Source of the DNA: a virus
Taxonomy: Duplodnaviria > Heunggongvirae > Uroviricota > Caudoviricetes
Length of the DNA stretch: 6,725 bases
Direction: 5' to 3' (one strand)
IMG/VR virus record: IMGVR_UViG_2548876853_000015
Shown: one piece after another, positions 1 through 6,725 of the stretch
How the letters are laid out: every line of letters begins with the position of its first letter
Position numbering within the stretch: the first letter of the stretch is position 1
Made by a program: the position numbers and the translations under genes
The notes under the pieces: generated by a model
What the model saw: the letters and a program-made list of their open reading frames with translations, nothing else
Databases searched by the model: none
Told to the model about the DNA's origin: nothing

Positions 1-188
1 AGGCACCAGTAACTGAGAGAGTTGCGCGAATCAGTGGAAAAGCGGGCAGAGAAAATACAGGGAGCATCCGGAAGCTGAGAACGTGCCTCATCTTCTGTCG
101 GTGCAATAACGAAGTGATAGTGACGTTTCTGGCAGGAATAGAAGCGCCAGATGAATTCAGGATGAGTTGGGGTAGGGACAGTAGCCAT
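1..188 (-). CDS. Hypothetical protein, N-terminal part only (ORF continues past the left edge); lies downstream of a C1-operator-like promoter and a long structured leader
   Basis: Minus-strand ATG at 188-186 preceded by a strong SD (AAAGGAGG, 8-nt spacer); frame stays open to position 1 (about 62 codons, MATVPTPTHPEFIWRFYSCQKRHYHF...). Absent from the ORF track only because no stop lies inside the window. No family recognised. Confidence 0.5.
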   Translation of the reverse strand, partial: MATVPTPTHPEFIWRFYSCQKRHYHFVIAPTEDEARSQLPDAPCIFSARFSTDSRNSLSYWC

Positions 189-373
189 AATGGCAGCCTC
201 CTTTGACTAAGTTAAGGAGCTACCGCGTGAGGTCTCAATCTCAATGGCGGTAGCACTGACTGGGTTGAGACTACCGGCGTCAAAGGGAACCGGCCTGCCT
301 TTCGGCAGCCCAGCCAGCACTACCATTGATTTCGGAGCTAAACGCTACGTATGGCTGTGCGATGGCATGACAC

Positions 374-395
374 AAAAAAAGACGCTTTCGGCGTC
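374..395 (-). terminator. Rho-independent terminator-like hairpin on the minus strand (GACGC-CGAAA-GCGTC followed by T7)
   Basis: Plus 381-395 gacgctttcggcgtc forms a 5-bp GC-rich stem with a 5-nt loop; plus 374-380 is an A7 run, giving a U7 tract on the minus-strand RNA directly 3' of the stem. It sits about 150 nt downstream of the pacB stop and about 100 nt downstream of the predicted promoter. Confidence 0.5.
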
Positions 396-501
396 TGTGT
401 CGCCTTTGACATTATCCGGGGTCTCAATCCCGGCACCCGTTTTAATGAGGTGCCTGATAAGCATAAACCGAAAATGCCTCAAGGCGCAAGAGGTCAGGTT
501 C

Positions 502-544
502 AATGTAACATCGGTAGTTAAAAAACACAATTTATTAGAGCAAA
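502..544 (-). promoter_or_regulatory. Candidate sigma70 promoter overlapped by a P1 C1-repressor operator-like 17-mer, immediately 3' of pacB
   Basis: Minus strand 544..528 reads TTTGCTCTAATAAATTG, matching the recalled P1 C1 operator consensus ATTGCTCTAATAAATTT at 15 of 17 positions. A -35 TTGTGT (530..525), 17-nt spacer and -10 TACATT (507..502) follow on the same strand. Confidence 0.5.
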
Positions 545-547
545 TAT

Positions 548-2032
548 TCATTCATTAAGCCATGCCAGAGCTTCATCAACCTGCGCTTCGTCTTCGACGC
601 TAAGCACTTCATCCTGGGGAACATAATCCGCCAGCATAGCGAAACAATATGTATCCCAATGGTCTGGTGAGTGCAGGTTGAGTTTTTTCTTCATATCCTC
701 CTTACTCATCACCTTCCATTGACCTGCGGAGTTAATCCCTACAGGGATTTTCGACGCTTCCTCAATAGTTTCATTACCCTTATCCAGTCTCATACGACCA
801 GATTTTACGGCCTCTGCGGCTTGAACGTTGGCATAAGCACGTTTATCAAAGTACAGGCTCTTATCTTCACGGCTATGCATCTTTTTACCCCAGCGTATGC
901 GCTGTACGGTAATACCATAATACTCGTACATCAGATCCGCCGTTGCTTTACCCAGGCCATCGCCGTCTATCGCTATGGTGATATTTGGGAATCGCTCAGG
1001 ATTACATTCTGCGAAAATTTTGGCGGCAAGCTGCGTTTCTGTAACGTCTGTGTATTCCAGCATTCGATAGTTGATTACACGGCGTTTATTTCGCTGGCCG
1101 GACACCATCATGATATTGATAACGGACTTATCCCGTCCCGTACCACCAGCAACGTCCACACATGCAAGCCAGCCCCATCCTTTTGCAATCTTGACTTTCC
1201 GCCGCGTTGCACGTTCAACCTCATCACGTCCAAGAAGGAAGCCATCCTGTGATTTAGGGAATAGGCCGCGTACCTTAATCATGTACATAGGGTTATCACG
1301 CCCGCCGTACTCCGCCAGCTTCATTTTGATAAATGCTGGCGTTACCAACGGTGATTCCTCACTGTTAAGCGTGATCGCCGTATAAACGCCATCAGGGTTA
1401 CCAGGACGCTTGGCCAGTTTATGGTGTGTATCGTAGAAATAGCCGCTTGGGCGTGTAGGCTGTGACAGTAATAAGATGCGGTTATCCTGTCCGGTAAGAG
1501 CACCGGTGATGATACCGAAAGCTCTATCACTGACACCGGAGGCTTCATCGATAATATACAGAAGATGATCTGCGTGTTCACCGGCAAGAGCTTCTTCACT
1601 TCCCAGACGAAAGCCCTTCGGTACTACAGTCCATACACCTTTACCAGTAACCTCATAGAAAGCGGTTTCTGTCAGAACAAAATAATCAGCAAGCCATGGA
1701 AAACGGCTGGTGGCAGTAGCCCAGTTTATCTTGATGTACTTGAATATACCGGTCATTACCTGCTGAATTTTGTTCGCAACGATAATGGCGCGGGCACCGG
1801 GATACATGATTATGAACAACATGATCATGATAGAAGTCATGTCTGATTTCCCGGTACCGTGACCAGACGAAACAGATGTCTTGCTACCCTGTTCCTGCAC
1901 AGACTCAATAATCAGATCCTGCTGCCAGGTAGGTGTTTTGCCGAACAAAACATCAGCGGCCGCAATCCAGTCATAACGATATAGCGCCACCAGCTCGCGC
2001 CAACGTGGATCCGTTACGCAACTTCTGGCCAT
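548..2032 (-). CDS. pacB: Terminase large subunit (P1 PacB-type), 494 aa
   Basis: 494-aa ORF with a Walker-A-like ATPase motif (SSGHGTGKS). Start ATG overlaps the pacA stop by one nt (TAATG). Size and position match the recalled P1 PacB (494 aa). Confidence 0.9.
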
Positions 2033-3225
2033 TAATCATCATCCCCGTATAGCTTGCGGGTAACTTCTTCGTCTTCCTCCTCGTCTTCGTCCAGGTCTTG
2101 TTCCAGCCATGGGTCGTTTGATACACCTTCAGTATCAACATCTCCATAACCGCCTGTATCAACGATATCGGCGATTTCTTCCCTACGCTGCTCAATCCAC
2201 AATGCGGCATCGGCGCGGCGGTTGGCGGCCCGTTCTCGCGCAACTTTGTCCAGATCTTCAAGAGAAGGGCCACCGACGGCTGTTTGCCTTTCCTCATCAT
2301 CGGTATTGGTCTTAGGAGCACGCAGATCGGCTTTGATTTGCTCCAGCATCAGGGGCGGAACTTTCCCACCATGCGCCTCGATAAATTCAGCTGCTTCCAG
2401 CACTGACCAGTTATTTTCACGCTTTCGTTCGTATGCCAGCTTAACAATGCCAGCTTGCCCCATAGACAAAGCGTGCTTTTCCGCCTCCCGGCTTTCTTTT
2501 CGATAGTTATTCCGGATGCTGTAAATGGTGTTGATCAGACTGCTTATCTGCGCGGAACAGCTGTTTAGCATGCTCGCGATACGGTATTCAGGCGGAGTGC
2601 CTTCATCATCGTCTTTTTGCTGATCGCGCATTTCCTGCACCAGGCGAATACACGTATCCCTGGCGTTCTCCAGCATAAGGAGATGAGAAAGAGACTTTTC
2701 AAGAAGAGTGGTTTCCAGAACATCGGCCCCGGACCGACGCAACATAGCGCGTGCGGCCTTCCGCGCTTCAACGTTATCTATCAGGTAATCGCCAGCTTCG
2801 AATTCAAAGCGTTCACCATCATCATCCAGGGTGTCGCGTTCCAGACGATCACGCAAGGTCCGGTGGGCGCGGGTGATCACGTCATGATCATCTGAACGAT
2901 CATTTATGCGCTTATTTTGGCGCTTCGCATTCTCGACTGCGGCACTGACAACGGCATTAACTCTCTGTTTTTCCGCTATTTCAGCCGCAATATGATCACC
3001 TGCATGTTGATCATTAGAGTGATCAATGATCATGCTTTTTAGTGGCTTCCTGACTGGCTTATTTGGCTTGCGGCTGTCCGCAGTCCTGGTGTCTTCTTTG
3101 AAGGCACGGAGATAACGACGTGCGGTATTAGGGTTAAGATTAAACTCGGCGGCATACTGTGCGATGGTGTAACCACCATCTCGCGCCAGGCGAGCAAAAT
3201 TCTTCTTGTGATCGTCCCAGGTCAC
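2032..3225 (-). CDS. pacA: Terminase small / pac-recognition subunit (P1 PacA-type), 397 aa, GTG start
   Basis: 397-aa ORF with an N-terminal helix-turn-helix-like segment ([27 protein letters not shown]) and a highly acidic C-terminus. GTG start at 3225 with SD AAGGAAG 5 nt upstream and an in-frame stop immediately upstream. The pac hexamer clusters lie inside its 5' third, as in P1. Confidence 0.88.
2874..3032. other. pac packaging site: two clusters of TGATCA/G hexamers (Dam GATC sites) flanking a roughly 90-bp hexamer-free core
   Basis: Hexamers at 2874-2879, 2885-2890 and 2897-2902 (the last as cgatca, i.e. TGATCG on the other strand), then 2993-2998, 3008-3013, 3020-3025 and 3027-3032. 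This 3 + 4 arrangement over about 160 bp matches the recalled P1 pac site (about 162 bp, seven hexamers). One further cgatca lies at 2846-2851. Confidence 0.75.
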
Positions 3226-3280
3226 TTATGCTTCCTTTCGTAAAAACTCTTTTTGACGCGAGGGTAACGAAAGTCACATG

Positions 3281-3300
3281 TCAAAAGGCCCGGAACGGGC
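3281..3300 (-). terminator. Weak terminator-like hairpin directly after the lpa stop (GCCCG-TTC-CGGGC then CTTTT)
   Basis: On the minus strand a 5-bp GC stem (3300..3296 with 3292..3288) and 3-nt loop are followed by C then TTTT (3287..3283). The short stem and short U tract make this tentative. Confidence 0.3.
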
Positions 3301-3310
3301 AAGCAATCAA

Positions 3311-3763
3311 TCAGATACGTGCGGATGTGGCATTACCGTAATGACGGTGCTGACGGGCCACCTTATTGAAAAGTTGACGCGCCATTACCCAAGGCTGGTG
3401 CTCCCGGCGTTCCTTTTCGTCCTGCGTCATATAGAGTTCGTTCTGGAGTTTTTCATCAAACCGGCGCGGAGCGCGGCTACGGCGAAAGAATTCAGGATTC
3501 AGAGAGTGGATCTGAAATCTACGTGGGCGTGTACTGTCATCAATCAAAACAGACGAATACTTAGACACAGCGATAGCCTTTAAGCGCAGATAAACATCGC
3601 GCTTATCGACATCCAGATGCGGGTATTCCTTTTCAAGAATTGCTGCGAGTTCTTTCGCTGATAGAAGAGATTTAGTGCGGATCATGTAATCCGCAATCTC
3701 GTACGATGTTATTCGTGAGTGATTTATTTCCATGAAGTGGCGTCCCTGCCAGTTAAGTAACAT
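3311..3763 (-). CDS. lpa: Candidate late-promoter activator (P1 Lpa / gene 10-like), 150 aa, basic
   Basis: 150-aa ORF immediately upstream of pacA, the position I recall for P1 lpa. SD GGTGA lies 4 nt before the ATG at 3763. Assignment is by synteny and size, not by a recognised motif; an alternative start exists at 3733 (MEINHSR...). Confidence 0.55.
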   Translation of the reverse strand: MLLNWQGRHFMEINHSRITSYEIADYMIRTKSLLSAKELAAILEKEYPHLDVDKRDVYLRLKAIAVSKYSSVLIDDSTRPRRFQIHSLNPEFFRRSRAPRRFDEKLQNELYMTQDEKERREHQPWVMARQLFNKVARQHRHYGNATSARI

Positions 3764-3808
3764 CCTGTCACCTACTGATTAGCCCATGTCAACTAATCAA
3801 CGTGGAAT

Positions 3809-3850
3809 ATAATACCCTCGATTAAAGAAATAGCAACACATTAGAGCAAT
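3809..3850 (-). promoter_or_regulatory. Candidate sigma70 promoter for lpa with an adjacent C1-operator-like element
   Basis: Minus strand: ATTGCTCTAAT (3850..3840) matches the first 11 positions of the recalled C1 operator consensus (13 of 17 over the full 17-mer). Then -35 TTGCTA (3836..3831), 16-nt spacer, -10 TATTAT (3814..3809). Consistent with lpa being C1-controlled in P1. Confidence 0.45.
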
Positions 3851-3851
3851 T

Positions 3852-4895
3852 TTATCTAACGCTCGACGAGTGACTTGTGATAGCGCCGACTCCAAGCGCG
3901 TAATCAAAGAACAATCGTTGATGCATCGCCAGCCTACCGTGCGTCTTCTCCCAATTATCGCGGTCACGCTCAATATCACGCTGGCATGACTGGCACAGAG
4001 GAATTGCGTAAATGTCATGCGCGCATAATCGACTATGACGAACGATATAAGGCGTAATGTGAGCGCCAGCTCCCGCCGCTCCACACCCACAGCATGGACG
4101 GGAAGCAACAAAGTCCATGTACTCAGGTAATTTTAGCGATTGCAGTTTTGGTATTTTGAAATGCGCCATGCCAGGGTCGGAGTCAACATCCACAGGGCAT
4201 ACTTTTGCACGCATCGGCGCGGCGCGTTCTTCCATCATCTGAACATATGCTGTAGCGCGATCGTCATACGGGCGAATATCCGCCTCTTTCAGAGGTCCGC
4301 TATCCTGCGTTGCGGCTTTCATCTTATTTATTGATATACGGCAAACTTCTTCCGGCATCAGGTGCATCATGTTGCGCATGAAAGCCCACCAGCACAGTTC
4401 CTGAATACTTAAATCATGGCCATCTGAAAACCCCATTTCCTGACGGGCGACATCCAGGATCCAGTTAACGCGATTATTATGCAGCGTTTCTTTCAGCTCA
4501 TTAAAACCACGCATCCGGTAATGGTTATCGTGATGCCAGCACAACAACACCGCGCTATTGTCTCGTTCTGCGTGGACAATATGGTTGTCACACCAGCTAC
4601 GATCTGCGGCCTGGCATTGCCCCTCTTTCCTGCGCAACCACGCCACCAGCGCGTCAATTCCACCAATACGGCGAAACAGTTCATCGCTGTTAAAAAACGG
4701 CTGCAACGCCTCATTTGTTGCCATAGTTTGCTCGGAAACAACGAGGCCGTCGTCCATGTGCTCGATTAACTCACGCGGCACCGGCTCCATAATAAATTTA
4801 CGGCCAGCCTCCACCAGCTTTCTGACTTCCTGATCCACTTTGAATGTGGCGACGCCAAGCTCTTTTTGTACAAAGGGAGTAATTACGGCTTTCAC
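3852..4895 (-). CDS. Post-doc region protein, 347 aa, with a Cys/His-rich C-terminal module (possible zinc-binding HNH-like fold); function unknown
   Basis: 347-aa ORF with GTG start at 4895 (SD AAGGTG upstream). The C-terminus carries CCGCG ... H ... H ... CAH ... CQSC spacing typical of zinc-ribbon / HNH-like motifs. The position between doc and lpa corresponds to the pdc (post-doc) genes of P1; a resemblance to DUF968-type prophage proteins is a recollection, not verified. Confidence 0.65.
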
Positions 4896-4922
4896 ATCAC
4901 ACCTTTCATCACTGATTGGGCT

Positions 4923-5102
4923 TTATCTGCTGCCCGGCATTCTCTGTTTAAGCACAACCATTTCCTGACGGCATAACACAGCAATAGCAGTCCTGGCTCT
5001 AATTTGCTTACCAACCAGGTATTGCTTTACCTCGCGGCGACTCACGCCATCAAGAAGCATCTTTAACGCTTCACGGGACAATTTGTTGTATTTGCGTGCC
5101 AT
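4923..5102 (-). CDS. Small basic protein (59 aa) immediately downstream of doc, possible helix-turn-helix; post-doc region
   Basis: ATG at 5102-5100 lies 4 nt after the doc stop, and its SD (GGAG, 7-nt spacer) is embedded in the last doc codons, suggesting co-transcription with phd-doc. The track start at 5123 would overlap doc and lacks an SD. Protein MARKYNKLSREALKMLLDGVSRREVKQYLVGK... is Arg/Lys-rich. Confidence 0.5.
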   Translation of the reverse strand: MARKYNKLSREALKMLLDGVSRREVKQYLVGKQIRARTAIAVLCRQEMVVLKQRMPGSR

Positions 5103-5106
5103 TAAT

Positions 5107-5487
5107 CTACTCCGCAGAACCATACAATCTACGTAACGTGGCGGCGACAGAAGATACAGATATCTCGCCAGTCGCAGCCCCTACGGTAAGGTCTGCCAGT
5201 TCAGGTGAATCAAATACCTGCACCCCGTTACGGCGTAGAAATAGCAGCGCACTGTTTAGCGCGGTACGCTTATTGGCATCATTGAATATATGCCCTCTCG
5301 CAGTAGCAACCAGGTAGGTTGCGGAGATTTCGAAAAGGTCGGTGATCTCTTCGTAGGCAACTCTGGCCTGAACTCTCCCGATAATGGCCTCTGCCCTACC
5401 CGGATCTGACATTCCCGGCAGGCCGCCGTAGCGGCTTATATTCGCATCATGAAGCGCAATAAGTTCTTCCGGTGATATATGCCTCAT
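5107..5487 (-). CDS. doc: Doc toxin (Fic/Doc family kinase that targets EF-Tu), 126 aa
   Basis: Fic-type motif HIFNDANKR is present. The sequence matches my recollection of P1 Doc nearly residue-for-residue. Start ATG overlaps the phd stop by 1 nt (TAATG). Confidence 0.95.
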
Positions 5488-5708
5488 TATCGGTTAACCA
5501 GTTCCTTGTTGGTGGAGTCCAGGGTGTCAAACAGGGATGCAAATTCAGCATCCAGCGCCGCTTTTTTGTAGGCTTCGAAAGTAGCCTTGCTGACAATTAC
5601 TGCTGGCTCACGGCCTCTGCGGGTGATTTCAACCTCTTCCCCGGCTTCAACATTGTTAAGCACTTCAGAAAGGTTGCCACGCGCGGTACGGAAGTTAATG
5701 GATTGCAT
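5487..5708 (-). CDS. phd: Phd antitoxin (prevent-host-death), 73 aa
   Basis: [49 protein letters not shown]... matches recalled P1 Phd. I place the start at the ATG at 5708 (SD GAGGTG upstream) rather than the track's GTG at 5714. Overlaps doc. Confidence 0.93.
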
Positions 5709-5716
5709 AAACACCT

Positions 5717-5745
5717 CGTGTACTCGTTATGTGTACACAATTATA
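5717..5745 (-). promoter_or_regulatory. phd-doc promoter/operator: -10 TATAAT followed by two palindromic Phd/Doc operator sites
   Basis: Minus-strand TATAAT at 5745..5740. A perfect 10-bp palindrome TGTGTACACA (5730-5739) and an imperfect one CGTGTACTCG (5717-5726) lie between the -10 and the SD, consistent with known autorepression of this operon by Phd and Doc. Confidence 0.7.
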
Positions 5746-5780
5746 AACTTCACAGGCATAAAGCACCAGCACTTTGCAGC

Positions 5781-6170
5781 TTAAATGATCGGACAATCAT
5801 CAAACTCCCCACATCGGGCATCATTGATGACATGAGTGATCACACCAAAAACAGCATTACTACCCGTGTAACCATCGTCATCTACTGGTAACGCCTCTTT
5901 CTTCCCGGTGCTTAAATCCTCCAGGTGCTGGCGCGGATACTTCCTGTATCTCTTTATGCGATATTCACCCTCCATAGCGCAGACAAGCAGCGAACCATCA
6001 ACCGGAGTAAGCGAGGAATCAACCACCAGCAAAGCACCCTGCAATATTCCCTCACGGTGATGGCTGTCTGCCGCCCGCATGAAGTAGGTCGCTGATGGAT
6101 GCCTGATTAGTTGCTGATCAAGAGAAATTCTGCTTTCAACATAATCCGCCGCAGGAGAAGGGAAGCCCAT
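5781..6170 (-). CDS. humD: UmuD'-like translesion-synthesis accessory protein (P1 HumD-type), 129 aa, S24 peptidase-like fold without the N-terminal cleavable arm
   Basis: Strong similarity to recalled E. coli UmuD from the GFPSPAADYVE region onward (HPSATYF, VVDS, FGVITHV blocks). The protein begins about where UmuD is processed to UmuD'. SD GAGGTG upstream. Confidence 0.9.
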   Translation of the reverse strand: MGFPSPAADYVESRISLDQQLIRHPSATYFMRAADSHHREGILQGALLVVDSSLTPVDGSLLVCAMEGEYRIKRYRKYPRQHLEDLSTGKKEALPVDDDGYTGSNAVFGVITHVINDARCGEFDDCPII

Positions 6171-6189
6171 AGCGTTTTCACCTCAATAA

Positions 6190-6209
6190 TACTGTTCGTT
6201 TATACAGTA
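6190..6209. promoter_or_regulatory. LexA binding site (SOS box) TACTGT-N8-ACAGTA
   Basis: 6190-6209 tactgttcgtttatacagta has the canonical CTGT-N8-ACAG core with TA-extended ends. It lies 20-40 bp upstream of the humD start and about 135 bp upstream of the divergent plus-strand ORF. Confidence 0.85.
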
Positions 6210-6344
6210 TACATTAAAGAGACACCTTTGGTGCAAACGCGTTATGTACATCAACCACCGCAGATGATTTTGTGCGCTTTGCTACTATTCATCACCAACG
6301 GATCAGCGTAACCTCATTGCCAATCAGTTAATAAGGAATTAGCT

Positions 6345-6725
6345 ATGCCTAATCGCATTCCTCTCGATCCTGTATTGCCCAAAAATTTTGACTGCACTCC
6401 TAACGAGAGACGCTCTAAAGCTCAGCTGGACGCCTGGTGGGACCATCCCTATGGGGTTACAGAACATGACGGGAAAATTGTTGTTTATTGTCTGAATGGT
6501 GGCGCGTGGGACCGTCCATCCGTGCTGGGTTTGGCAAATAACTATGATGAAGCCTGTGAACTTGCCGAAAGACAGCAGGCTAGATGGGTAAAAACGCGGT
6601 CACAGCCGATATTTATGTACTCACAGGAACCTCCATTTGTGCTGGCGAGAATGCCGCAGCGACCGGATCTGAACCGCCCCGGGTTTCCTGGAGAGTATTT
6701 TATCTGTGAACTCAGGCTGCCAGAT
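6345..6725 (+). CDS. Hypothetical protein, 5' portion only (ORF runs past the right edge); divergent from humD across the LexA box, possibly the P1 lxr-like LexA-regulated gene
   Basis: ATG at 6345 with SD AAGGA 7 nt upstream; open for 127 codons to the window end (MPNRIPLDPVLPKNFDCTPNERRSKAQLDAWWDHPYG...). Not in the ORF track because it has no stop in the window. Identity not recognised from sequence. Confidence 0.6.
   Translation, partial: MPNRIPLDPVLPKNFDCTPNERRSKAQLDAWWDHPYGVTEHDGKIVVYCLNGGAWDRPSVLGLANNYDEACELAERQQARWVKTRSQPIFMYSQEPPFVLARMPQRPDLNRPGFPGEYFICELRLPD

Follow-up and report, generated by a model that had tools for sequence, protein, structure and literature searches.

RNAs of the C4 family are about 77 nt long, are processed from the transcript of their own operon and repress in trans. 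The mechanism of immI in phages P1 and P7 reportedly goes back to Citron and Schuster in 1990 and 1992, Riedel and colleagues in 1993 and Heinrich and colleagues in 1994. In P1, leaving icd untranslated also permits premature transcription termination (polarity). P1 Icd has 73 amino acids and its gene overlaps ant1 by 4 nt; canonical immI sits between the sim genes and kilA-repL. In the Gifsy-1 locus isrK-orf45(STnc1160)-anrP, an isrK-type RNA with its own terminator is followed by read-through into a C4/CI-like RNA, a short ORF is translationally coupled (AUGA) to the antirepressor gene, and IsrK is complementary to the downstream RNA (PMC4825925). Hfq binding and trans action on the read-through mRNA have been shown for Gifsy-1 IsrK only (PMC4825925). 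The isrK-type RNA of Gifsy-1 activates by mRNA remodelling and not by titration of the C4-like RNA, and over-expression of the C4-like region failed to block this activation (PMC4825925). According to PMC10111431 and PMC4825925, P4 CI and seqA relatives are picked up by the C4 and isrK profiles of Rfam.

We analysed a stretch of 6,725 nucleotides, hereafter the window, from a Caudoviricetes genome in IMG/VR (record IMGVR_UViG_2548876853_000015). Sequence comparison makes it highly probable that the left end of the window belongs to a P1 immI-type module (operator and promoters, isrK-type RNA, C4, icd and ant) which forms an insert of about 1.7 kb between pacB and c1 and has a pairing specificity of its own. 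The parts follow the same order as in P1/P7 immI, at nearly the same spacing (Table 1). As in these phages, the b2 site adjoins the ribosome-binding site of icd or overlaps it, the distal promoter has a C1 operator (putative in the window), and a 73-codon icd, seen for the window type in phage RCS47, ends in a stop codon that overlaps the ant start. Icd and Ant are 80% and 54% identical to the P1 proteins, respectively. Unlike P1/P7 immI, the module is placed between pacB and c1 and runs convergently with the latter, and in RCS47 it is a second copy beside the canonical immI. Its a/b recognition sequences differ from those of both P1 and P7, the upstream a1/b1 element is of the isrK type where P1 has the Rfam c4-a1b1 element at the equivalent place, and an ORF6N domain stands in the window-type Ant instead of the centre of P1 Ant1.

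The likeness to the two other systems is partial. Gifsy-1 shares the isrK-type RNA with its own terminator, the read-through into a C4-like RNA, the coupled short ORF and the complementarity described above, but its orf45 lies on the C4-like RNA with unconserved amino acids, whereas the window has a separate, conserved icd after C4. Also unlike Gifsy-1, a phage C1 operator-like site precedes the window locus, and the host element is a plasmid prophage. P4 immunity (CI RNA, seqA/seqC) likewise uses a processed antisense RNA with targets up- and downstream on its own transcript. Its outcome, however, is premature transcription termination of replication genes, it operates without icd or ant, and no ribosome-binding site lies at its targets.

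Table 1. Features of the module at the left end of the window and of its upstream neighbour (window coordinates).
Feature	Position	Strand	Details
pacB (terminase large subunit)	548..2032	minus	upstream neighbour; stop TGA 550..548
C1-operator-like site TTTGCTCTAATAAATTG	544..528	minus	15/17 matches to consensus ATTGCTCTAATAAATTT
Distal promoter-like sequence	TTGTGT 530..525, TACATT 507..502	minus	17-nt spacer; counterpart of P1 P2c4 (P51a)
Proximal promoter-like sequence	TTGCGC 489..484, TATGCT 465..460	minus	18-nt spacer; counterpart of P1 P1c4 (P51b)
isrK-type 5' RNA element	453..375	minus	Rfam RF01394, 60.2 bits (gathering 50)
a1 = TTGAGAC	427..421	minus	inside isrK-type element
b1 = GTCAAAGG	410..403	minus	inside isrK-type element
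Intrinsic terminator, isrK-type 3' end	stem 396..380, T-run to 373	minus	terminator scan
C4 antisense RNA gene	330..243	minus	Rfam RF01695, 75.4 bits (gathering 45), E = 7e-14
39-codon ORF on C4 RNA	207..326	minus	'ash family protein' (PGAP, in pZ1323CEC0017-3)
C4 b' = CCTTTGAC	286..279	minus	hairpin loop
C4 a' = GTCTCAA	271..265	minus	single-stranded stretch
a2 = TTGAGAC	238..232	minus	between C4 and icd; complementary to a'
b2 = GTCAAAGG	207..200	minus	complementary to b'; last 4 bases = first 4 of icd Shine-Dalgarno
icd Shine-Dalgarno AAGGAGG	203..197	minus	spacer to ATG 8 nt
icd homologue	1..188	minus	codons 1-62 of 73 plus 2 nt; ATG 188..186

The first-pass annotation had described the leftmost ORF as an unidentified gene with a strong Shine-Dalgarno sequence and an ATG start, downstream of pacB. 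Both signals are present, and the frame reaches the left window edge still open after 62 codons. It runs on the same strand as pacB, which ends at the TGA given in Table 1, and therefore lies downstream of that gene, at a distance of about 360 nt. The statement that the 62 residues match no recognised family holds for Pfam, in which the scan of the ORF gave no family match, but not for other collections. NCBIfam NF033153 (phage_ICD_like, 'host cell division inhibitor Icd-like') matched the 62-aa fragment at 50.3 bits (cut-off 25, E = 1.8e-13), and PHROG 1426 matched the 62 residues with E = 5e-41; scans of Pfam, NCBIfam and PHROGs returned Icd-type families only. A tblastn search of P1 with the ORF protein gave a single match, the icd locus in immI (48491-48688, 80% identity), and none within immC. 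P1 Icd itself is 80% identical to the full-length homologue over residues 8-73. The identification is based on NCBIfam, PHROGs and this direct comparison with P1 Icd; in related plasmids, RefSeq already names the ORF 'host cell division inhibitor Icd-like protein'. By these comparisons the ORF is icd, a P1 immI-type gene, and inhibition of cell division is predicted for its product from P1 Icd, which is reported as a division inhibitor in the P1 record note and in PMC8201110.

The whole window never matched any entry at more than 98.2% identity (the best match in collections of phages, plasmids and E. coli genomes), so the sequence to the left of it was taken from relatives; the 11 remaining icd codons and ant are known from these. 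Window positions 1-700 are 99.1% identical to the DNA of phage RCS47, in which icd encodes 73 amino acids, the first 62 identical to those of the window. Extension to the left had been proposed by the first-pass annotation; followed in RCS47, it leads through the 73-aa icd to ant and then to c1, coi and imcB. In RCS47, the icd stop codon and the start ATG of the antirepressor gene (371 aa) share a 4-nt overlap (ATGA), which lies beyond the window edge and was observed in RCS47 and in PGAP-annotated plasmids only. Both icd and ant are intact in the relatives. RCS47 Ant has a KilAC domain and 54% identity to P1 Ant1.

The RCS47 ant gene (L001, 3855..4970) lies left of the window. Its product is a mosaic relative of P1 Ant1: the N-terminal ~100 and the C-terminal ~145 amino acids are alike, the C-terminus nearly identical, and an ORF6N domain takes the place of the central part.

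The differences between the window icd and P1 icd over codons 8-62 gather at third codon positions (6, 4 and 25 at positions 1, 2 and 3, respectively), which indicates that the frame is a real coding sequence; 19 codon changes are synonymous and 8 non-synonymous. In pCREC-629_2 (L007) and pR17.0904_99k (L008), the icd start is a GTG at the same position as the ATG of the window. The sequence AAGGAGGCTGCCA at the icd Shine-Dalgarno site is kept in all 11 of the aligned modules.

The leader upstream of icd is about 265 nt long, and in the window icd directly follows C4, a2 and b2. The stretch 453..180 folds at -113.5 kcal/mol, compared with -85.3 +/- 5.5 kcal/mol for 200 dinucleotide shuffles, none of which equalled it (z = -5.1); the long structured leader of the first-pass annotation is therefore real. 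At its gathering thresholds, Rfam gives two RNAs in this stretch, C4 and isrK (Table 1). The C4 match spans the full RF01695 model (1-87 of 87), and C4 a' and b' are exactly complementary to their targets at all four sites, over 7 nt (a) and 8 nt (b). The a2 and b2 sites of the window align with the annotated a2 and b2 sites of P1.

The 39-codon ORF on the C4 RNA matches Pfam PF10554 (Phage_ASH) at 28.3 bits, barely above the cut-off of 26, and one base of its TAG stop at 209..207, G207, is shared with b2. The ORF probably exists as a by-product of the conserved RNA, or else corresponds to orf45 of Gifsy-1, and the Phage_ASH family may largely mirror conservation of C4/CI RNAs instead of protein. 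The orf45 and STnc1160 of Gifsy-1 have been described (PMC4825925), and the case of orf45 is comparable to that of the ash ORF. Two further ORFs, 345..551 on the minus strand and 244..558 on the plus strand, were rejected as genes and treated as non-coding since they match no family and overlap the RNA genes.

Upstream of the leader, the C1-operator-like site lies 3 nt past the pacB stop and aligns with P1 Oc4, AATGCTCTAATAAATTT. Such a site is present in the modules of C1-encoding P1-type elements, one of them in a different genomic context, and is absent from the D6-type and Stx-phage modules compared. By consensus match and alignment, the c4 transcript has a putative C1 operator at its promoter. 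The -35 of the distal promoter-like sequence overlaps the operator-like site, and the proximal one ends 6 nt 5' of the isrK element. An equivalent proximal -35/-10 pair occurs in most of the isrK-type modules aligned; Stx1_14040 aligns at the -10 only. A generic sigma-70 scan of window positions 1-700 reported neither promoter and nothing above threshold. Their consensus matches are weak and fall below the scan threshold, so both promoters are proposed from the P1 alignment and conservation.

A second, weaker C1-operator-like site, ATTGCTCTAATGTGTTG (3834..3850, minus strand, 13/17), lies between pdcB and lpa, the place at which the late activator gene lpa of P1 has its C1-controlled promoter. 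At the other end of the window (6664..6725), similarity to P1 and P7 in the lxr region, with a plus-strand ORF from 6346, reaches no further than 6669. The ~56 bases that remain (TGAACCGCCCCGGGTTTCCTGGAGAG...) have matches in many Stx phages and look like a terminal inverted repeat of the IS3 family (IS629/IS1203-like). If these bases are an IS end, lxr is interrupted at the right window edge.

Pairing between C4 and its targets was followed across a set of 11 isrK-C4 modules, whose sources are phage D6, Stx phages and P1-like plasmids. For C4 against a2/b2 in these 11 modules, 100% of the alignment cells were standard-paired and 10 of the 15 pairs showed compensatory double changes (5 of 7 in a2 and 5 of 8 in b2). 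The covariation was 0.674, compared with 0.18 in shuffles, and sliding the partner by 1-3 columns left no more than 0.124; 19-52% of cells were paired in the slid controls. C4 against a1/b1 behaved alike, with 99.4% of cells paired, compensatory changes in 10 of 15 pairs and a covariation of 0.701. Scanning IMG/VR for a pattern of the conserved C4 core yielded at least 123 modules, 122 of them with 150 nt downstream. Among these listed modules, 113 of the 122 had their own a2 and b2 fully complementary within the 150 nt, whereas a foreign C4 differing at both sites gave a full match in none of 12,189 pairings, which suggests that both sites may be needed (AND logic).

The a and b sites come in many combinations. 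The window carries TTGAGAC and GTCAAAGG, P1 carries TTGACAG and GTTAGTGA, and the canonical, P7-type immI of RCS47 carries TTAGCAG and GATTGTGA. D6 shares its a site with the window and has a different b, pEc-050 shares b and has a different a, both sites differ from the window in pCREC-629_2, and 673R5-type variants have yet another a/b specificity. Among the IMG/VR modules listed (L017-L136), 10 a' and 15 b' variants occurred in at least 29 combinations; that of the window was found at least four times in IMG/VR, with a 73-aa Icd after each one listed. Since the window sites differ from those of P1 and of the P7 type, the module should represent a separate specificity, one that by its recognition sequences should not cross-react with canonical immI of the RCS47 type.

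In close relatives of the window, two a types and two b types are seen in all four combinations. An Icd-like ORF follows 34 of 114 C4 modules among the IMG/VR matches listed, and the remaining modules listed have unrelated first ORFs of varied lengths; in the Stx-phage loci L012-L015, taken from the phage collection, the ORF after b2 shares with Icd the beginning MATIP.... It looks as though the C4 switch is a portable cassette set before different genes.

At the left end of the window, similarity to P1 and P7 begins at position 550 and extends rightwards only. The distance from the pacB stop to the c1 stop is 24 bp in P1, compared with ~1.7 kb between pacB and c1 in RCS47, an interval that contains the module in full; further left in RCS47 come c1, coi and imcB, convergent to the module. 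RCS47 keeps a canonical immI (c4-icd-ant1/2-kilA-repL) as a separate locus, and JL22 and vB_EcoM-673R5 have two icd-like places each, with the insert adjoining pacB in both. The suggestion that the element departs from P1 at this point was well founded, the departure being a second immI-type module inserted there. Window positions 1-545 were found in 450 PLSDB records, 326 of which cover at least 80% at 82-99% identity, and of 5,426 complete E. coli genomes, 461 cover at least 80% of the whole window. The insert of pTZ20_1P has been described as two short hypothetical ORFs and an antirepressor gene between pacB and c1, as in RCS47 (PMC6906374). Neither icd, C4 RNA nor an isrK-type element is recognised in that description of the insert (PMC6906374), and icd and RNA annotations are absent from the RCS47 record at the insert.

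In pCREC-629_2 and pR17.0904_99k, the module does not adjoin pacB, and a C1-operator-like site is still seen in pCREC-629_2. Their non-pacB location indicates that the module moves between positions in P1-type genomes.

Taking P1/P7 immI and Gifsy-1 IsrK as models, the module may work as follows. Transcription would start near 453, driven by two promoters, the proximal one constitutive and the distal one under C1 control, and would in part be stopped at the isrK terminator (396..380). The read-through transcript would be processed to release C4 RNA (330..243), the b' and a' of which would pair with b2 and a2 on the mRNA of the same operon. Because this pairing would cover the icd Shine-Dalgarno sequence, icd would stay untranslated. 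With its start codon overlapping the stop of icd (ATGA), ant would be silent too, and polarity would keep it from being fully transcribed. Within the isrK-type RNA, the a1/b1 copies could compete for C4, in cis or as the short RNA in trans, and thereby set the threshold; alternatively, they could act in mRNA remodelling. The remodelling result for Gifsy-1 makes the decoy role uncertain, and the part played by the isrK-type RNA is the least certain step of the proposed mechanism. Once C4 is outrun or titrated, Icd would be made, host division would be blocked and ribosomes would reach ant. Ant would then inactivate the C1 repressor and drive the element into lytic growth; its action on the resident C1 is predicted by similarity alone.

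Three other readings of the locus were weighed. The first-pass annotation had looked to immC, where an imcA- or imcB-like gene, coi or c1 would be expected beside pacB in P1. The geography fits, as P1 c1 lies 24 bp past pacB and the immC genes of RCS47 are found ~1.1-2.5 kb further left, but the sole P1 match of the ORF is icd in immI, the family HMM matched is that of Icd and of no immC protein, and a C4 RNA with its target sites precedes the ORF. We give an immC gene next to no chance. What the ORF matches is a P1 immI gene in a locally rearranged setting, and not a P1 immC gene at an unrearranged locus; the earlier observation of the locus was right and the guess at gene identity mostly wrong.

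An icd gene could still serve as a translated leader only, keeping ribosomes coupled to ant without polarity and encoding a peptide without division activity. The low frequency of Icd-like ORFs after C4 among the IMG/VR matches listed (34 of 114) would fit this, as would Gifsy-1, in which coupling runs through a short ORF that is unrelated and whose amino-acid sequence is poorly conserved (PMC4825925). However, 19 synonymous against 8 non-synonymous changes and 80% identity exceed what coupling needs, and an inhibitory effect on division has been reported for P1 Icd (PMC8201110 and the note in the P1 record), so that a mere leader appears unlikely. Still less probable, and in our view very improbable, is that the module is an inactive remnant of recombination between P1-like elements, devoid of a present regulatory role. 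Its function duplicates that of the canonical immI of the same genome type, and IS1 and IS5 lie nearby in RCS47. Against decay, relatives have intact icd and ant genes, at least 80% of the module is present at 82-99% identity in ~326 plasmid records, and the four sites have stayed complementary to C4 through multiple compensatory changes, which is unexpected for decaying DNA. An immI-type module with its own specificity remains the preferred reading.

With the mechanism of P1/P7 textbook knowledge since the early 1990s, the gain is incremental. All components are members of described families, and their arrangement, a common one, has already been recorded and is annotated in many related plasmids. 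The annotation is settled: the ORF is icd, and the 'structured leader' consists of two known RNA genes and their target sites. Mildly new are only three points: that the pairing specificity is distinct, that a leader of the isrK type occurs in a P1-like context, and that the wider sample shows a combinatorial code of a/b sites.

We suggest tentatively, with somewhat more doubt than confidence, that in many P1-like plasmid prophages two antirepressor switches, each under antisense control, work independently: the canonical immI and the present one beside c1, which has an isrK-type decoy RNA. Their recognition code would be combinatorial, with possible AND logic. If so, two specificities would widen both the range of superinfecting relatives that a lysogen silences and the range of resident prophages that an invading element can induce, and the a/b diversity would record an arms race among co-circulating phage-plasmids. 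In E. coli and Salmonella, P1-like phage-plasmids frequently carry resistance genes. A second switch with its own specificity would affect which of them coexist with, exclude or induce one another.

Follow-up and report, generated by a model that had tools for sequence, protein, structure and literature searches.

In phages P1 and P7, RNase P cuts the c4 RNA from the operon RNA; c4 binds the sites a2 and b2 and blocks icd and hence the antirepressor, and C1 keeps repression. The immI operon of both phages is said, in the account of Citron and Schuster from 1990, to consist of the c4 antisense RNA with the sites a1/b1 and a2/b2, followed by icd and ant1/ant2. The P1 GenBank record (NC_005856) lists the elements in the order Oc4, P51a, P51b, a1, b1, c4, a2, b2, icd and ant1/2. 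A summary of P1/P7 c4 immunity is given in PMC8546580, and immI of these phages is also covered in PMC7313666.

For Gifsy-1 of Salmonella, Hershko-Shalev et al. (2016) proved by compensatory mutations that the IsrK hairpin pairs with a downstream c4-like region (PMC4825925). IsrK provided in trans activates the antirepressor, with the translation of anrP rising more than 100-fold (PMC4825925). The Gifsy-1 arrangement IsrK/orf45 (STnc1160)/anrP resembles the locus described here in its terminated leader small RNA, the loop of which pairs with a processed RNA (about 80 nt) from further downstream, in the antirepressor gene lying downstream, and in a precursor that alternates between cis-paired and c4-folded forms. 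It differs in that the c4 equivalent is treated as a small ORF (orf45), that IsrK is activating and that icd is missing (PMC4825925). From the adjacent Rfam matches, the Stx phage annotation and the description in PMC4825925 we infer that STnc1160 is the c4 equivalent. The immunity region of satellite phage P4 (CI RNA, seqA, seqC) also carries a processed small RNA between repeated complementary sites on the same transcript and is homologous at the DNA level. Its output, however, is premature termination of the replication operon and not occlusion of a ribosome-binding site before an antirepressor (PMC4825925).

The locus between pacB and c1

The analysed stretch of DNA (the window, 6725 nt) is 99% identical to the P1-like phage-plasmid RCS47, with the genes on the minus strand. 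pacB has its end at 548, and an Icd-like ORF extends from 188 to beyond the left window edge; the elements described below are situated in the 359-nt stretch between the two. The 5' part of the Icd-like ORF (1..188, minus strand, ATG at 188..186) matches NCBIfam NF033153 phage_ICD_like with 50.3 bits against a cutoff of 25. In RCS47 the Icd-like ORF codes for 73 aa, and there is a 4-nt overlap between its stop and the start of an antirepressor gene (an 'anti-repressor' CDS of 371 aa), as between icd and ant in P1; the ant gene itself is located outside the window and the icd-ant arrangement was read from the 99%-identical RCS47. This 371-aa protein is different from the antirepressor of P1 and P7.

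The location of the module differs as well. It is found between pacB and c1, whereas the canonical immI lies between sim and kilA, and it accompanies a canonical P7-type immI in the same element. RCS47, JL22, 673R5 and D6 each carry this module plus a canonical immI, and Ro157c2YLVW, like JL22, 673R5 and D6, shows two places for module-type loci. In an element of this type the two modules are the one at window positions 190-547 (context L001 3971-8032; L124) and the canonical P7-type immI. In the RCS47 record the RNA genes of the module carry no annotation, and a published comparison listed this insertion just as 'two short hypothetical orfs and ant' (PMC6906374). PLSDB holds 427 records matching the stretch, 49 of them at 99% identity or more, from P1-like plasmids of E. 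coli and Salmonella.

A first-pass annotation of the window had pointed to a 10-mer repeated in the loops of two hairpins in this stretch. With the RNA family matches, exact complementarities, family-wide covariation, predicted structures and gene context observed at the locus, the two copies of the 10-mer are very probably the a1 and a2 targets of a c4-type antisense RNA, belonging to an immI-like c4-icd-ant operon on the minus strand. A known regulatory device is thus rediscovered in a new, so far unannotated member with its mechanism unchanged, and the departures from the textbook immI concern the specificity, the IsrK-like leader, the antirepressor and the pacB-c1 location. On this reading an unannotated 'intergenic' stretch of 360 nt in P1-like plasmids makes up a complete RNA-based immunity switch.

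The repeated loop, the leader RNA and the c4 RNA

The 10-mer GGTCTCAATC occurs exactly twice in the whole 6725-nt window, at 231-240 and 420-429 and both times on the plus strand, in agreement with the first-pass annotation. For hairpin 1, the 8-bp stem formed by 219-226 and 247-254 was also described accurately, with perfectly complementary arms and exact coordinates; it folds with -18.9 kcal/mol (z = -3.9). Within the 20 nt that had been taken for its 'loop', 243..240 pair with 231..228 as an inner 4-bp stem, and an apical loop of 8 nt is left, AUUGAGAC at 239..232 of the minus strand. Hairpin 2 exists too, with one correction: its 3' arm cccgg is located at 429-433 and not at 428-432, so the stem is formed by 416-420 with 429-433 and the loop spans 421-428. 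In both hairpins the 10-mer takes in the closing G-C pair and an identical loop of 8 nt, which reads AUUGAGAC on the transcribed minus strand.

Recurrence of the 10-mer taken by itself is weak evidence. The probability of about 0.06 that had been estimated for chance was reproduced, with some direct 10-mer repeat found in 0.058 of Markov-simulated 359-nt regions. This frequency, together with a DNA operator-like site nearby, is what could be put forward for regarding the repeats as DNA-level protein sites (operators, iterons), as a functionless duplication remnant or as chance, an explanation that we consider extremely improbable. A second repeat, an 8-mer at 200-207 and 403-410, has a spacing similar to that of the 10-mer copies, and when it is added the joint chance probability falls to about 0.007. 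Moreover, the 10-mer copies share only cores of 7-8 nt with differing flanks, and both cores are exact complements of exposed c4 segments.

Directly after the pacB stop codon lies a C1-operator-like sequence (527-543). This candidate C1-repressor operator, TTTGCTCTAATAAATTG (527..543, minus strand), is identical in 14 of 17 positions to the annotated P1 operator AATGCTCTAATAAATTT (Oc4/Op51 homologue). Because of its position the module is probably C1-controlled and would represent a second antirepressor module under C1, comparable to P1 P51a. A putative sigma-70 promoter, homologous to P1 P51b, is situated at 460..489 (minus strand), with the -35 hexamer TTGCGC at 489..484, an 18-nt spacer and the -10 hexamer TATGCT at 465..460. 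Both hexamers coincide in the alignment with the -35 and -10 boxes annotated for P1c4, and the isrK model begins at 453; judged from the alignment to P1, by which alone the promoter was placed, transcription would be expected to start near 453. A consensus promoter scan of positions 1-800 gave no sigma-70 site, the P51b-like promoter being missed because just 8 of 12 positions match.

The leader with a1 and b1 (375..453, minus strand) scores 60.2 bits with the Rfam model RF01394 isrK, the gathering threshold of which is 50. In the predicted fold, a hairpin is followed by the a1 hairpin, single-stranded b1 and a terminator. Score and terminator place the leader in the IsrK Hfq-binding RNA family, Hfq binding being putative. 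With the Rfam model RF03163 c4-a1b1 the region 466..413 (minus strand) gave 22.3 bits, below the threshold of 46.7, compared to 51.0 bits for P1. This miss reflects divergence of the leader sequence with the sites present, since this stretch reaches the threshold of the overlapping isrK model and contains both the a1 hairpin and b1; the leader is IsrK-like rather than P1-like and, unlike that of P1, scores as isrK and not as c4-a1b1. The a1 hairpin, which is hairpin 2 (416..433, minus strand), has the stem CCGGG/CCCGG and the loop AUUGAGAC at 428..421 with the core UUGAGAC at 427..421, and its flanks, ccggga-TTGnnnn-ccYgg, hardly vary among 69 family loci. Site b1, GUCAAAGG (403..410, minus strand), is the complement of the c4 b' loop. 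Between a1/b1 and c4 lies an intrinsic-terminator-like hairpin, AGACGCCGAAAGCGUCU followed by U7 (373..396, minus strand), which is the 3' hairpin of the isrK model.

The c4 antisense RNA itself, which the first-pass annotation had overlooked together with the b1/b2 pair over the ribosome-binding site and the identity of one arm of hairpin 1 with the c4 3' strand, was located between the two copies of the 10-mer. Rfam model RF01695 C4 matches at 330..243 (minus strand) over the full model 1-87 with 75.4 bits (threshold 45, E = 1e-14); P1's own c4 reaches 68.8 bits with the same model. The predicted mature form has 79 nt (246..324, minus strand), its ends being taken from the alignment to the 77-nt P1 c4. 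These predicted ends, with the 5' motif UCAAU/GG and the 3' tail ...ACCGCC, resemble their P1 counterparts UUAU/GG and ...GCCACC. In isolation, c4 folds into a 16-bp closing stem and two hairpins (-46.7 kcal/mol, z = -5.6), the same fold as in P1 and P7, with b' in the loop of the second hairpin and a' in the 3' junction, as the C4 family requires. The b' segment CCUUUGAC is found at 279..286 and the a' segment GUCUCAA, in a single-stranded junction, at 265..271 (both minus strand).

The proposal that the repeated loop is an antisense-RNA target is supported by this gene, as a' is the exact complement of the 7-nt core in both copies and is the partner of the repeated 10-mer. The search for a complementary partner within the replicon was therefore successful (a' 271..265 against 238..232 and 427..421), although the a'-a2 core amounts to 7 bp only. 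Likewise, b' (286..279) is complementary to 207..200 and 410..403. No other occurrence of the a and b sites or their complements was found within the 6.7-kb window. The comparison with P1 c4, which had also been suggested, shows that the locus is that system: in P1, the homologous positions carry the labels a1 and a2 of the C4 RNA in the GenBank record. Every part proved homologous when five sequences, those of the window, D6, P1, P7 and the canonical RCS47 immI, were aligned, and the order of the parts from the C1-operator-like site to icd and ant is the same as in P1 and P7.

The a2 hairpin, which is hairpin 1 (219..254, minus strand; outer stem 254..247/226..219, inner stem 243..240/231..228), presents the core UUGAGAC at 238..232 within its loop AUUGAGAC (239..232). 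Site b2, GUCAAAGG at 207..200 (feature 197..207, minus strand), overlaps the Shine-Dalgarno sequence AAGGAGG (203..197) of the Icd-like gene, the last G of which (197) is 8 nt before the ATG (188..186). The P1 GenBank record likewise shows b2 overlapping the icd Shine-Dalgarno sequence. This position bears on whether control could be of the P4 type, in which c4 would pair with a1/b1 and a2/b2 on the nascent transcript and act mainly through premature transcription termination instead of translational repression. P4 CI is a detectable homologue of the region, the authors of the IsrK study drew the same parallel (PMC4825925), and the intrinsic terminator is located 6 nt past b1. However, b2 lies exactly on the icd Shine-Dalgarno sequence and the b2 complement ends in its GGA in most family members, which argues for translational occlusion as in P1, and no terminator-like site follows a2/b2. 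Control of the P4 type is thus regarded as rather unlikely.

Three tttcgg motifs noted earlier in the region are present at 300-305, 330-335 and 386-391; the start at 386 was correct and the starts given for the other two, 301 and 331, were off by one. All three had been described as ccgaaa loops, which holds for two of them: one caps the first c4 hairpin as a GAAA tetraloop, and another is the loop of the terminator hairpin. The remaining copy, immediately before the 5' end of c4 in a single-stranded part of the leader, forms no loop. A special role of ccgaaa as a third element was discarded, as two copies are ordinary GAAA-type caps and one is an unpaired leader segment. No tRNA or tmRNA was detected in the window by ARAGORN. 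A 104-aa ORF on the plus strand (244-558), antisense to the leader and c4, gave no family match and is listed as a hypothetical protein in the D6 and JL22 records; it is probably spurious.

Covariation across the c4 family

To collect related loci, IMG/VR was scanned for the invariant c4 skeleton GCCGG-N10-14-CCGGT-N3-6-CAACCC, and 86 unique loci with a c4-like closing stem were kept. A site was counted as matched when a perfect complement of at least 7 nt was found, and cognate flanks were compared with the flanks of loci with other specificities. For a1, a match was present in 87% of cognate versus 10% of non-cognate flanks, and for a2 in 85% versus 9%. The values for b1 were 57% versus 4% and those for b2 79% versus 3%, in the same 86 unique loci. 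The a' and b' sequences of these loci are highly diverse and freely combined. Site a2 is always located about 20 nt past CAACCC, and b2 about 50 nt past it, mostly ending in the Shine-Dalgarno GGA.

Compensatory changes in related elements had been proposed as a check of the antisense reading, and the a and b sites were indeed found to change along with a' and b'. In a 64-sequence alignment, changes on both sides were seen in 5 of 7 a'-a2 pairs and 8 of 8 b'-b2 pairs, far above shuffled and slid controls. As the 64 rows were preselected for an a2 match, the unbiased figure for a2 is 85% and not 99%. The closing stem of c4 is 93.6% paired in the 64 sequences, with 10 pairs changed on both sides. 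Such joint change of the cores with a' and b' across the family is not expected from a DNA-binding protein or from chance, and DNA-level repeats or chance recurrence were ruled out by this covariation.

Between the window, P1 and P7 both a and b vary, and a' and b' vary to match. At the a site the window has UUGAGAC, P1 has UUGACAG and P7 has UUAGCAG, while the b site reads GUCAAAGG, GUUAGUG and GAUUGUG, respectively. RCS47 has a canonical immI of the P7 type, with UUAGCAG as a and GAUUGUG as b. Since their a'/b' sequences differ, the two c4 RNAs of an RCS47-type element should be orthogonal, without cross-reaction. The presence of two c4-icd-antirepressor modules with differing a and b bears on heteroimmunity and on the coexistence of resistance-spreading phage-plasmids.

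In this region phage D6 is 94% identical to the window and has the a specificity in common with it, but its b1 and b2 both read GCAAAAGG and its b' reads CCUUUUGC, so that three sites have changed in concert. The regions compared were 3995-4360 of the D6 locus (L002) and 200-410 of the window, which has GUCAAAGG and CCUUUGAC instead. The specificity of c4 is modular, and diversification proceeds through coordinated three-site changes such as the one between D6 and the window. At one other locus (L051) the b' of the window is combined with another a'. On each of two IMG/VR contigs, a pair of c4 genes with differing a'/b' is found at a distance of about 660 nt (L027, 4711-4743 and 5370-5402; L055, 9728-9760 and 10384-10416).

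In RefSeq plasmids, PGAP annotates an 'ash family protein' CDS of 39 codons at 326..207 (minus strand), over c4 and a2 (L126 2645-2764), with the AUG at the c4 5' end as its start. No Pfam or NCBIfam match was obtained for this ORF. As a cause of the conservation it was rejected: its length and frame vary over 64 loci, it has 14 codons in P1 and it is often fused to the downstream gene. The frame is open in a fraction of 0.70 of the 64 loci versus 0.66 and 0.41 for the other two frames. The 'ash' CDS looks like RNA conservation read as protein and like a counterpart of the Gifsy-1 'orf45'; a small translated ORF over c4, as claimed for orf45, is possible.

Hairpin 1, the c4 closing stem and the proposed regulation

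In the window, as in P1 and P7, the 3' strand of c4 serves as the 5' arm of the hairpin that presents a2 in its 8-nt loop. More precisely, the 5' arm of hairpin 1 (254..247) consists of the 3' strand and tail of c4, and the sequence at the 5' end of c4 (GGUAGU...) recurs in the 3' arm of the hairpin (226..219, GCGGUAGC). The arrangement of c4 3' strand, short inner stem, apical loop with a2 and downstream arm was present in every one of the 53 unique family sequences, with no fewer than 10 bp between the arms in each. The mean energy of hairpin 1 is -17.7 kcal/mol, compared to -11.6 when the 3' arms are swapped between loci. In the alignment, all 8 pairs of the outer stem have changed on both sides, and 85% of cells are paired versus 37-57% when the partner is slid. 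The pairing of hairpin 1 itself is thus well supported. Because the partner of the a2 arm is on c4, hairpin 1 is possible in unprocessed or 3'-extended RNA only.

As the downstream arm copies the c4 5' strand throughout the c4 family, the c4 3' strand can pair with either the c4 5' strand or the downstream arm, and hairpin 1 competes with the c4 closing stem. When the 301-nt transcript is folded to minimum free energy, a1/b1 are paired in cis with a'/b' and the freed 3' strand of c4 forms hairpin 1. Tentatively, the choice between the two partners could be a conserved conformational switch in the precursor between mature, processable c4 and the a2 hairpin, coupling c4 maturation to the decoy state of a1/b1, a possibility that we rate as rather doubtful. 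In the literature outside the primary P1 papers no description of such a switch was found. This alternative hairpin, which has one strand in common with c4 throughout the family, is a modest further point.

The cis pairing also has a bearing on the role of the leader. In an activation of the IsrK type, the leader (453..373) with a1/b1 would be an anti-antisense RNA acting in trans, which binds a'/b' of c4 or its precursor and switches icd-ant translation on; the two loops would then be regulator and target and not equal targets. This explanation overlaps the main one, and we give it a little less than an even chance. The isrK model is above threshold and the terminator is present, with a comparable hairpin and U-run between a1/b1 and c4 in 59 of the 69 family loci, and the cis fold of the 301-nt transcript matches 'structure A', which was demonstrated by experiment for Gifsy-1 (PMC4825925). 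On the other hand, the P1 arrangement is identical, yet c4 is genetically a repressor there and a2/b2 are functional targets (P1 record annotation). The Gifsy-1 locus, moreover, is without icd and was analysed just to nucleotide 180, leaving out the a2/b2 region.

Under the preferred reading, with the two loops as targets of c4, the operon would start near 453, downstream of the C1-operator-like site. The leader would show a1 in the 8-nt hairpin loop and b1 single-stranded, and the intrinsic terminator could then release a short IsrK-like RNA. Read-through transcripts would include c4 (324..246), presumably excised by RNase P in analogy with P1. The a' segment of c4 (GUCUCAA) would pair with the a2 loop directly behind c4, and the b' loop (CCUUUGAC) with b2 over the icd Shine-Dalgarno sequence. 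With icd translation blocked, the translationally coupled antirepressor would stay off and C1 would remain active, keeping the plasmid prophage lysogenic and immune. Sites a1/b1 may serve as a decoy for c4 in competition with a2/b2, acting either in cis, as part of the precursor, or in trans, as a terminated leader RNA, and could in this way set the threshold of the switch. For RNase P processing, translational repression, the coupling of ant and the decoy role, P1/P7 and Gifsy-1 are the models followed here.

Two smaller features were seen around a2 and b2. A local hairpin between CUCCUU (220..215) and AAGGAG (203..198) is predicted in the lineage of the window and D6 (window 198-220, minus strand) and is not obvious in other family members; according to this prediction it would sequester the icd Shine-Dalgarno sequence even without c4. 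A partial tandem repeat, UUGAGA-UUGAGAC, is found at 232-245 (minus strand), its first unit forming the inner stem of the a2 hairpin. This first UUGAGA unit could pair with a' by 6 bp plus a G-U pair, which would provide a second, overlapping a2 register.

Follow-up and report, generated by a model that had tools for sequence, protein, structure and literature searches.

The antisense RNA C4 of phages P1 and P7 is reported to act at the target sites a2 and b2, where it blocks the ribosome-binding site of icd and thereby ant (Citron & Schuster 1990 Cell 62:591; Biere, Citron & Schuster 1992 Genes Dev 6:2409); the P1/P7 immI region is also the subject of Riedel et al. 1993 (J Bacteriol 175:2833) and Heinrich et al. 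1995 (FEMS Microbiol Rev 17:121). In P1, the block of icd translation stops expression of ant through translational coupling and Rho-dependent polarity. The immunity RNA CI of satellite phage P4 and C4 belong to one RNA family. The immI region of P1 and P7, comprising the c4 antisense RNA, icd and ant1/2, has been summarised elsewhere (PMC8198154).

A second system that is close to the locus described here is isrK-orf45-anrP of the Salmonella prophage Gifsy-1 (Hershko-Shalev et al., 2016, PMC4825925). Its IsrK-type RNA ends in a terminator, and read-through past this gives a C4-like RNA (STnc1160/orf45'); an ORF begins at the C4 AUG and an anti-repressor gene lies downstream. The RNA can fold in alternative ways, with IsrK (a1 b1) paired to the C4 part either in cis or in trans. 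The ORF, orf45, is translated and is required for translation of anrP. In that study IsrK was cast as an activator, rather than C4 as a repressor, and the analysis covered nucleotides 1-180, thus stopping short of the a2/b2 leader and the Shine-Dalgarno (SD) hairpin (PMC4825925). In P4 immunity (CI RNA, seqA, seqC; Ghisotti, Deho and co-workers, cited in PMC4825925) the regulatory RNA is likewise processed from the leader of the operon that it controls and has target sites on both sides.

We analysed a stretch of 6,725 nucleotides of viral DNA (IMG/VR record IMGVR_UViG_2548876853_000015), referred to here as the window, in which a sequence-only reading had flagged a possible hairpin over the SD of a gene at the left edge. 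The first 600 bases of the window match E. coli plasmids of ~98 kb with 100% identity, phage-plasmid RCS47 with 99% and phage D6 with 86%, and we assign the window on this sequence evidence to a P1-like E. coli phage-plasmid of the RCS47/D6 type. P1-like phage-plasmids are common in E. coli, with matches in 680 of 5426 complete genomes. In the annotation of an identical plasmid, the order on the minus strand is the terminase gene pacA, then pacB, C4 with a small ORF annotated as 'ash family', icd and ant, followed by c1 on the opposite strand. On that plasmid icd (2906..3127) encodes 73 aa and ant (3124..4239) encodes 371 aa with ORF6N and ANT/KilAC domains, and the start of ant overlaps the stop of icd. 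The icd gene of the window starts with the ATG at 188..186 (minus strand), matches NCBIfam NF033153 (phage_ICD_like, 49.8 bits) and shares ~81% DNA identity with P1 icd in its coding part. The flagged SD is that of icd, with which an icd-ant anti-repressor operon of the immI type begins. The features of the locus are listed in Table 1. An ORF on the plus strand (244..558) was considered as a gene under the site and dismissed, as nothing supports it and its span overlaps both C4 and IsrK. A tRNA/tmRNA scan gave no match, and a scan of positions 1..700 for the sigma-70 consensus gave no promoter.

Table 1. Features of the icd leader region, given in window coordinates
Feature	Position	Strand	Remarks
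icd (host cell division inhibitor)	1..188	-	First 62 of 73 codons in the window; gene runs past the left edge
Anti-SD hairpin	192..224	-	5' arm GGUAGCUCCUU (224..214), loop AACUUAGUCA (213..204), 3' arm AAGGAGGCUGCC (203..192)
Shine-Dalgarno AAGGAGG of icd	197..203	-	Read from sequence; AUG 8 nt downstream
b2, C4 target GUCAAAGG	200..207	-	Complement of b'; shares 4 nt with the Shine-Dalgarno (203..197)
39-codon 'Ash family' ORF	207..326	-	Pfam PF10554 Phage_ASH, 28.3 bits; RefSeq: ash family protein
Spacer GCGGUAGC	219..226	-	Six 3' bases GGUAGC (224..219) = outer 5' arm of the anti-SD hairpin
a2 mini-hairpin	228..243	-	Stem UGAG (243..240) with CUCA (231..228); loop AUUGAGAC
C4 antisense RNA	243..330	-	Rfam RF01695, 75.4 bits, E 7e-14, full-length model
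IsrK-like small RNA, decoy sites a1 and b1	375..453	-	Rfam RF01394 isrK
Putative C1 operator TGCTCTAATAAATT	529..542	-	Operon start, directly past the pacB stop codon

The locus resembles the P1/P7 immI region in the order of its parts, which is a1 and b1, C4 (with a' and b'), a2 and b2, icd and ant on one transcript, and Rfam places C4 and a1b1 features in the P1 immI record in the same order as in the window. Further points of likeness are the C4 Rfam model, the location of b2 at the icd ribosome-binding site, the 73-aa Icd, the overlap between ant and icd and a 14-mer upstream. The locus differs from P1/P7 in its a/b specificities, in an a1/b1 part that is IsrK-like and has its own terminator, and in its SD (AAGGAGG here, GAGG there); it also lies between pacB and c1 and not at the position of immI in P1. 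Additionally, the window leader is predicted to hide the SD, whereas in P1/P7-type leaders a hairpin between a2 and b2 (CAGGUU/AACCUG) leaves it free. Judged at the level of sequence, the window locus has everything that would be looked for in a P1/P7 immI system. The layout of Gifsy-1 also has its likeness here, including an IsrK RNA with an intrinsic terminator directly upstream of C4, but the overlapping orf45/anrP junction is absent and the next gene in the window is icd and not the anti-repressor. P4 differs as well: CI acts by premature transcription termination and through a single complementary segment, seqB, rather than an a/b pair, and P4 is without icd or ant and without an SD-overlapping target shown. 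The hok/sok and CopA/CopT systems and the coupling of PhrS and pqsR through an upstream ORF (the last cited in PMC4825925) share with the window an SD in the 3' arm of a stem, targets displayed in loops and possible coupling, but this is a resemblance of principle only, with no sequence or family relationship.

The C4 match lies above the RF01695 gathering score of 45, and the predicted fold agrees with that of the family, which combines a long basal stem with two hairpins and leaves the a' segment single-stranded. The C4 gene is 40 nt upstream of the flagged site on the same strand. Its b' segment (CCUUUGAC, 286..279) is the loop of the second hairpin, a' is GUCUCAA (271..265) and the 3' strand of the basal stem is GCUACCGC (254..247). 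Both a' and b' are unpaired in the predicted fold, and opening them costs 0.0 and 1.0 kcal/mol, respectively. The 8-mer GTCAAAGG is found at 207..200 (b2) and at 410..403 (b1) and its complement at b'; these three occurrences, with the 8-mer and its complement counted together, compare with 0.15 expected in the window, and the number was matched by 0 of 200 shuffles. Likewise, TTGAGAC is found at 238..232 (a2) and at 427..421 (a1), and its complement is a'. The 5' half of b2 (GUCA) lies in the loop of the anti-SD hairpin and the 3' half (AAGG), which makes up the first four bases of the SD, lies in the stem.

Upstream of C4 there is thus a second copy of the C4 target sites, with a1 in a hairpin loop and a1 and b1 as exact repeats of a2 and b2. 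This part scores 60.2 bits with the isrK model (453..375, minus strand; gathering score 50) and gives a weak match of 22.3 bits to RF03163 c4-a1b1 (466..413), which is below the gathering score of 46.7. It ends with a terminator-like hairpin, with a stem at 396..380 and then a U run. The 14-mer TGCTCTAATAAATT is also present upstream of a1/b1 in P1 immI (52..65 of the P1 record L003) and in most related loci. We take it to resemble the C1-operator consensus of P1, ATTGCTCTAATAAATTT. It is this operator-like 14-mer alone that points to a promoter near the start of the operon.

Pairing between C4 and the leader was assessed from segment duplexes and opening energies; an RNAduplex prediction of the entire C4 against the entire leader was discarded because it ignores intramolecular structure. 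The predicted duplexes have energies of -9.8 kcal/mol (b'/b2) and -7.6 kcal/mol (a'/a2). Opening energies are 0.5 kcal/mol for a2 and, within the 68-nt leader, 6.7 kcal/mol for the SD, while for b2 the toehold costs 0.2 kcal/mol and the whole site 6.2 kcal/mol. Among IMG/VR relatives of the window's own family, a' and a2 switch together between GUCUCAA/UUGAGAC and GUUCCAA/UUGGAAC, b' and b2 switch together between CCUUUGAC/GUCAAAGG and CCUUUUGC/GCAAAAGG, and all a/b combinations occur. We extended the comparison to 87 distinct C4-linked leader types of the IsrK type, which are mutually related, so that the statistics overstate their independence. Over these types the mean energy of b'/b2 is -16.9 kcal/mol for cognate and -9.4 kcal/mol for non-cognate pairs, and that of a'/a2 is -12.0 and -6.9 kcal/mol, respectively, so cognate pairs win over non-cognate ones by 5-7.5 kcal/mol.

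The sequence-only reading had suggested that translation of the left-edge gene is gated by RNA structure, by an antisense partner or by a protein. Gating of the SD by an antisense partner is strongly supported by the co-variation of C4 and its targets over the 87 leader types, by the C4 match of 75.4 bits and by the complementarity of b' to 8 nt that overlap the SD. The identity of the parts, their complementarities and their co-variation are all observed in the sequences. Antisense gating of icd is the P1/P7 immI mechanism and is already known biology, and identification of the flagged site as a C4 target accounts for it without any new biology. For a protein gate, on the other hand, we found neither evidence nor a candidate binding protein.

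The complementarity on which the proposed RNA structure was built, CUCCUU (219..214) against AAGGAG (203..198) on the minus strand with a 10-nt loop, is exactly where that reading had placed it. The pairing extends further, as GGUAGCUCCUU (224..214) can pair with AAGGA-G-GCUGCC (203..192) to give 11 bp with one bulged G around a loop that reads AACTTAGTCA in DNA letters (213..204). Folding energies were compared with 200 dinucleotide shuffles of each stretch. The 23-nt core (MFE -6.1 kcal/mol) has a z of -1.73, with 11 of the 200 shuffles as good, and the 33-nt hairpin (MFE -13.3 kcal/mol) has a z of -2.64, with 2 as good. With more context the signal fades (57 nt, z -2.35, 4/200; 66 nt, z -1.29, 22/200; and 83 nt including coding sequence, z -0.62, 50/200), and in the 83-nt fold the MFE moves to GCGGUAGCU paired with GGCUACUGU. 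Measured against the refuting condition of the sequence-only reading, a folding energy no better than that of shuffled controls, the hairpin is borderline by itself and fails in the 66-nt and 83-nt stretches. The probability that the SD pairs upstream is 0.80 in the window, compared with ~0.5-0.7 when the upstream sequence is shuffled, and 31-43% of the shuffles equal it. The complementarity is real but, for a single sequence, it is within chance; such support as it has comes from relatives.

The hairpin had also been described as lying directly 3' of an 8-bp stem-loop, which is probably GCUACCGC (254..247) paired with GCGGUAGC (226..219). This helix is present in the MFE structure of the 321-nt transcript, and a shortened inner UCCUU/AAGGA helix persists beside it. 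The possibility that the hairpin is an intrinsic terminator was rejected, as no U run follows it.

DNA pattern scans of viral, genome and metagenome collections gave 10 variants of the window's own family. Within this family variation is found in a2, in the loop together with b2 and in the spacing between SD and AUG; there are two further changes, one of a loop-closing U to A and one of GGAGG to GGAGA. The stems of the hairpin are otherwise invariant in the 10 variants, which leaves the covariation test without information. Across the 87 IsrK-type leaders, pairing of the GGAGG of the SD with upstream sequence is predicted with probabilities that average 0.88 (null 0.61) and fall below 0.5 in none of the types. 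In 72 of the 87 types the partner is a pyrimidine tract directly 3' of a2 (CCUCC, UUUCC or UCUUC), which encloses a variable inner hairpin. The position that had been flagged, at -30, provides the partner in 10 types (nine window-family variants and L211, a Salmonella plasmid), a position at -28 does so in two (L231 and L237) and a position at -17 or -18 in the remaining three. In an alignment of 11 types, the usual anti-SD tract (CCUCC near a2) can pair with GGAGG in 98% of cells. We do not claim covariation for this tract: all changes in it are one-sided because the SD never varies, and two variable positions fit the a2 mini-hairpin better.

The exact helix of the window, when projected on the same 11 aligned types, is paired in 54.5% of its inner part, which is no better than slid controls. 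In the window family and in L211 the usual tract reads CCUCA in place of CCUCC, and both carry the second anti-SD. L211 has b' CCACUUGC, b2 GCAAGUGG and an anti-SD arm CUCCAUU, and it retains the hairpin (-16.0 kcal/mol, z -2.73) with two pairs that differ from those of the window: one U-A pair has become A-U and another has become U-G. The GGUAGC/GCUGCC outer stem of the window is shared by L231 and L237, and their inner stems, CCUU/AAGG and CCAUU/AAUGG, track b2. The change from U-A to A-U at the pair beside the loop-closing pair is seen both between the window family and L211 and between L231 and L237. Support from between families thus consists of this one base pair in two comparisons, together with hairpins that differ in register. 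In these predicted folds, the hairpin of the window is a minority solution found in the window family, L211, L231 and L237. Gating by this cis hairpin is plausible in view of the counterpart in L211 and the analogues in L231 and L237, but it is not the conserved solution and its z is weak in some contexts. More generally, selection seems to have favoured hiding of the SD in the IsrK-type branch, where it is achieved by at least two architectures, and here the evidence is suggestive, not conclusive.

The a2 site (UUGAGAC) is displayed in the loop of a mini-hairpin that is present in MFE folds (Table 1). The three inner pairs of the mini-hairpin are 100% paired in the 11 leader types and two of the three are doubly compensatory (GAG/CUC, GAA/UUC and AAG/CUU), a score reached by 0 of 500 shuffles. 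The spacer 8-mer between a2 and the CUCCUU arm is complementary to the 3' strand of C4 (254..247), as well as contributing to the anti-SD hairpin, and when extended by one base to GCGGUAGCU (226..218) it is complementary to icd codons 1-4, GGCUACUGU. In the 11 types the duplex between the spacer and the C4 3' strand has a mean energy of -17.95 kcal/mol for cognate and -14.2 kcal/mol for non-cognate pairs, and 0 of 20000 permutations were as good. This co-variation includes a C/U versus G/A position that is unexplained by mimicry of the C4 5' strand.

The spacer can therefore pair with the C4 3' strand, with GCUGCC past the SD or with icd codons 1-4, and the C4 gene is the 5' part of a frame that, in 85 of the 87 types, keeps the register of the downstream gene. 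One reading of these observations, which we regard as speculative and rather unlikely, is that the a2-b2 leader is no passive target but switches between several states, with C4 being both a dual-function RNA and a coding segment. Opening of the SD hairpin would then depend on processing, titration by IsrK and upstream translation together.

Taken together, we consider it probable that C4 acts in trans as the primary gate of the icd-ant operon of this P1-like phage-plasmid and that the cis SD hairpin adds a second layer. A single transcript would carry the IsrK-like a1/b1 decoy, C4, a2 and b2, icd and ant, in that order. By analogy with P1, C4 would be processed from this operon transcript by RNase P and would repress icd and ant. 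The processed RNA would pair through its exposed a' and b' with a2 (238..232) and b2 (207..200), and the b'/b2 duplex, in covering the first four bases of the SD, would block binding of the 30S subunit to icd. If the locus behaves as P1 does, translational coupling and Rho-dependent polarity would carry the block of icd over to ant. The cis hairpin would be the form that a leader fold general to the IsrK-type branch takes in this lineage; it would hide the SD and lower basal initiation at icd by about 6-7 kcal/mol. Because a2 and the 5' half of b2 sit in loops, with GUCA single-stranded in one and a2 in the neighbouring mini-hairpin, pairing with C4 could start between loops and, as from a toehold, go on to displace the CUCCUU arm. 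We infer from the predicted folds and energies that the cis hairpin may form and matter in vivo and that displacement may follow such toehold kinetics; the downstream consequences would be those of P1. The hairpin should be dispensable for C4 control as such, because the P1/P7 group has no SD sequestration. The local hairpin is thus a plausible lineage-specific extra layer on an ordinary C4 system.

A different role for the hairpin is suggested by the small 'Ash family' ORF. Its start is the AUG at the 5' end of C4 (326..324) and its stop, UAG at 209..207, falls within the anti-SD hairpin loop, 6 nt ahead of the SD and 18 nt upstream of the icd AUG. The predicted ORF corresponds to orf45 of Gifsy-1, although the stop of orf45 overlaps the start of anrP (AUGA). 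The hairpin could then be a device for translational coupling, in which ribosomes translating the Ash ORF melt the CUCCUU arm, stop in the loop and free the SD for initiation or reinitiation at icd, the SD being closed otherwise. In Gifsy-1 the equivalent AUG is used, as was seen with an SPA tag, and a premature stop in orf45 lowers anrP activation (PMC4825925). The match to Pfam Phage_ASH and the location of the window-family stop exactly in the hairpin loop point the same way, as does the fact that the C4 AUG is in frame with the AUG of the downstream gene in all but two leader types, the two being 135, 138 or 141 nt apart. The frame of the C4 AUG is open throughout in 75 of the 87 types, compared with 33 and 7 for frames +1 and +2. 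These counts come, however, from leader types that are not phylogenetically independent. No SD-like sequence precedes the C4 AUG (GCUCCGAAAUCAAUG), which is moreover buried in the 16-bp basal stem of C4. The stop within the loop is confined to the window family; in most other types the frame enters the gene without a stop, L211 has the same type of hairpin without the stop, and in P1 the frame meets early stops at -87 or -36. On balance, we think it unlikely that coupling is what the hairpin is for.

It could also be argued that the hairpin is incidental and that C4 alone gates the SD, with CUCCUU and GGUAGC being kept for pairing of the spacer with the C4 3' strand in an unprocessed read-through transcript or for the coding of Ash. 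The weak statistics for the single sequence and the invariance of the hairpin within the family would fit with this, as would the complementarity of the spacer and the C4 3' strand, which co-varies across the 11 types and on which the full-length MFE structure spends GCGGUAGC. P1 and P7 function without SD sequestration, and a purine-rich SD easily finds pyrimidine partners, as the null pairing probability of 0.5-0.7 illustrates. An incidental hairpin does not sit easily with the prediction of SD sequestration in 87 of 87 IsrK-type leaders, whichever partner is used, or with the presence of the second anti-SD in the very leaders (the window family and L211) that have CCUCA at the usual tract. 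The compensated changes in L211 and between L231 and L237 and the persistence of the inner UCCUU/AAGGA helix in the full-length MFE structure are further points against it, and we regard this explanation as doubtful. A stand-alone cis riboregulator that is independent of C4, such as an RNA thermometer or a switch operated by a protein or a ligand, is highly improbable. The existence of a hairpin that contains the SD is all that suggests it, whereas the site is accounted for by a dedicated antisense regulator whose complementarity co-varies. The region matches no Rfam family beyond C4, isrK and c4-a1b1, the stem sequence is conserved in a few lineages only, and there is no candidate for a binding protein and no architecture resembling a ligand pocket. 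The reading that we prefer remains C4 as the primary gate with the cis hairpin as a second layer.

In the literature compared here we found no description of the predicted SD sequestration in the IsrK branch, of its two architectures or of the co-varying complementarity between the spacer and the C4 3' strand. The sequestration, its architectures and the spacer complementarity are refinements of a known regulatory module. The IsrK-type branch, unlike P1 and P7, is predicted to bury the SD consistently in the leader fold. The comparative catalogue also contains at least 12 combinations of a and b specificities, which probably represent heteroimmunity types.

As the control region of the anti-repressor Ant and the division inhibitor Icd, the locus bears on the switch between lysis and lysogeny and on superinfection immunity in P1-like phage-plasmids. 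Phage-plasmids frequently carry resistance genes (PMC9600943). If the cis fold matters, it would affect the tightness and the speed with which C4 shuts off ant, which would be relevant to the engineering and the prediction of phage-plasmid immunity.

The leader has a spacer whose complement occurs in the 3' strand of the C4 basal stem, and this complementarity co-varies over 11 immunity types (the window, P1 (L003) and nine other C4-linked loci: L002, L004, L084, L089, L105, L160, L209, L211 and L212). For example, the spacer and C4 3' strand read GGCGGUGAC and GUCAUCGCC in L211, and GGUGGUAGC and GCUACCACC in L212. Mimicry of the 5' strand of C4 by the spacer leaves one C/U versus G/A position unexplained. 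The minimum-free-energy (MFE) fold predicted for the full-length transcript includes the spacer/C4 helix, which is probably what the sequence-only reading had described as an 8-bp stem-loop.

Two further pairings involve the start of icd. GCGGUAGCU is predicted to be able to pair with GGCUACUGU in icd codons 1-4, and this pairing becomes the MFE structure once 26 nt of coding sequence are added to the folded stretch. In the folding model, icd codons 1-4 are a third competitor for pairing with the 5' arm of the anti-SD hairpin. Additionally, AUGGC, made up of the start codon plus the two bases that follow it, is complementary to GCCAU in the C4 3' tail, and many other leader types have CCAUGA versus UCAUGG. 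In the MFE folds this pairing closes the entire leader into a single domain.

Positions of the features in the window and in related loci
Feature	Position	Strand	Remark
Leader spacer GCGGUAGC	226..219	minus	complementary to 3' strand of C4 basal stem
C4 basal stem 3' strand GCUACCGC	254..247	minus	complementary to leader spacer
GCGGUAGCU	226..218	minus	
GGCUACUGU	185..177	minus	icd codons 1-4
AUGGC	188..184	minus	
GCCAU	246..242	minus	C4 3' tail
Frame from C4 AUG	326..207	minus	compared across L001-L316
Shared SD to codon 5 stretch	181..203	minus	comparison loci: L002 2728..2755 and many others
Operon, c1 and 14-mers	L001 4272..5123 and 5683..5696; window 529..542		

Two relatives have unusual leaders. 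In L136 (IMG/VR contig 2879724737_000004), at roughly 70 nt upstream of the SD, the inner-hairpin and b2 region has grown into an array of approximately 10 tandem CACCAAT repeats immediately preceding AAGGAGG. The L060 leader is shortened, with unrelated sequence in place of C4 and a2 upstream of CCAACGTCTAAGGAGG and a junction immediately preceding b2. From its sequence it appears to be a naturally occurring deletion or recombinant, and it should be immune-insensitive.

In 85 of the 87 leader types, the 5'-end AUG of C4 and the AUG of the downstream gene share a reading frame, with 135, 138 or 141 nt between them. No stop interrupts this frame in 75 types, and in-frame stops occur only in the window's family, as UAG at -21, and in L039 and L088 (at -27). 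This suggests that a coding constraint (the Ash/orf45 frame) also acts on the C4 region.

The immI-like operon (C4-icd-ant) of the window's phage-plasmid (L001) is flanked directly by pacB on one side and by the c1 repressor gene on the other, and the operator-like 14-mer TGCTCTAATAAATT occurs a second time beyond c1. This is in contrast with P1, where immI and immC are far apart.

Finally, the stretch from the SD to codons 1-5 (MATIP/MATVP), AAGGAGGCUGCCAUUAUGGCUAC(U)AUCCC, is near-identical across phages that otherwise encode unrelated proteins downstream, for example Icd in the window and, in Stx phage F004, a protein of 215 aa. This near-identity suggests that the first codons of the downstream gene contain the boundary of a recombination module.

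Follow-up and report, generated by a model that had tools for sequence, protein, structure and literature searches.

The region immediately downstream of pacB described here is very probably the regulatory leader of a second immI-type antirepressor operon, a leader of the IsrK or a1-b1 type that would serve both as an attenuator and as a mimic of the target of the C4 antisense RNA. It lies on the minus strand of a 6,725-nt stretch of phage DNA, which is referred to throughout as the window. Modules of the immI type have been known since about 1990, and the leader unit is a known kind of element that reveals no new kind of mechanism. An earlier note on this DNA had hinted at novelty, a hint that did not survive comparison with other phages, as P1 itself has the same element in its immI operon, and many lambdoid prophages have it too. 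What is new here is modest and consists of a copy that is fronted by a C1 operator, sits in the gap between pacB and c1, and has a distinct specificity. Also new, and equally modest, are the explicit identification of the a1/b1 leader with IsrK and a possible effect of the transcript isoform.

Important first clues come from the genes that surround the leader. Read in the sense of transcription, the minus strand of the window carries humD, phd, doc, pdcA, pdcB, lpa, pacA (3225..2032) and pacB, the gene for the terminase large subunit (2032..548), whose stop codon (550..548) is 3 nt upstream of the operator discussed below. By sequence, the window is from an RCS47-like relative of P1 and not from P1 itself. 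Positions 1-1200 are 99.1% identical to Escherichia phage RCS47 and positions 150-700 are 100% identical to several E. coli plasmids, whereas identity to P1 is only 88% and the similarity ends exactly at the pacB stop codon. In P1, the end of pacB and the end of the convergent c1 gene are separated by 24 bp; a gap this small leaves P1 without such an RNA here. In RCS47, where c1 is also convergent, the same interval is filled by about 1.7 kb of DNA that ends in an annotated ‘ant’ gene, an insertion that is already on record (PMC6906374). Since similarity to P1 stops at the pacB stop codon and RCS47 carries this insert, the unit lies outside the P1 sequence proper.

Judged from its sequence, the insert of about 1.7 kb is a second immI-type module made up of an operator, two promoters, a leader, a C4 RNA, an icd-like open reading frame (ORF) and an antirepressor gene. 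RCS47 still has its canonical immI operon, of the P7 type, at 52.7-54.5 kb, so the module between pacB and c1 is an additional copy. Its map position sets it apart from the immI operons of P1 and P7, which occupy the interval from sim to kilA (or repL), whereas the module of the window sits in the pacB/c1 gap. The pacB junction and this leader occur together in at least 271 plasmids of PLSDB, and sequence matches place the insertion in a subset of P1-like phage-plasmids. GenBank records label the corresponding 350-bp stretch as ‘hypothetical protein’ or ‘ash family protein’.

At the upstream end of the module is a predicted binding site for the C1 repressor, TTTGCTCTAATAAATTG, at 544..528 on the minus strand. 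This putative operator matches 15 of the 17 positions of the P1 consensus, and it aligns with, and is collinear with, the P1 operator Oc4/Op51, of which it is the equivalent. No other site in the 6.7 kb of the window has three or fewer mismatches to the P1 C1 operator consensus; chance would be expected to supply 0.04 such sites per window, and any match at all was seen in 8 of 200 shuffles. The ten annotated operators of P1 and P7 score between 10 and 16 of 17, and the operator of the window equals or exceeds six of them. Compared with P1 OrepL/Op53, it is identical at 16 of 17 positions and differs at position 17 alone, where the annotated P1/P7 operators vary as well. Use of the P1 consensus is appropriate here, since the C1 protein encoded beside the module in RCS47 is identical to P1 C1 at 281 of 283 residues (99%). 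The near-consensus operator that had been proposed earlier is thus present and unique in the window. The extent proposed with it, 374 to 530, does hold the other features but ends too soon, as the operator reaches 14 nt beyond 530.

The 3' end of the operator overlaps by 3 nt the -35 hexamer of a putative C1-controlled promoter at 530..502 on the minus strand, so that, by sequence, the operator (544..528) is placed over the -35 (530..525) as in immI. This promoter, the equivalent of P51a/P2c4, consists of the -35 hexamer TTGTGT (530..525), a 17-nt spacer and the extended -10 element TGTTACATT (510..502), and its predicted start is G495 or A494. Its collinear counterpart is the annotated P2c4 of P1 (TTGTAT, 17 nt, TGcTATCTT). 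By consensus alone the promoter is weak, with 7 of 12 matches, and the support for it comes from its position-by-position collinearity with the annotated P1 elements P2c4/P51a and Oc4/Op51. A minus-strand promoter with a start near 495 had been suggested by the earlier note, and this prediction is upheld, with the caveat of its weak consensus.

The earlier picture of a single promoter was incomplete, as a second promoter-like site, which would start an RNA of about 79 nt near 453, had been missed. This site, the equivalent of P51b/P1c4, lies at 489..460 on the minus strand and comprises a -35 hexamer TTGCGC (489..484), an 18-nt spacer and a -10 hexamer TATGCT (465..460). Its predicted start, approximately G453, is the first base of the IsrK model. 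When the 110 nt upstream of the leader were compared across 11 loci, a -35/-10 pair ending 6-7 nt ahead of the first base of the leader was found in all 11, including the annotated P51b of P1. At the matching place P1 P51b has TTGACC, 17 nt and TATAGT, and lambdoid phages have TTGACT or TTGATT together with TATATT or TACACT. A generic scan of the window for the sigma-70 consensus listed neither of the two promoters, both of which are weak by consensus. This silence was not taken as absence of a promoter, since the mapped P51a of P1 is equally far from the consensus. We take P51a of P1 to be C1-controlled and P51b to be constitutive, in line with the P1 GenBank annotation and papers of the Schuster laboratory. 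By analogy, the second promoter of the window is probably constitutive. The two predicted RNAs would be about 121 nt long from the upstream promoter and about 79 nt from the second.

The leader itself, a predicted RNA of about 79 nt, occupies 453..375 of the minus strand and is built of two stem-loops (hp1 and hp2) and a terminator. It matches the Rfam isrK model (RF01394) over its full length (positions 1-77 of 77) with a score of 60.2 bits, above the gathering score of 50 (E = 2.2e-11), and it has the order typical of isrK, in which two 5' hairpins are followed by a Rho-independent terminator with a U tail. As expected of isrK, an RNA to which it is complementary follows downstream and precedes an antirepressor gene, which was read in RCS47. 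Stem-loop 1 (453..433) has a 6-bp stem and a 9-nt loop, and stem-loop 2 (432..417) holds box a1 in its loop. Both were defined on the minus strand by the Rfam alignment and a ViennaRNA fold, and both were recovered with compensatory changes when RNAalifold was run on a MAFFT alignment of 11 leaders. The related c4-a1b1 model (RF03163) also finds the leader, at 466..413, but with 22.3 bits it stays below the gathering score of 46.7, while P1, P7 and the D6_b locus reach 51-56 bits. Filing the leader under RF03163 was dropped on account of this score, and its membership among c4-a1b1 elements rests instead on the isrK model and the complementarity of its boxes.

The leader ends in a predicted intrinsic terminator at 396..374 on the minus strand, where the hairpin AGACGC-CGAAA-GCGTCT (396..380) runs into T7 (380..374). 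The stem has 6 bp, four of them G-C pairs, with a 5-nt loop and U7 in the RNA, a sequence that has the features of an intrinsic terminator and corresponds to the third hairpin of isrK. The 33-nt segment that ends in this hairpin has a dG of about -10 kcal/mol. In the transcript of the plus strand no U tract follows the hairpin, so the terminator is expected to act on one strand only. Care must be taken with the scan that located it, as the total number of terminator-like sites in the window is not enriched (9, against 5.2 +/- 2.0 expected). The evidence for the terminator is therefore its conserved position and not the scan count: a hairpin with a U-run occurs at the same place in 12 of 12 homologous leaders, although the stem sequences differ between the P1 type and the IsrK type. 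This conservation was judged from folds of the single sequences and from Rfam alignments, as the RNAalifold run lost the terminator when gaps put P1-type and IsrK-type terminators out of register. The stem and U7 tract that the earlier note had placed at 395..374 were recovered by the scan, and its RNA of 100-120 nt with two stem-loops agrees with the predicted 121-nt form carrying hp1 and hp2. Its wider proposal, a short structured RNA controlled by C1 that ends intrinsically and attenuates read-through, is supported by the isrK match and, by analogy, the collinearity with Op51/P51a of P1.

The meaning of the leader becomes clear only from what lies downstream of it. The earlier note had recognized the leader unit but had not seen the C4 RNA, the a2/b2 sites, the icd-like ORF or the antirepressor. 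A C4 antisense RNA, identified by its match in sequence and structure to RF01695 (75.4 bits against a gathering score of 45; fold z = -5.3), occupies 330..243 on the minus strand and starts 44 nt downstream of the leader. The C4 RNA carries box b' (CCTTTGAC, 286..279) and box a' (GTCTCAA, 271..265). In the leader, box a1 (TTGAGAC, 427..421), in the loop of stem-loop 2, is complementary to a' at 7 of 7 positions, and box b1 (GTCAAAGG, 410..403), which is single-stranded and ends 6 nt ahead of the terminator stem, is complementary to b' at 8 of 8 and identical to b2. Together, a1/b1 and a'/b' form 15 of 15 Watson-Crick pairs, the complementarity that characterizes c4-a1b1 elements. The target region of C4 in the mRNA (238..197, minus strand) contains a2 (TTGAGAC, 238..232) and b2 (GTCAAAGG, 207..200), and b2 overlaps the Shine-Dalgarno sequence AGGAGG of icd at 202..197.

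Comparison across loci points to a functional tie between leader and C4. Twelve loci were compared, namely the window, the second RCS47 locus, JL22, 673R5, two from D6, P1, P7, two of the Stx2 type, one Stx1 and one Salmonella phage. Throughout these loci, which fall into nine specificity classes, a1 equals a2, b1 equals b2, and both are complementary to the local a'/b'; in each of the nine a'/b' classes a1, a2, b1 and b2 have changed in step. Cognate pairs of leader and C4 show 14-15 of 15 Watson-Crick pairs, compared with a mean of 9.4 and a maximum of 13 for the 72 non-cognate combinations. These are direct counts of box complementarity, which replaced RNAduplex energy matrices that were noisy because GC-rich stems cross-pair. 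Between the window and JL22/D6, for instance, the boxes differ solely in two bases that have changed together in b1, b' and b2. A b' of the P7 type matches GATTGAGA at 7 of 8 positions. The order of elements is also conserved, as a match to isrK or c4-a1b1 is followed 23-44 nt later by a match to C4 in P1 and nine others of the 11 further loci; the canonical RCS47 immI locus was placed by its sequence match to the P7 locus.

Further downstream, an icd-like ORF begins with the ATG at 189..187 on the minus strand and runs off the window at position 1. Its 5' part (189..1) matches NCBIfam NF033153 (phage_ICD_like) with 49.8 bits, where the cut-off is 25. In RCS47, this ORF has 73 codons for amino acids and its stop overlaps the start of the antirepressor gene (ATGA), which encodes a protein of 371 aa with ORF6N and KilAC antirepressor domains. 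The arrangement typical of immI, with a2/b2 present, b2 placed over the icd ribosome-binding site, and icd and ant overlapping, is thus found here, the ATGA being read in RCS47.

The closest known systems are the immI operons of P1 and P7, and the window aligns part by part to the immI series. The P1 GenBank record lists Oc4/Op51 over the -35 of P2c4/P51a, P1c4/P51b 40 nt downstream, and then a1, b1, c4, a2, b2, icd and ant1/2. In the leaders of P1 and P7, as in the window, the operator overlaps the -35 of a promoter with an extended -10, and another promoter follows about 40 nt further on. Then come two hairpins, the second with a1 in its loop, followed by b1, a hairpin with a U-run and C4; the rest of both operons also corresponds, with a2, a b2 over the icd Shine-Dalgarno sequence, and an icd stop that overlaps the start of ant. 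The differences lie in the details. The a/b boxes are TTGAGAC/GTCAAAGG in the window, TTGACAG/GTTAGTG in P1 and TTAGCAG/GATTGTG in P7. The terminator is stronger in the window (6-bp stem, 5-nt loop, U7) than in the immI operons of P1/P7 (12-nt loop, U5), the leader of the window scores in Rfam as isrK whereas those of P1/P7 score as c4-a1b1, and the antirepressor of the module is the ORF6N and KilAC protein (read in RCS47) in place of Ant1/Ant2. In the P1 leader both models hit the same place, c4-a1b1 with 51 bits and isrK with a sub-threshold 35 bits, and a hairpin with U5 precedes c4. The P1 GenBank record carries a1 and b1 only as ‘putative’ target sites.

Two other relatives are informative. 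The c4-a1b1 motif was described as lying upstream of C4 RNAs in phages of gamma-proteobacteria and, like the leader of the window, has two hairpins with a1 (Weinberg et al. 2010, PMC2864571); unlike that leader, the model ends short of b1 and the terminator, and it is centred on sequences of the P1 type. In D6, the locus of orf83/orf82 (an icd-like gene and an anti-repressor) is 90.6% identical to the window from position 497 onwards and has the same a1, a', a2, terminator and spacer, but its b boxes read GCAAAAGG/CCTTTTGC where the window has GTCAAAGG/CCTTTGAC. The D6 sequence diverges upstream of 497, and D6 has neither a C1 operator nor the upstream promoter there. Position 497, where the similarity begins, coincides with the predicted upstream start. 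Since the similarity to D6 sets in at this point and D6 has no operator, the C1-controlled promoter looks like a P1-specific front end that has been placed on a more widespread RNA module.

Another close system is IsrK of the Salmonella prophage Gifsy-1 (RF01394), for which both the terminated small RNA and a read-through RNA that it leads have been demonstrated (PMC4825925). These two transcript forms, and binding to Hfq, have been shown for Gifsy-1 IsrK only (PMC4825925). The read-through RNA is kept translationally inactive by pairing between the central part of IsrK and a segment further downstream, while provision of the short form in trans activates the downstream ORF and the antirepressor (anrP) 114-171-fold at the level of translation (PMC4825925). 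An RNA of about 80 nt, STnc1160, which is complementary to IsrK, is processed from the read-through transcript (PMC4825925). The window resembles this system in its full-length match to the model with three hairpins and a U tail, in its place directly upstream of a C4-type RNA (the STnc1160/orf45 region in Gifsy-1) and an antirepressor gene, and in its complementarity to the downstream RNA through the loop of hairpin 2. Unlike Gifsy-1, it has a P1 C1 operator and an extra upstream promoter in front and an icd-like ORF between C4 and the antirepressor, and its host is a plasmid-prophage instead of an integrated lambdoid prophage.

The IsrK and C4 literatures have been kept apart. Hershko-Shalev et al., who explain their system through orf45 and alternative mRNA structures, make no mention of C4 (PMC4825925), and in a review from 2025 IsrK and c4 stand as unrelated entries (PMC12197685). 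In GenBank records of Stx phages, ‘isrK’ and ‘C4’ are already annotated next to each other. When the compensatory pairs G28/C162 and G31/C159 of the IsrK study (PMC4825925) were mapped on the closest Salmonella homologue, phage 118970_sal3, they fell on a1 and a' within 3 nt; in the numbering of the same homologue, orf45 starts at an AUG inside the 5' stem of C4. This suggests that the a1/b1 sites of the P1/P7 immI operons and IsrK of Salmonella, which have been treated separately, are the same element.

From these precedents a working of the module can be proposed. By analogy with Op51/P51a of P1, C1 bound to the operator at 544..528 would shut the upstream promoter with its start near 495. 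The weaker second promoter (start near 453) lies outside the operator and, going by the position of P51b in P1, probably fires in lysogens; such firing would be consistent with the expression of IsrK in Salmonella lysogens under all RNA-seq conditions tested. As with IsrK, most transcripts would then stop at 396..374 and yield an RNA of about 79 or about 121 nt, and a fraction would read through to become both the precursor of C4 and the mRNA of icd and ant. In P1 and P7, pairing of C4 to a2/b2 blocks translation of icd and hence expression of ant (PMC8198154, PMC12197685). The complementarity of C4 to a2/b2 can be read directly from the sequence of the window; its consequence for translation is taken from P1, where a'/b' pair with a2/b2. 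Here, icd translation would likewise be blocked because b2 overlaps the icd Shine-Dalgarno sequence, and ant would be blocked by coupling. Because a1 and b1 are exact copies of the C4 target, the terminated leader could relieve the repression by base-pairing with C4, either free or as a segment of the read-through RNA. The element would thus combine an attenuator that limits entry into the operon with a target-mimic small RNA, and the threshold for synthesis of the antirepressor would be set by the ratio of leader RNA to C4. De-repression of the C1-controlled promoter would be expected to raise leader output.

The detailed mechanism may differ from this proposal, as the IsrK authors invoked orf45 and alternative mRNA structures and not a C4 sponge. 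A related alternative is that the leader works only in cis, as an attenuator that responds to C4. C4 would then pair with a1/b1 in the nascent RNA and alter termination, providing feedback on C4, icd and ant, with the short RNA as a by-product. With b1 only 6 nt from the terminator stem, such pairing could influence formation of the hairpin; co-variation of a1/b1 with a'/b' would be expected equally, and the IsrK authors themselves raised the idea by analogy with the CI RNA of phage P4 (PMC4825925). Their finding that a constitutively expressed C4-equivalent RNA did not blunt the effect of IsrK argues against it (PMC4825925), as does the activation of downstream translation, by more than 100-fold, when short IsrK is provided in trans (PMC4825925). 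We consider a purely cis-acting leader somewhat unlikely, and the cis and trans models are mutually compatible.

Two further explanations leave the antirepressor operon out of the account. The hairpin with its U7 tract could chiefly be the late terminator of pacA-pacB that shields the antirepressor module and convergent c1 from late transcription, with the operator and promoter being incidental. Going downstream from pacB on that strand, no terminator-like site comes before this one, which lies about 150 nt past the stop and would inevitably act on transcripts leaving pacB as well. However, the hairpin and U-run are kept in all 12 homologous leaders, most of which are not downstream of any terminase gene, and the operator is far above chance and collinear with Op51 of P1. 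A chief role in ending pacAB transcripts is improbable on these grounds, and their termination is best seen as a side effect; of the roles that the earlier note had offered for the terminator, attenuation of read-through stands by homology. It is far less probable still that the region encodes a small protein. An ATG-initiated ORF of 68 aa (551..345, minus strand) does span the region and is annotated in one GenBank record, as hypothetical protein gp120 of phage JL22, but it has no Pfam or NCBIfam match, its frame in 673R5 differs in length and loses all similarity beyond residue 42, and its 5' part is absent altogether from D6. The ORF also runs through the operator, two promoters, two conserved RNA hairpins and the terminator. 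An ORF of 104 aa on the plus strand (244..558) was considered separately and rejected, having no Pfam or NCBIfam match and a frame that is not conserved in 673R5.

Within the favored reading, a leader that is both an attenuator and a C4-target mimic, the choice of promoter may matter as well. Transcripts from the upstream promoter alone carry a 42-nt 5' extension (495..454, minus strand) whose predicted pairing partners are b1 and the 3' half of hp2. In silico, the extension lowers the predicted probability of being unpaired from 0.62 to 0.13 for b1 and from 0.99 to 0.46 for a1. When the extension was shuffled (300 dinucleotide shuffles per locus), the gain in interaction had a z of -2.2 in the window, -3.5 in P1, -4.7 in P7 and -1.0 in 673R5; in the window, and with the unrelated extensions of P1 and P7, extension and target thus pair more strongly than shuffled controls do. 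The sequence of the extension must also encode the second promoter. The predicted masking of b1 and a1 in the 121-nt form complicates the simple expectation that de-repression means more decoy. One speculative idea, which folding models raise and which we think is more likely wrong than right by a wide measure, is that promoter choice gates the small RNA, with the boxes exposed in the 79-nt form and masked in the 121-nt form, and that two RNA locks of different specificity act on one repressor. If this were true, the state of the repressor would decide which leader isoform is made and not just how much, and C4 locks of the P7 type and the D6 type, on two different antirepressors, would both be wired to one repressor.

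For the P1-like phage-plasmids, the analysis gives a testable regulatory role to a 350-bp stretch that is unannotated or mis-annotated in at least 271 plasmids, many of which carry resistance genes. The stretch would belong to a second antirepressor with its own C4 lock, whose a/b boxes are distinct from those of the canonical immI operon. If the a1/b1 sites of P1 and P7 and IsrK of Salmonella are indeed the same element, those sites would gain a candidate function in C4 target mimicry and translational activation. For P1-like plasmids that share a cell, the second lock may influence induction, superinfection immunity and heteroimmunity.

What gives the promoter-terminator unit its meaning is a C4 antisense RNA that was absent from the earlier note. 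A full-length match to the Rfam C4 family (RF01695, 75.4 bits) occupies 243-330 of the window on the minus strand, downstream of the leader, with its start 44 nt beyond the leader terminator. In the longer of the two predicted leader isoforms, folding suggests that the distinguishing 5' extension (454-495, minus strand) would occlude all of b1 and a portion of a1. This pairing exceeds that of shuffled controls in P1, P7 and the window; for 673R5 the excess is not clear.

Many plasmids carry an annotated 39-aa ORF at the C4 position, named ‘ash family protein’ by the NCBI pipeline. In the window, this ORF (207-326, minus strand) coincides exactly with the C4 RNA plus the a2/b2 sites: its AUG is the conserved AUGG within the 5' stem of C4, and its TAG stop (209..207) lies inside b2, with the icd ATG 17 nt further on. 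The ORF may be either a genuine peptide or the annotation shadow of a conserved RNA. The positional counterpart in the IsrK system is ‘orf45’, for which translation has been reported (PMC4825925). In 673R5, the frame continues directly into icd to give a 119-aa ORF.

Several GenBank phage records contain long ‘antirepressor’ or hypothetical CDSs that cross the isrK-like and C4 RNAs (977-1999 in L007, 851-1993 in L008 and 2510-2716 in L011). The unannotated RNAs have probably led to mistaken start codons or gene calls in these records. In RCS47, beyond the window, the stop codons of ant and the convergent c1 flank a GC-rich hairpin (GCCCGG-TTGAT-GCCGGGC; L001 4823-4870), which may be a terminator dividing the two convergent transcription units.

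Elsewhere in the window, a weaker second C1 operator-like site, ATTGCTCTAATGTGTTG, with 4 mismatches, is found at 3834-3850 on the minus strand. It precedes the lpa ORF (3763..3311) by ~70-90 nt, overlaps a promoter-like sequence (TTGCTA, 16 nt, TATTAT; 3836..3809), and is presumably the counterpart of Op86, the C1-controlled lpa operator of P1. The hexamers TGATCA and TGATCG are found 26 times in the window, against 8.7 +/- 3.6 expected, and include two clusters of four each inside pacA (2846-2902 and 2993-3032), an arrangement that looks like a P1-type pac packaging site with Dam-methylatable repeats.

More than one C4-type RNA can be present in the same phage. In D6, a second C4-like match at 2616-2695 of L004 scores 40.2 bits, below the gathering threshold of 45; it lies ~430 nt upstream of the isrK-like leader and overlaps the orf86 start. 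As D6 also holds a separate P1-like c4-a1b1/C4/icd/antirepressor module (L010), its C4-type RNAs may number two or three. RCS47 carries two C4 systems of differing specificity, the second module and the canonical locus (L013, 52.7-54.5 kb), whose C4 is of the P7 type (a' CTGCTAA, b' TCACAATC). The two show little cross-complementarity except at one point, where the P7-type b' matches 7 of 8 positions of GATTGAGA, the sequence spanning the second module's a1 and a2 boxes (421-428 and 232-239 of the window). This match could be due to chance or could reflect limited cross-talk between the two systems.

Follow-up and report, generated by a model that had tools for sequence, protein, structure and literature searches.

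A P1-type pac site with clustered Dam hexamers in the pacA gene of a P1-like phage-plasmid

The closest known system to the locus described here is the pac site of phage P1 (Sternberg and Coulby 1987; PMC10028697; NC_005856). It extends over about 161 bp inside pacA and consists of seven TGATCA/G Dam hexamers in two groups (HEX4 and HEX3), a cleavage site at the center and a binding site for IHF, and destruction of the hexamers by synonymous changes reduces the P1 titre about 9-fold (PMC10028697). According to the model summarized in the same work, hemimethylated pac is bound, while cleavage is permitted by full methylation. Sequencing of P1 virion DNA (PhageTerm) revealed two termini 6 bp apart, at the very positions that Sternberg and Coulby had mapped, and P1 was classed as a headful pac phage with an estimated number of about four genomes per concatemer (PMC5557969). 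In P1 neither pacA nor pacB is dispensable (PMC10695390). The headful pac sites of P22/SPP1-type phages are likewise found inside a small-terminase-like gene, a first cut is again followed by processive headful packaging, and the cuts are imprecise in both cases. Typical small terminases, however, are far smaller than PacA. To our knowledge, pac sites of the P22/SPP1 type are not made of Dam hexamers and show no methylation gating.

We analyzed a DNA stretch of 6,725 nt, in the following called the window, which represents a segment of a P1-like phage-plasmid with its genes on the minus strand. The gene order pacB-pacA-lpa-pdcB-pdcA-doc-phd-humD is the same as in P1, and the coordinates of all features are given in Table 1. 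The window shows 97.5-98.5% identity to phages JL22, RCS47 and SJ46 compared to 93% for P1 and P7. The element groups with the former three and carries the pacB-c1 insertion of that subgroup, which is not found in P1. Elements covering at least 80% of the window are widespread (451 PLSDB plasmids and 461 of 5426 complete E. coli genomes), none of them being identical to it. Both genes of the terminase pair are intact. PacA is 96.7% identical to P1 PacA over its full length and contains an N-terminal helix-turn-helix (HTH_23, residues 10-44) scoring below threshold. No Pfam-A match at E <= 0.001 was obtained for PacB, a divergent large terminase that is thinly covered by Pfam and is matched by the PHROG terminase large-subunit family. 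Between lpa and LPpac we observed a GC-rich hairpin with a T run (GCCCGTTCCGGGCCTTTT) at 3283-3300 (-), which was not called by a simple terminator scan and is probably the lpa terminator; the P1 copy is identical. The whole stretch 3226-3310 comprising LPpac and this hairpin is the same as in P1 (85/85 nt).

Table 1. Features of the window, with the corresponding coordinates of the P1 record where these were used for assignment.
Feature	Window position	Strand	NC_005856 position	Description
pacB	548-2032	-		494 aa; terminase large-subunit-type partner of PacA; phrog_2, E = 3e-40
pacA	2032-3225	-		397 aa; pac-recognition subunit of the P1 pacase; phrog_1711 terminase, E = 7e-205
Eighth hexamer	2846-2851	-		TGATCG; beyond the minimal site of ~161 bp, 22 bp from HEX3; P1-clade-specific
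Seven canonical hexamers	2874-3032	-		159 bp; pacA nucleotides 194-352, codons 65-118, within the 5' third of the gene
HEX3, distal recognition arm	2874-2902	-		TGATCG 2897-2902, TGATCA 2885-2890, TGATCA 2874-2879
Hexamer-free core of pac	2903-2992	-		90 bp; contains the putative site for IHF and the predicted cleavage points
Primary pac cleavage points (predicted)	2941-2950	both	90804-90813 (one strand 90806/7 and 90812/3, other strand 90804/5 and 90810/1)	by homology with the misc_features of the P1 record
IHF-binding site	2958-2970	-	90784-90796	putative; by position, from the P1 protein_bind feature
HEX4, pacA-proximal (5') recognition arm	2993-3032	-		four TGATCA: 3027-3032, 3020-3025, 3008-3013, 2993-2998; identical to P1
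Late promoter LPpac	3261-3279	-	90475-90493	-10 and -22 elements, driving pacA-pacB; assigned by identity to P1
lpa	3311-3763	-		
pdcB	3852-4895	-		
pdcA	4923-5123	-		
doc	5107-5487	-		
phd	5487-5714	-		
humD	5781-6170	-		

Eight GATC sites are clustered within 187 bp of pacA, starting at 2847, 2875, 2886 and 2898 on one side and at 2994, 3009, 3021 and 3028 on the other. All eight are part of a TGATCA or TGATCG hexamer on either strand, with hexamer starts at 2846, 2874, 2885, 2897, 2993, 3008, 3020 and 3027. The remaining 8 hexamers of the window are spread over about 6.5 kb and even the nearest pair is 51 bp apart. We compared this density with 3000 first-order Markov simulations of the window: a span of 187 bp contained a maximum of 7 GATC (mean 3.6) and a maximum of 4 hexamers (mean 1.7), the observed 8-site density being reached in none of the 3000 composition-matched sequences. 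When 33 sites were placed uniformly, a 187-bp cluster of at least 8 appeared in 10 of 20000 trials. Over its full length the window is not enriched in GATC (33 sites vs 27.6 expected), the signal thus being one of clustering and not of abundance. The initial annotation had described a dense TGATCA/G cluster embedded in pacA with isolated copies elsewhere, and both the counts and the position within the full-length gene agree with this description. It had further proposed a "3 + 4" arrangement around a hexamer-free core. The core indeed lacks any GATC over its 90 bp; the 3 + 4 count applies to the seven canonical hexamers, whereas the actual sequence including 2846-2851 reads 4 + 4.

We aligned the window with phage P1 across pac. 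Over positions 2820-3060, 237 of 241 nt are identical in a gapless alignment, which places the site at the same location in a full-length pacA as in P1. The seven TGATCA/G hexamers of P1 are arranged 4 + 3 with spacings of 7, 12 and 15 bp, a 90-bp core and spacings of 12 and 11 bp, exactly as in the window. The cleavage-region sequence TGTCAGTGCC including the cleavage decamer is also the same. Of the four substitutions, one is an A-to-G change within the IHF site, and another directly follows the fourth hexamer on its 3' side. P1 annotations were transferred by subtracting the NC_005856 coordinate from 93754. Two staggered cuts 6 bp apart are thereby predicted halfway between the arms, whose inner edges are at 2902 and 2993: at 2941/2942 and 2947/2948 on the pacA-sense strand, and at 2943/2944 and 2949/2950 on the other strand. 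The match to P1 pac asserted in the initial annotation is therefore confirmed by alignment, and its prediction of cleavage near 2905-2990 encloses both the P1-derived cleavage points and the IHF site. The 13-mer at the IHF site is AAACAGAGAGTTA in the window and AAACAAAGAGTTA in P1, with two mismatches to the consensus WATCAANNNNTTR as opposed to one in P1; the window variant recurs in 17 of 80 related loci. Since scanning with the IHF consensus returned 64 matches vs 63 expected, a match on its own is at chance level and the assignment of the IHF site rests on homology. Taken as a whole, the interval 2874-3032 (-) together with the flanking eighth hexamer at 2846-2851 is almost certainly the pac site of a P1-type phage-plasmid, and nothing in the window sequence contradicts this explanation.

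Outside of pac the similarity to P1 is uneven. The first approximately 800 nt of pacA and LPpac are 98-100% identical to P1, while the last 400 nt of pacA, like all of pacB, show a DNA identity of only 86-90%, so that the specificity of the pacase is an assumption here. Identity over the whole pacA-pacB region amounts to 88.7% (match M74046). This mosaic pattern suggests recombination inside pacA just downstream of pac.

We then asked how the site varies among close relatives. Using an N-terminal PacA peptide, a selection independent of the hexamers, we collected 80 IMG/VR loci representing 64 distinct pacA alleles with 96-99.4% identity to the window. The pac interval turned out to be more variable than the rest of pacA, with 39 of 160 variable columns (24%) compared to 142 of 1034 (14%). 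Within the interval the hexamers are spared: only 2 of 42 hexamer columns vary vs 36 of 117 other pac columns (Fisher p = 5e-4). All three hexamers of HEX3 are invariant in 64/64 alleles; in HEX4 three of four are invariant and the remaining one is TGATCA in 61/64 alleles. The eighth hexamer is conserved in 63/64 alleles of the P1 clade. In the core, 28 of 90 columns are variable among these alleles, and this includes the cleavage decamer. A search of viral contigs for the full pattern of six hexamers yielded over 120 loci; the match was 152 bp long in every case, which implies a fixed core of 90 bp. Since the hexamers served as search key, these loci were left out of the conservation statistics.

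A more diverged clade is formed by Cronobacter phage JK004 and the Salmonella plasmids CP053320, CP146848 and CP077703, at a PacA identity of about 70%. Here six hexamers are found in register at gene positions 201, 213, 228, 324, 336 and 347. Of their 36 nt, 35-36 agree with the window, while identity drops to 48-50% in the remainder of 201-352 (p about 1e-8 to 1e-9). In the Salmonella plasmids the hexamer at gene position 213 reads CGATCA, which is still TGATCG on the other strand. These putative pac sites share the 90-bp core length and the place after the HTH-coding part of pacA with the window, although the core itself is only about 50% identical. They differ in having no counterpart of the first hexamer (gene position 194) or of the eighth (375), in place of which GATC is found at 365 and 391. 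The three Salmonella plasmids also show an additional TGATCA at pacA 275-280, exactly at the P1 cleavage position, in an otherwise hexamer-free core. The constancy of the hexamers in DNA and protein that drift around them shows that selection acts on the pac DNA itself.

Clusters of the same kind were also observed in distant PacA-like genes of about 30% identity. These genes are carried by plasmids of 84-96 kb in Serratia, Pantoea, Citrobacter, Leclercia and Enterobacter, and by a megaplasmid of 177 kb in Xenorhabdus. TGATCA/G clusters occur just after the HTH-coding part, often with 12-bp spacing; a Pantoea gene has six TGATCA in a row at this spacing, and in most of the distant genes a smaller second group follows about 100-150 bp downstream. 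Between gene positions 140 and 400 these loci have 17.4 hexamers per kb, vs 1.4 per kb elsewhere, with a binomial p of 2e-33 that overstates independence because several of the loci are interrelated. An E. coli group annotated as 'DNA pacase A subunit' is without such hexamers; this group may be D6-like. In 8 of the 10 distant plasmids fetched, the pacA-like gene is preceded by a divergent parM/StbA partition gene and not by lpa; the arrangement is absent from the Citrobacter freundii locus and from one Enterobacter locus. Extension of the hexamer clusters to PacA genes this distant is suggestive only. We lean slightly towards the view that the two-arm TGATCA/G design after the HTH-coding part is conserved across the wider P1-like phage-plasmid family and is not a peculiarity of P1. 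In a search of open-access literature, no paper stating such a family-wide design was found.

Both ends of the window deviate from P1. Homology to P1 stops at 549/550, and P1 has no counterpart of the 1-549 stretch between pacB and c1. In the closest relatives this region holds two small ORFs followed by roi/ant before c1, with JL22 gp120 corresponding to window 345-551 (-). The pacB-c1 insertion has been described for pTZ20_1P and RCS47 (PMC6906374). Positions 1-161 also match the Icd-like gene region of phage Ro157c2YLVW. Rfam detected a C4 antisense RNA at 243-330 (-) with 75 bits (gathering 45) and an isrK Hfq-binding RNA at 375-453 (-) with 60 bits (gathering 50). Both matches fall within the 1-549 stretch, which JL22, RCS47 and pTZ20_1P carry together with an antirepressor gene (roi/ant), and the stretch looks like a second immI-like antirepressor-control module. 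At the other end, homology to the lxr genes of P1 and JL22 ends at 6669, and the remaining bases (about 6667-6725, TGAACCGCCCCGGGTTTCCTGGAGAG...) match the IS629 terminal inverted repeat as annotated in VT1-Sakai, as well as many Stx phages. An IS629-type insertion thus seems to interrupt the gene, and the element could consequently be defective elsewhere, outside of the window.

We considered whether the GATC clusters might have no function as DNA and simply result from a low-complexity linker of PacA rich in Asp-His or Asp-Gln, encoded by GAT-CAN. In-frame translation of five of the seven canonical hexamers does give D-H, D-Q or D-R, and the diverged homologues again contain D-[HQR] dipeptides. 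The two other hexamers, however, are read in a different frame (M-I, V-I-T). Moreover, Asp at hexamers is always encoded by GAT and never by GAC, although GAC makes up between one third (window) and more than half (JK004) of the pacA Asp codons elsewhere. The T preceding GATC occupies a third codon position and, in the JK004/Salmonella clade, persists in codons whose amino acid differs (I/N, N/R, G/R), apart from gene position 213 in the Salmonella plasmids, where it is C. Hexamers that stay in register despite changed amino acids, together with the exclusive use of GAT, indicate that the clusters are not a mere by-product of the linker, and the reduced phage yield after synonymous recoding in P1 (see above) also speaks against a coding origin, which we regard as highly improbable. 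An equally improbable role for the clusters would be that of a Dam/SeqA-responsive regulatory or replication element, comparable to the GATC-rich P1 oriR or oriC, or of a methylation-sensitive promoter, instead of a packaging site. Clustered GATC sites are typical SeqA targets, yet the sites found here are TGATCA/G and not bare GATC, and they form two arms around cleavage points that were mapped experimentally in P1, which a SeqA, promoter or origin role would leave unexplained. Binding of SeqA could coexist with a pac function without replacing it. No sigma-70-like promoter was detected on either strand of 2700-3400, and the pac interval gave neither an Rfam RNA nor a terminator in the respective scans, which argues against a regulatory RNA or a promoter, even though unusual promoters could escape the promoter scan.

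More weight is due to the question whether the site is a pac site by descent that no longer functions, left as a relic in a defective plasmid-prophage that has ceased to package. Lytic functions have been lost in some P1-like plasmids (PMC6906374), JL22 as the closest named relative reportedly gave no plaques on MG1655 (PMC9603915), and lxr of the window is apparently interrupted by the IS629 end. On the other hand lxr is non-essential in P1 (PMC10695390), the seven hexamers, LPpac, lpa, pacA and pacB are all intact, and the site itself shows no decay. We therefore consider a relic unlikely, though clearly less so than the two other alternatives, and retain the reading as the pac site of a P1-type phage-plasmid.

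By homology with P1, the element of the window would be a headful packager of the pac type. Its pac site would likewise depend on methylation; every hexamer in the window contains GATC. If the locus works as P1 does, LPpac would express PacA and PacB late in infection and the pacase would bind the hexamer arms, which IHF together with HU would bring together by bending the core at its binding site. Two staggered cuts about 6 bp apart would then be made in the middle of the core, provided that the GATC adenines are methylated on both strands. Newly replicated, hemimethylated sites would be bound and not cut, so that only some of the pac copies of a concatemer would be opened. From the cut end, processive headful packaging of about four genomes per concatemer would give rise to circularly permuted and terminally redundant virion DNA. 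P1 DNA is packaged in the same sense as pacA is transcribed, with pacB, c1 and lox lying ahead, which corresponds to lower window coordinates. With this polarity, lox would fall within the terminal redundancy of the first headful.

In summary, the site is a pac site of the textbook P1 kind, carried by a common P1-like plasmid-prophage, and as such already known. Its annotation fixes the packaging origin of a P1-like phage-plasmid and, drawing on P1 biology, the probable direction of packaging. Origin and direction bear on which neighboring genes, including resistance cargo, enter the first headful, and are of relevance to the design of P1 phagemids and pac-mutant helpers. For P1 itself nothing new is added; the modest addition is the comparative picture of constant hexamers in a fast-evolving stretch and of similar clusters in distant PacA genes. 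If the two-arm design does hold across the family, initiation of packaging would be gated by Dam family-wide, and the position of the cut would be set by the distance from the arms and not by the local sequence.

Follow-up and report, generated by a model that had tools for sequence, protein, structure and literature searches.

A probable RNA hairpin conserved at the 5' end of the lpa leader in P1-like phage-plasmids

The inverted repeat in the leader of lpa very probably forms a genuine RNA hairpin that is maintained by selection, rather than a second C1 site. The window analyzed here is a stretch of 6,725 nucleotides from a P1/P7-like phage-plasmid (IMG/VR record IMGVR_UViG_2548876853_000015), with its genes on the minus strand. 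Positions 3850..3776 were read as the C1 operator Olpa, the promoter Plpa, and the beginning of the lpa mRNA, with a first hairpin (hairpin 1) shielding the message from 5'-end-dependent decay; the chances of this combined reading are about even. The operator and the promoter being known, the conserved 5'-terminal hairpin is what the comparison adds to the picture of the lpa leader. Three conserved leader hairpins, of which hairpin 1 is the first, probably control the lifetime and the translation of the lpa message.

Lpa alone activates all of the late genes of P1, and its level therefore sets the timing of lysis. Descriptions of lpa regulation have so far been confined to transcription, with C1 and Bof acting on Olpa. 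The leader, with its three hairpins, shows stronger conservation than either the promoter or the coding sequence, which suggests a second layer of control acting on the RNA. The searchable literature covers Lpa, C1 control, and 11 late promoters, and nothing was found in it on the structure of the lpa leader; beside this negative result, the repeat may have been mentioned earlier by Lehnherr et al. 1992 or Lobocka et al. 2004. P1-like phage-plasmids are found widely in enterobacteria as carriers of resistance genes.

Gene layout and homologous loci

The window contains pacB (548-2032), pacA (2032-3225), lpa (gene 10, encoding the late promoter activator; 3311..3763, an ORF of 150 aa as annotated in P1), and pdcB (3852-4895), with doc, phd, and humD as further genes. 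All of them lie on the minus strand, and therefore the region under study was read on the minus strand as well. The lpa region is 99% identical to those of Salmonella phage SJ46 and Escherichia phages RCS47, P7, and P1. Diverged relatives were found by a protein search with Lpa, and their loci were retrieved. They comprise 11 types, in which Lpa is 64-72% identical. The gene order DUF968/pdcB, lpa, pacA, pacB is conserved among these relatives, and the distance from the pdcB stop codon to the common ATG of lpa is about 118 nt throughout.

Three comparison sets were used: an alignment of 13 leader types, 17 distinct leaders that were folded singly, and 12 types for the position of the start site. 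Several of the approximately 11 diverged types are members of a single subfamily (ATTGGTTG...), and the cell counts given below therefore overstate how many independent compensatory events took place. The D6-like and Serratia homologues of Lpa (about 30% identity) have leaders that could not be aligned, and the covariation test could not be extended to them. A pattern scan of genome contigs for more relatives returned 3 near-identical loci only, and IMG/VR contained only 4 diverged contigs. The 16-nt pattern scans of metagenome and viral collections gave mostly chance matches from unrelated environments.

C1 operator and promoter of lpa

The C1 operator Olpa (formerly Op94; ATTGCTCTAATGTGTTG) is located at 3850..3834 on the minus strand, as indicated by annotation, weight matrix, and conservation. 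It occupies the same position as the protein_bind features in the P1 records M95666 and AF234172 and in the P7 record AF503408. Of its 17 positions, 16 are identical to the P1 operator and 13 match the 17-bp asymmetric C1 consensus (ATTGCTCTAATAAATTT). A C1 weight matrix was derived from 14 further annotated operators of P1; with it, Olpa scored 9.2 bits and was the second-best site in the window; the best site (22.6 bits) is found at 544..528, beyond pacB towards c1. The operator core ATTG[C/T]TCTAAT is kept in all 11 of the diverged relatives.

The sigma-70 promoter Plpa (formerly P94; 3809..3836, minus strand) consists of the -35 element TTGCTA (3836..3831), a 16-nt spacer, and the -10 element TATTAT (3814..3809). 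The last three nucleotides of the operator (TTG) are also the first three of the -35 element, which is the overlap expected if bound C1 is to block RNA polymerase. Plpa matches the consensus at 9 of 12 positions, and shuffled sequences do equally well (2 found versus 1.8 expected). Its standing is therefore due to the experimental annotation in P1, and not to the consensus score. TTGCTA and TAT[T/C]AT are conserved in the diverged relatives. The 16-nt spacing, and a start site about 7 nt to the 3' side of the -10 element, are in agreement with a sigma-70 promoter. The start of the lpa mRNA is the G at 3801 (minus strand), which was mapped in P1 (M95666, 'Transcriptional initiation site of Pr94, G at 4030') and carried over to the window. 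The order on the minus strand is thus ATTGCTCTAATGTGTTG, TTGCTA, 16 nt, TATTAT, ATTCCAC, G (3801), TTGATTAGTTGACATGGGCTAATCAG, and then TAGGTGACAGGATG. The annotated ribosome-binding site of P1 maps to 3776..3770 of the window.

An earlier note on this DNA had recognized, from the sequence alone, an operator-like element abutting a -35/-10 pair and had proposed repressor control of the late activator. The element and the pair are the annotated Olpa/Op94 and Plpa/P94 of P1, and the proposal agrees with the experimentally mapped C1 control of this sigma-70 promoter. Since Olpa, Plpa, and the start site all coincide with the P1/P7 annotation, the operator and promoter part of the region was already known. 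According to the P1 annotation, C1 at Olpa overlaps the -35 element and keeps lpa off in the lysogen. Binding of C1 (with Lxc/Bof) to the Olpa of the window is predicted; the annotation refers to the P1 sequence and the window variant differs from it by one base. No stem-loop or inverted repeat is annotated at this place in the P1 (M95666, AF234172) and P7 (AF503408) records.

Structure and covariation of hairpin 1

The inverted repeat TGATTAG-N10-CTAATCA was present exactly as the earlier note had given it, with its arms at 3799..3793 and 3782..3776 on the minus strand. These arms form the perfect 7-bp core of hairpin 1 (3775..3800, minus strand; +2..+27 of the mRNA), which has a 5' arm at 3800..3791, the loop GACAUG at 3790..3785, and a 3' arm at 3784..3775. 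The complete stem has 10 bp, including 3 G-U pairs, and the predicted fold has a free energy of -9.3 kcal/mol. The fold strength is modest, since 199 of the 6697 28-nt windows on the lpa strand fold at least as well. The repeat alone is also unremarkable: the window contains 17 perfect 7-bp inverted repeats with loops of 3-20 nt, compared with 7.7 +/- 3.5 after resampling, and about 0.1 are expected per 88-nt intergenic stretch. The repeat is considered real because of the comparative evidence, and not because of its own statistics. Given how common such repeats are in the window (17 observed versus about 8 expected), it might have arisen by chance and have no function. The covariation, the positional conservation, and the near-zero polymorphism described below make that scarcely credible.

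In the relatives, an inverted repeat is found at the equivalent place, directly after the -10 region, and its sequence is different. The arms are UUGAUUAGUU...GGCUAAUCAG in the P1 type and UUGGUUGAG...CUCAACCAA in the Klebsiella type; in three other diverged types they are UUGGCUGA...UCAGCCAA (L099), GCAGCUUAAGC...GCUUCAGCUGC (L097), and AUUGGUUAACC...GGUUAACCAAU (L230). In principle, a DNA palindrome that is bound by a co-evolving dimer could also acquire symmetric arm changes of this kind.

In the 13-type alignment, both-sided changes were found in 10 of 11 pairs of hairpin 1, and 90% of the cells were paired. These covariation values were reached by none of 500 shuffles. When the 3' partner was slid by 1-3 columns as a register control, pairing dropped to 17-52%. 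RNAalifold predicted the helix of hairpin 1 unprompted, and likewise helices 2 and 3. All 17 distinct leaders, folded singly, adopted the common three-hairpin arrangement. Pairing has thus been kept while the sequence has changed, which indicates that selection acts on the structure and not on the sequence, as for a 5' stem-loop. The Rfam search gave only two sub-threshold matches for this leader, with E-values of 5.4 and 9.5.

The earlier note had left two options for the repeat, a second regulator site or an RNA hairpin. The hairpin was favored by the compensatory changes, the tolerance of G-U pairs, and the fixed position at the 5' end; the regulator site lost ground on the arms and the loop. 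A second dimeric regulator of the phage or the host might use the palindrome as a DNA operator and block elongation or open complex formation. The palindrome spans +3..+26, a position where repressors can act, and the site of a co-evolving homodimer would also show mirrored changes in its arms. However, the arms are not C1-like, with the best overlapping site reaching -1.1 bits in the C1 weight matrix, and the matrix scan showed no resemblance to the -22 box of Lpa. The imperfections of the stem are biased to G-T on the sense strand, which is relevant only in RNA. The mismatches are mostly G-U: 94.6% of the cells are paired as sense RNA, compared with 89.2% as antisense RNA and 86.9% with Watson-Crick pairs only. 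Among the relatives, the loop, and with it the spacing of the arms, varies from 4 to 10 nt and the stem from 8 to 12 bp. This variation would be acceptable for a hairpin and awkward for a rigid DNA-binding dimer. Moreover, there is no known candidate regulator. A DNA operator for a second regulator is thus very unlikely. A second C1 operator within the repeat was considered separately and was ruled out by its weight matrix score of -1.1 bits.

Position at the 5' end and constraint on the leader

Relative to the start G 3801 mapped in P1, pairing in hairpin 1 starts at +2, or at +1 if a G1-U28 pair is counted, and the stem therefore begins within a few nucleotides of the 5' end. In all 12 leader types used for this comparison, the first paired base is the 6th to the 9th nucleotide after the -10 hexamer. 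For three of the 12 types, the script had chosen a hexamer 3 nt upstream, and 3 was subtracted. The first paired base is predicted to coincide with the start site within about 1-2 nt, where the start site is mapped in P1 and assumed for the window and the relatives.

No other stretch of the lpa locus is as constrained as the leader. Among 76 distinct P1-like haplotypes, only 2 of its 68 sites are polymorphic, one in the loop of hairpin 1 (3790) and the other just before the conserved ATG (3737). In the same haplotypes, 22 of 50 sites are polymorphic in the operator-promoter segment, 54 of 249 (0.22 per site) in the 3' end of pdcB, and 36 of 334 (0.11 per site) in the lpa coding sequence.

RppH and RNase E require single-stranded 5' ends, and 5' secondary structure stabilizes E. 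coli mRNAs (PMC3997798). Hairpin 1 leaves at most one free 5' nucleotide, and because both enzymes need single-stranded ends, it is most simply explained as a stabilizer. Judged by its position and structure, the chance that hairpin 1 stabilizes the lpa mRNA is even at best, and perhaps slightly lower. The following mechanism might be proposed. C1 keeps the promoter shut in the lysogen, as annotated for P1, and the message starts with hairpin 1. With one unpaired 5' nucleotide at most, RppH and RNase E would be denied a single-stranded 5' end, and the protected 5' end would stabilize the short lpa message. Hairpin 1 may also be a fixed structural boundary that lets hairpins 2 and 3 fold. A host factor, either CsrA or the 30S subunit, might then read hairpins 2 and 3, and translation of Lpa from ATG 3733 would be set in this way. 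A terminator-like hairpin (GCCCG-UUC-CGGGC followed by CUUUU; 3300..3283, minus strand) is found 3' of lpa, preceding LPpac, and it is conserved in the relatives with longer stems. The lpa message is predicted to be short and to end at this hairpin before LPpac.

A hairpin so close to the promoter might instead act in pausing or attenuation and modulate elongation into lpa, for instance as the place where an antiterminator is loaded. It would take shape in the nascent RNA after about 30 nt of transcription, and P1 is suspected of encoding antiterminators (PMC10695390). However, hairpin 1 is not followed by a U-run; CAGUAGGUGAC comes next. The stem is A+U-rich with CAGUAGG downstream, which is not the form of an intrinsic terminator, and the terminator scan found nothing at the leader. 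In the relatives, the early transcribed region has no conserved pause-like or -10-like sequence. A pausing or attenuation role is therefore very unlikely indeed, and stabilization of the message is the explanation preferred here for hairpin 1.

Hairpins 2 and 3 and the start codon of lpa

In all of the relatives, hairpin 1 is followed after 0-2 nt by a near-invariant block, A[A/G]GUGACAGGA(N)GUU[A/G]CUUAACUGGCAGGGACGCC, which forms hairpins 2 and 3. Hairpin 2 (3755..3773, minus strand) has the 5' arm AGGUGAC (3773..3767), the loop AGGAU (3766..3762), and the 3' arm GUUACUU (3761..3755), and it holds the annotated ATG of lpa (3763..3761). It is nearly invariant in the 13 leader types. The only changes in its stem are one-sided, from G-U to A-U, and 100% of the cells are paired in the sense RNA versus 74.7% in the antisense. 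The loop bases AGGA are invariant, and one variable loop base is U, C, A, or absent in the relatives. Hairpin 3 (3738..3751, minus strand) is invariant; it has the stem UGGC/GCCA and the hexaloop AGGGAC (3747..3742), the latter unchanged in 13 of 13 leader types. This loop is a Shine-Dalgarno (SD)-like element 9 nt upstream of a conserved ATG at 3733.

The annotated ATG at 3763 is replaced by ACG or AAG, or lost by a 1-nt deletion, in 7 of the 11 diverged types, and in one diverged type an extra base breaks the frame. The ATG at 3731..3733 (minus strand; residue Met11 of the annotated 150-aa Lpa) is shared by every relative, and no other ATG is. Because ATG 3763 is variable and ATG 3733 is universal, the conserved start of lpa is the latter. 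The earlier note had assumed an SD after the repeat; neither that SD nor the ATG 3763 that goes with it is conserved. The Pfam model BPP1_LPA begins at residue 15 of the annotated Lpa, and the annotated N-terminus may be 10 residues too long. To judge from the alignment, the hairpin 2/3 block is constrained as nucleic acid and not as codons. An invariant reader, either CsrA or the 30S subunit, might explain why hairpins 2 and 3 are fixed in sequence and hairpin 1 only in pairing.

Candidate CsrA sites in the leader

CsrA sites have been defined as ANGGAN and CAGGA(U/A/C)G, with a bridging range of 10-63 nt (PMC7652899). GAC-AGGAU-GUU in hairpin 2 matches the CsrB repeat CAGGA(U/A/C)G with GGA in the loop. 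The ACA, GGA, and GU elements of the SELEX consensus are likewise present in hairpin 2, where AC and GU are paired. As expected of a two-site CsrA target, one GGA motif overlaps the SD position, 9 nt before ATG 3733. In the P1 genome, 60 GGA-loop hairpins were found on both strands, and paired GGA-loop hairpins 10-40 nt apart occur at only 2 places, one of which is the lpa leader.

These sites allow another reading of the leader, in which hairpin 1 has no stabilizing role and is a module of a three-hairpin translational operator for CsrA or another RNA-binding factor. The factor would bridge the two GGA loops and occlude the SD-like loop of hairpin 3, setting the translation of Lpa, and hairpin 1 would merely prevent mis-pairing of the invariant block. 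Several observations are in line with this. In all types, the gap between hairpin 1 and hairpin 2 is 0-2 nt. The loop of hairpin 2, AGGA(U/C/A), is closed by AC/GU, and the AGGGAC of hairpin 3, which has the form ANGGAN, is invariant. The loops fit the CsrB repeat, the SELEX consensus, and the NMR-defined sites of CsrA/RsmE, and the GGA motifs are separated by 17 nt, within the bridging range (PMC7652899). In ColE7, CsrA represses the lysis gene cel through a hairpin-loop site and an SD site, a matching layout and a precedent on an extrachromosomal element (PMC2896534). In addition, according to one preprint, the induction of lpa in a delta-hfq host overshoots transiently at an early stage; this fits some control at the RNA level and is a hint of post-transcriptional control. 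However, the GGA motifs in themselves also resemble SD sequences, and the invariant reader could then be the ribosome. The stem of hairpin 2 has 7-9 bp, whereas that of SELEX ligands typically has at most 4 bp, and the start of hairpin 1 at +1 is left unexplained by this model. An operator of this kind, in which hairpin 1 does not stabilize the message, is rather unlikely.

Both functions might be combined. The lpa leader would then be a host-responsive post-transcriptional switch, in which hairpin 1 stabilizes the message and CsrA, a global regulator of the host, bridges the GGA hairpins and occludes the SD of the actual start codon. This is put forward as a tentative possibility, with the balance against it. 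If it is true, late expression and the lysis decision would depend on the Csr state of the host as well as on C1, and this logic would span the P1-like phage-plasmids of Escherichia, Salmonella, Klebsiella, and Cronobacter. The literature search found no paper that links CsrA to P1 lpa.

Other candidates in the leader

ALTERNATIVES examined were a late promoter or Lpa operator in the leader, the C4 antisense RNA, a promoter-like site on the + strand, and Rfam. The lpa leader might be targeted by C4, the antisense RNA of P1, or by some other trans-acting RNA, with hairpin 1 presenting the recognition loop. The loop and the 5' arm of hairpin 1 hold UUGACA, which is 6/7 of the target 'a' (UUGACAG), and UUAGU, which is part of 'b'. 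No non-self sequence in the whole P1 genome forms a better duplex with the hairpin 2/3 block than the c4 region does, and shuffled blocks reached the duplex energy with c4 in 3 of 1000 trials. However, the complementary bases of C4 lie mostly in its closed terminal stem, and the matching segments are in a permuted order. The sequence of hairpin 1 is entirely different in the relatives. Moreover, P1 and P7 differ in the loop specificity of C4, and their records show no difference in the leader. A target for C4 or another trans-acting RNA is thus highly improbable.

The leader shares TTGACATG with LPpac, and there is a resemblance between AAGTGAC and ATGTTACTT. The late promoters of P1 have a 9-bp -22 box (AAGTNACTT) and, 4 nt beyond it, a -10 hexamer; they are said to be bound by Lpa (PMC10695390). 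ATGTTACTT, which is the 3' arm of hairpin 2 (3763..3755), scored 11.0 bits with the -22 box matrix, which puts it in second place in the window, behind LPpac, and in 17th place in P1. It is followed by AACTGGCAGG and not by the -10 hexamer of a late promoter. Most of the relatives have GTTGCTT at the arm of hairpin 2, while their own LPpac boxes keep ACTT; the A/G change between ACTT and GCTT is as expected from a switch from U-A to U-G in the RNA. An Lpa-dependent late promoter or operator in the leader was rejected, given that the -10 hexamer is missing and the arm degenerates in the relatives while the LPpac box stays. A putative antisense promoter, ATGTCA-16-TATAAT at 3786..3813 on the + strand, was also rejected; its -35 element is located in the P1-specific loop of hairpin 1 and is not conserved.

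Comparison with known systems

The operator and promoter of the window share their position, orientation, and near-identical sequence with Olpa and Plpa of P1. The -35 element, the -10 element, and the start G are identical. The P1 operator has an A at position 14, whereas the window has a G (position 3837), a variant that is also present in a few other P1-like contigs. Compared with the late promoters of P1 (PMC10695390), the arm of hairpin 2 is box-like and lacks a -10 hexamer, and the repeat of hairpin 1 has no box.

Hairpin 1 of lpa resembles the 5'-terminal stabilizing stem-loops of E. coli mRNAs, such as hairpin 1 of the ompA 5' UTR and the stem-loop of papA, which likewise begin within 0-1 nt of the primary 5' end and lie upstream of the ribosome-binding region (PMC3997798). 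However, the stem in lpa is shorter, with more A-U and G-U pairs. In contrast to ompA and papA, lpa is a phage regulatory gene, and its hairpin 1 is directly followed by two conserved hairpins.

The glgC and ColE7 cel leaders combine a GGA site in a loop with a GGA site at the SD position, as does the lpa leader (PMC7652899, PMC2896534). Like lpa, ColE7 cel is a gene of an extrachromosomal element that triggers a lethal program. However, the sites in lpa are candidate CsrA sites only, the stem of hairpin 2 is longer than that of typical high-affinity ligands, and hairpin 1 contains no GGA motif.

Start codon and GGA-loop hairpins of the lpa leader

The lpa leader contains a block (3773..3738, minus strand) which is almost invariant in sequence and folds as two hairpins, whose loops read AGGAU and AGGGAC. 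Judged by form from the sequence, these are putative CsrA-type GGA hairpins. Their GGA motifs are separated by 17 nt, and the whole P1 genome contains only one other pair of such hairpins besides that of the lpa leader. The second hairpin (AGGGAC loop) occupies the SD position of the ATG at 3733 (minus strand), which corresponds to Met11 of the annotated Lpa and is universal. The annotated start, the ATG at 3763 on the same strand, is not conserved among the diverged relatives; most of them have ACG or AAG at this position, or have lost the codon by a 1-nt deletion which also puts the reading frame out. The Pfam BPP1_LPA model begins at Lpa residue 15. Lpa as annotated (150 aa) may include 10 residues too many; alternatively, two starts may be in use in the P1-type phages.

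Complementarity to the antisense RNA C4

The leader block 3774..3741 was compared with P1 c4 (AF234172 48343-48419; positions 943-1019 of the fetched locus L005), and its complementarity to this antisense RNA lies in the 3' part of C4. Two leader segments are involved: GUGACAGG, with an 8/8 match, and UGGCAGG(G)ACG, with a 10/11 match and one bulge. In the P1 genome, c4 is the best non-self duplex partner of this block, and the duplex was equalled by shuffles in only 3/1000 trials. The complementary C4 segments occur in permuted order, and lie inside a closed stem of C4.

Promoter-like and operator elements

The sequence ATGTTACTT (3763..3755, minus strand) scored 11.0 bits on a matrix of the P1 late-promoter -22 boxes. 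It ranked 17th in the P1 genome and second in the window, where only LPpac scored higher. There is no -10 hexamer 3' of this box, and its counterpart in the relatives is degenerate (GTTGCTT).

Among the 76 P1-like haplotypes, polymorphism in the locus is highest in the operator-promoter segment 3802..3851 (22/50 sites); the adjoining leader is nearly invariant in the same set. Operator base 3837 is G in the window and A in P1. On the plus strand, 3786..3813 forms a promoter-like site (ATGTCA-16-TATAAT, 10/12), which faces pdcB and is oriented antisense to lpa. The -35 element of this site corresponds, in reverse complement, to the P1-specific loop of hairpin 1, and the relatives do not conserve it.

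Just past the end of pacB, TTTGCTCTAATAAATTG (544..528, minus strand) matches the C1 operator very strongly (22.6 bits), and is presumably one of the c1-region operators. A cluster of inverted repeats containing TGATCA is located inside pacA (2884..3033); it is the counterpart of the repeated hexamers, methylated by Dam, in the pac site region of P1.

The end of lpa and the distant homologues

A terminator-like hairpin (GCCCG-TTC-CGGGC, then CTTTT; 3300..3283, minus strand) lies directly 3' of the lpa stop and directly 5' of the late promoter LPpac (-22 box 3279..3271; -10 3266..3261, minus strand). It falls short in the terminator scan, which had a threshold of 5 T; at this position the G+C stems of the relatives are longer and are accompanied by 5 T residues.

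Distant Lpa homologues of the phage D6 group (~30% identity) were found in a D6-like E. coli plasmid (CP056796, locus L349) and a Serratia plasmid (L350). Their leader is different from the P1-type lpa leader, and much shorter. The D6-like locus L349 contains a hairpin at 1455..1498 (-18.2 kcal/mol, z = -2.75), which begins at a -10-like TATCAT and has both the AUG and the SD region (GGGGGA) paired within it. This hairpin is unlike the P1-type lpa leader in design, but possibly serves the same purpose.

What the first reader, a model, noticed from the sequence alone, without database searches (positions are those of the whole stretch)
3852..4895. 347-aa post-doc protein with a C-terminal Cys/His cluster suggestive of a zinc-binding nuclease-like module
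The C-terminal roughly 70 residues contain CCGCG, two His, CAH and CQSC in an arrangement reminiscent of HNH/zinc-ribbon folds, preceded by a large domain of unknown function. It sits between the addiction module and the late activator. Function is, as far as I know, not established, making it the most plausible place for uncharacterised biology in this window.
Basis: partly seen in the sequence, partly recalled or inferred. Interest (0 to 1): 0.5.

Follow-up and report, generated by a model that had tools for sequence, protein, structure and literature searches.

The report
P1 PdcB: degenerate double HNH-like protein
The flagged gene is phage P1's non-essential PdcB, whose C-terminal Cys/His cluster is a zinc-stabilised HNH-type nuclease fold (already filed as DUF968) that in P1-like phages has lost most canonical catalytic histidines yet stays strongly conserved, and it sits behind a second, unannotated HNH-like zinc module.

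Summary

New here:
1. The four zinc cysteines are conserved, but the canonical catalytic histidines are not. In the PdcB clade H305 is Q, H309 is E/A/S/V/R, and the general-base His279 is H only in P1-type members (R or Y even in some near-identical relatives). The module still has dN/dS of about 0.07.
2. Residues 57-195, covered by no Pfam or NCBIfam model, fold confidently (pLDDT 92) into a second HNH-like zinc module.
3. The conserved neighbour is the late activator (Lpa, or Q in lambdoid prophages), not the addiction module.

Most likely PdcB is a non-catalytic or non-canonical DNA-binding accessory protein. Function remains untested. Interest is modest.

The parts
3852..4895 (-). pdcB coding sequence (347 aa, GTG start, TAA stop)
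   Evidence: ORF list. 99.4% nt identity to RCS47 pdcB and 96.4% to P1 pdcB. P1 annotation. dN/dS 0.105 among 30 distinct P1-type alleles.
4728..4895 (-). Residues 1-56: N-terminal arm, modelled with low confidence (two short strands and a helix)
   Evidence: pLDDT about 47-63 in the full-length AF2 model. 78% mean identity within the PdcB clade.
4311..4727 (-). Residues 57-195: unannotated second HNH-like beta-beta-alpha zinc module plus helical bundle. Includes the invariant ELCWW motif at residues 166-170.
4530..4616 (-). Residues 94-122, [29 protein letters not shown]: putative zinc ligands C94, C102, C119 and H122 bracketing the beta-hairpin
   Evidence: Translation. C94 and C119 are present in 50/50 sequences. 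Position 102 is C in 24 and H in 26. Position 122 is H in 43 and C in 7. The ligand sets are CCCH in 24, CHCH in 19 and CHCC in 7, so all 50 sequences are zinc-competent. Strands 106-111 and 114-119 and helix 120-129.
4134..4310 (-). Residues 196-254: linker region with one helix (213-230), modelled with low confidence
   Evidence: pLDDT about 44-54. Still 80% identical within the PdcB clade.
3876..4133 (-). Residues 255-340: C-terminal YbcO/Ref-like His-Me finger (the HNH half of Pfam DUF968)
3981..4094 (-). Residues 268-305: the Cys/His cluster of the finding. Zinc ligands are C268, C271, C301 and C304. H279 is the general-base position, D294 is the conserved Asp, and Q305 sits where the canonical helix His would be.
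   Evidence: Translation. Equivalences to YbcO are H279=H32, D294=D47, C301=C54, C304=C57 and Q305=H58. Conservation tables.
3809..3850 (-). C1 operator-like sequence ATTGCTCTAAT, starting 2 nt after the pdcB stop and overlapping the lpa promoter (TTGCTA-16-TATTAT)
   Evidence: Sequence. Promoter scan. P1 annotation of Olpa and Plpa at the equivalent place.
3311..3763 (-). lpa, the late promoter activator: the conserved downstream neighbour of pdcB
   Evidence: Pfam BPP1_LPA, E 3e-57. Lpa follows the pdcB homologue in 34 of 36 P1-type or divergent loci. It also follows it in the 67%- and 37%-identity relatives.
4923..5123 (-). pdcA, a small upstream ORF that overlaps the end of doc; NOT a conserved partner of pdcB
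   Evidence: ORF list. PHROG 3345 'unknown'. No homologue upstream of pdcB in L006 or L007.

Best explanation
The ORF encodes PdcB of a P1-family phage-plasmid. It is a protein built from two zinc-stabilised beta-beta-alpha (HNH / His-Me finger-like) modules.

C268, C271, C301 and C304 hold a structural zinc that staples the hairpin to the helix.

In canonical family members (YdfU-type, in lambdoid prophages between rusA and Q) this module carries a complete active site, HH...D...CxxCH..LH, and is probably a recombination or replication-associated endonuclease.

In the PdcB clade the catalytic apparatus has decayed:
- The first His of the HH pair is Ala.
- The general-base His279 is dispensable.
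- The two helix histidines are Gln305 and Glu/Ala/Ser/Val/Arg309.

The scaffold and the surrounding surface nevertheless stay under strong purifying selection. I therefore infer that PdcB works mainly as a non-catalytic (or at best weak and non-canonical) nucleic-acid-structure-binding accessory protein. It is expressed from the region just upstream of the late activator, and it is dispensable for lytic growth and for lysogeny in the laboratory.

Shown: gene identity, fold, zinc-ligand conservation, loss and relaxation of the catalytic residues, purifying selection, synteny.
Inferred: zinc binding itself, loss of nuclease activity, DNA binding, the biological role.
For: - Identity.
- Literature: DUF968 plus DUF1364 form His-Me finger group 7 (PMC5714182). 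The hairpin His of YbcO superimposes on the catalytic His (PMC4999995).
- Catalytic decay: in 103 homologues the positions equivalent to 279, 305 and 309 are H/H/H in nearly all canonical members. In the PdcB clade they are H-or-N/Q/R/gap, Q, and E/A/S/V/R.
- In IMG/VR loci, canonical members (n=44) have H in 44, 41 and 44 at these three positions. P1-type members (n=33) have H29/R2/Y1, Q31/L1 and E32.
- Constraint: dN/dS is 0.066 for the C-terminal module and 0.105 for the whole gene. Only 8 of 86 positions in the module vary among 32 P1-type proteins, and these include 279 and 305, while the zinc cysteines never vary.
- Second module.
- Dispensability: CRISPRi EOP 0.68 and a deletion survey (PMC10695390). 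pdcB::kan lysogens are viable and stable (PMC10067587; PMC10999674).
- The gene is among the 21 most conserved genes of 77 P1-like phage-plasmids (PMC9603915).
Against: - The window's own protein, like P1's, still has His279 at the general-base position, Asp294, and a Glu309/Gln305 pair that could in principle hold a divalent metal. Many His-Me finger nucleases need only one Asn or His metal ligand, so activity is not excluded for the P1 subclade.
- No coordinates were available, so zinc geometry and active-site geometry were not inspected.
- AF2 confidence for the whole chain is moderate (pLDDT 72, pTM 0.48) and the arrangement of the domains is unknown.
- Foldseek gave no significant PDB hit (best E 0.7).
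- DNA binding and the biological role are pure inference. No phenotype is known.
- The dN/dS values are pooled over non-independent pairs, without a formal test.
Confidence: 0.6

Rival explanations
1. PdcB is an active HNH endonuclease, as RefSeq and PHROGs name it. In P1-type members His279 acts as general base, and Asp294 with Glu309/Gln305 holds the metal. The enzyme nicks or cuts branched or single-stranded DNA during recombination or replication, much as P1 Ref or lambda Rap do.
For: - His279, Asp294 and the Cys4 zinc site are present in the window protein.
- 29 of 33 P1-type sequences keep His279.
- Canonical relatives have intact sites and sit beside RusA.
- Strong purifying selection on the module.
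Against: - Both helix histidines are lost in every PdcB-clade member. His279 is N/Q/R/gap in the 64-81%-identity orthologues that keep the same pdcB-lpa-pacAB context.
- His279 is R or Y in 3 near-identical P1-type alleles.
- Positions 279 and 305 are among only 8 variable sites of 86 in the module.
- No nuclease activity has been reported.
Confidence: 0.25
2. PdcB is a regulatory or timing factor of the early-to-late switch. It would use its zinc modules to bind DNA, RNA or a protein partner (Lpa, the pacase, RNA polymerase). That would explain why full-length family members are almost always encoded immediately upstream of a late activator, whether Lpa or the unrelated Q proteins.
For: - Lpa lies 89-146 nt downstream in 34 of 36 P1-type or divergent loci.
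- A recognisable Q is found in 33 of 44 canonical loci. In the plus-strand downstream scan it often overlaps or lies within a few nt of the DUF968 stop.
- In Qin, ydfU is followed by ydfT.
- pdcB-lpa adjacency is kept at 37-38% identity.
- Catalytic residues are dispensable while the fold is conserved.
Against: - Gene adjacency may simply reflect the architecture of early operons, where the late activator is the last early gene.
- lpa has its own C1-controlled promoter directly after the pdcB stop.
- CRISPRi knock-down of pdcB leaves plating at 0.68, whereas lpa is essential.
- There is no evidence of any interaction.
Confidence: 0.1
3. PdcB belongs functionally to the phd-doc addiction module ('post-doc'), for example as a modulator of Doc or of plasmid maintenance.
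For: - phd-doc-pdcA-pdcB are contiguous, with no predicted terminator between doc and pdcB.
- 33 of 36 P1-type loci carry phd, doc and pdcA upstream.
- Qin shows relBE-hokD-rem-ydfU.
Against: - In the 67%-identity relatives (L006, L040) and the 38%-identity relative (L043), neither phd/doc nor pdcA is found upstream, yet pdcB-lpa-pacA persists.
- None of the 44 canonical loci has Phd or Doc.
- pdcB::kan lysogens are stable.
- No PADLOC match.
Confidence: 0.03
4. The Cys/His cluster is a chance feature of a spurious or decaying ORF.
For: The gene is non-essential in every assay so far.
Against: - dN/dS is 0.105 over 30 distinct alleles.
- Full-length homologues extend down to about 20-25% identity with invariant Cys positions.
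- Confident domain models.
- 133 representative clusters in an exhaustive search.
Confidence: 0.01

Closest known systems
Pfam DUF968 (PF06147) / E. coli Qin prophage YdfU; His-Me finger group 7 of Jablonska et al. 2017
   Same: PdcB matches the DUF968 model end to end (171 bits). YdfU (349 aa) has the same overall layout: the N-terminal CQ...H...LCWHC motif, ELSWW at the position of the ELCWW motif, and a C-terminal CxxC...CxxxH module. Both lie immediately upstream of a late-gene activator.
   Different: YdfU-type proteins keep the full HH...D...H..LH active site. The PdcB clade has A-H/x...D...Q..E/x. The context is Lpa and pacAB in a plasmid-prophage rather than RusA and Q in lambdoid prophages. 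Neither protein has been characterised experimentally.
YbcO (DUF1364, PDB 3g27), DLP12 prophage putative nuclease
   Different: YbcO is a 96-aa single-domain protein with His58 after its CxxC, where PdcB has Gln305. PdcB is 347 aa with an extra N-terminal HNH-like module. No Pfam DUF1364 hit was returned for PdcB.
P1 Ref (RecA-dependent HNH nuclease, PDB 3plw, Pfam RecA_dep_nuc)
   Different: Only 9% identity. Ref is a characterised active nuclease (established knowledge), whereas PdcB lacks the helix histidines. No Pfam RecA_dep_nuc hit for PdcB itself.
Orf-HNH fusions described for Gram-positive DUF968 proteins (phiETA Orf20; Curtis et al. 2014, PMC4118853)
   Same: Both are filed under DUF968 and share the C-terminal zinc-finger HNH motif.
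Lambda NinG/Rap (HNH-type branch-specific endonuclease in the nin region)
   Same: NinG belongs to the same superfamily and occupies a similar map position upstream of Q. A recombination role has been proposed for group 7 by analogy.
   Different: No sequence match. NinG was not found in any of the 44 canonical DUF968 loci, which is compatible with the two being alternatives but does not prove it.

Membership tests
Pfam DUF968 (PF06147) | Score above the curated gathering threshold of the family HMM | tested here: met
   171 bits against a cut-off of 27.8. Residues 161-337 match profile positions 1-171 of 171.
His-Me finger / HNH superfamily | Beta-beta-alpha core fold (hairpin followed by a helix) | tested here: met
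   [not shown]
His-Me finger / HNH superfamily | Structural zinc site made of two Cys pairs flanking the hairpin (in the zinc-containing subgroups) | tested here: met
   C268, C271, C301 and C304 are present. Ligand sets across 50 homologues are CCCC in 25, CCCH in 15 and CCCD in 5. The cysteines never vary in 32 P1-type proteins. Actual metal binding was not tested.
His-Me finger / HNH superfamily | Catalytic general-base His on the first strand of the hairpin | tested here: inconclusive
   His279 aligns with YbcO H32 and is present in the window protein. Within the PdcB clade the position is N/Q/R/gap in 64-81%-identity orthologues, and R or Y in 3 of 33 P1-type alleles.
His-Me finger / HNH superfamily | Metal-binding His or Asn on the helix, directly after the second Cys pair | tested here: not met
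   Canonical H305 and H309 (41/44 and 44/44) are Q305 and E309 in the window protein. Across the PdcB clade they are Q and E/A/S/V/R.
His-Me finger / HNH superfamily | Metal-dependent nuclease activity | not testable with these tools
   No biochemical data were found for PdcB, YdfU or YbcO.
YbcO / DUF1364 | Detectable homology to the YbcO sequence and structure | tested here: met
   [not shown]
Phage Orf (NinB) family fused to HNH | Orf-like domain in front of the HNH | tested here: not met
   [not shown]
Second (N-terminal) HNH-like module, proposed here | Beta-beta-alpha fold with four zinc-competent ligands in HNH topology | tested here: met
   [not shown]
Second (N-terminal) HNH-like module, proposed here | Sequence-level link to a known HNH family, or a conserved hairpin His | tested here: not met
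   No Pfam hit at E up to 10. No PDB profile hit. hhalign against the C-terminal module or against YbcO gives probability below 1%. Positions 108-111 carry no conserved His.
phd-doc type II toxin-antitoxin module (as an accessory gene) | Conserved genetic linkage to the toxin-antitoxin pair | tested here: not met
   phd/doc are absent upstream of pdcB in L006, L040 and L043 and in all 44 canonical loci.
Known anti-phage defence systems (PADLOC) | Match to any defence-system protein model | tested here: not met
   No hit at E up to 0.1 for PdcB or PdcA.

The most novel reading that the evidence does not exclude
The PdcB/YdfU family are tandem His-Me finger proteins. A previously unannotated, non-catalytic N-terminal HNH-like zinc module is paired with a YbcO/Ref-like C-terminal HNH. 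In P1-like phage-plasmids the second module has also become a pseudo-nuclease. The protein has been kept under strong purifying selection as a purely binding factor for DNA structures or for a partner protein, tied to the late switch and packaging block (pdcB-lpa-pacA-pacB). That would be a natural case of a phage recombination nuclease re-purposed into a non-enzymatic role.
Probability: 0.3. Interest if true: 0.45.

Novelty: new variant of a known kind. Interest (0 to 1): 0.3.

Why it matters
PdcB is one of the most conserved genes of P1-like phage-plasmids, which are tools of bacterial genetics and vehicles of resistance genes, yet it has no known function. Databases label it 'HNH endonuclease'. 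This analysis indicates that the label is probably misleading for the P1 clade. The zinc scaffold is kept, but the canonical catalytic histidines are lost or free to vary. The half of the protein that looked unknown is a second HNH-like zinc module.

This gives concrete, cheap experiments: zinc content, nuclease versus binding assays, H279 and Q305 mutants, and comparison with YdfU. It also provides a natural active/inactive pair for studying how phage nucleases turn into binding proteins.

It does not open a long-standing question, and the basic fold assignment was already published, so the significance is modest.

Tried and rejected
- Sequence and profile searches against PDB sequences, using the protein, the full-length alignment and the N-terminal alignment, found nothing.
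- NCBIfam and PADLOC gave nothing meaningful.
- The published idea that DUF968 is an Orf-like domain plus HNH was tested against the Orf homologue YbcN and rejected for this protein.
- An internal duplication (N-terminal module related to the C-terminal one) is not detectable by sequence.
- A profile search with the N-terminal module returned only partial or truncated members of the same family, with no new architectures and no bridge to annotated HNH families.
- Long proteins that share residues 1 to about 220 and continue into tail-fibre, tip-attachment or portal domains were judged likely chimeric or mis-assembled ORFs and were not used.
- pdcA as an obligate partner was rejected: there is no homologue upstream in the divergent loci.
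- Co-occurrence of lambda nin genes (NinB, NinE-I) and of YbcO and YbcN with canonical DUF968 genes was zero in 44 loci (NinC was seen in 4). This relies on single-sequence phmmer sensitivity, so mutual exclusivity is only suggestive.
- The P1 genome paper (PMC523184) is not held in the library.
- One literature query failed because a term was too short.

Full report
**1. What is at the coordinates**

The window is a stretch of a P1-family phage-plasmid, read in the opposite orientation to the P1 reference. All its long genes lie on the minus strand:

| Gene | Window coordinates |
|---|---|
| pacB | 548-2032 |
| pacA | 2032-3225 |
| lpa | 3311-3763 |
| the 347-aa ORF | 3852-4895 |
| pdcA | 4923-5123 |
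| doc | 5107-5487 |
| phd | 5487-5714 |
| humD | 5781-6170 |

The plus-strand reading of 3852-4895 is full of stops. At the DNA level the ORF is 99.4% identical to pdcB of phage RCS47 and 96.4% identical to pdcB of P1. GenBank calls it 'PdcB, unknown protein function' and RefSeq calls it 'HNH endonuclease'.

**2. The C-terminal cluster is a zinc-stapled His-Me finger, and this was already known**

- Residues 161-337 match Pfam DUF968 end to end (E 3e-50, 171 bits, cut-off 27.8).
- The whole protein matches PHROG 96 'HNH endonuclease'.
- Jablonska et al. 2017 place DUF968 together with DUF1364/YbcO (PDB 3g27) in group 7 of the His-Me finger superfamily (PMC5714182).
- Kaur & Subramanian 2016 showed that the hairpin His of YbcO superimposes on the catalytic His of His-Me nucleases (PMC4999995).

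I tested this on the protein itself. A profile of the C-terminal domain from 49 homologues aligns to YbcO with 85% probability and E 6e-6. The alignment equates H279 with YbcO H32, D294 with D47, C301 and C304 with C54 and C57, and Q305 with H58.

**3. Which Cys and His residues are conserved**

In the 50-sequence alignment, which reaches down to about 20-25% identity:

| Residue | Conservation |
|---|---|
| C268 | 50/50 |
| C271 | 45/50 |
| C301 | 49/50 |
| position 304 | C 25, H 15, D 5 |
| H293 | 50/50 |
| D294 | at least 90% |
| C269 | 16/50 |
| H287 | 4/50 |
| C291 | 14/50 (PdcB clade only) |

The four-ligand zinc site is thus the conserved core.

**4. The catalytic residues have decayed in the P1 clade**

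Canonical family members read CxxCG..DDP-H-H-(I/L)...K-A-H-D...PLC-R-x-(C/H)-H-x-x-L-H. I aligned 103 homologues to an HMM of the domain and analysed 80 loci from IMG/VR.

| Position | Canonical loci (n=44) | P1-type sequences (n=33; one truncated, so counts sum to 32) | 64-81%-identity orthologues |
|---|---|---|---|
| 279 | H in 44 | H 29, R 2, Y 1 | N, Q, R or gap |
| 305 | H in 41 | Q 31, L 1 | Q |
| 309 | H in 44 | E 32 | E, A, S, V or R |

In addition, the first His of the HH pair is Ala in the PdcB clade wherever that residue is present. The intermediates behave as follows:

| Sequence | Identity to the window protein | Catalytic positions |
|---|---|---|
| P0020 | 37% | also degenerate (gap at 279, Y305, R309) |
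| P0058 | 38% | also degenerate (gap at 279, A305, E309) |
| L043 | 38% | keeps H305 only (gap at 279, K309) |

The module is nevertheless not decaying as a whole. Among 30 distinct P1-type alleles, dN/dS is 0.066 for residues 255-340, 0.089 for residues 57-195 and 0.105 for the whole gene. Mean amino-acid identity within the PdcB clade is as high in the module (0.78) as elsewhere in the protein (0.71-0.80). Only 8 of its 86 positions vary among 32 P1-type proteins. Those 8 include 279 and 305, whereas the zinc cysteines never vary.

The simplest reading is that the scaffold and its surface are needed but canonical catalysis is not. Activity of the P1 subclade cannot be excluded, because H279, D294 and E309/Q305 are all present there.

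**5. The 'unknown' front half contains a second HNH-like zinc module**

The alignment shows invariant C94-Q95, C119, N141 and an ELCWW motif at residues 166-170. Position 102 swaps between C (24) and H (26), and position 122 between H (43) and C (7). Every one of the 50 sequences has a zinc-competent quartet: CCCH, CHCH or CHCC.

Residues 57-195 modelled on their own give pLDDT 91.9 and pTM 0.85. The hairpin (106-111 and 114-119) is followed by helix 120-129, so the ligands have the same topology as in HNH domains.

No sequence method supports the link:
- No Pfam or NCBIfam model covers residues 1-160.
- There is no PDB profile hit.
- hhalign against the C-terminal module or against YbcO gives probability below 1%.
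- A profile search returned only partial or truncated members of the same family.
- The hairpin has no conserved His, so this module is probably non-catalytic across the whole family.

The published description of DUF968 as an 'Orf-like domain + HNH' (PMC4118853) does not hold for this protein.

**6. Genomic context**

In P1-type loci the order is phd-doc-pdcA-pdcB-lpa-pacA-pacB. The lpa gene begins 89 nt after the pdcB stop. A C1 operator-like ATTGCTCTAAT begins 2 nt after the pdcB stop.

The addiction module is not the conserved neighbour. In 67%-identity relatives the order is DUF6884 - 85-aa ORF - pdcB - lpa - pacA - pacB - c1, with no phd/doc called upstream. At 37-38% identity pdcB is still followed by lpa.

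Canonical relatives sit in lambdoid prophages at the end of the early or replication block:
- Dam-RusA-KilA-N-DUF968-Q in Yersinia.
- relBE-hokD-rem-ydfU-ydfT(Q) in E. coli Qin.
- Among the 44 canonical loci, a recognisable Q is present in 33 and RusA in 31. In the downstream scan Q often overlaps or abuts the DUF968 stop.
- NinG, NinB/Orf, YbcO and YbcN were found in none of the 44.

pdcA has no homologue upstream of pdcB in the divergent loci. There is no PADLOC match.

**7. Experimental record**

- pdcB is non-essential for P1vir plating: CRISPRi EOP 0.68, and non-essential in a deletion survey (PMC10695390).
- pdcB::kan prophages are recovered and form stable lysogens, and the gene is used as a neutral insertion site (PMC10067587; PMC10999674).
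- It is transcribed during lytic growth (bioRxiv 10.64898/2025.12.28.696737).
- It is one of 21 extremely conserved genes in 77 P1-like phage-plasmids (PMC9603915).
- No biochemistry was found for PdcB, YdfU or YbcO.

**8. Interpretation**

Best supported (confidence about 0.6): PdcB is a double HNH-like zinc protein derived from a YdfU-type phage nuclease. Its C-terminal His-Me finger has lost the canonical active site in the P1 lineage and now serves a conserved, non-essential, probably nucleic-acid-binding role.

Rivals:
- An active, non-canonical nuclease in the P1 subclade (about 0.25).
- A factor of the late switch (about 0.1).
- An accessory of phd-doc (about 0.03).
- A spurious ORF (about 0.01).

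The family is small: 133 representative clusters among 1.84 billion proteins.

**9. Verdict**

The new points are the decay of the catalytic residues under continued purifying selection, the unannotated second module, and the conserved link to the late activator rather than to the addiction module. This is a new variant of a known kind, of modest interest (0.3). Function remains untested.

Noticed in passing
[not shown]
   Followed up: yes
window 5102-5123 (minus strand), start of pdcA: The annotated pdcA start (ATG at 5123) overlaps the end of doc by 17 nt. The PHROG 3345 profile aligns only from residue 8, and there is an in-frame ATG at 5102, 4 nt after the doc stop. The real product may therefore be 59 aa rather than 66.
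   Followed up: partly
window 3809-3850 (minus strand): A C1 operator-like ATTGCTCTAAT starts 2 nt after the pdcB stop codon and overlaps a TTGCTA-16-TATTAT promoter for lpa. No terminator-like site lies between doc and lpa on this strand. The only minus-strand terminator hit in the scanned region lies inside doc.
   Followed up: partly
window 2846-2902 and 2993-3032, inside pacA: Two clusters of four TGATCR (Dam-site) hexamers flank the position equivalent to the P1 pac cleavage site. The window holds 26 matches against 8.7 expected, and none of 200 shuffles reached 26. This is the known P1 pac site architecture.
   Followed up: no
L016, L028, L020 and L025 (IMG/VR P1-type loci), codons 279 and 305 of pdcB: Natural alleles at least 97% identical to the window carry H279R (CGC, two loci), H279Y (TAC) or Q305L. 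These are substitutions at the two canonical catalytic positions, in a module where only 8 of 86 residues vary at all.
   Followed up: yes
L003 (E. coli K-12 Qin prophage) 10490-13873: Qin has the order relB-relE-hokD-rem-ydfU-ydfT(Q). That is toxin-antitoxin genes, a small ORF, a DUF968 gene and a late activator, which mirrors phd-doc-pdcA-pdcB-lpa in P1. The toxin-antitoxin part of the parallel is not general: none of the 44 canonical loci has Phd or Doc.
   Followed up: partly
L043 (IMGVR_UViG_2871745582_000001, 94-kb contig) 4001-4981: A 38%-identity PdcB relative on a P1-sized contig is followed by an Lpa homologue, and by PacA about 2.3 kb further on. It keeps the helix His305 but lacks residue 279 and has K309. 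It looks like an evolutionary intermediate between canonical and P1-type active sites.
   Followed up: partly
proteins P0083, P0112, P0113, P0072, P0086 and P0170: Metagenome-derived proteins share the first 120-300 residues with PdcB/YdfU and then continue into tail-fibre, tip-attachment protein J, portal or glycine-rich domains. They are probably chimeric assemblies or fused ORF calls rather than real architectures.
   Followed up: partly
L006 (Klebsiella-type P1-like contig) 3984-4989: In 67%-identity P1-like elements the genes upstream of pdcB are a DUF6884 protein (253 aa) and an 85-aa ORF, in place of phd-doc-pdcA. The region upstream of pdcB is therefore a swap point for cargo, while pdcB-lpa-pacAB-c1 stays fixed.
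   Followed up: partly

Follow-up and report, generated by a model that had tools for sequence, protein, structure and literature searches.

Several type II toxin–antitoxin (TA) operons contain a gene after the toxin gene, e.g. mazG in mazEFG and relF/hokD in relBEF, and three-part TA systems with a separate regulator include paaR2-paaA2-parE2 and omega-epsilon-zeta. In the case of the P1 phd-doc operon, phd and doc alone reportedly give addiction, and autoregulation is said to be exerted by Phd, with Doc as the co-repressor. Here, we analysed the gene that directly follows doc in a 6,725-nt stretch of DNA from a virus (Caudoviricetes; IMG/VR record IMGVR_UViG_2548876853_000015), which as a whole is referred to as the window. 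Like the extra genes of the systems above, this gene, pdcA, is a small additional cistron in a TA operon that may be co-transcribed with its neighbours and possibly encodes a DNA-binding protein. In contrast, PdcA lacks homology to the components of those systems, and pdcA does not consistently co-occur with the TA family.

Identity of the small ORF downstream of doc

The window is a segment of an RCS47/P1-type phage-plasmid, in which every large ORF lies on the minus strand and the gene order, humD-phd-doc-pdcA-pdcB-lpa-pacA-pacB, is that of P1 (Table 1). Megablast comparison of positions 3800–5800 revealed 97–98.5% DNA identity to the phages RCS47, P1, P7 and SJ46, whose records name the small ORF PdcA, or Fdc in the case of P7, and the 347-aa ORF PdcB; positions 4896–5130 are 100% identical to the E. 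coli plasmid NZ_CP027590.1. Whereas the first-pass annotation had treated the ORF as unnamed, it is the P1 gene pdcA ('post-doc' gene A; fdc in P7), annotated since 2004 and hence already known. The 59-position profile of PHROG 3345 aligns with residues 1–59 of the 59 residues of the product (E = 2.4e-42), many 'PdcA protein' entries at NCBI are likewise 59 aa long, and protein identity to P1 PdcA (AAQ14076.1), P7 Fdc, PHROG 3345 and these NCBI entries is 93–98%. In addition to this full-length profile match, the gene stands immediately 3′ of doc and upstream of pdcB and lpa, its place between doc and pdcB being the same as in P1. The window allele differs from most other PdcA alleles in carrying Arg35, where the others have Gly. 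We found no function for PdcA in the literature or in database records of the P1/P7/RCS47 type.

The ORF had been described in the first pass as 59 codons that begin 4 nt past the doc stop codon, with the SD sequence inside doc. All coordinates of this arrangement were confirmed on the minus strand, where the doc/pdcA junction reads ...GGT TCT GCG GAG TAG ATTA ATG GCA CGC...

Table 1. Features of the humD-pacB segment of the window.
Feature	Position	Strand	Basis
pacB	548-2032	-	ORF map
pacA	2032-3225	-	ORF map
lpa	3311-3763	-	ORF map; Pfam Lpa
pdcB, 347 aa, DUF968 / HNH-like; GTG start at 4895..4893	3852..4895	-	Pfam DUF968 E=3.1e-50; PHROG 96 E=1.7e-128 from residue 1; P1 annotation
pdcA-pdcB spacer, 27 nt, with pdcB SD AAGGTG (4905..4900)	4896..4922	-	Sequence
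pdcA CDS, 59 aa + TAA (4925..4923); ATG 5102..5100	4923..5102	-	PHROG 3345; NCBI 'PdcA protein' 59 aa; PGAP model in NZ_CP027590.1; AF2; dN/dS
ATTA, 4 bases between doc TAG and pdcA ATG	5106..5103	-	Sequence
GGAG, SD core for pdcA, in the final two sense codons of doc (GCG GAG), 7 nt before ATG	5110..5113	-	Sequence
7-codon 5′ extension in P1, P7 and RCS47 GenBank CDS (66 aa, overlaps doc); probably untranslated	5103..5123	-	No SD; homologue N-termini
doc, Fic-family toxin, 126 aa, second cistron; TAG 5109..5107	5107..5487	-	Pfam Fic/DOC E=2.1e-9; P1 annotation
phd, antitoxin, 73 aa, first cistron; stop overlaps doc start by 1 nt	5487..5708	-	Pfam PhdYeFM_antitox E=3.1e-13; P1 annotation; translation
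humD	5781-6170	-	ORF map

Coding status, start codon and the junction with pdcB

Because the window contains 72 ORFs of at least 30 aa, an ORF of 59 codons is by size alone unremarkable; it is conservation that places it above chance. Conservation in related elements, on which the first-pass annotation had let the ORF stand or fall, was indeed present. Of 80 related viral contigs, 77 retain the SD sequence and start codon, and the 33 pdcA DNA alleles carried by 81 P1-like loci contain zero stop codons, with 11 synonymous and 14 non-synonymous variants representing a synonymous excess (binomial p = 0.012). The pN/pS ratio in these loci was 0.36 for pdcA and 0.24 for pdcB, as compared with 0.06 for phd and 0.10 for doc, which indicates a looser constraint on pdcA than on phd or doc. 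A word-indexed protein search returned only near-identical P1-type proteins as well as frameshifted or truncated variants. It was only when 1.84 billion representative proteins were scanned exhaustively with HMMER that one distant cluster emerged, namely P0101 from Yersinia mollaretii, a 61-aa protein with 43% identity; two more Yersinia-type alleles were obtained thereafter. The three Yersinia-type homologues show dS values of 1.1–1.7 and dN/dS ratios of 0.10–0.17. Fifteen positions are invariant across the PdcA family, namely M1, N6, L8, L13, M15, L16, G19, R22, K26, R37, L43, C44, E47, M48 and V49. Among complete E. coli genomes, 1098 of 5426 (∼20%) carry pdcA, almost always on plasmids. 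Rfam gave no RNA family in or near positions 4895–5109. Judged by its pattern of sequence conservation, pdcA is a genuine protein-coding gene.

It is highly improbable that the ORF is an unexpressed chance ORF or, alternatively, that read-through of its stop codon links it to PdcB. The former would be consistent with its short length and the lack of a Pfam family, but the diverged homologues are under purifying selection, and the absence of stop codons and the synonymous excess among the 81 alleles argue in the same direction. As to the latter, the first-pass annotation had drawn attention to the junction at which the pdcA stop codon lies in frame with, and 27 nt upstream of, the GTG start of pdcB. 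This junction is real and the two codons share a frame in 77 of 80 loci, but it appears to carry no meaning and is not conserved. While the spacer measures 27 nt in these 77 loci, it is 26 nt and thus out of frame in 2/80, and an in-frame placement is expected by chance in one of three cases. Moreover, the pdcA stop codon is TAA, and in P1 and 20 of the 80 loci the spacer contains a second in-frame TAA (GAT TAA AGG...). No PdcA-like segment joined to a larger protein was found among the 1.84 billion representatives, in which no PdcA match exceeded 97 aa. PHROG 96 and PHROG 11007 both align with PdcB from residue 1 or 2, supporting the GTG as its start codon. A PdcA–PdcB read-through or fusion product was rejected on the basis of the 26-nt spacers, the extra TAA and the lack of fused homologues; the in-frame relation of the pdcA stop and the pdcB GTG looks like chance, i.e. 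it is apparently coincidental and unconstrained.

In the P1, P7 and RCS47 GenBank records, the pdcA CDS starts 21 nt upstream of the 59-aa start in the window, at an ATG at 5123, yielding 66 aa and a 17-nt overlap with doc. No purine-rich, SD-like run was found in the sequence preceding this ATG. The ATG at 5102, in contrast, is preceded by GCGGAG at ideal spacing, an arrangement that 77 of the 80 related IMG/VR loci retain, and GCGGAG is also kept where the upstream gene is not doc (loci L081 and L078, described below). The 5102 start is used by PGAP, the phage D6 annotation and PHROG 3345, with all of which the gene model of the first pass, 59 aa with the SD in doc, agrees. In addition, the Yersinia homologues begin, in the alignment, where the 59-aa model does, and the upstream ATG is absent from L081. 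Collectively, the lack of an SD at 5123, the conserved GCGGAG, the homologue N-termini and L081 make the 59-aa start appear better supported than the 66-aa CDS of the P1 record, and the CDS in the P1, P7 and RCS47 GenBank records is probably to be corrected accordingly.

Predicted fold of PdcA

PdcA is a strongly basic protein of 59 residues (6.9 kDa, pI ∼11.3) that contains 15 Lys and Arg versus four Asp and Glu residues, i.e. a net charge of +11; its Yersinia homologues have pI values of 11.0–11.5. AlphaFold2, run on a 9-sequence alignment, predicted with good confidence a three-helix bundle (pLDDT 86, pTM 0.70) with helices at residues 2–17, 22–31 and 36–54. By eye, residues 11–30 (LKMLLDGVSRREVKQYL) resemble a helix–Gly–helix DNA-binding motif, of which Gly19 is invariant.

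The first-pass annotation had suggested a possible HTH, and this is plausible: the three helices, the net charge and the HTH-like stretch agree with it, whereas neither an HTH match in Pfam or NCBIfam nor a significant Foldseek match was obtained. Specifically, Pfam returned no PdcA family at E ≤ 1, the best NCBIfam match, a transposase N-terminal domain (E = 0.037), fell far below its cut-off, PADLOC gave nothing usable for PdcA, and a profile search against PDB sequences yielded only chance matches (a designed repeat protein and MESD). Foldseek comparison with PDB and BFVD gave no match at E ≤ 0.001, the best E-values being 1.9 and 0.2 respectively. The best PDB match was the Mu transposase I-beta DNA-binding subdomain (E = 1.9, query-normalised TM-score 0.63), and 10 of the best 50 PDB matches were DNA-binding HTH structures, i.e. 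MuA I-beta, CENP-B, FixJ, sigma-E region 4, a serine recombinase, EvgA, KorA and TrpR; many ribosomal protein chains matched equally well, none of these matches being significant. The best BFVD matches were uncharacterised phage proteins with E-values of 0.2 or worse.

When compared with small HTH domains such as MuA I-beta (2ezk/4fcy), sigma-70 region 4, the C-terminal domains of FixJ and EvgA, and KorA, PdcA shares the three helices (in the model), the basic surface and the helix–Gly–helix arrangement, but its third helix is unusually long and hydrophobic, Foldseek E-values were at least 1.9, and no Pfam or PDB sequence-profile match was obtained. Helix 3 harbours the most conserved segment of the protein, LLC+QEMV, which is largely hydrophobic and could be a protein–protein interface rather than a DNA-reading surface. 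PdcA is most likely, albeit unproven, a small basic HTH-like nucleic-acid-binding protein; it would bind nucleic acid, probably DNA, through the predicted HTH-like stretch at approximately residues 11–30. The Yersinia genes are preceded by a conserved 9-bp inverted repeat, ATTATTGTC-N3-GACAATAAT, which could be an operator. No ATTATTGTC-N3-GACAATAAT-like site was found in the window, nor any other relevant inverted repeat near pdcA.

Relation of pdcA to phd-doc and pdcB

The first-pass proposal that the ORF is the third cistron of the phd-doc transcript is supported by the genetic context, namely the 4-nt gap to doc, the lack of an intervening terminator or promoter consensus, and a terminator in phage D6; it is from these features that we infer co-transcription. 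On the coding strand, neither a terminator-like nor a sigma-70-like consensus was found between doc, pdcA and pdcB. The homology of D6 to the window extends from 5745 to 4921 and ends at the 3′ end of pdcA, which in D6 encodes 65 aa owing to a change of TAA to CAA. Directly 3′ of D6 pdcA lies GCCCGC-N8-GCGGGC-TTTTT, a strong GC hairpin followed by a T-run, and the 71-nt segment with this hairpin folds with approximately −19.5 kcal/mol. The gene beyond the D6 terminator is convergent, and there is no pdcB. A related hairpin is found in another phage-plasmid (L014), where it directly follows a ∼90%-identical doc gene and pdcA is absent.

The 20 nt upstream of the pdcA ATG travel with pdcA, such that the junction GCGGAGTA(G/A)ATTAATG is retained when another ORF stands upstream. 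In L081, a 74-aa ribbon-helix-helix-like ORF, which ends ...GCT GCG GAG TAA ATTA ATG, takes the place of phd-doc; in L078, doc and pdcA are separated by an additional 91-aa ORF, which carries the C-terminal tail of Doc, and the same junction is found. These data are compatible with a model in which ribosomes terminating on the preceding cistron go straight on to translate pdcA. Going by this anatomy, pdcA would be transcribed from the autoregulated phd promoter as the third cistron and be translated by ribosomes finishing doc, either by coupling or by re-initiation, which would result in a low level of PdcA in the plasmid-prophage state.

Although placed in the phd-doc operon, pdcA is probably outside the core TA mechanism. 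In ∼90%-identical phd-doc alleles sampled from other phage-plasmids and IncFIB plasmids, pdcA is missing or reduced to a 29-codon remnant, while L081 contains pdcA-pdcB without phd-doc. The Yersinia homologues are stand-alone genes, separated in both directions, as far as flanking sequence is available, by ∼70–150 nt from the closest called gene or ORF. Upstream of the homologue, two species have an HTH_3 gene of the c-repressor type together with a Ner-like HTH_35 gene; downstream, the context varies and includes umuDC, a gene for a MOSC-domain oxidoreductase, an unassigned 133-aa ORF followed by a 526-aa ORF, or prlF-yhaV. Collectively, the consistent co-occurrence with a TA pair that would mark a third TA component was not observed. 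IncFIA/FIB/FII plasmids carry a fragment equivalent to window positions 4618–5784, i.e. phd-doc-pdcA and the initial 278 nt of pdcB, flanked on one side by an IS5 and on the other by a type I restriction-modification locus. Since the five sampled IncF copies have identical protein accessions (PdcA WP_001513661.1) and the same context, they reflect one acquisition rather than repeated retention, and we dropped the intact pdcA of these plasmids as strong evidence of selection because the sampled copies represent one clonal insertion.

Could PdcA nevertheless be a functional third component of the Phd/Doc module, e.g. by co-regulating Pphd as a DNA-binding protein or by modulating Doc or Phd? We consider this unlikely. 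It would account for the tight packing of pdcA after doc with its SD inside the toxin gene, and for the phd-doc-pdcA unit shared with D6, where homology extends no further than the pdcA stop codon, next to which lies a terminator; the unit is also common to the IncF lineage, 1130 of the 1250 PLSDB plasmids with a P1-type doc match cover pdcA as well, and 99 nt separate one distant homologue from the prlF-yhaV TA pair downstream of it. However, closely related phd-doc pairs without pdcA and the pdcA-pdcB pair of L081 argue against a joint function, the PdcA family is limited to one narrow doc clade and the stand-alone Yersinia genes, and pdcA is under less constraint than either phd or doc. Likewise, phd-doc is said to suffice for addiction, and Phd together with Doc for autoregulation. 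The more specific version, in which PdcA is a DNA- or protein-binding third partner of Phd/Doc, is coupled to doc translation and tunes operon repression or Doc/Phd activity, seems quite unlikely.

It is similarly doubtful that PdcA and PdcB form a two-gene unit, e.g. with PdcA as the small DNA-targeting partner of the DUF968/HNH-like protein, and that the place after doc is incidental. The two genes are 27 nt apart with no terminator between them, both are kept in almost all P1-like loci and persist in L081 despite the replacement of phd-doc, and their pN/pS ratios (0.36 and 0.24) are similar. In contrast, D6 has pdcA and then a terminator but no pdcB, the IncF lineage combines an intact pdcA with a pdcB cut to its first 278 nt, no DUF968 match is on record among the genes called around the Yersinia-type P0101 and P0102, and the wide distribution of DUF968 proteins (PHROG 96) is not shared by PdcA relatives. 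Rather, PdcA would be a small accessory factor that is autonomous, hitch-hiking in the operon without being integral to the TA mechanism. Taken as a whole, the explanation we favour, and regard as probable, is that pdcA is a coding third cistron, translationally coupled, whose nucleic-acid-binding product is such a hitch-hiker and dispensable for lytic growth, the frame shared with pdcB being coincidental.

That PdcA would be dispensable for lytic growth is consistent with the in-frame pdcA and pdcB deletions of P1 that are listed in the supplement of Gonzales et al. (2022; PMC9024508), and with a P1 CRISPRi essentiality map whose listing, citing that work, gives pdcA as nonessential (PMC10695390). 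In this map, pdcA itself was not targetable, as it has no PAM site, and pdcB is nonessential (PMC10695390); elsewhere, pdcB is called 'unknown' (PMC10067587).

Our analysis makes two modest additions to the annotation of pdcA, namely the 59-aa start and the view of the gene as a small autonomous cassette with its own translation-initiation stretch. pdcA is a very common gene inside one of the best-studied toxin–antitoxin operons, and the plasmids that bear it include a widespread IncFIA/FIB/FII lineage. 'phd-doc' fragments cloned from natural plasmids may thus include pdcA unnoticed. If pdcA had no effect on addiction, it would be one more small accessory gene; if it did affect addiction, the textbook two-gene P1 module, which accompanies pdcA in roughly one in five complete E. 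coli genomes, would have to be revised to a naturally tripartite one.

Upstream context, probable gain or loss, and decay of pdcA

In the P1-like 91-kb contig IMGVR_UViG_2913167280_000003, phd-doc is replaced by a 74-aa ORF of ribbon-helix-helix/NikA-like type (the Pfam matches are weak), and a LuxR-type gene lies farther upstream. The 3′ end of this ORF reads GCGGAG TAA ATTA ATG, i.e. the pdcA SD and the 4-nt junction are unchanged behind a different gene. A second P1-like locus, L078, carries an additional 91-aa ORF between doc and pdcA. The Doc C-terminal tail makes up its final ∼17 residues, while the doc gene ahead of this ORF has a different end (…LYGSKT); no family was matched to the 91-aa ORF in Pfam or PADLOC.

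Phage D6 and the related phage-plasmid L014 share an identical stop-plus-hairpin, …ATATTTGAAAAGAAGCCCGC…, which follows pdcA in D6 but directly follows doc in L014, where pdcA is absent. Judged from these sequences, pdcA was probably acquired or lost cleanly in the interval from the doc 3′ end to the terminator. In addition, the IncFIB plasmid NZ_CP110979.1 shows decay of pdcA in one lineage: its phd-doc genes, ∼91% identical, precede what is left of pdcA, the truncated MVRKYNKLSRDALKMLLDGVSSRKVMNRHG*, whose SD (GGCGTAG) is weakened.

Coordinates of features at pdcA loci and in the window
Feature	Locus	Position	Remark
Conserved inverted repeat	L005	∼4950–4975	upstream of pdcA-like gene
Conserved inverted repeat	L019	∼3930–3955	upstream of pdcA-like gene
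Conserved inverted repeat	L016	∼235–260	upstream of pdcA-like gene
Stretch with 74-aa ORF	L081 (IMGVR_UViG_2913167280_000003)	2272–2680	in place of phd-doc
91-aa ORF	L078	2221–2496	between doc and pdcA
Stop-plus-hairpin	L003 (D6)	2960–2985	after pdcA
Stop-plus-hairpin	L014	2965–2990	after doc
pdcA remnant	L015 (NZ_CP110979.1)	∼3001–3081	
C4 antisense RNA	window	243–330	minus strand; Rfam, 75 bits
IsrK Hfq-binding RNA	window	375–453	minus strand; Rfam, 60 bits
pdcB-lpa junction region	window	3764–3860	

Distant homologues in Yersinia-type loci

The distant PdcA homologues (loci L005–L012, L019 and L016) are encoded at the edge of a block that includes one c-like HTH_3 gene and one Ner-like HTH_35 gene, and from which the pdcA-like gene of Y. 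mollaretii is separated by a GNAT gene. In front of the pdcA-like genes of Yersinia, at a distance of 25–45 nt, an inverted repeat (ATTATTGTC-N3-GACAATAAT in Y. mollaretii) is conserved in DNA that otherwise aligns poorly, and is a candidate operator. The cargo following the distant homologues varies: umuDC, a MOSC-domain oxidoreductase gene, an unassigned 133-aa ORF followed by a 526-aa ORF, or prlF-yhaV. Likewise, in P1 the umuD homologue humD adjoins phd-doc-pdcA. Because the top PDB match of PdcA in Foldseek is the I-beta subdomain of Mu transposase, a connection with Mu-like elements is conceivable.

Flanking RNAs and transcription towards lpa

Two Rfam RNAs, C4 and IsrK, lie directly 3′ of pacB in the window, at the place beyond pacB where P1 has its c1 repressor gene. 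In the matching plasmid NZ_CP027590.1 and in RCS47, this stretch runs into ash (partial), icd-like and KilAC-antirepressor genes. The C4/IsrK stretch adjoining pacB is an immI-like module.

On the coding strand, no terminator-like site was found from the phd promoter to lpa. In P1, the C1 operator Olpa starts 2 nt past the pdcB stop. In lysogens, read-through from Pphd into the late-promoter activator gene might be stopped by a C1 roadblock or by Rho.

Follow-up and report, generated by a model that had tools for sequence, protein, structure and literature searches.

It is very probable that the minus-strand reading frame at 5781-6170 of the DNA described here, consisting of 129 codons and a stop, is the humD gene of a P1-like phage-plasmid, and that it specifies a pre-processed UmuD'-like protein whose transcription would be gated by LexA and whose partner would be the UmuC protein of the host. 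The window, by which we mean the whole stretch of DNA that was analysed, is 6,725 nucleotides long and carries the putative LexA operator, or SOS box (TACTGTTCGTTTATACAGTA), at 6190-6209. The finding is a rediscovery of the humD gene of P1, the truncated design and LexA site of which have been in the P1 literature since the 1990s and in GenBank since 2004. As a discovery it matters little, members of the HumD family being named automatically by NCBI; its value is that of a positive control, in which the correct biology was reconstructed from raw sequence alone. The overlap of a putative -10 hexamer with the operator across distant phages, the C-terminal tail of the protein and the pattern in which its catalytic dyad has been retained may be additions to what the literature already holds; a further small addition is the interruption of lxr, the gene next to humD, by an element of the IS3 family.

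Origin and gene content of the window

To judge from its similarities, the DNA comes from a P1-like phage-plasmid of the Enterobacteriaceae, because the window as a whole is 93% identical in DNA sequence to P1 and P7, is 97.5-98.5% identical to the P1-like phage-plasmids JL22, RCS47 and SJ46, and has at least 80% of its length covered by 451 plasmid records. The gene order, pacB-pacA-lpa-pdcB-pdcA-doc-phd-humD-lxr, is syntenic with that of P1, and the long open reading frames of the window all lie on the minus strand. Genes were assigned through DNA similarity and the annotation of P1, with Pfam matches in addition for Phd and Doc. On the minus strand these assignments place pacB at 548-2032, pacA at 2032-3225, lpa at 3311-3763, pdcB (a DUF968/HNH-type protein of 347 aa) at 3852-4895, pdcA at 4923-5123, doc at 5107-5487 and phd at 5487-5714, the last of these being the gene downstream of humD and having an annotated promoter of its own in P1. 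The 5' part of lxr, at 6345-6669 on the plus strand, is divergent from humD and has in common with it the intergenic region that contains the LexA box; it is annotated in P1 as a "LexA regulated function" and matches PHROG 6164 and 17145 over residues 1-109.

An insertion sequence cuts lxr at 6669/6670, after about codon 108. A multi-copy element of the IS3 family contributes its terminal inverted repeat end as the last 56 bases of the window (6670-6725, beginning TGAACCGCCCCGGGTTTCCTGGAGAG). These bases have matches in more than 2,400 plasmid records, under features labelled "IS3 family transposase", and in about 190 Stx phages; the element resembles IS629/IS1203. Homology to P1 and to the best plasmid matches stops at 6669, and no P1-like phage or plasmid was found to cross the 6669/6670 junction among the best matches listed. 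The insertion point coincides with the -35 element of PhumD, a promoter predicted in the P1 record. At the left end of the window, downstream of pacB, there is a mosaic boundary that adjoins the packaging genes: positions 1-549 are without a match in P1, P7 and SJ46, whose matches begin at 550, and are matched by JL22, RCS47 and many P1-like plasmids. This segment has open reading frames of its own, e.g., that at 244-558 on the plus strand.

The HumD protein and the position of its start

The 129-residue protein, which begins MGFPSPAADYVE, is 98% identical to the HumD proteins of P1 and P7 and belongs to the HumD family on each of the sequence-level criteria that were applied. It matches the NCBIfam HumD equivalog model NF051876.1 ("HumD family translesion DNA polymerase") at 218.8 bits, the cut-off being 120, with residues 1-129 aligned to profile positions 1-129 of 129. 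HumD-like genes are found by tblastn in 93 phage records, and a protein search returned 592 clusters, many of which are named "HumD family". The preliminary description had taken the protein for a homologue of UmuD, and the alignment bears this out, with 45% identity to UmuD and a match to the UmuD' structure 1UMU at E=2.5e-23 over residues 2-118 (the UmuD' structures 1UMU and 1I4V were matched at E=1e-22 to 1e-23). The score for the Pfam family Peptidase_S24 (PF00717) is 36.1 bits against a gathering cut-off of 23.3, and both positions of the Ser/Lys dyad are present, their catalytic use being putative: alignment with UmuD equates Ser36 (6063-6065, minus strand) with Ser60 and Lys73 (5952-5954, minus strand) with Lys97. 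On these comparisons HumD would work like UmuD' and yet is not an orthologue of UmuD, because it has neither the N-terminal arm nor the Cys/Ala-Gly cleavage site and scores 87.9 bits, under the cut-off of 110, against the UmuD model NF007621 (autoproteolytic subunit of polymerase V). A repressor of the LexA or cI type was also considered and ruled out, since the match to TIGR00498 reaches 28.3 bits as against 110.95 and involves the C-terminal domain only, the N-terminal DNA-binding domain being absent. The fold assigned to HumD is a prediction from sequence similarity; an AlphaFold2 model, for which 34 sequences of close homologues were aligned, too shallow an alignment for the purpose, had a mean pLDDT of 46.3 and a pTM of 0.37 and did not yield the packing of the C-terminal tail.

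In UmuD, RecA-stimulated cleavage cuts the bond between Cys24 and Gly25, and Gly25 is the first residue of UmuD'. Met1-Gly2 of HumD aligns exactly with this Cys24|Gly25 site of E. coli UmuD, and the PDB chain 8gmt_B (full-length UmuD) gives an equal register, 25-136. No N-terminal arm can be encoded ahead of this start because an in-frame TGA lies at 6183-6185, five codons 5' of the ATG (the in-frame upstream codons are TGA GGT GAA AAC GCT). Overlapping that TGA, and 8 nt before the ATG, is a Shine-Dalgarno sequence, GAGGTG, read at 6179-6184 of the minus strand. Distant phages, and database homologues in the hundreds, have the start at an equal position: the proteins of P1-like phages (D6, RCS47, Cyrano, CMS-2020a), N15, phiKO2, HK639 and Hafnia yong1 start with (M/V)GFPSPA, that of Aeromonas pAEv1818 starts with MGMPKFASPA, and MGF opens 32 of the 33 aligned database homologues, the exception being MAFPSPAA. 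It had been proposed earlier that the protein is without the N-terminal arm of UmuD and is made directly in the UmuD' form. The alignment of Gly2 with Gly25 and the upstream in-frame TGA confirm the former proposal, and the latter agrees both with a start at the equivalent of Gly25 and with the record of the 98%-identical P1 humD. Synthesised in the UmuD' form, HumD would have no need of RecA-stimulated self-cleavage.

Homologue alignments delimit a family-specific C-terminal tail, residues 116-129 (5781-5825, minus strand), whose sequence, N-D-A-R-x-G-E-F-D-D-C-P-V-(M/I/L), is nearly invariant in the HumD family and absent from UmuD and from the UmuD of phage Oslo; Cys120 and Ile128 are rare tail variants in the allele described here. 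Among 34 close homologues the lysine of the dyad never varies, and the nucleophile position has Ser in 20 and Thr in 14 of them. At the nucleophile position there is a Gln in Aeromonas pAEv1818 and a Tyr in Hafnia yong1, with the Lys changed to Arg in both, and in such distant members the need for self-cleavage chemistry is relaxed. The notion that the dyad is decaying across the family was restricted, as it holds for the distant members only, the close enterobacterial homologues keeping the Lys and a Ser or Thr nucleophile.

The LexA operator and the probable promoter of humD

Read on the humD strand, the box is TACTGTATAAACGAACAGTA and ends 19 nt before the humD ATG. It has no mismatch to TACTGT-N8-ACAGTA, a result obtained in 0 of 200 dinucleotide shuffles, and it shares 16 of the 20 positions of the consensus TACTGTATATATATACAGTA, the four mismatches all being in the central spacer; the description of it as a near-perfect SOS box therefore stands for the arms and flatters the spacer slightly. 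A rough LexA matrix (a heterology-index-like score built from E. coli operators and of use only as a ranking aid) gives the box about 4.8, a value like those of the recA and lexA operators, and gives the runner-up among the 20-mers of the window 13.95; the box is the only LexA-like site that the window contains. GenBank annotates the same site as a LexA protein_bind feature in P1 (AF234172), as a "LexA binding site in the regulatory region of lxr and humD", and in P7 (AF503408), where it is assigned to "regulation of humD expression". A LexA box is found upstream in 11 of 11 related loci, with its arms kept 26-64 nt 5' of the start codon, and it is kept at humD-like genes in loci without lxr (D6, RCS47, Cyrano, CMS-2020a, N15 and others). 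While the arms stay fixed among the 11 loci, the 8-nt spacer and the flanking DNA vary, a pattern to be expected if the LexA site is under selection and belongs to humD. That the box is a chance palindrome is ruled out by the shuffles together with its conservation in related loci. Binding and repression by LexA at this predicted operator would be expected from the literature on P1 and from near-identity to it.

A strict sigma-70 scan of 5650-6725, with spacers of 16-18, found no promoter, because the -35 candidate is weak and stands at a 19-nt spacer. A relaxed scan that allowed 19 nt gave the candidate TTGCAC-N19-TATACT, in which the putative -10, TATACT (6206-6211, minus strand), overlaps the LexA box, its last four bases being those that open the box, and the putative weak -35, TTGCAC (6231-6236, minus strand), lies 19 nt 5' of the -10 and has 3 of 6 consensus positions. 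The combination of a poor -35 with a 19-nt spacer also fits the poor expression reported for HumD. TATACT is present at the same offset of -2 from the box in P7, D6, RCS47, Cyrano, CMS-2020a and Aeromonas pAEv1818, and the -10 position is occupied by CATACT in Hafnia yong1 and by TGTACT in P1. At the place equivalent to the whole candidate, the sequence is TTCACA-N18-TATACT in D6, RCS47 and Aeromonas pAEv1818 and TTCACA-N17-CATACT in Hafnia yong1. The arms of the LexA box and the overlapping TATACT are the upstream features conserved across very different phages, which would place the real promoter at the box. Upstream of the box, inside the proposed promoter spacer, there is a weak terminator-like hairpin (6222-6234, minus strand; GCACC-AAA-GGTGT followed by CTCTTTAATG), which, if real, would insulate humD from upstream read-through; with 2 such sites found and 1.3 expected the match is not significant, and the hairpin was left unused.

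We infer that a weak sigma-70 promoter, with its -10 TATACT overlapping the left arm of the LexA operator, most likely starts the transcription of humD. LexA bound at the operator would occlude both the -10 and the start site, so as to block RNA polymerase until DNA damage triggers the cleavage of LexA. An SOS-induced lysogen would then be supplied at once with a UmuD'-like protein, under transcriptional control only, and would skip the slow processing of UmuD. The gene does not share an operon with a cognate umuC, and no open reading frame for a Y-family polymerase is present in the window. Having no umuC of its own, HumD would be expected to pair with the UmuC and RecA of the host to give active polymerase V. 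UmuC-like genes are rare in phages; a tblastn search for UmuC in phages gave no P1-like phage among the 30 of 123 records listed, and "Escherichia" is outside the ten commonest names among the UmuC matches. A HumD-like gene is found in 33 Escherichia phage records.

The P1 GenBank record predicts a sigma 70 promoter for humD, the PhumD mentioned above, about 480 bp upstream and inside lxr (AF234172 87080-87106, equivalent to 6648-6674 of the window). The box might on that account serve mainly lxr, with humD transcribed from elsewhere, e.g., from PhumD, and not truly gated by LexA. The wording of the P1 record, which names lxr for its regulation by LexA and assigns the site to lxr as well as to humD, speaks for this possibility, as does the failure to find a strong consensus promoter beside the box. 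We nevertheless regard it as very improbable, since the box adjoins humD-like genes in loci where lxr and the upstream DNA are absent or different (D6, RCS47, Cyrano, CMS-2020a, N15, HK639, Aeromonas pAEv1818 and Hafnia yong1) and is 19 nt from the humD ATG as against 135 nt from that of lxr. The -35 of the far promoter, at about 6669-6674, has been destroyed in the window by the insertion sequence, and D6, RCS47, Cyrano and CMS-2020a, in which the box and TATACT are retained, lack the PhumD region. Even if transcription began at a far promoter, a LexA dimer seated 19 nt ahead of the ATG could still be a roadblock to it. The GenBank prediction of PhumD is thus probably not the functional promoter, and a promoter overlapping the box is more likely because the PhumD region is absent from most relatives and its -35 is interrupted here.

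Function of HumD and comparison with known systems

P1 is described as encoding an already activated, shorter UmuD (McLenigan et al. 1999, J Bacteriol 181:7005, as cited in PMC7092418), and PMC9603915, which cites the same work, is in agreement with this. The GenBank record of P1 says of humD, "DNA repair; functionally complements E. coli UmuD'". At 98% identity to P1 HumD, the protein encoded in the window would be expected to complement UmuD' in the same way and to interact with UmuC and with RecA filaments. In appropriate recA/umuDC strains HumD of P1 reportedly brought back mutagenesis as well as survival of UV, and it is said to have formed dimers and to have bound UmuC and RecA filaments. 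The complementation is reported to have needed a high-copy plasmid because HumD was poorly expressed from its own signals. The "mutagenesis factor" of the preliminary description can be kept as a capacity that is on record for P1 HumD, rather than as a proven natural role, because complementation needed high copy number.

A reading frame that lacks the counterpart of umuD codons 1-24 and stands without a umuC partner could also be the decaying remnant of a 5'-deleted umuD, and it might be added in favor of a pseudogene that CRISPRi knock-down of humD in P1 had no effect on plaque formation, humD being scored as non-essential. The probability of this is close to nil, as the selection analysis effectively refutes it. 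Values of dN/dS are 0.06-0.08 for humD in comparisons with six relatives (P1, P7, RCS47, D6, Cyrano and CMS-2020a), with dS up to 0.86; humD is under strong purifying selection and, because of these values, is a working gene and not a 5'-deleted relic. Against a pseudogene there are also the Shine-Dalgarno sequence, ATG and operator that the gene possesses, the identical start position in distant phages and hundreds of homologues, the conserved family-specific tail and the existence of a curated NCBI equivalog model. It is a different matter whether the working gene serves mutagenesis, as its real job for the phage could be to modulate the host damage response in another way, e.g., through a bypass of the UmuD2C checkpoint, the restraint of RecA-mediated recombination, or the trans-cleavage of host UmuD by the dyad. 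Lys73 and a Ser or Thr at the nucleophile position have been kept in all of the close homologues, which have no need to cleave themselves; the E-F-D-D-C-P-V of the tail is nearly invariant and foreign to UmuD; and the neighbours of humD are often modulators of replication or SOS, namely hot in P1, RCS47 and D6 and dinI in phiKO2. Trans-cleavage is reported to take place among UmuD-like proteins (McDonald et al. 1998). A role of this kind seems unlikely to us, given that the published complementation of UmuD' functions is already a sufficient activity and that the dyad has been lost in HK639 (Met for Lys), Aeromonas pAEv1818 (Gln/Arg) and Hafnia yong1 (Tyr/Arg); because of these losses in distant members, catalysis is not a family requirement. 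It is likewise a doubtful proposition, offered tentatively, that the tail, the dyad or both confer a phage-specific activity, which could consist in processing host UmuD in trans or in making a dedicated contact with UmuC, with RecA or with the replisome; if true, such an activity would give a prophage the means to reprogramme how the host damage response is timed.

The nearest known counterparts of the pre-processed, LexA-gated HumD proposed here are the HumD proteins of P1 (AAQ14073) and P7 (AAQ07575), which are also 129 aa long and have the same neighbours, LexA box position and Shine-Dalgarno sequence. The protein in the window differs from that of P1 at 3 residues (G103C, C120S, I128V) and from that of P7 at 2; the spacer of the box is ATAAACGA here and ATAAATGA in P1 and P7, a difference of one base; the proposed -10 is TATACT here and in P7 as compared to TGTACT in P1; and lxr, unlike its counterparts in P1 and P7, is interrupted by the IS3-family element. 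The similarity to E. coli UmuD and UmuD' (PDB 1UMU, 1AY9, 8GMT) is spread over the whole UmuD' part. HumD and UmuD' have in common the conserved N-terminus of UmuD', GFPSPAADYVE, the positions of the Ser/Lys dyad and an upstream LexA operator of the same type. As compared to UmuD, HumD is without the 24-residue arm and the Cys-Gly site and is not in a umuC operon, and it carries, in addition, an insertion of 4 residues and a C-terminal tail of 10. Because the arm and the Cys-Gly cleavage site are absent, HumD is without the RecA-dependent step of activation. The N-terminal arm of UmuD carries recognition signals for Lon and ClpXP, and HumD, by analogy, would lack this signal-bearing arm.

Farther afield, gp26 of N15, a linear plasmid-prophage, and the UmuD-like proteins of phiKO2, HK639 and HK140 are 64-69% identical to HumD and share with it the pre-truncated start, the C-terminal tail, the upstream LexA box and the absence of an adjacent umuC. 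Their genes differ in context, being situated after tail-fibre genes and beside partition or integrase genes, and the nucleophile in N15, phiKO2 and HK639 is Thr instead of Ser, with the Lys of HK639 replaced by Met. The upstream neighbour of humD also varies from one relative to another. It is lxr in P1, P7 and the window; in D6 (L003 2376-2522) and RCS47 (L006 2195-2446) hot, which encodes a homologue of the theta subunit of polymerase III, lies upstream of humD in the same orientation; and in phiKO2 (L009 481-723) a divergent dinI homologue shares the LexA site with the humD-like gene. From these variable neighbours it appears that humD tends to sit with small modulators of host replication or SOS. 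Phage vB_SosS_Oslo and the mucAB, rumAB and impCAB operons resemble humD as copies of SOS mutagenesis functions that are placed behind a LexA box on mobile elements. These systems, however, consist of a full-length, cleavable UmuD homologue followed by a UmuC-type polymerase of their own, whereas humD encodes a lone subunit that is already in its processed form.
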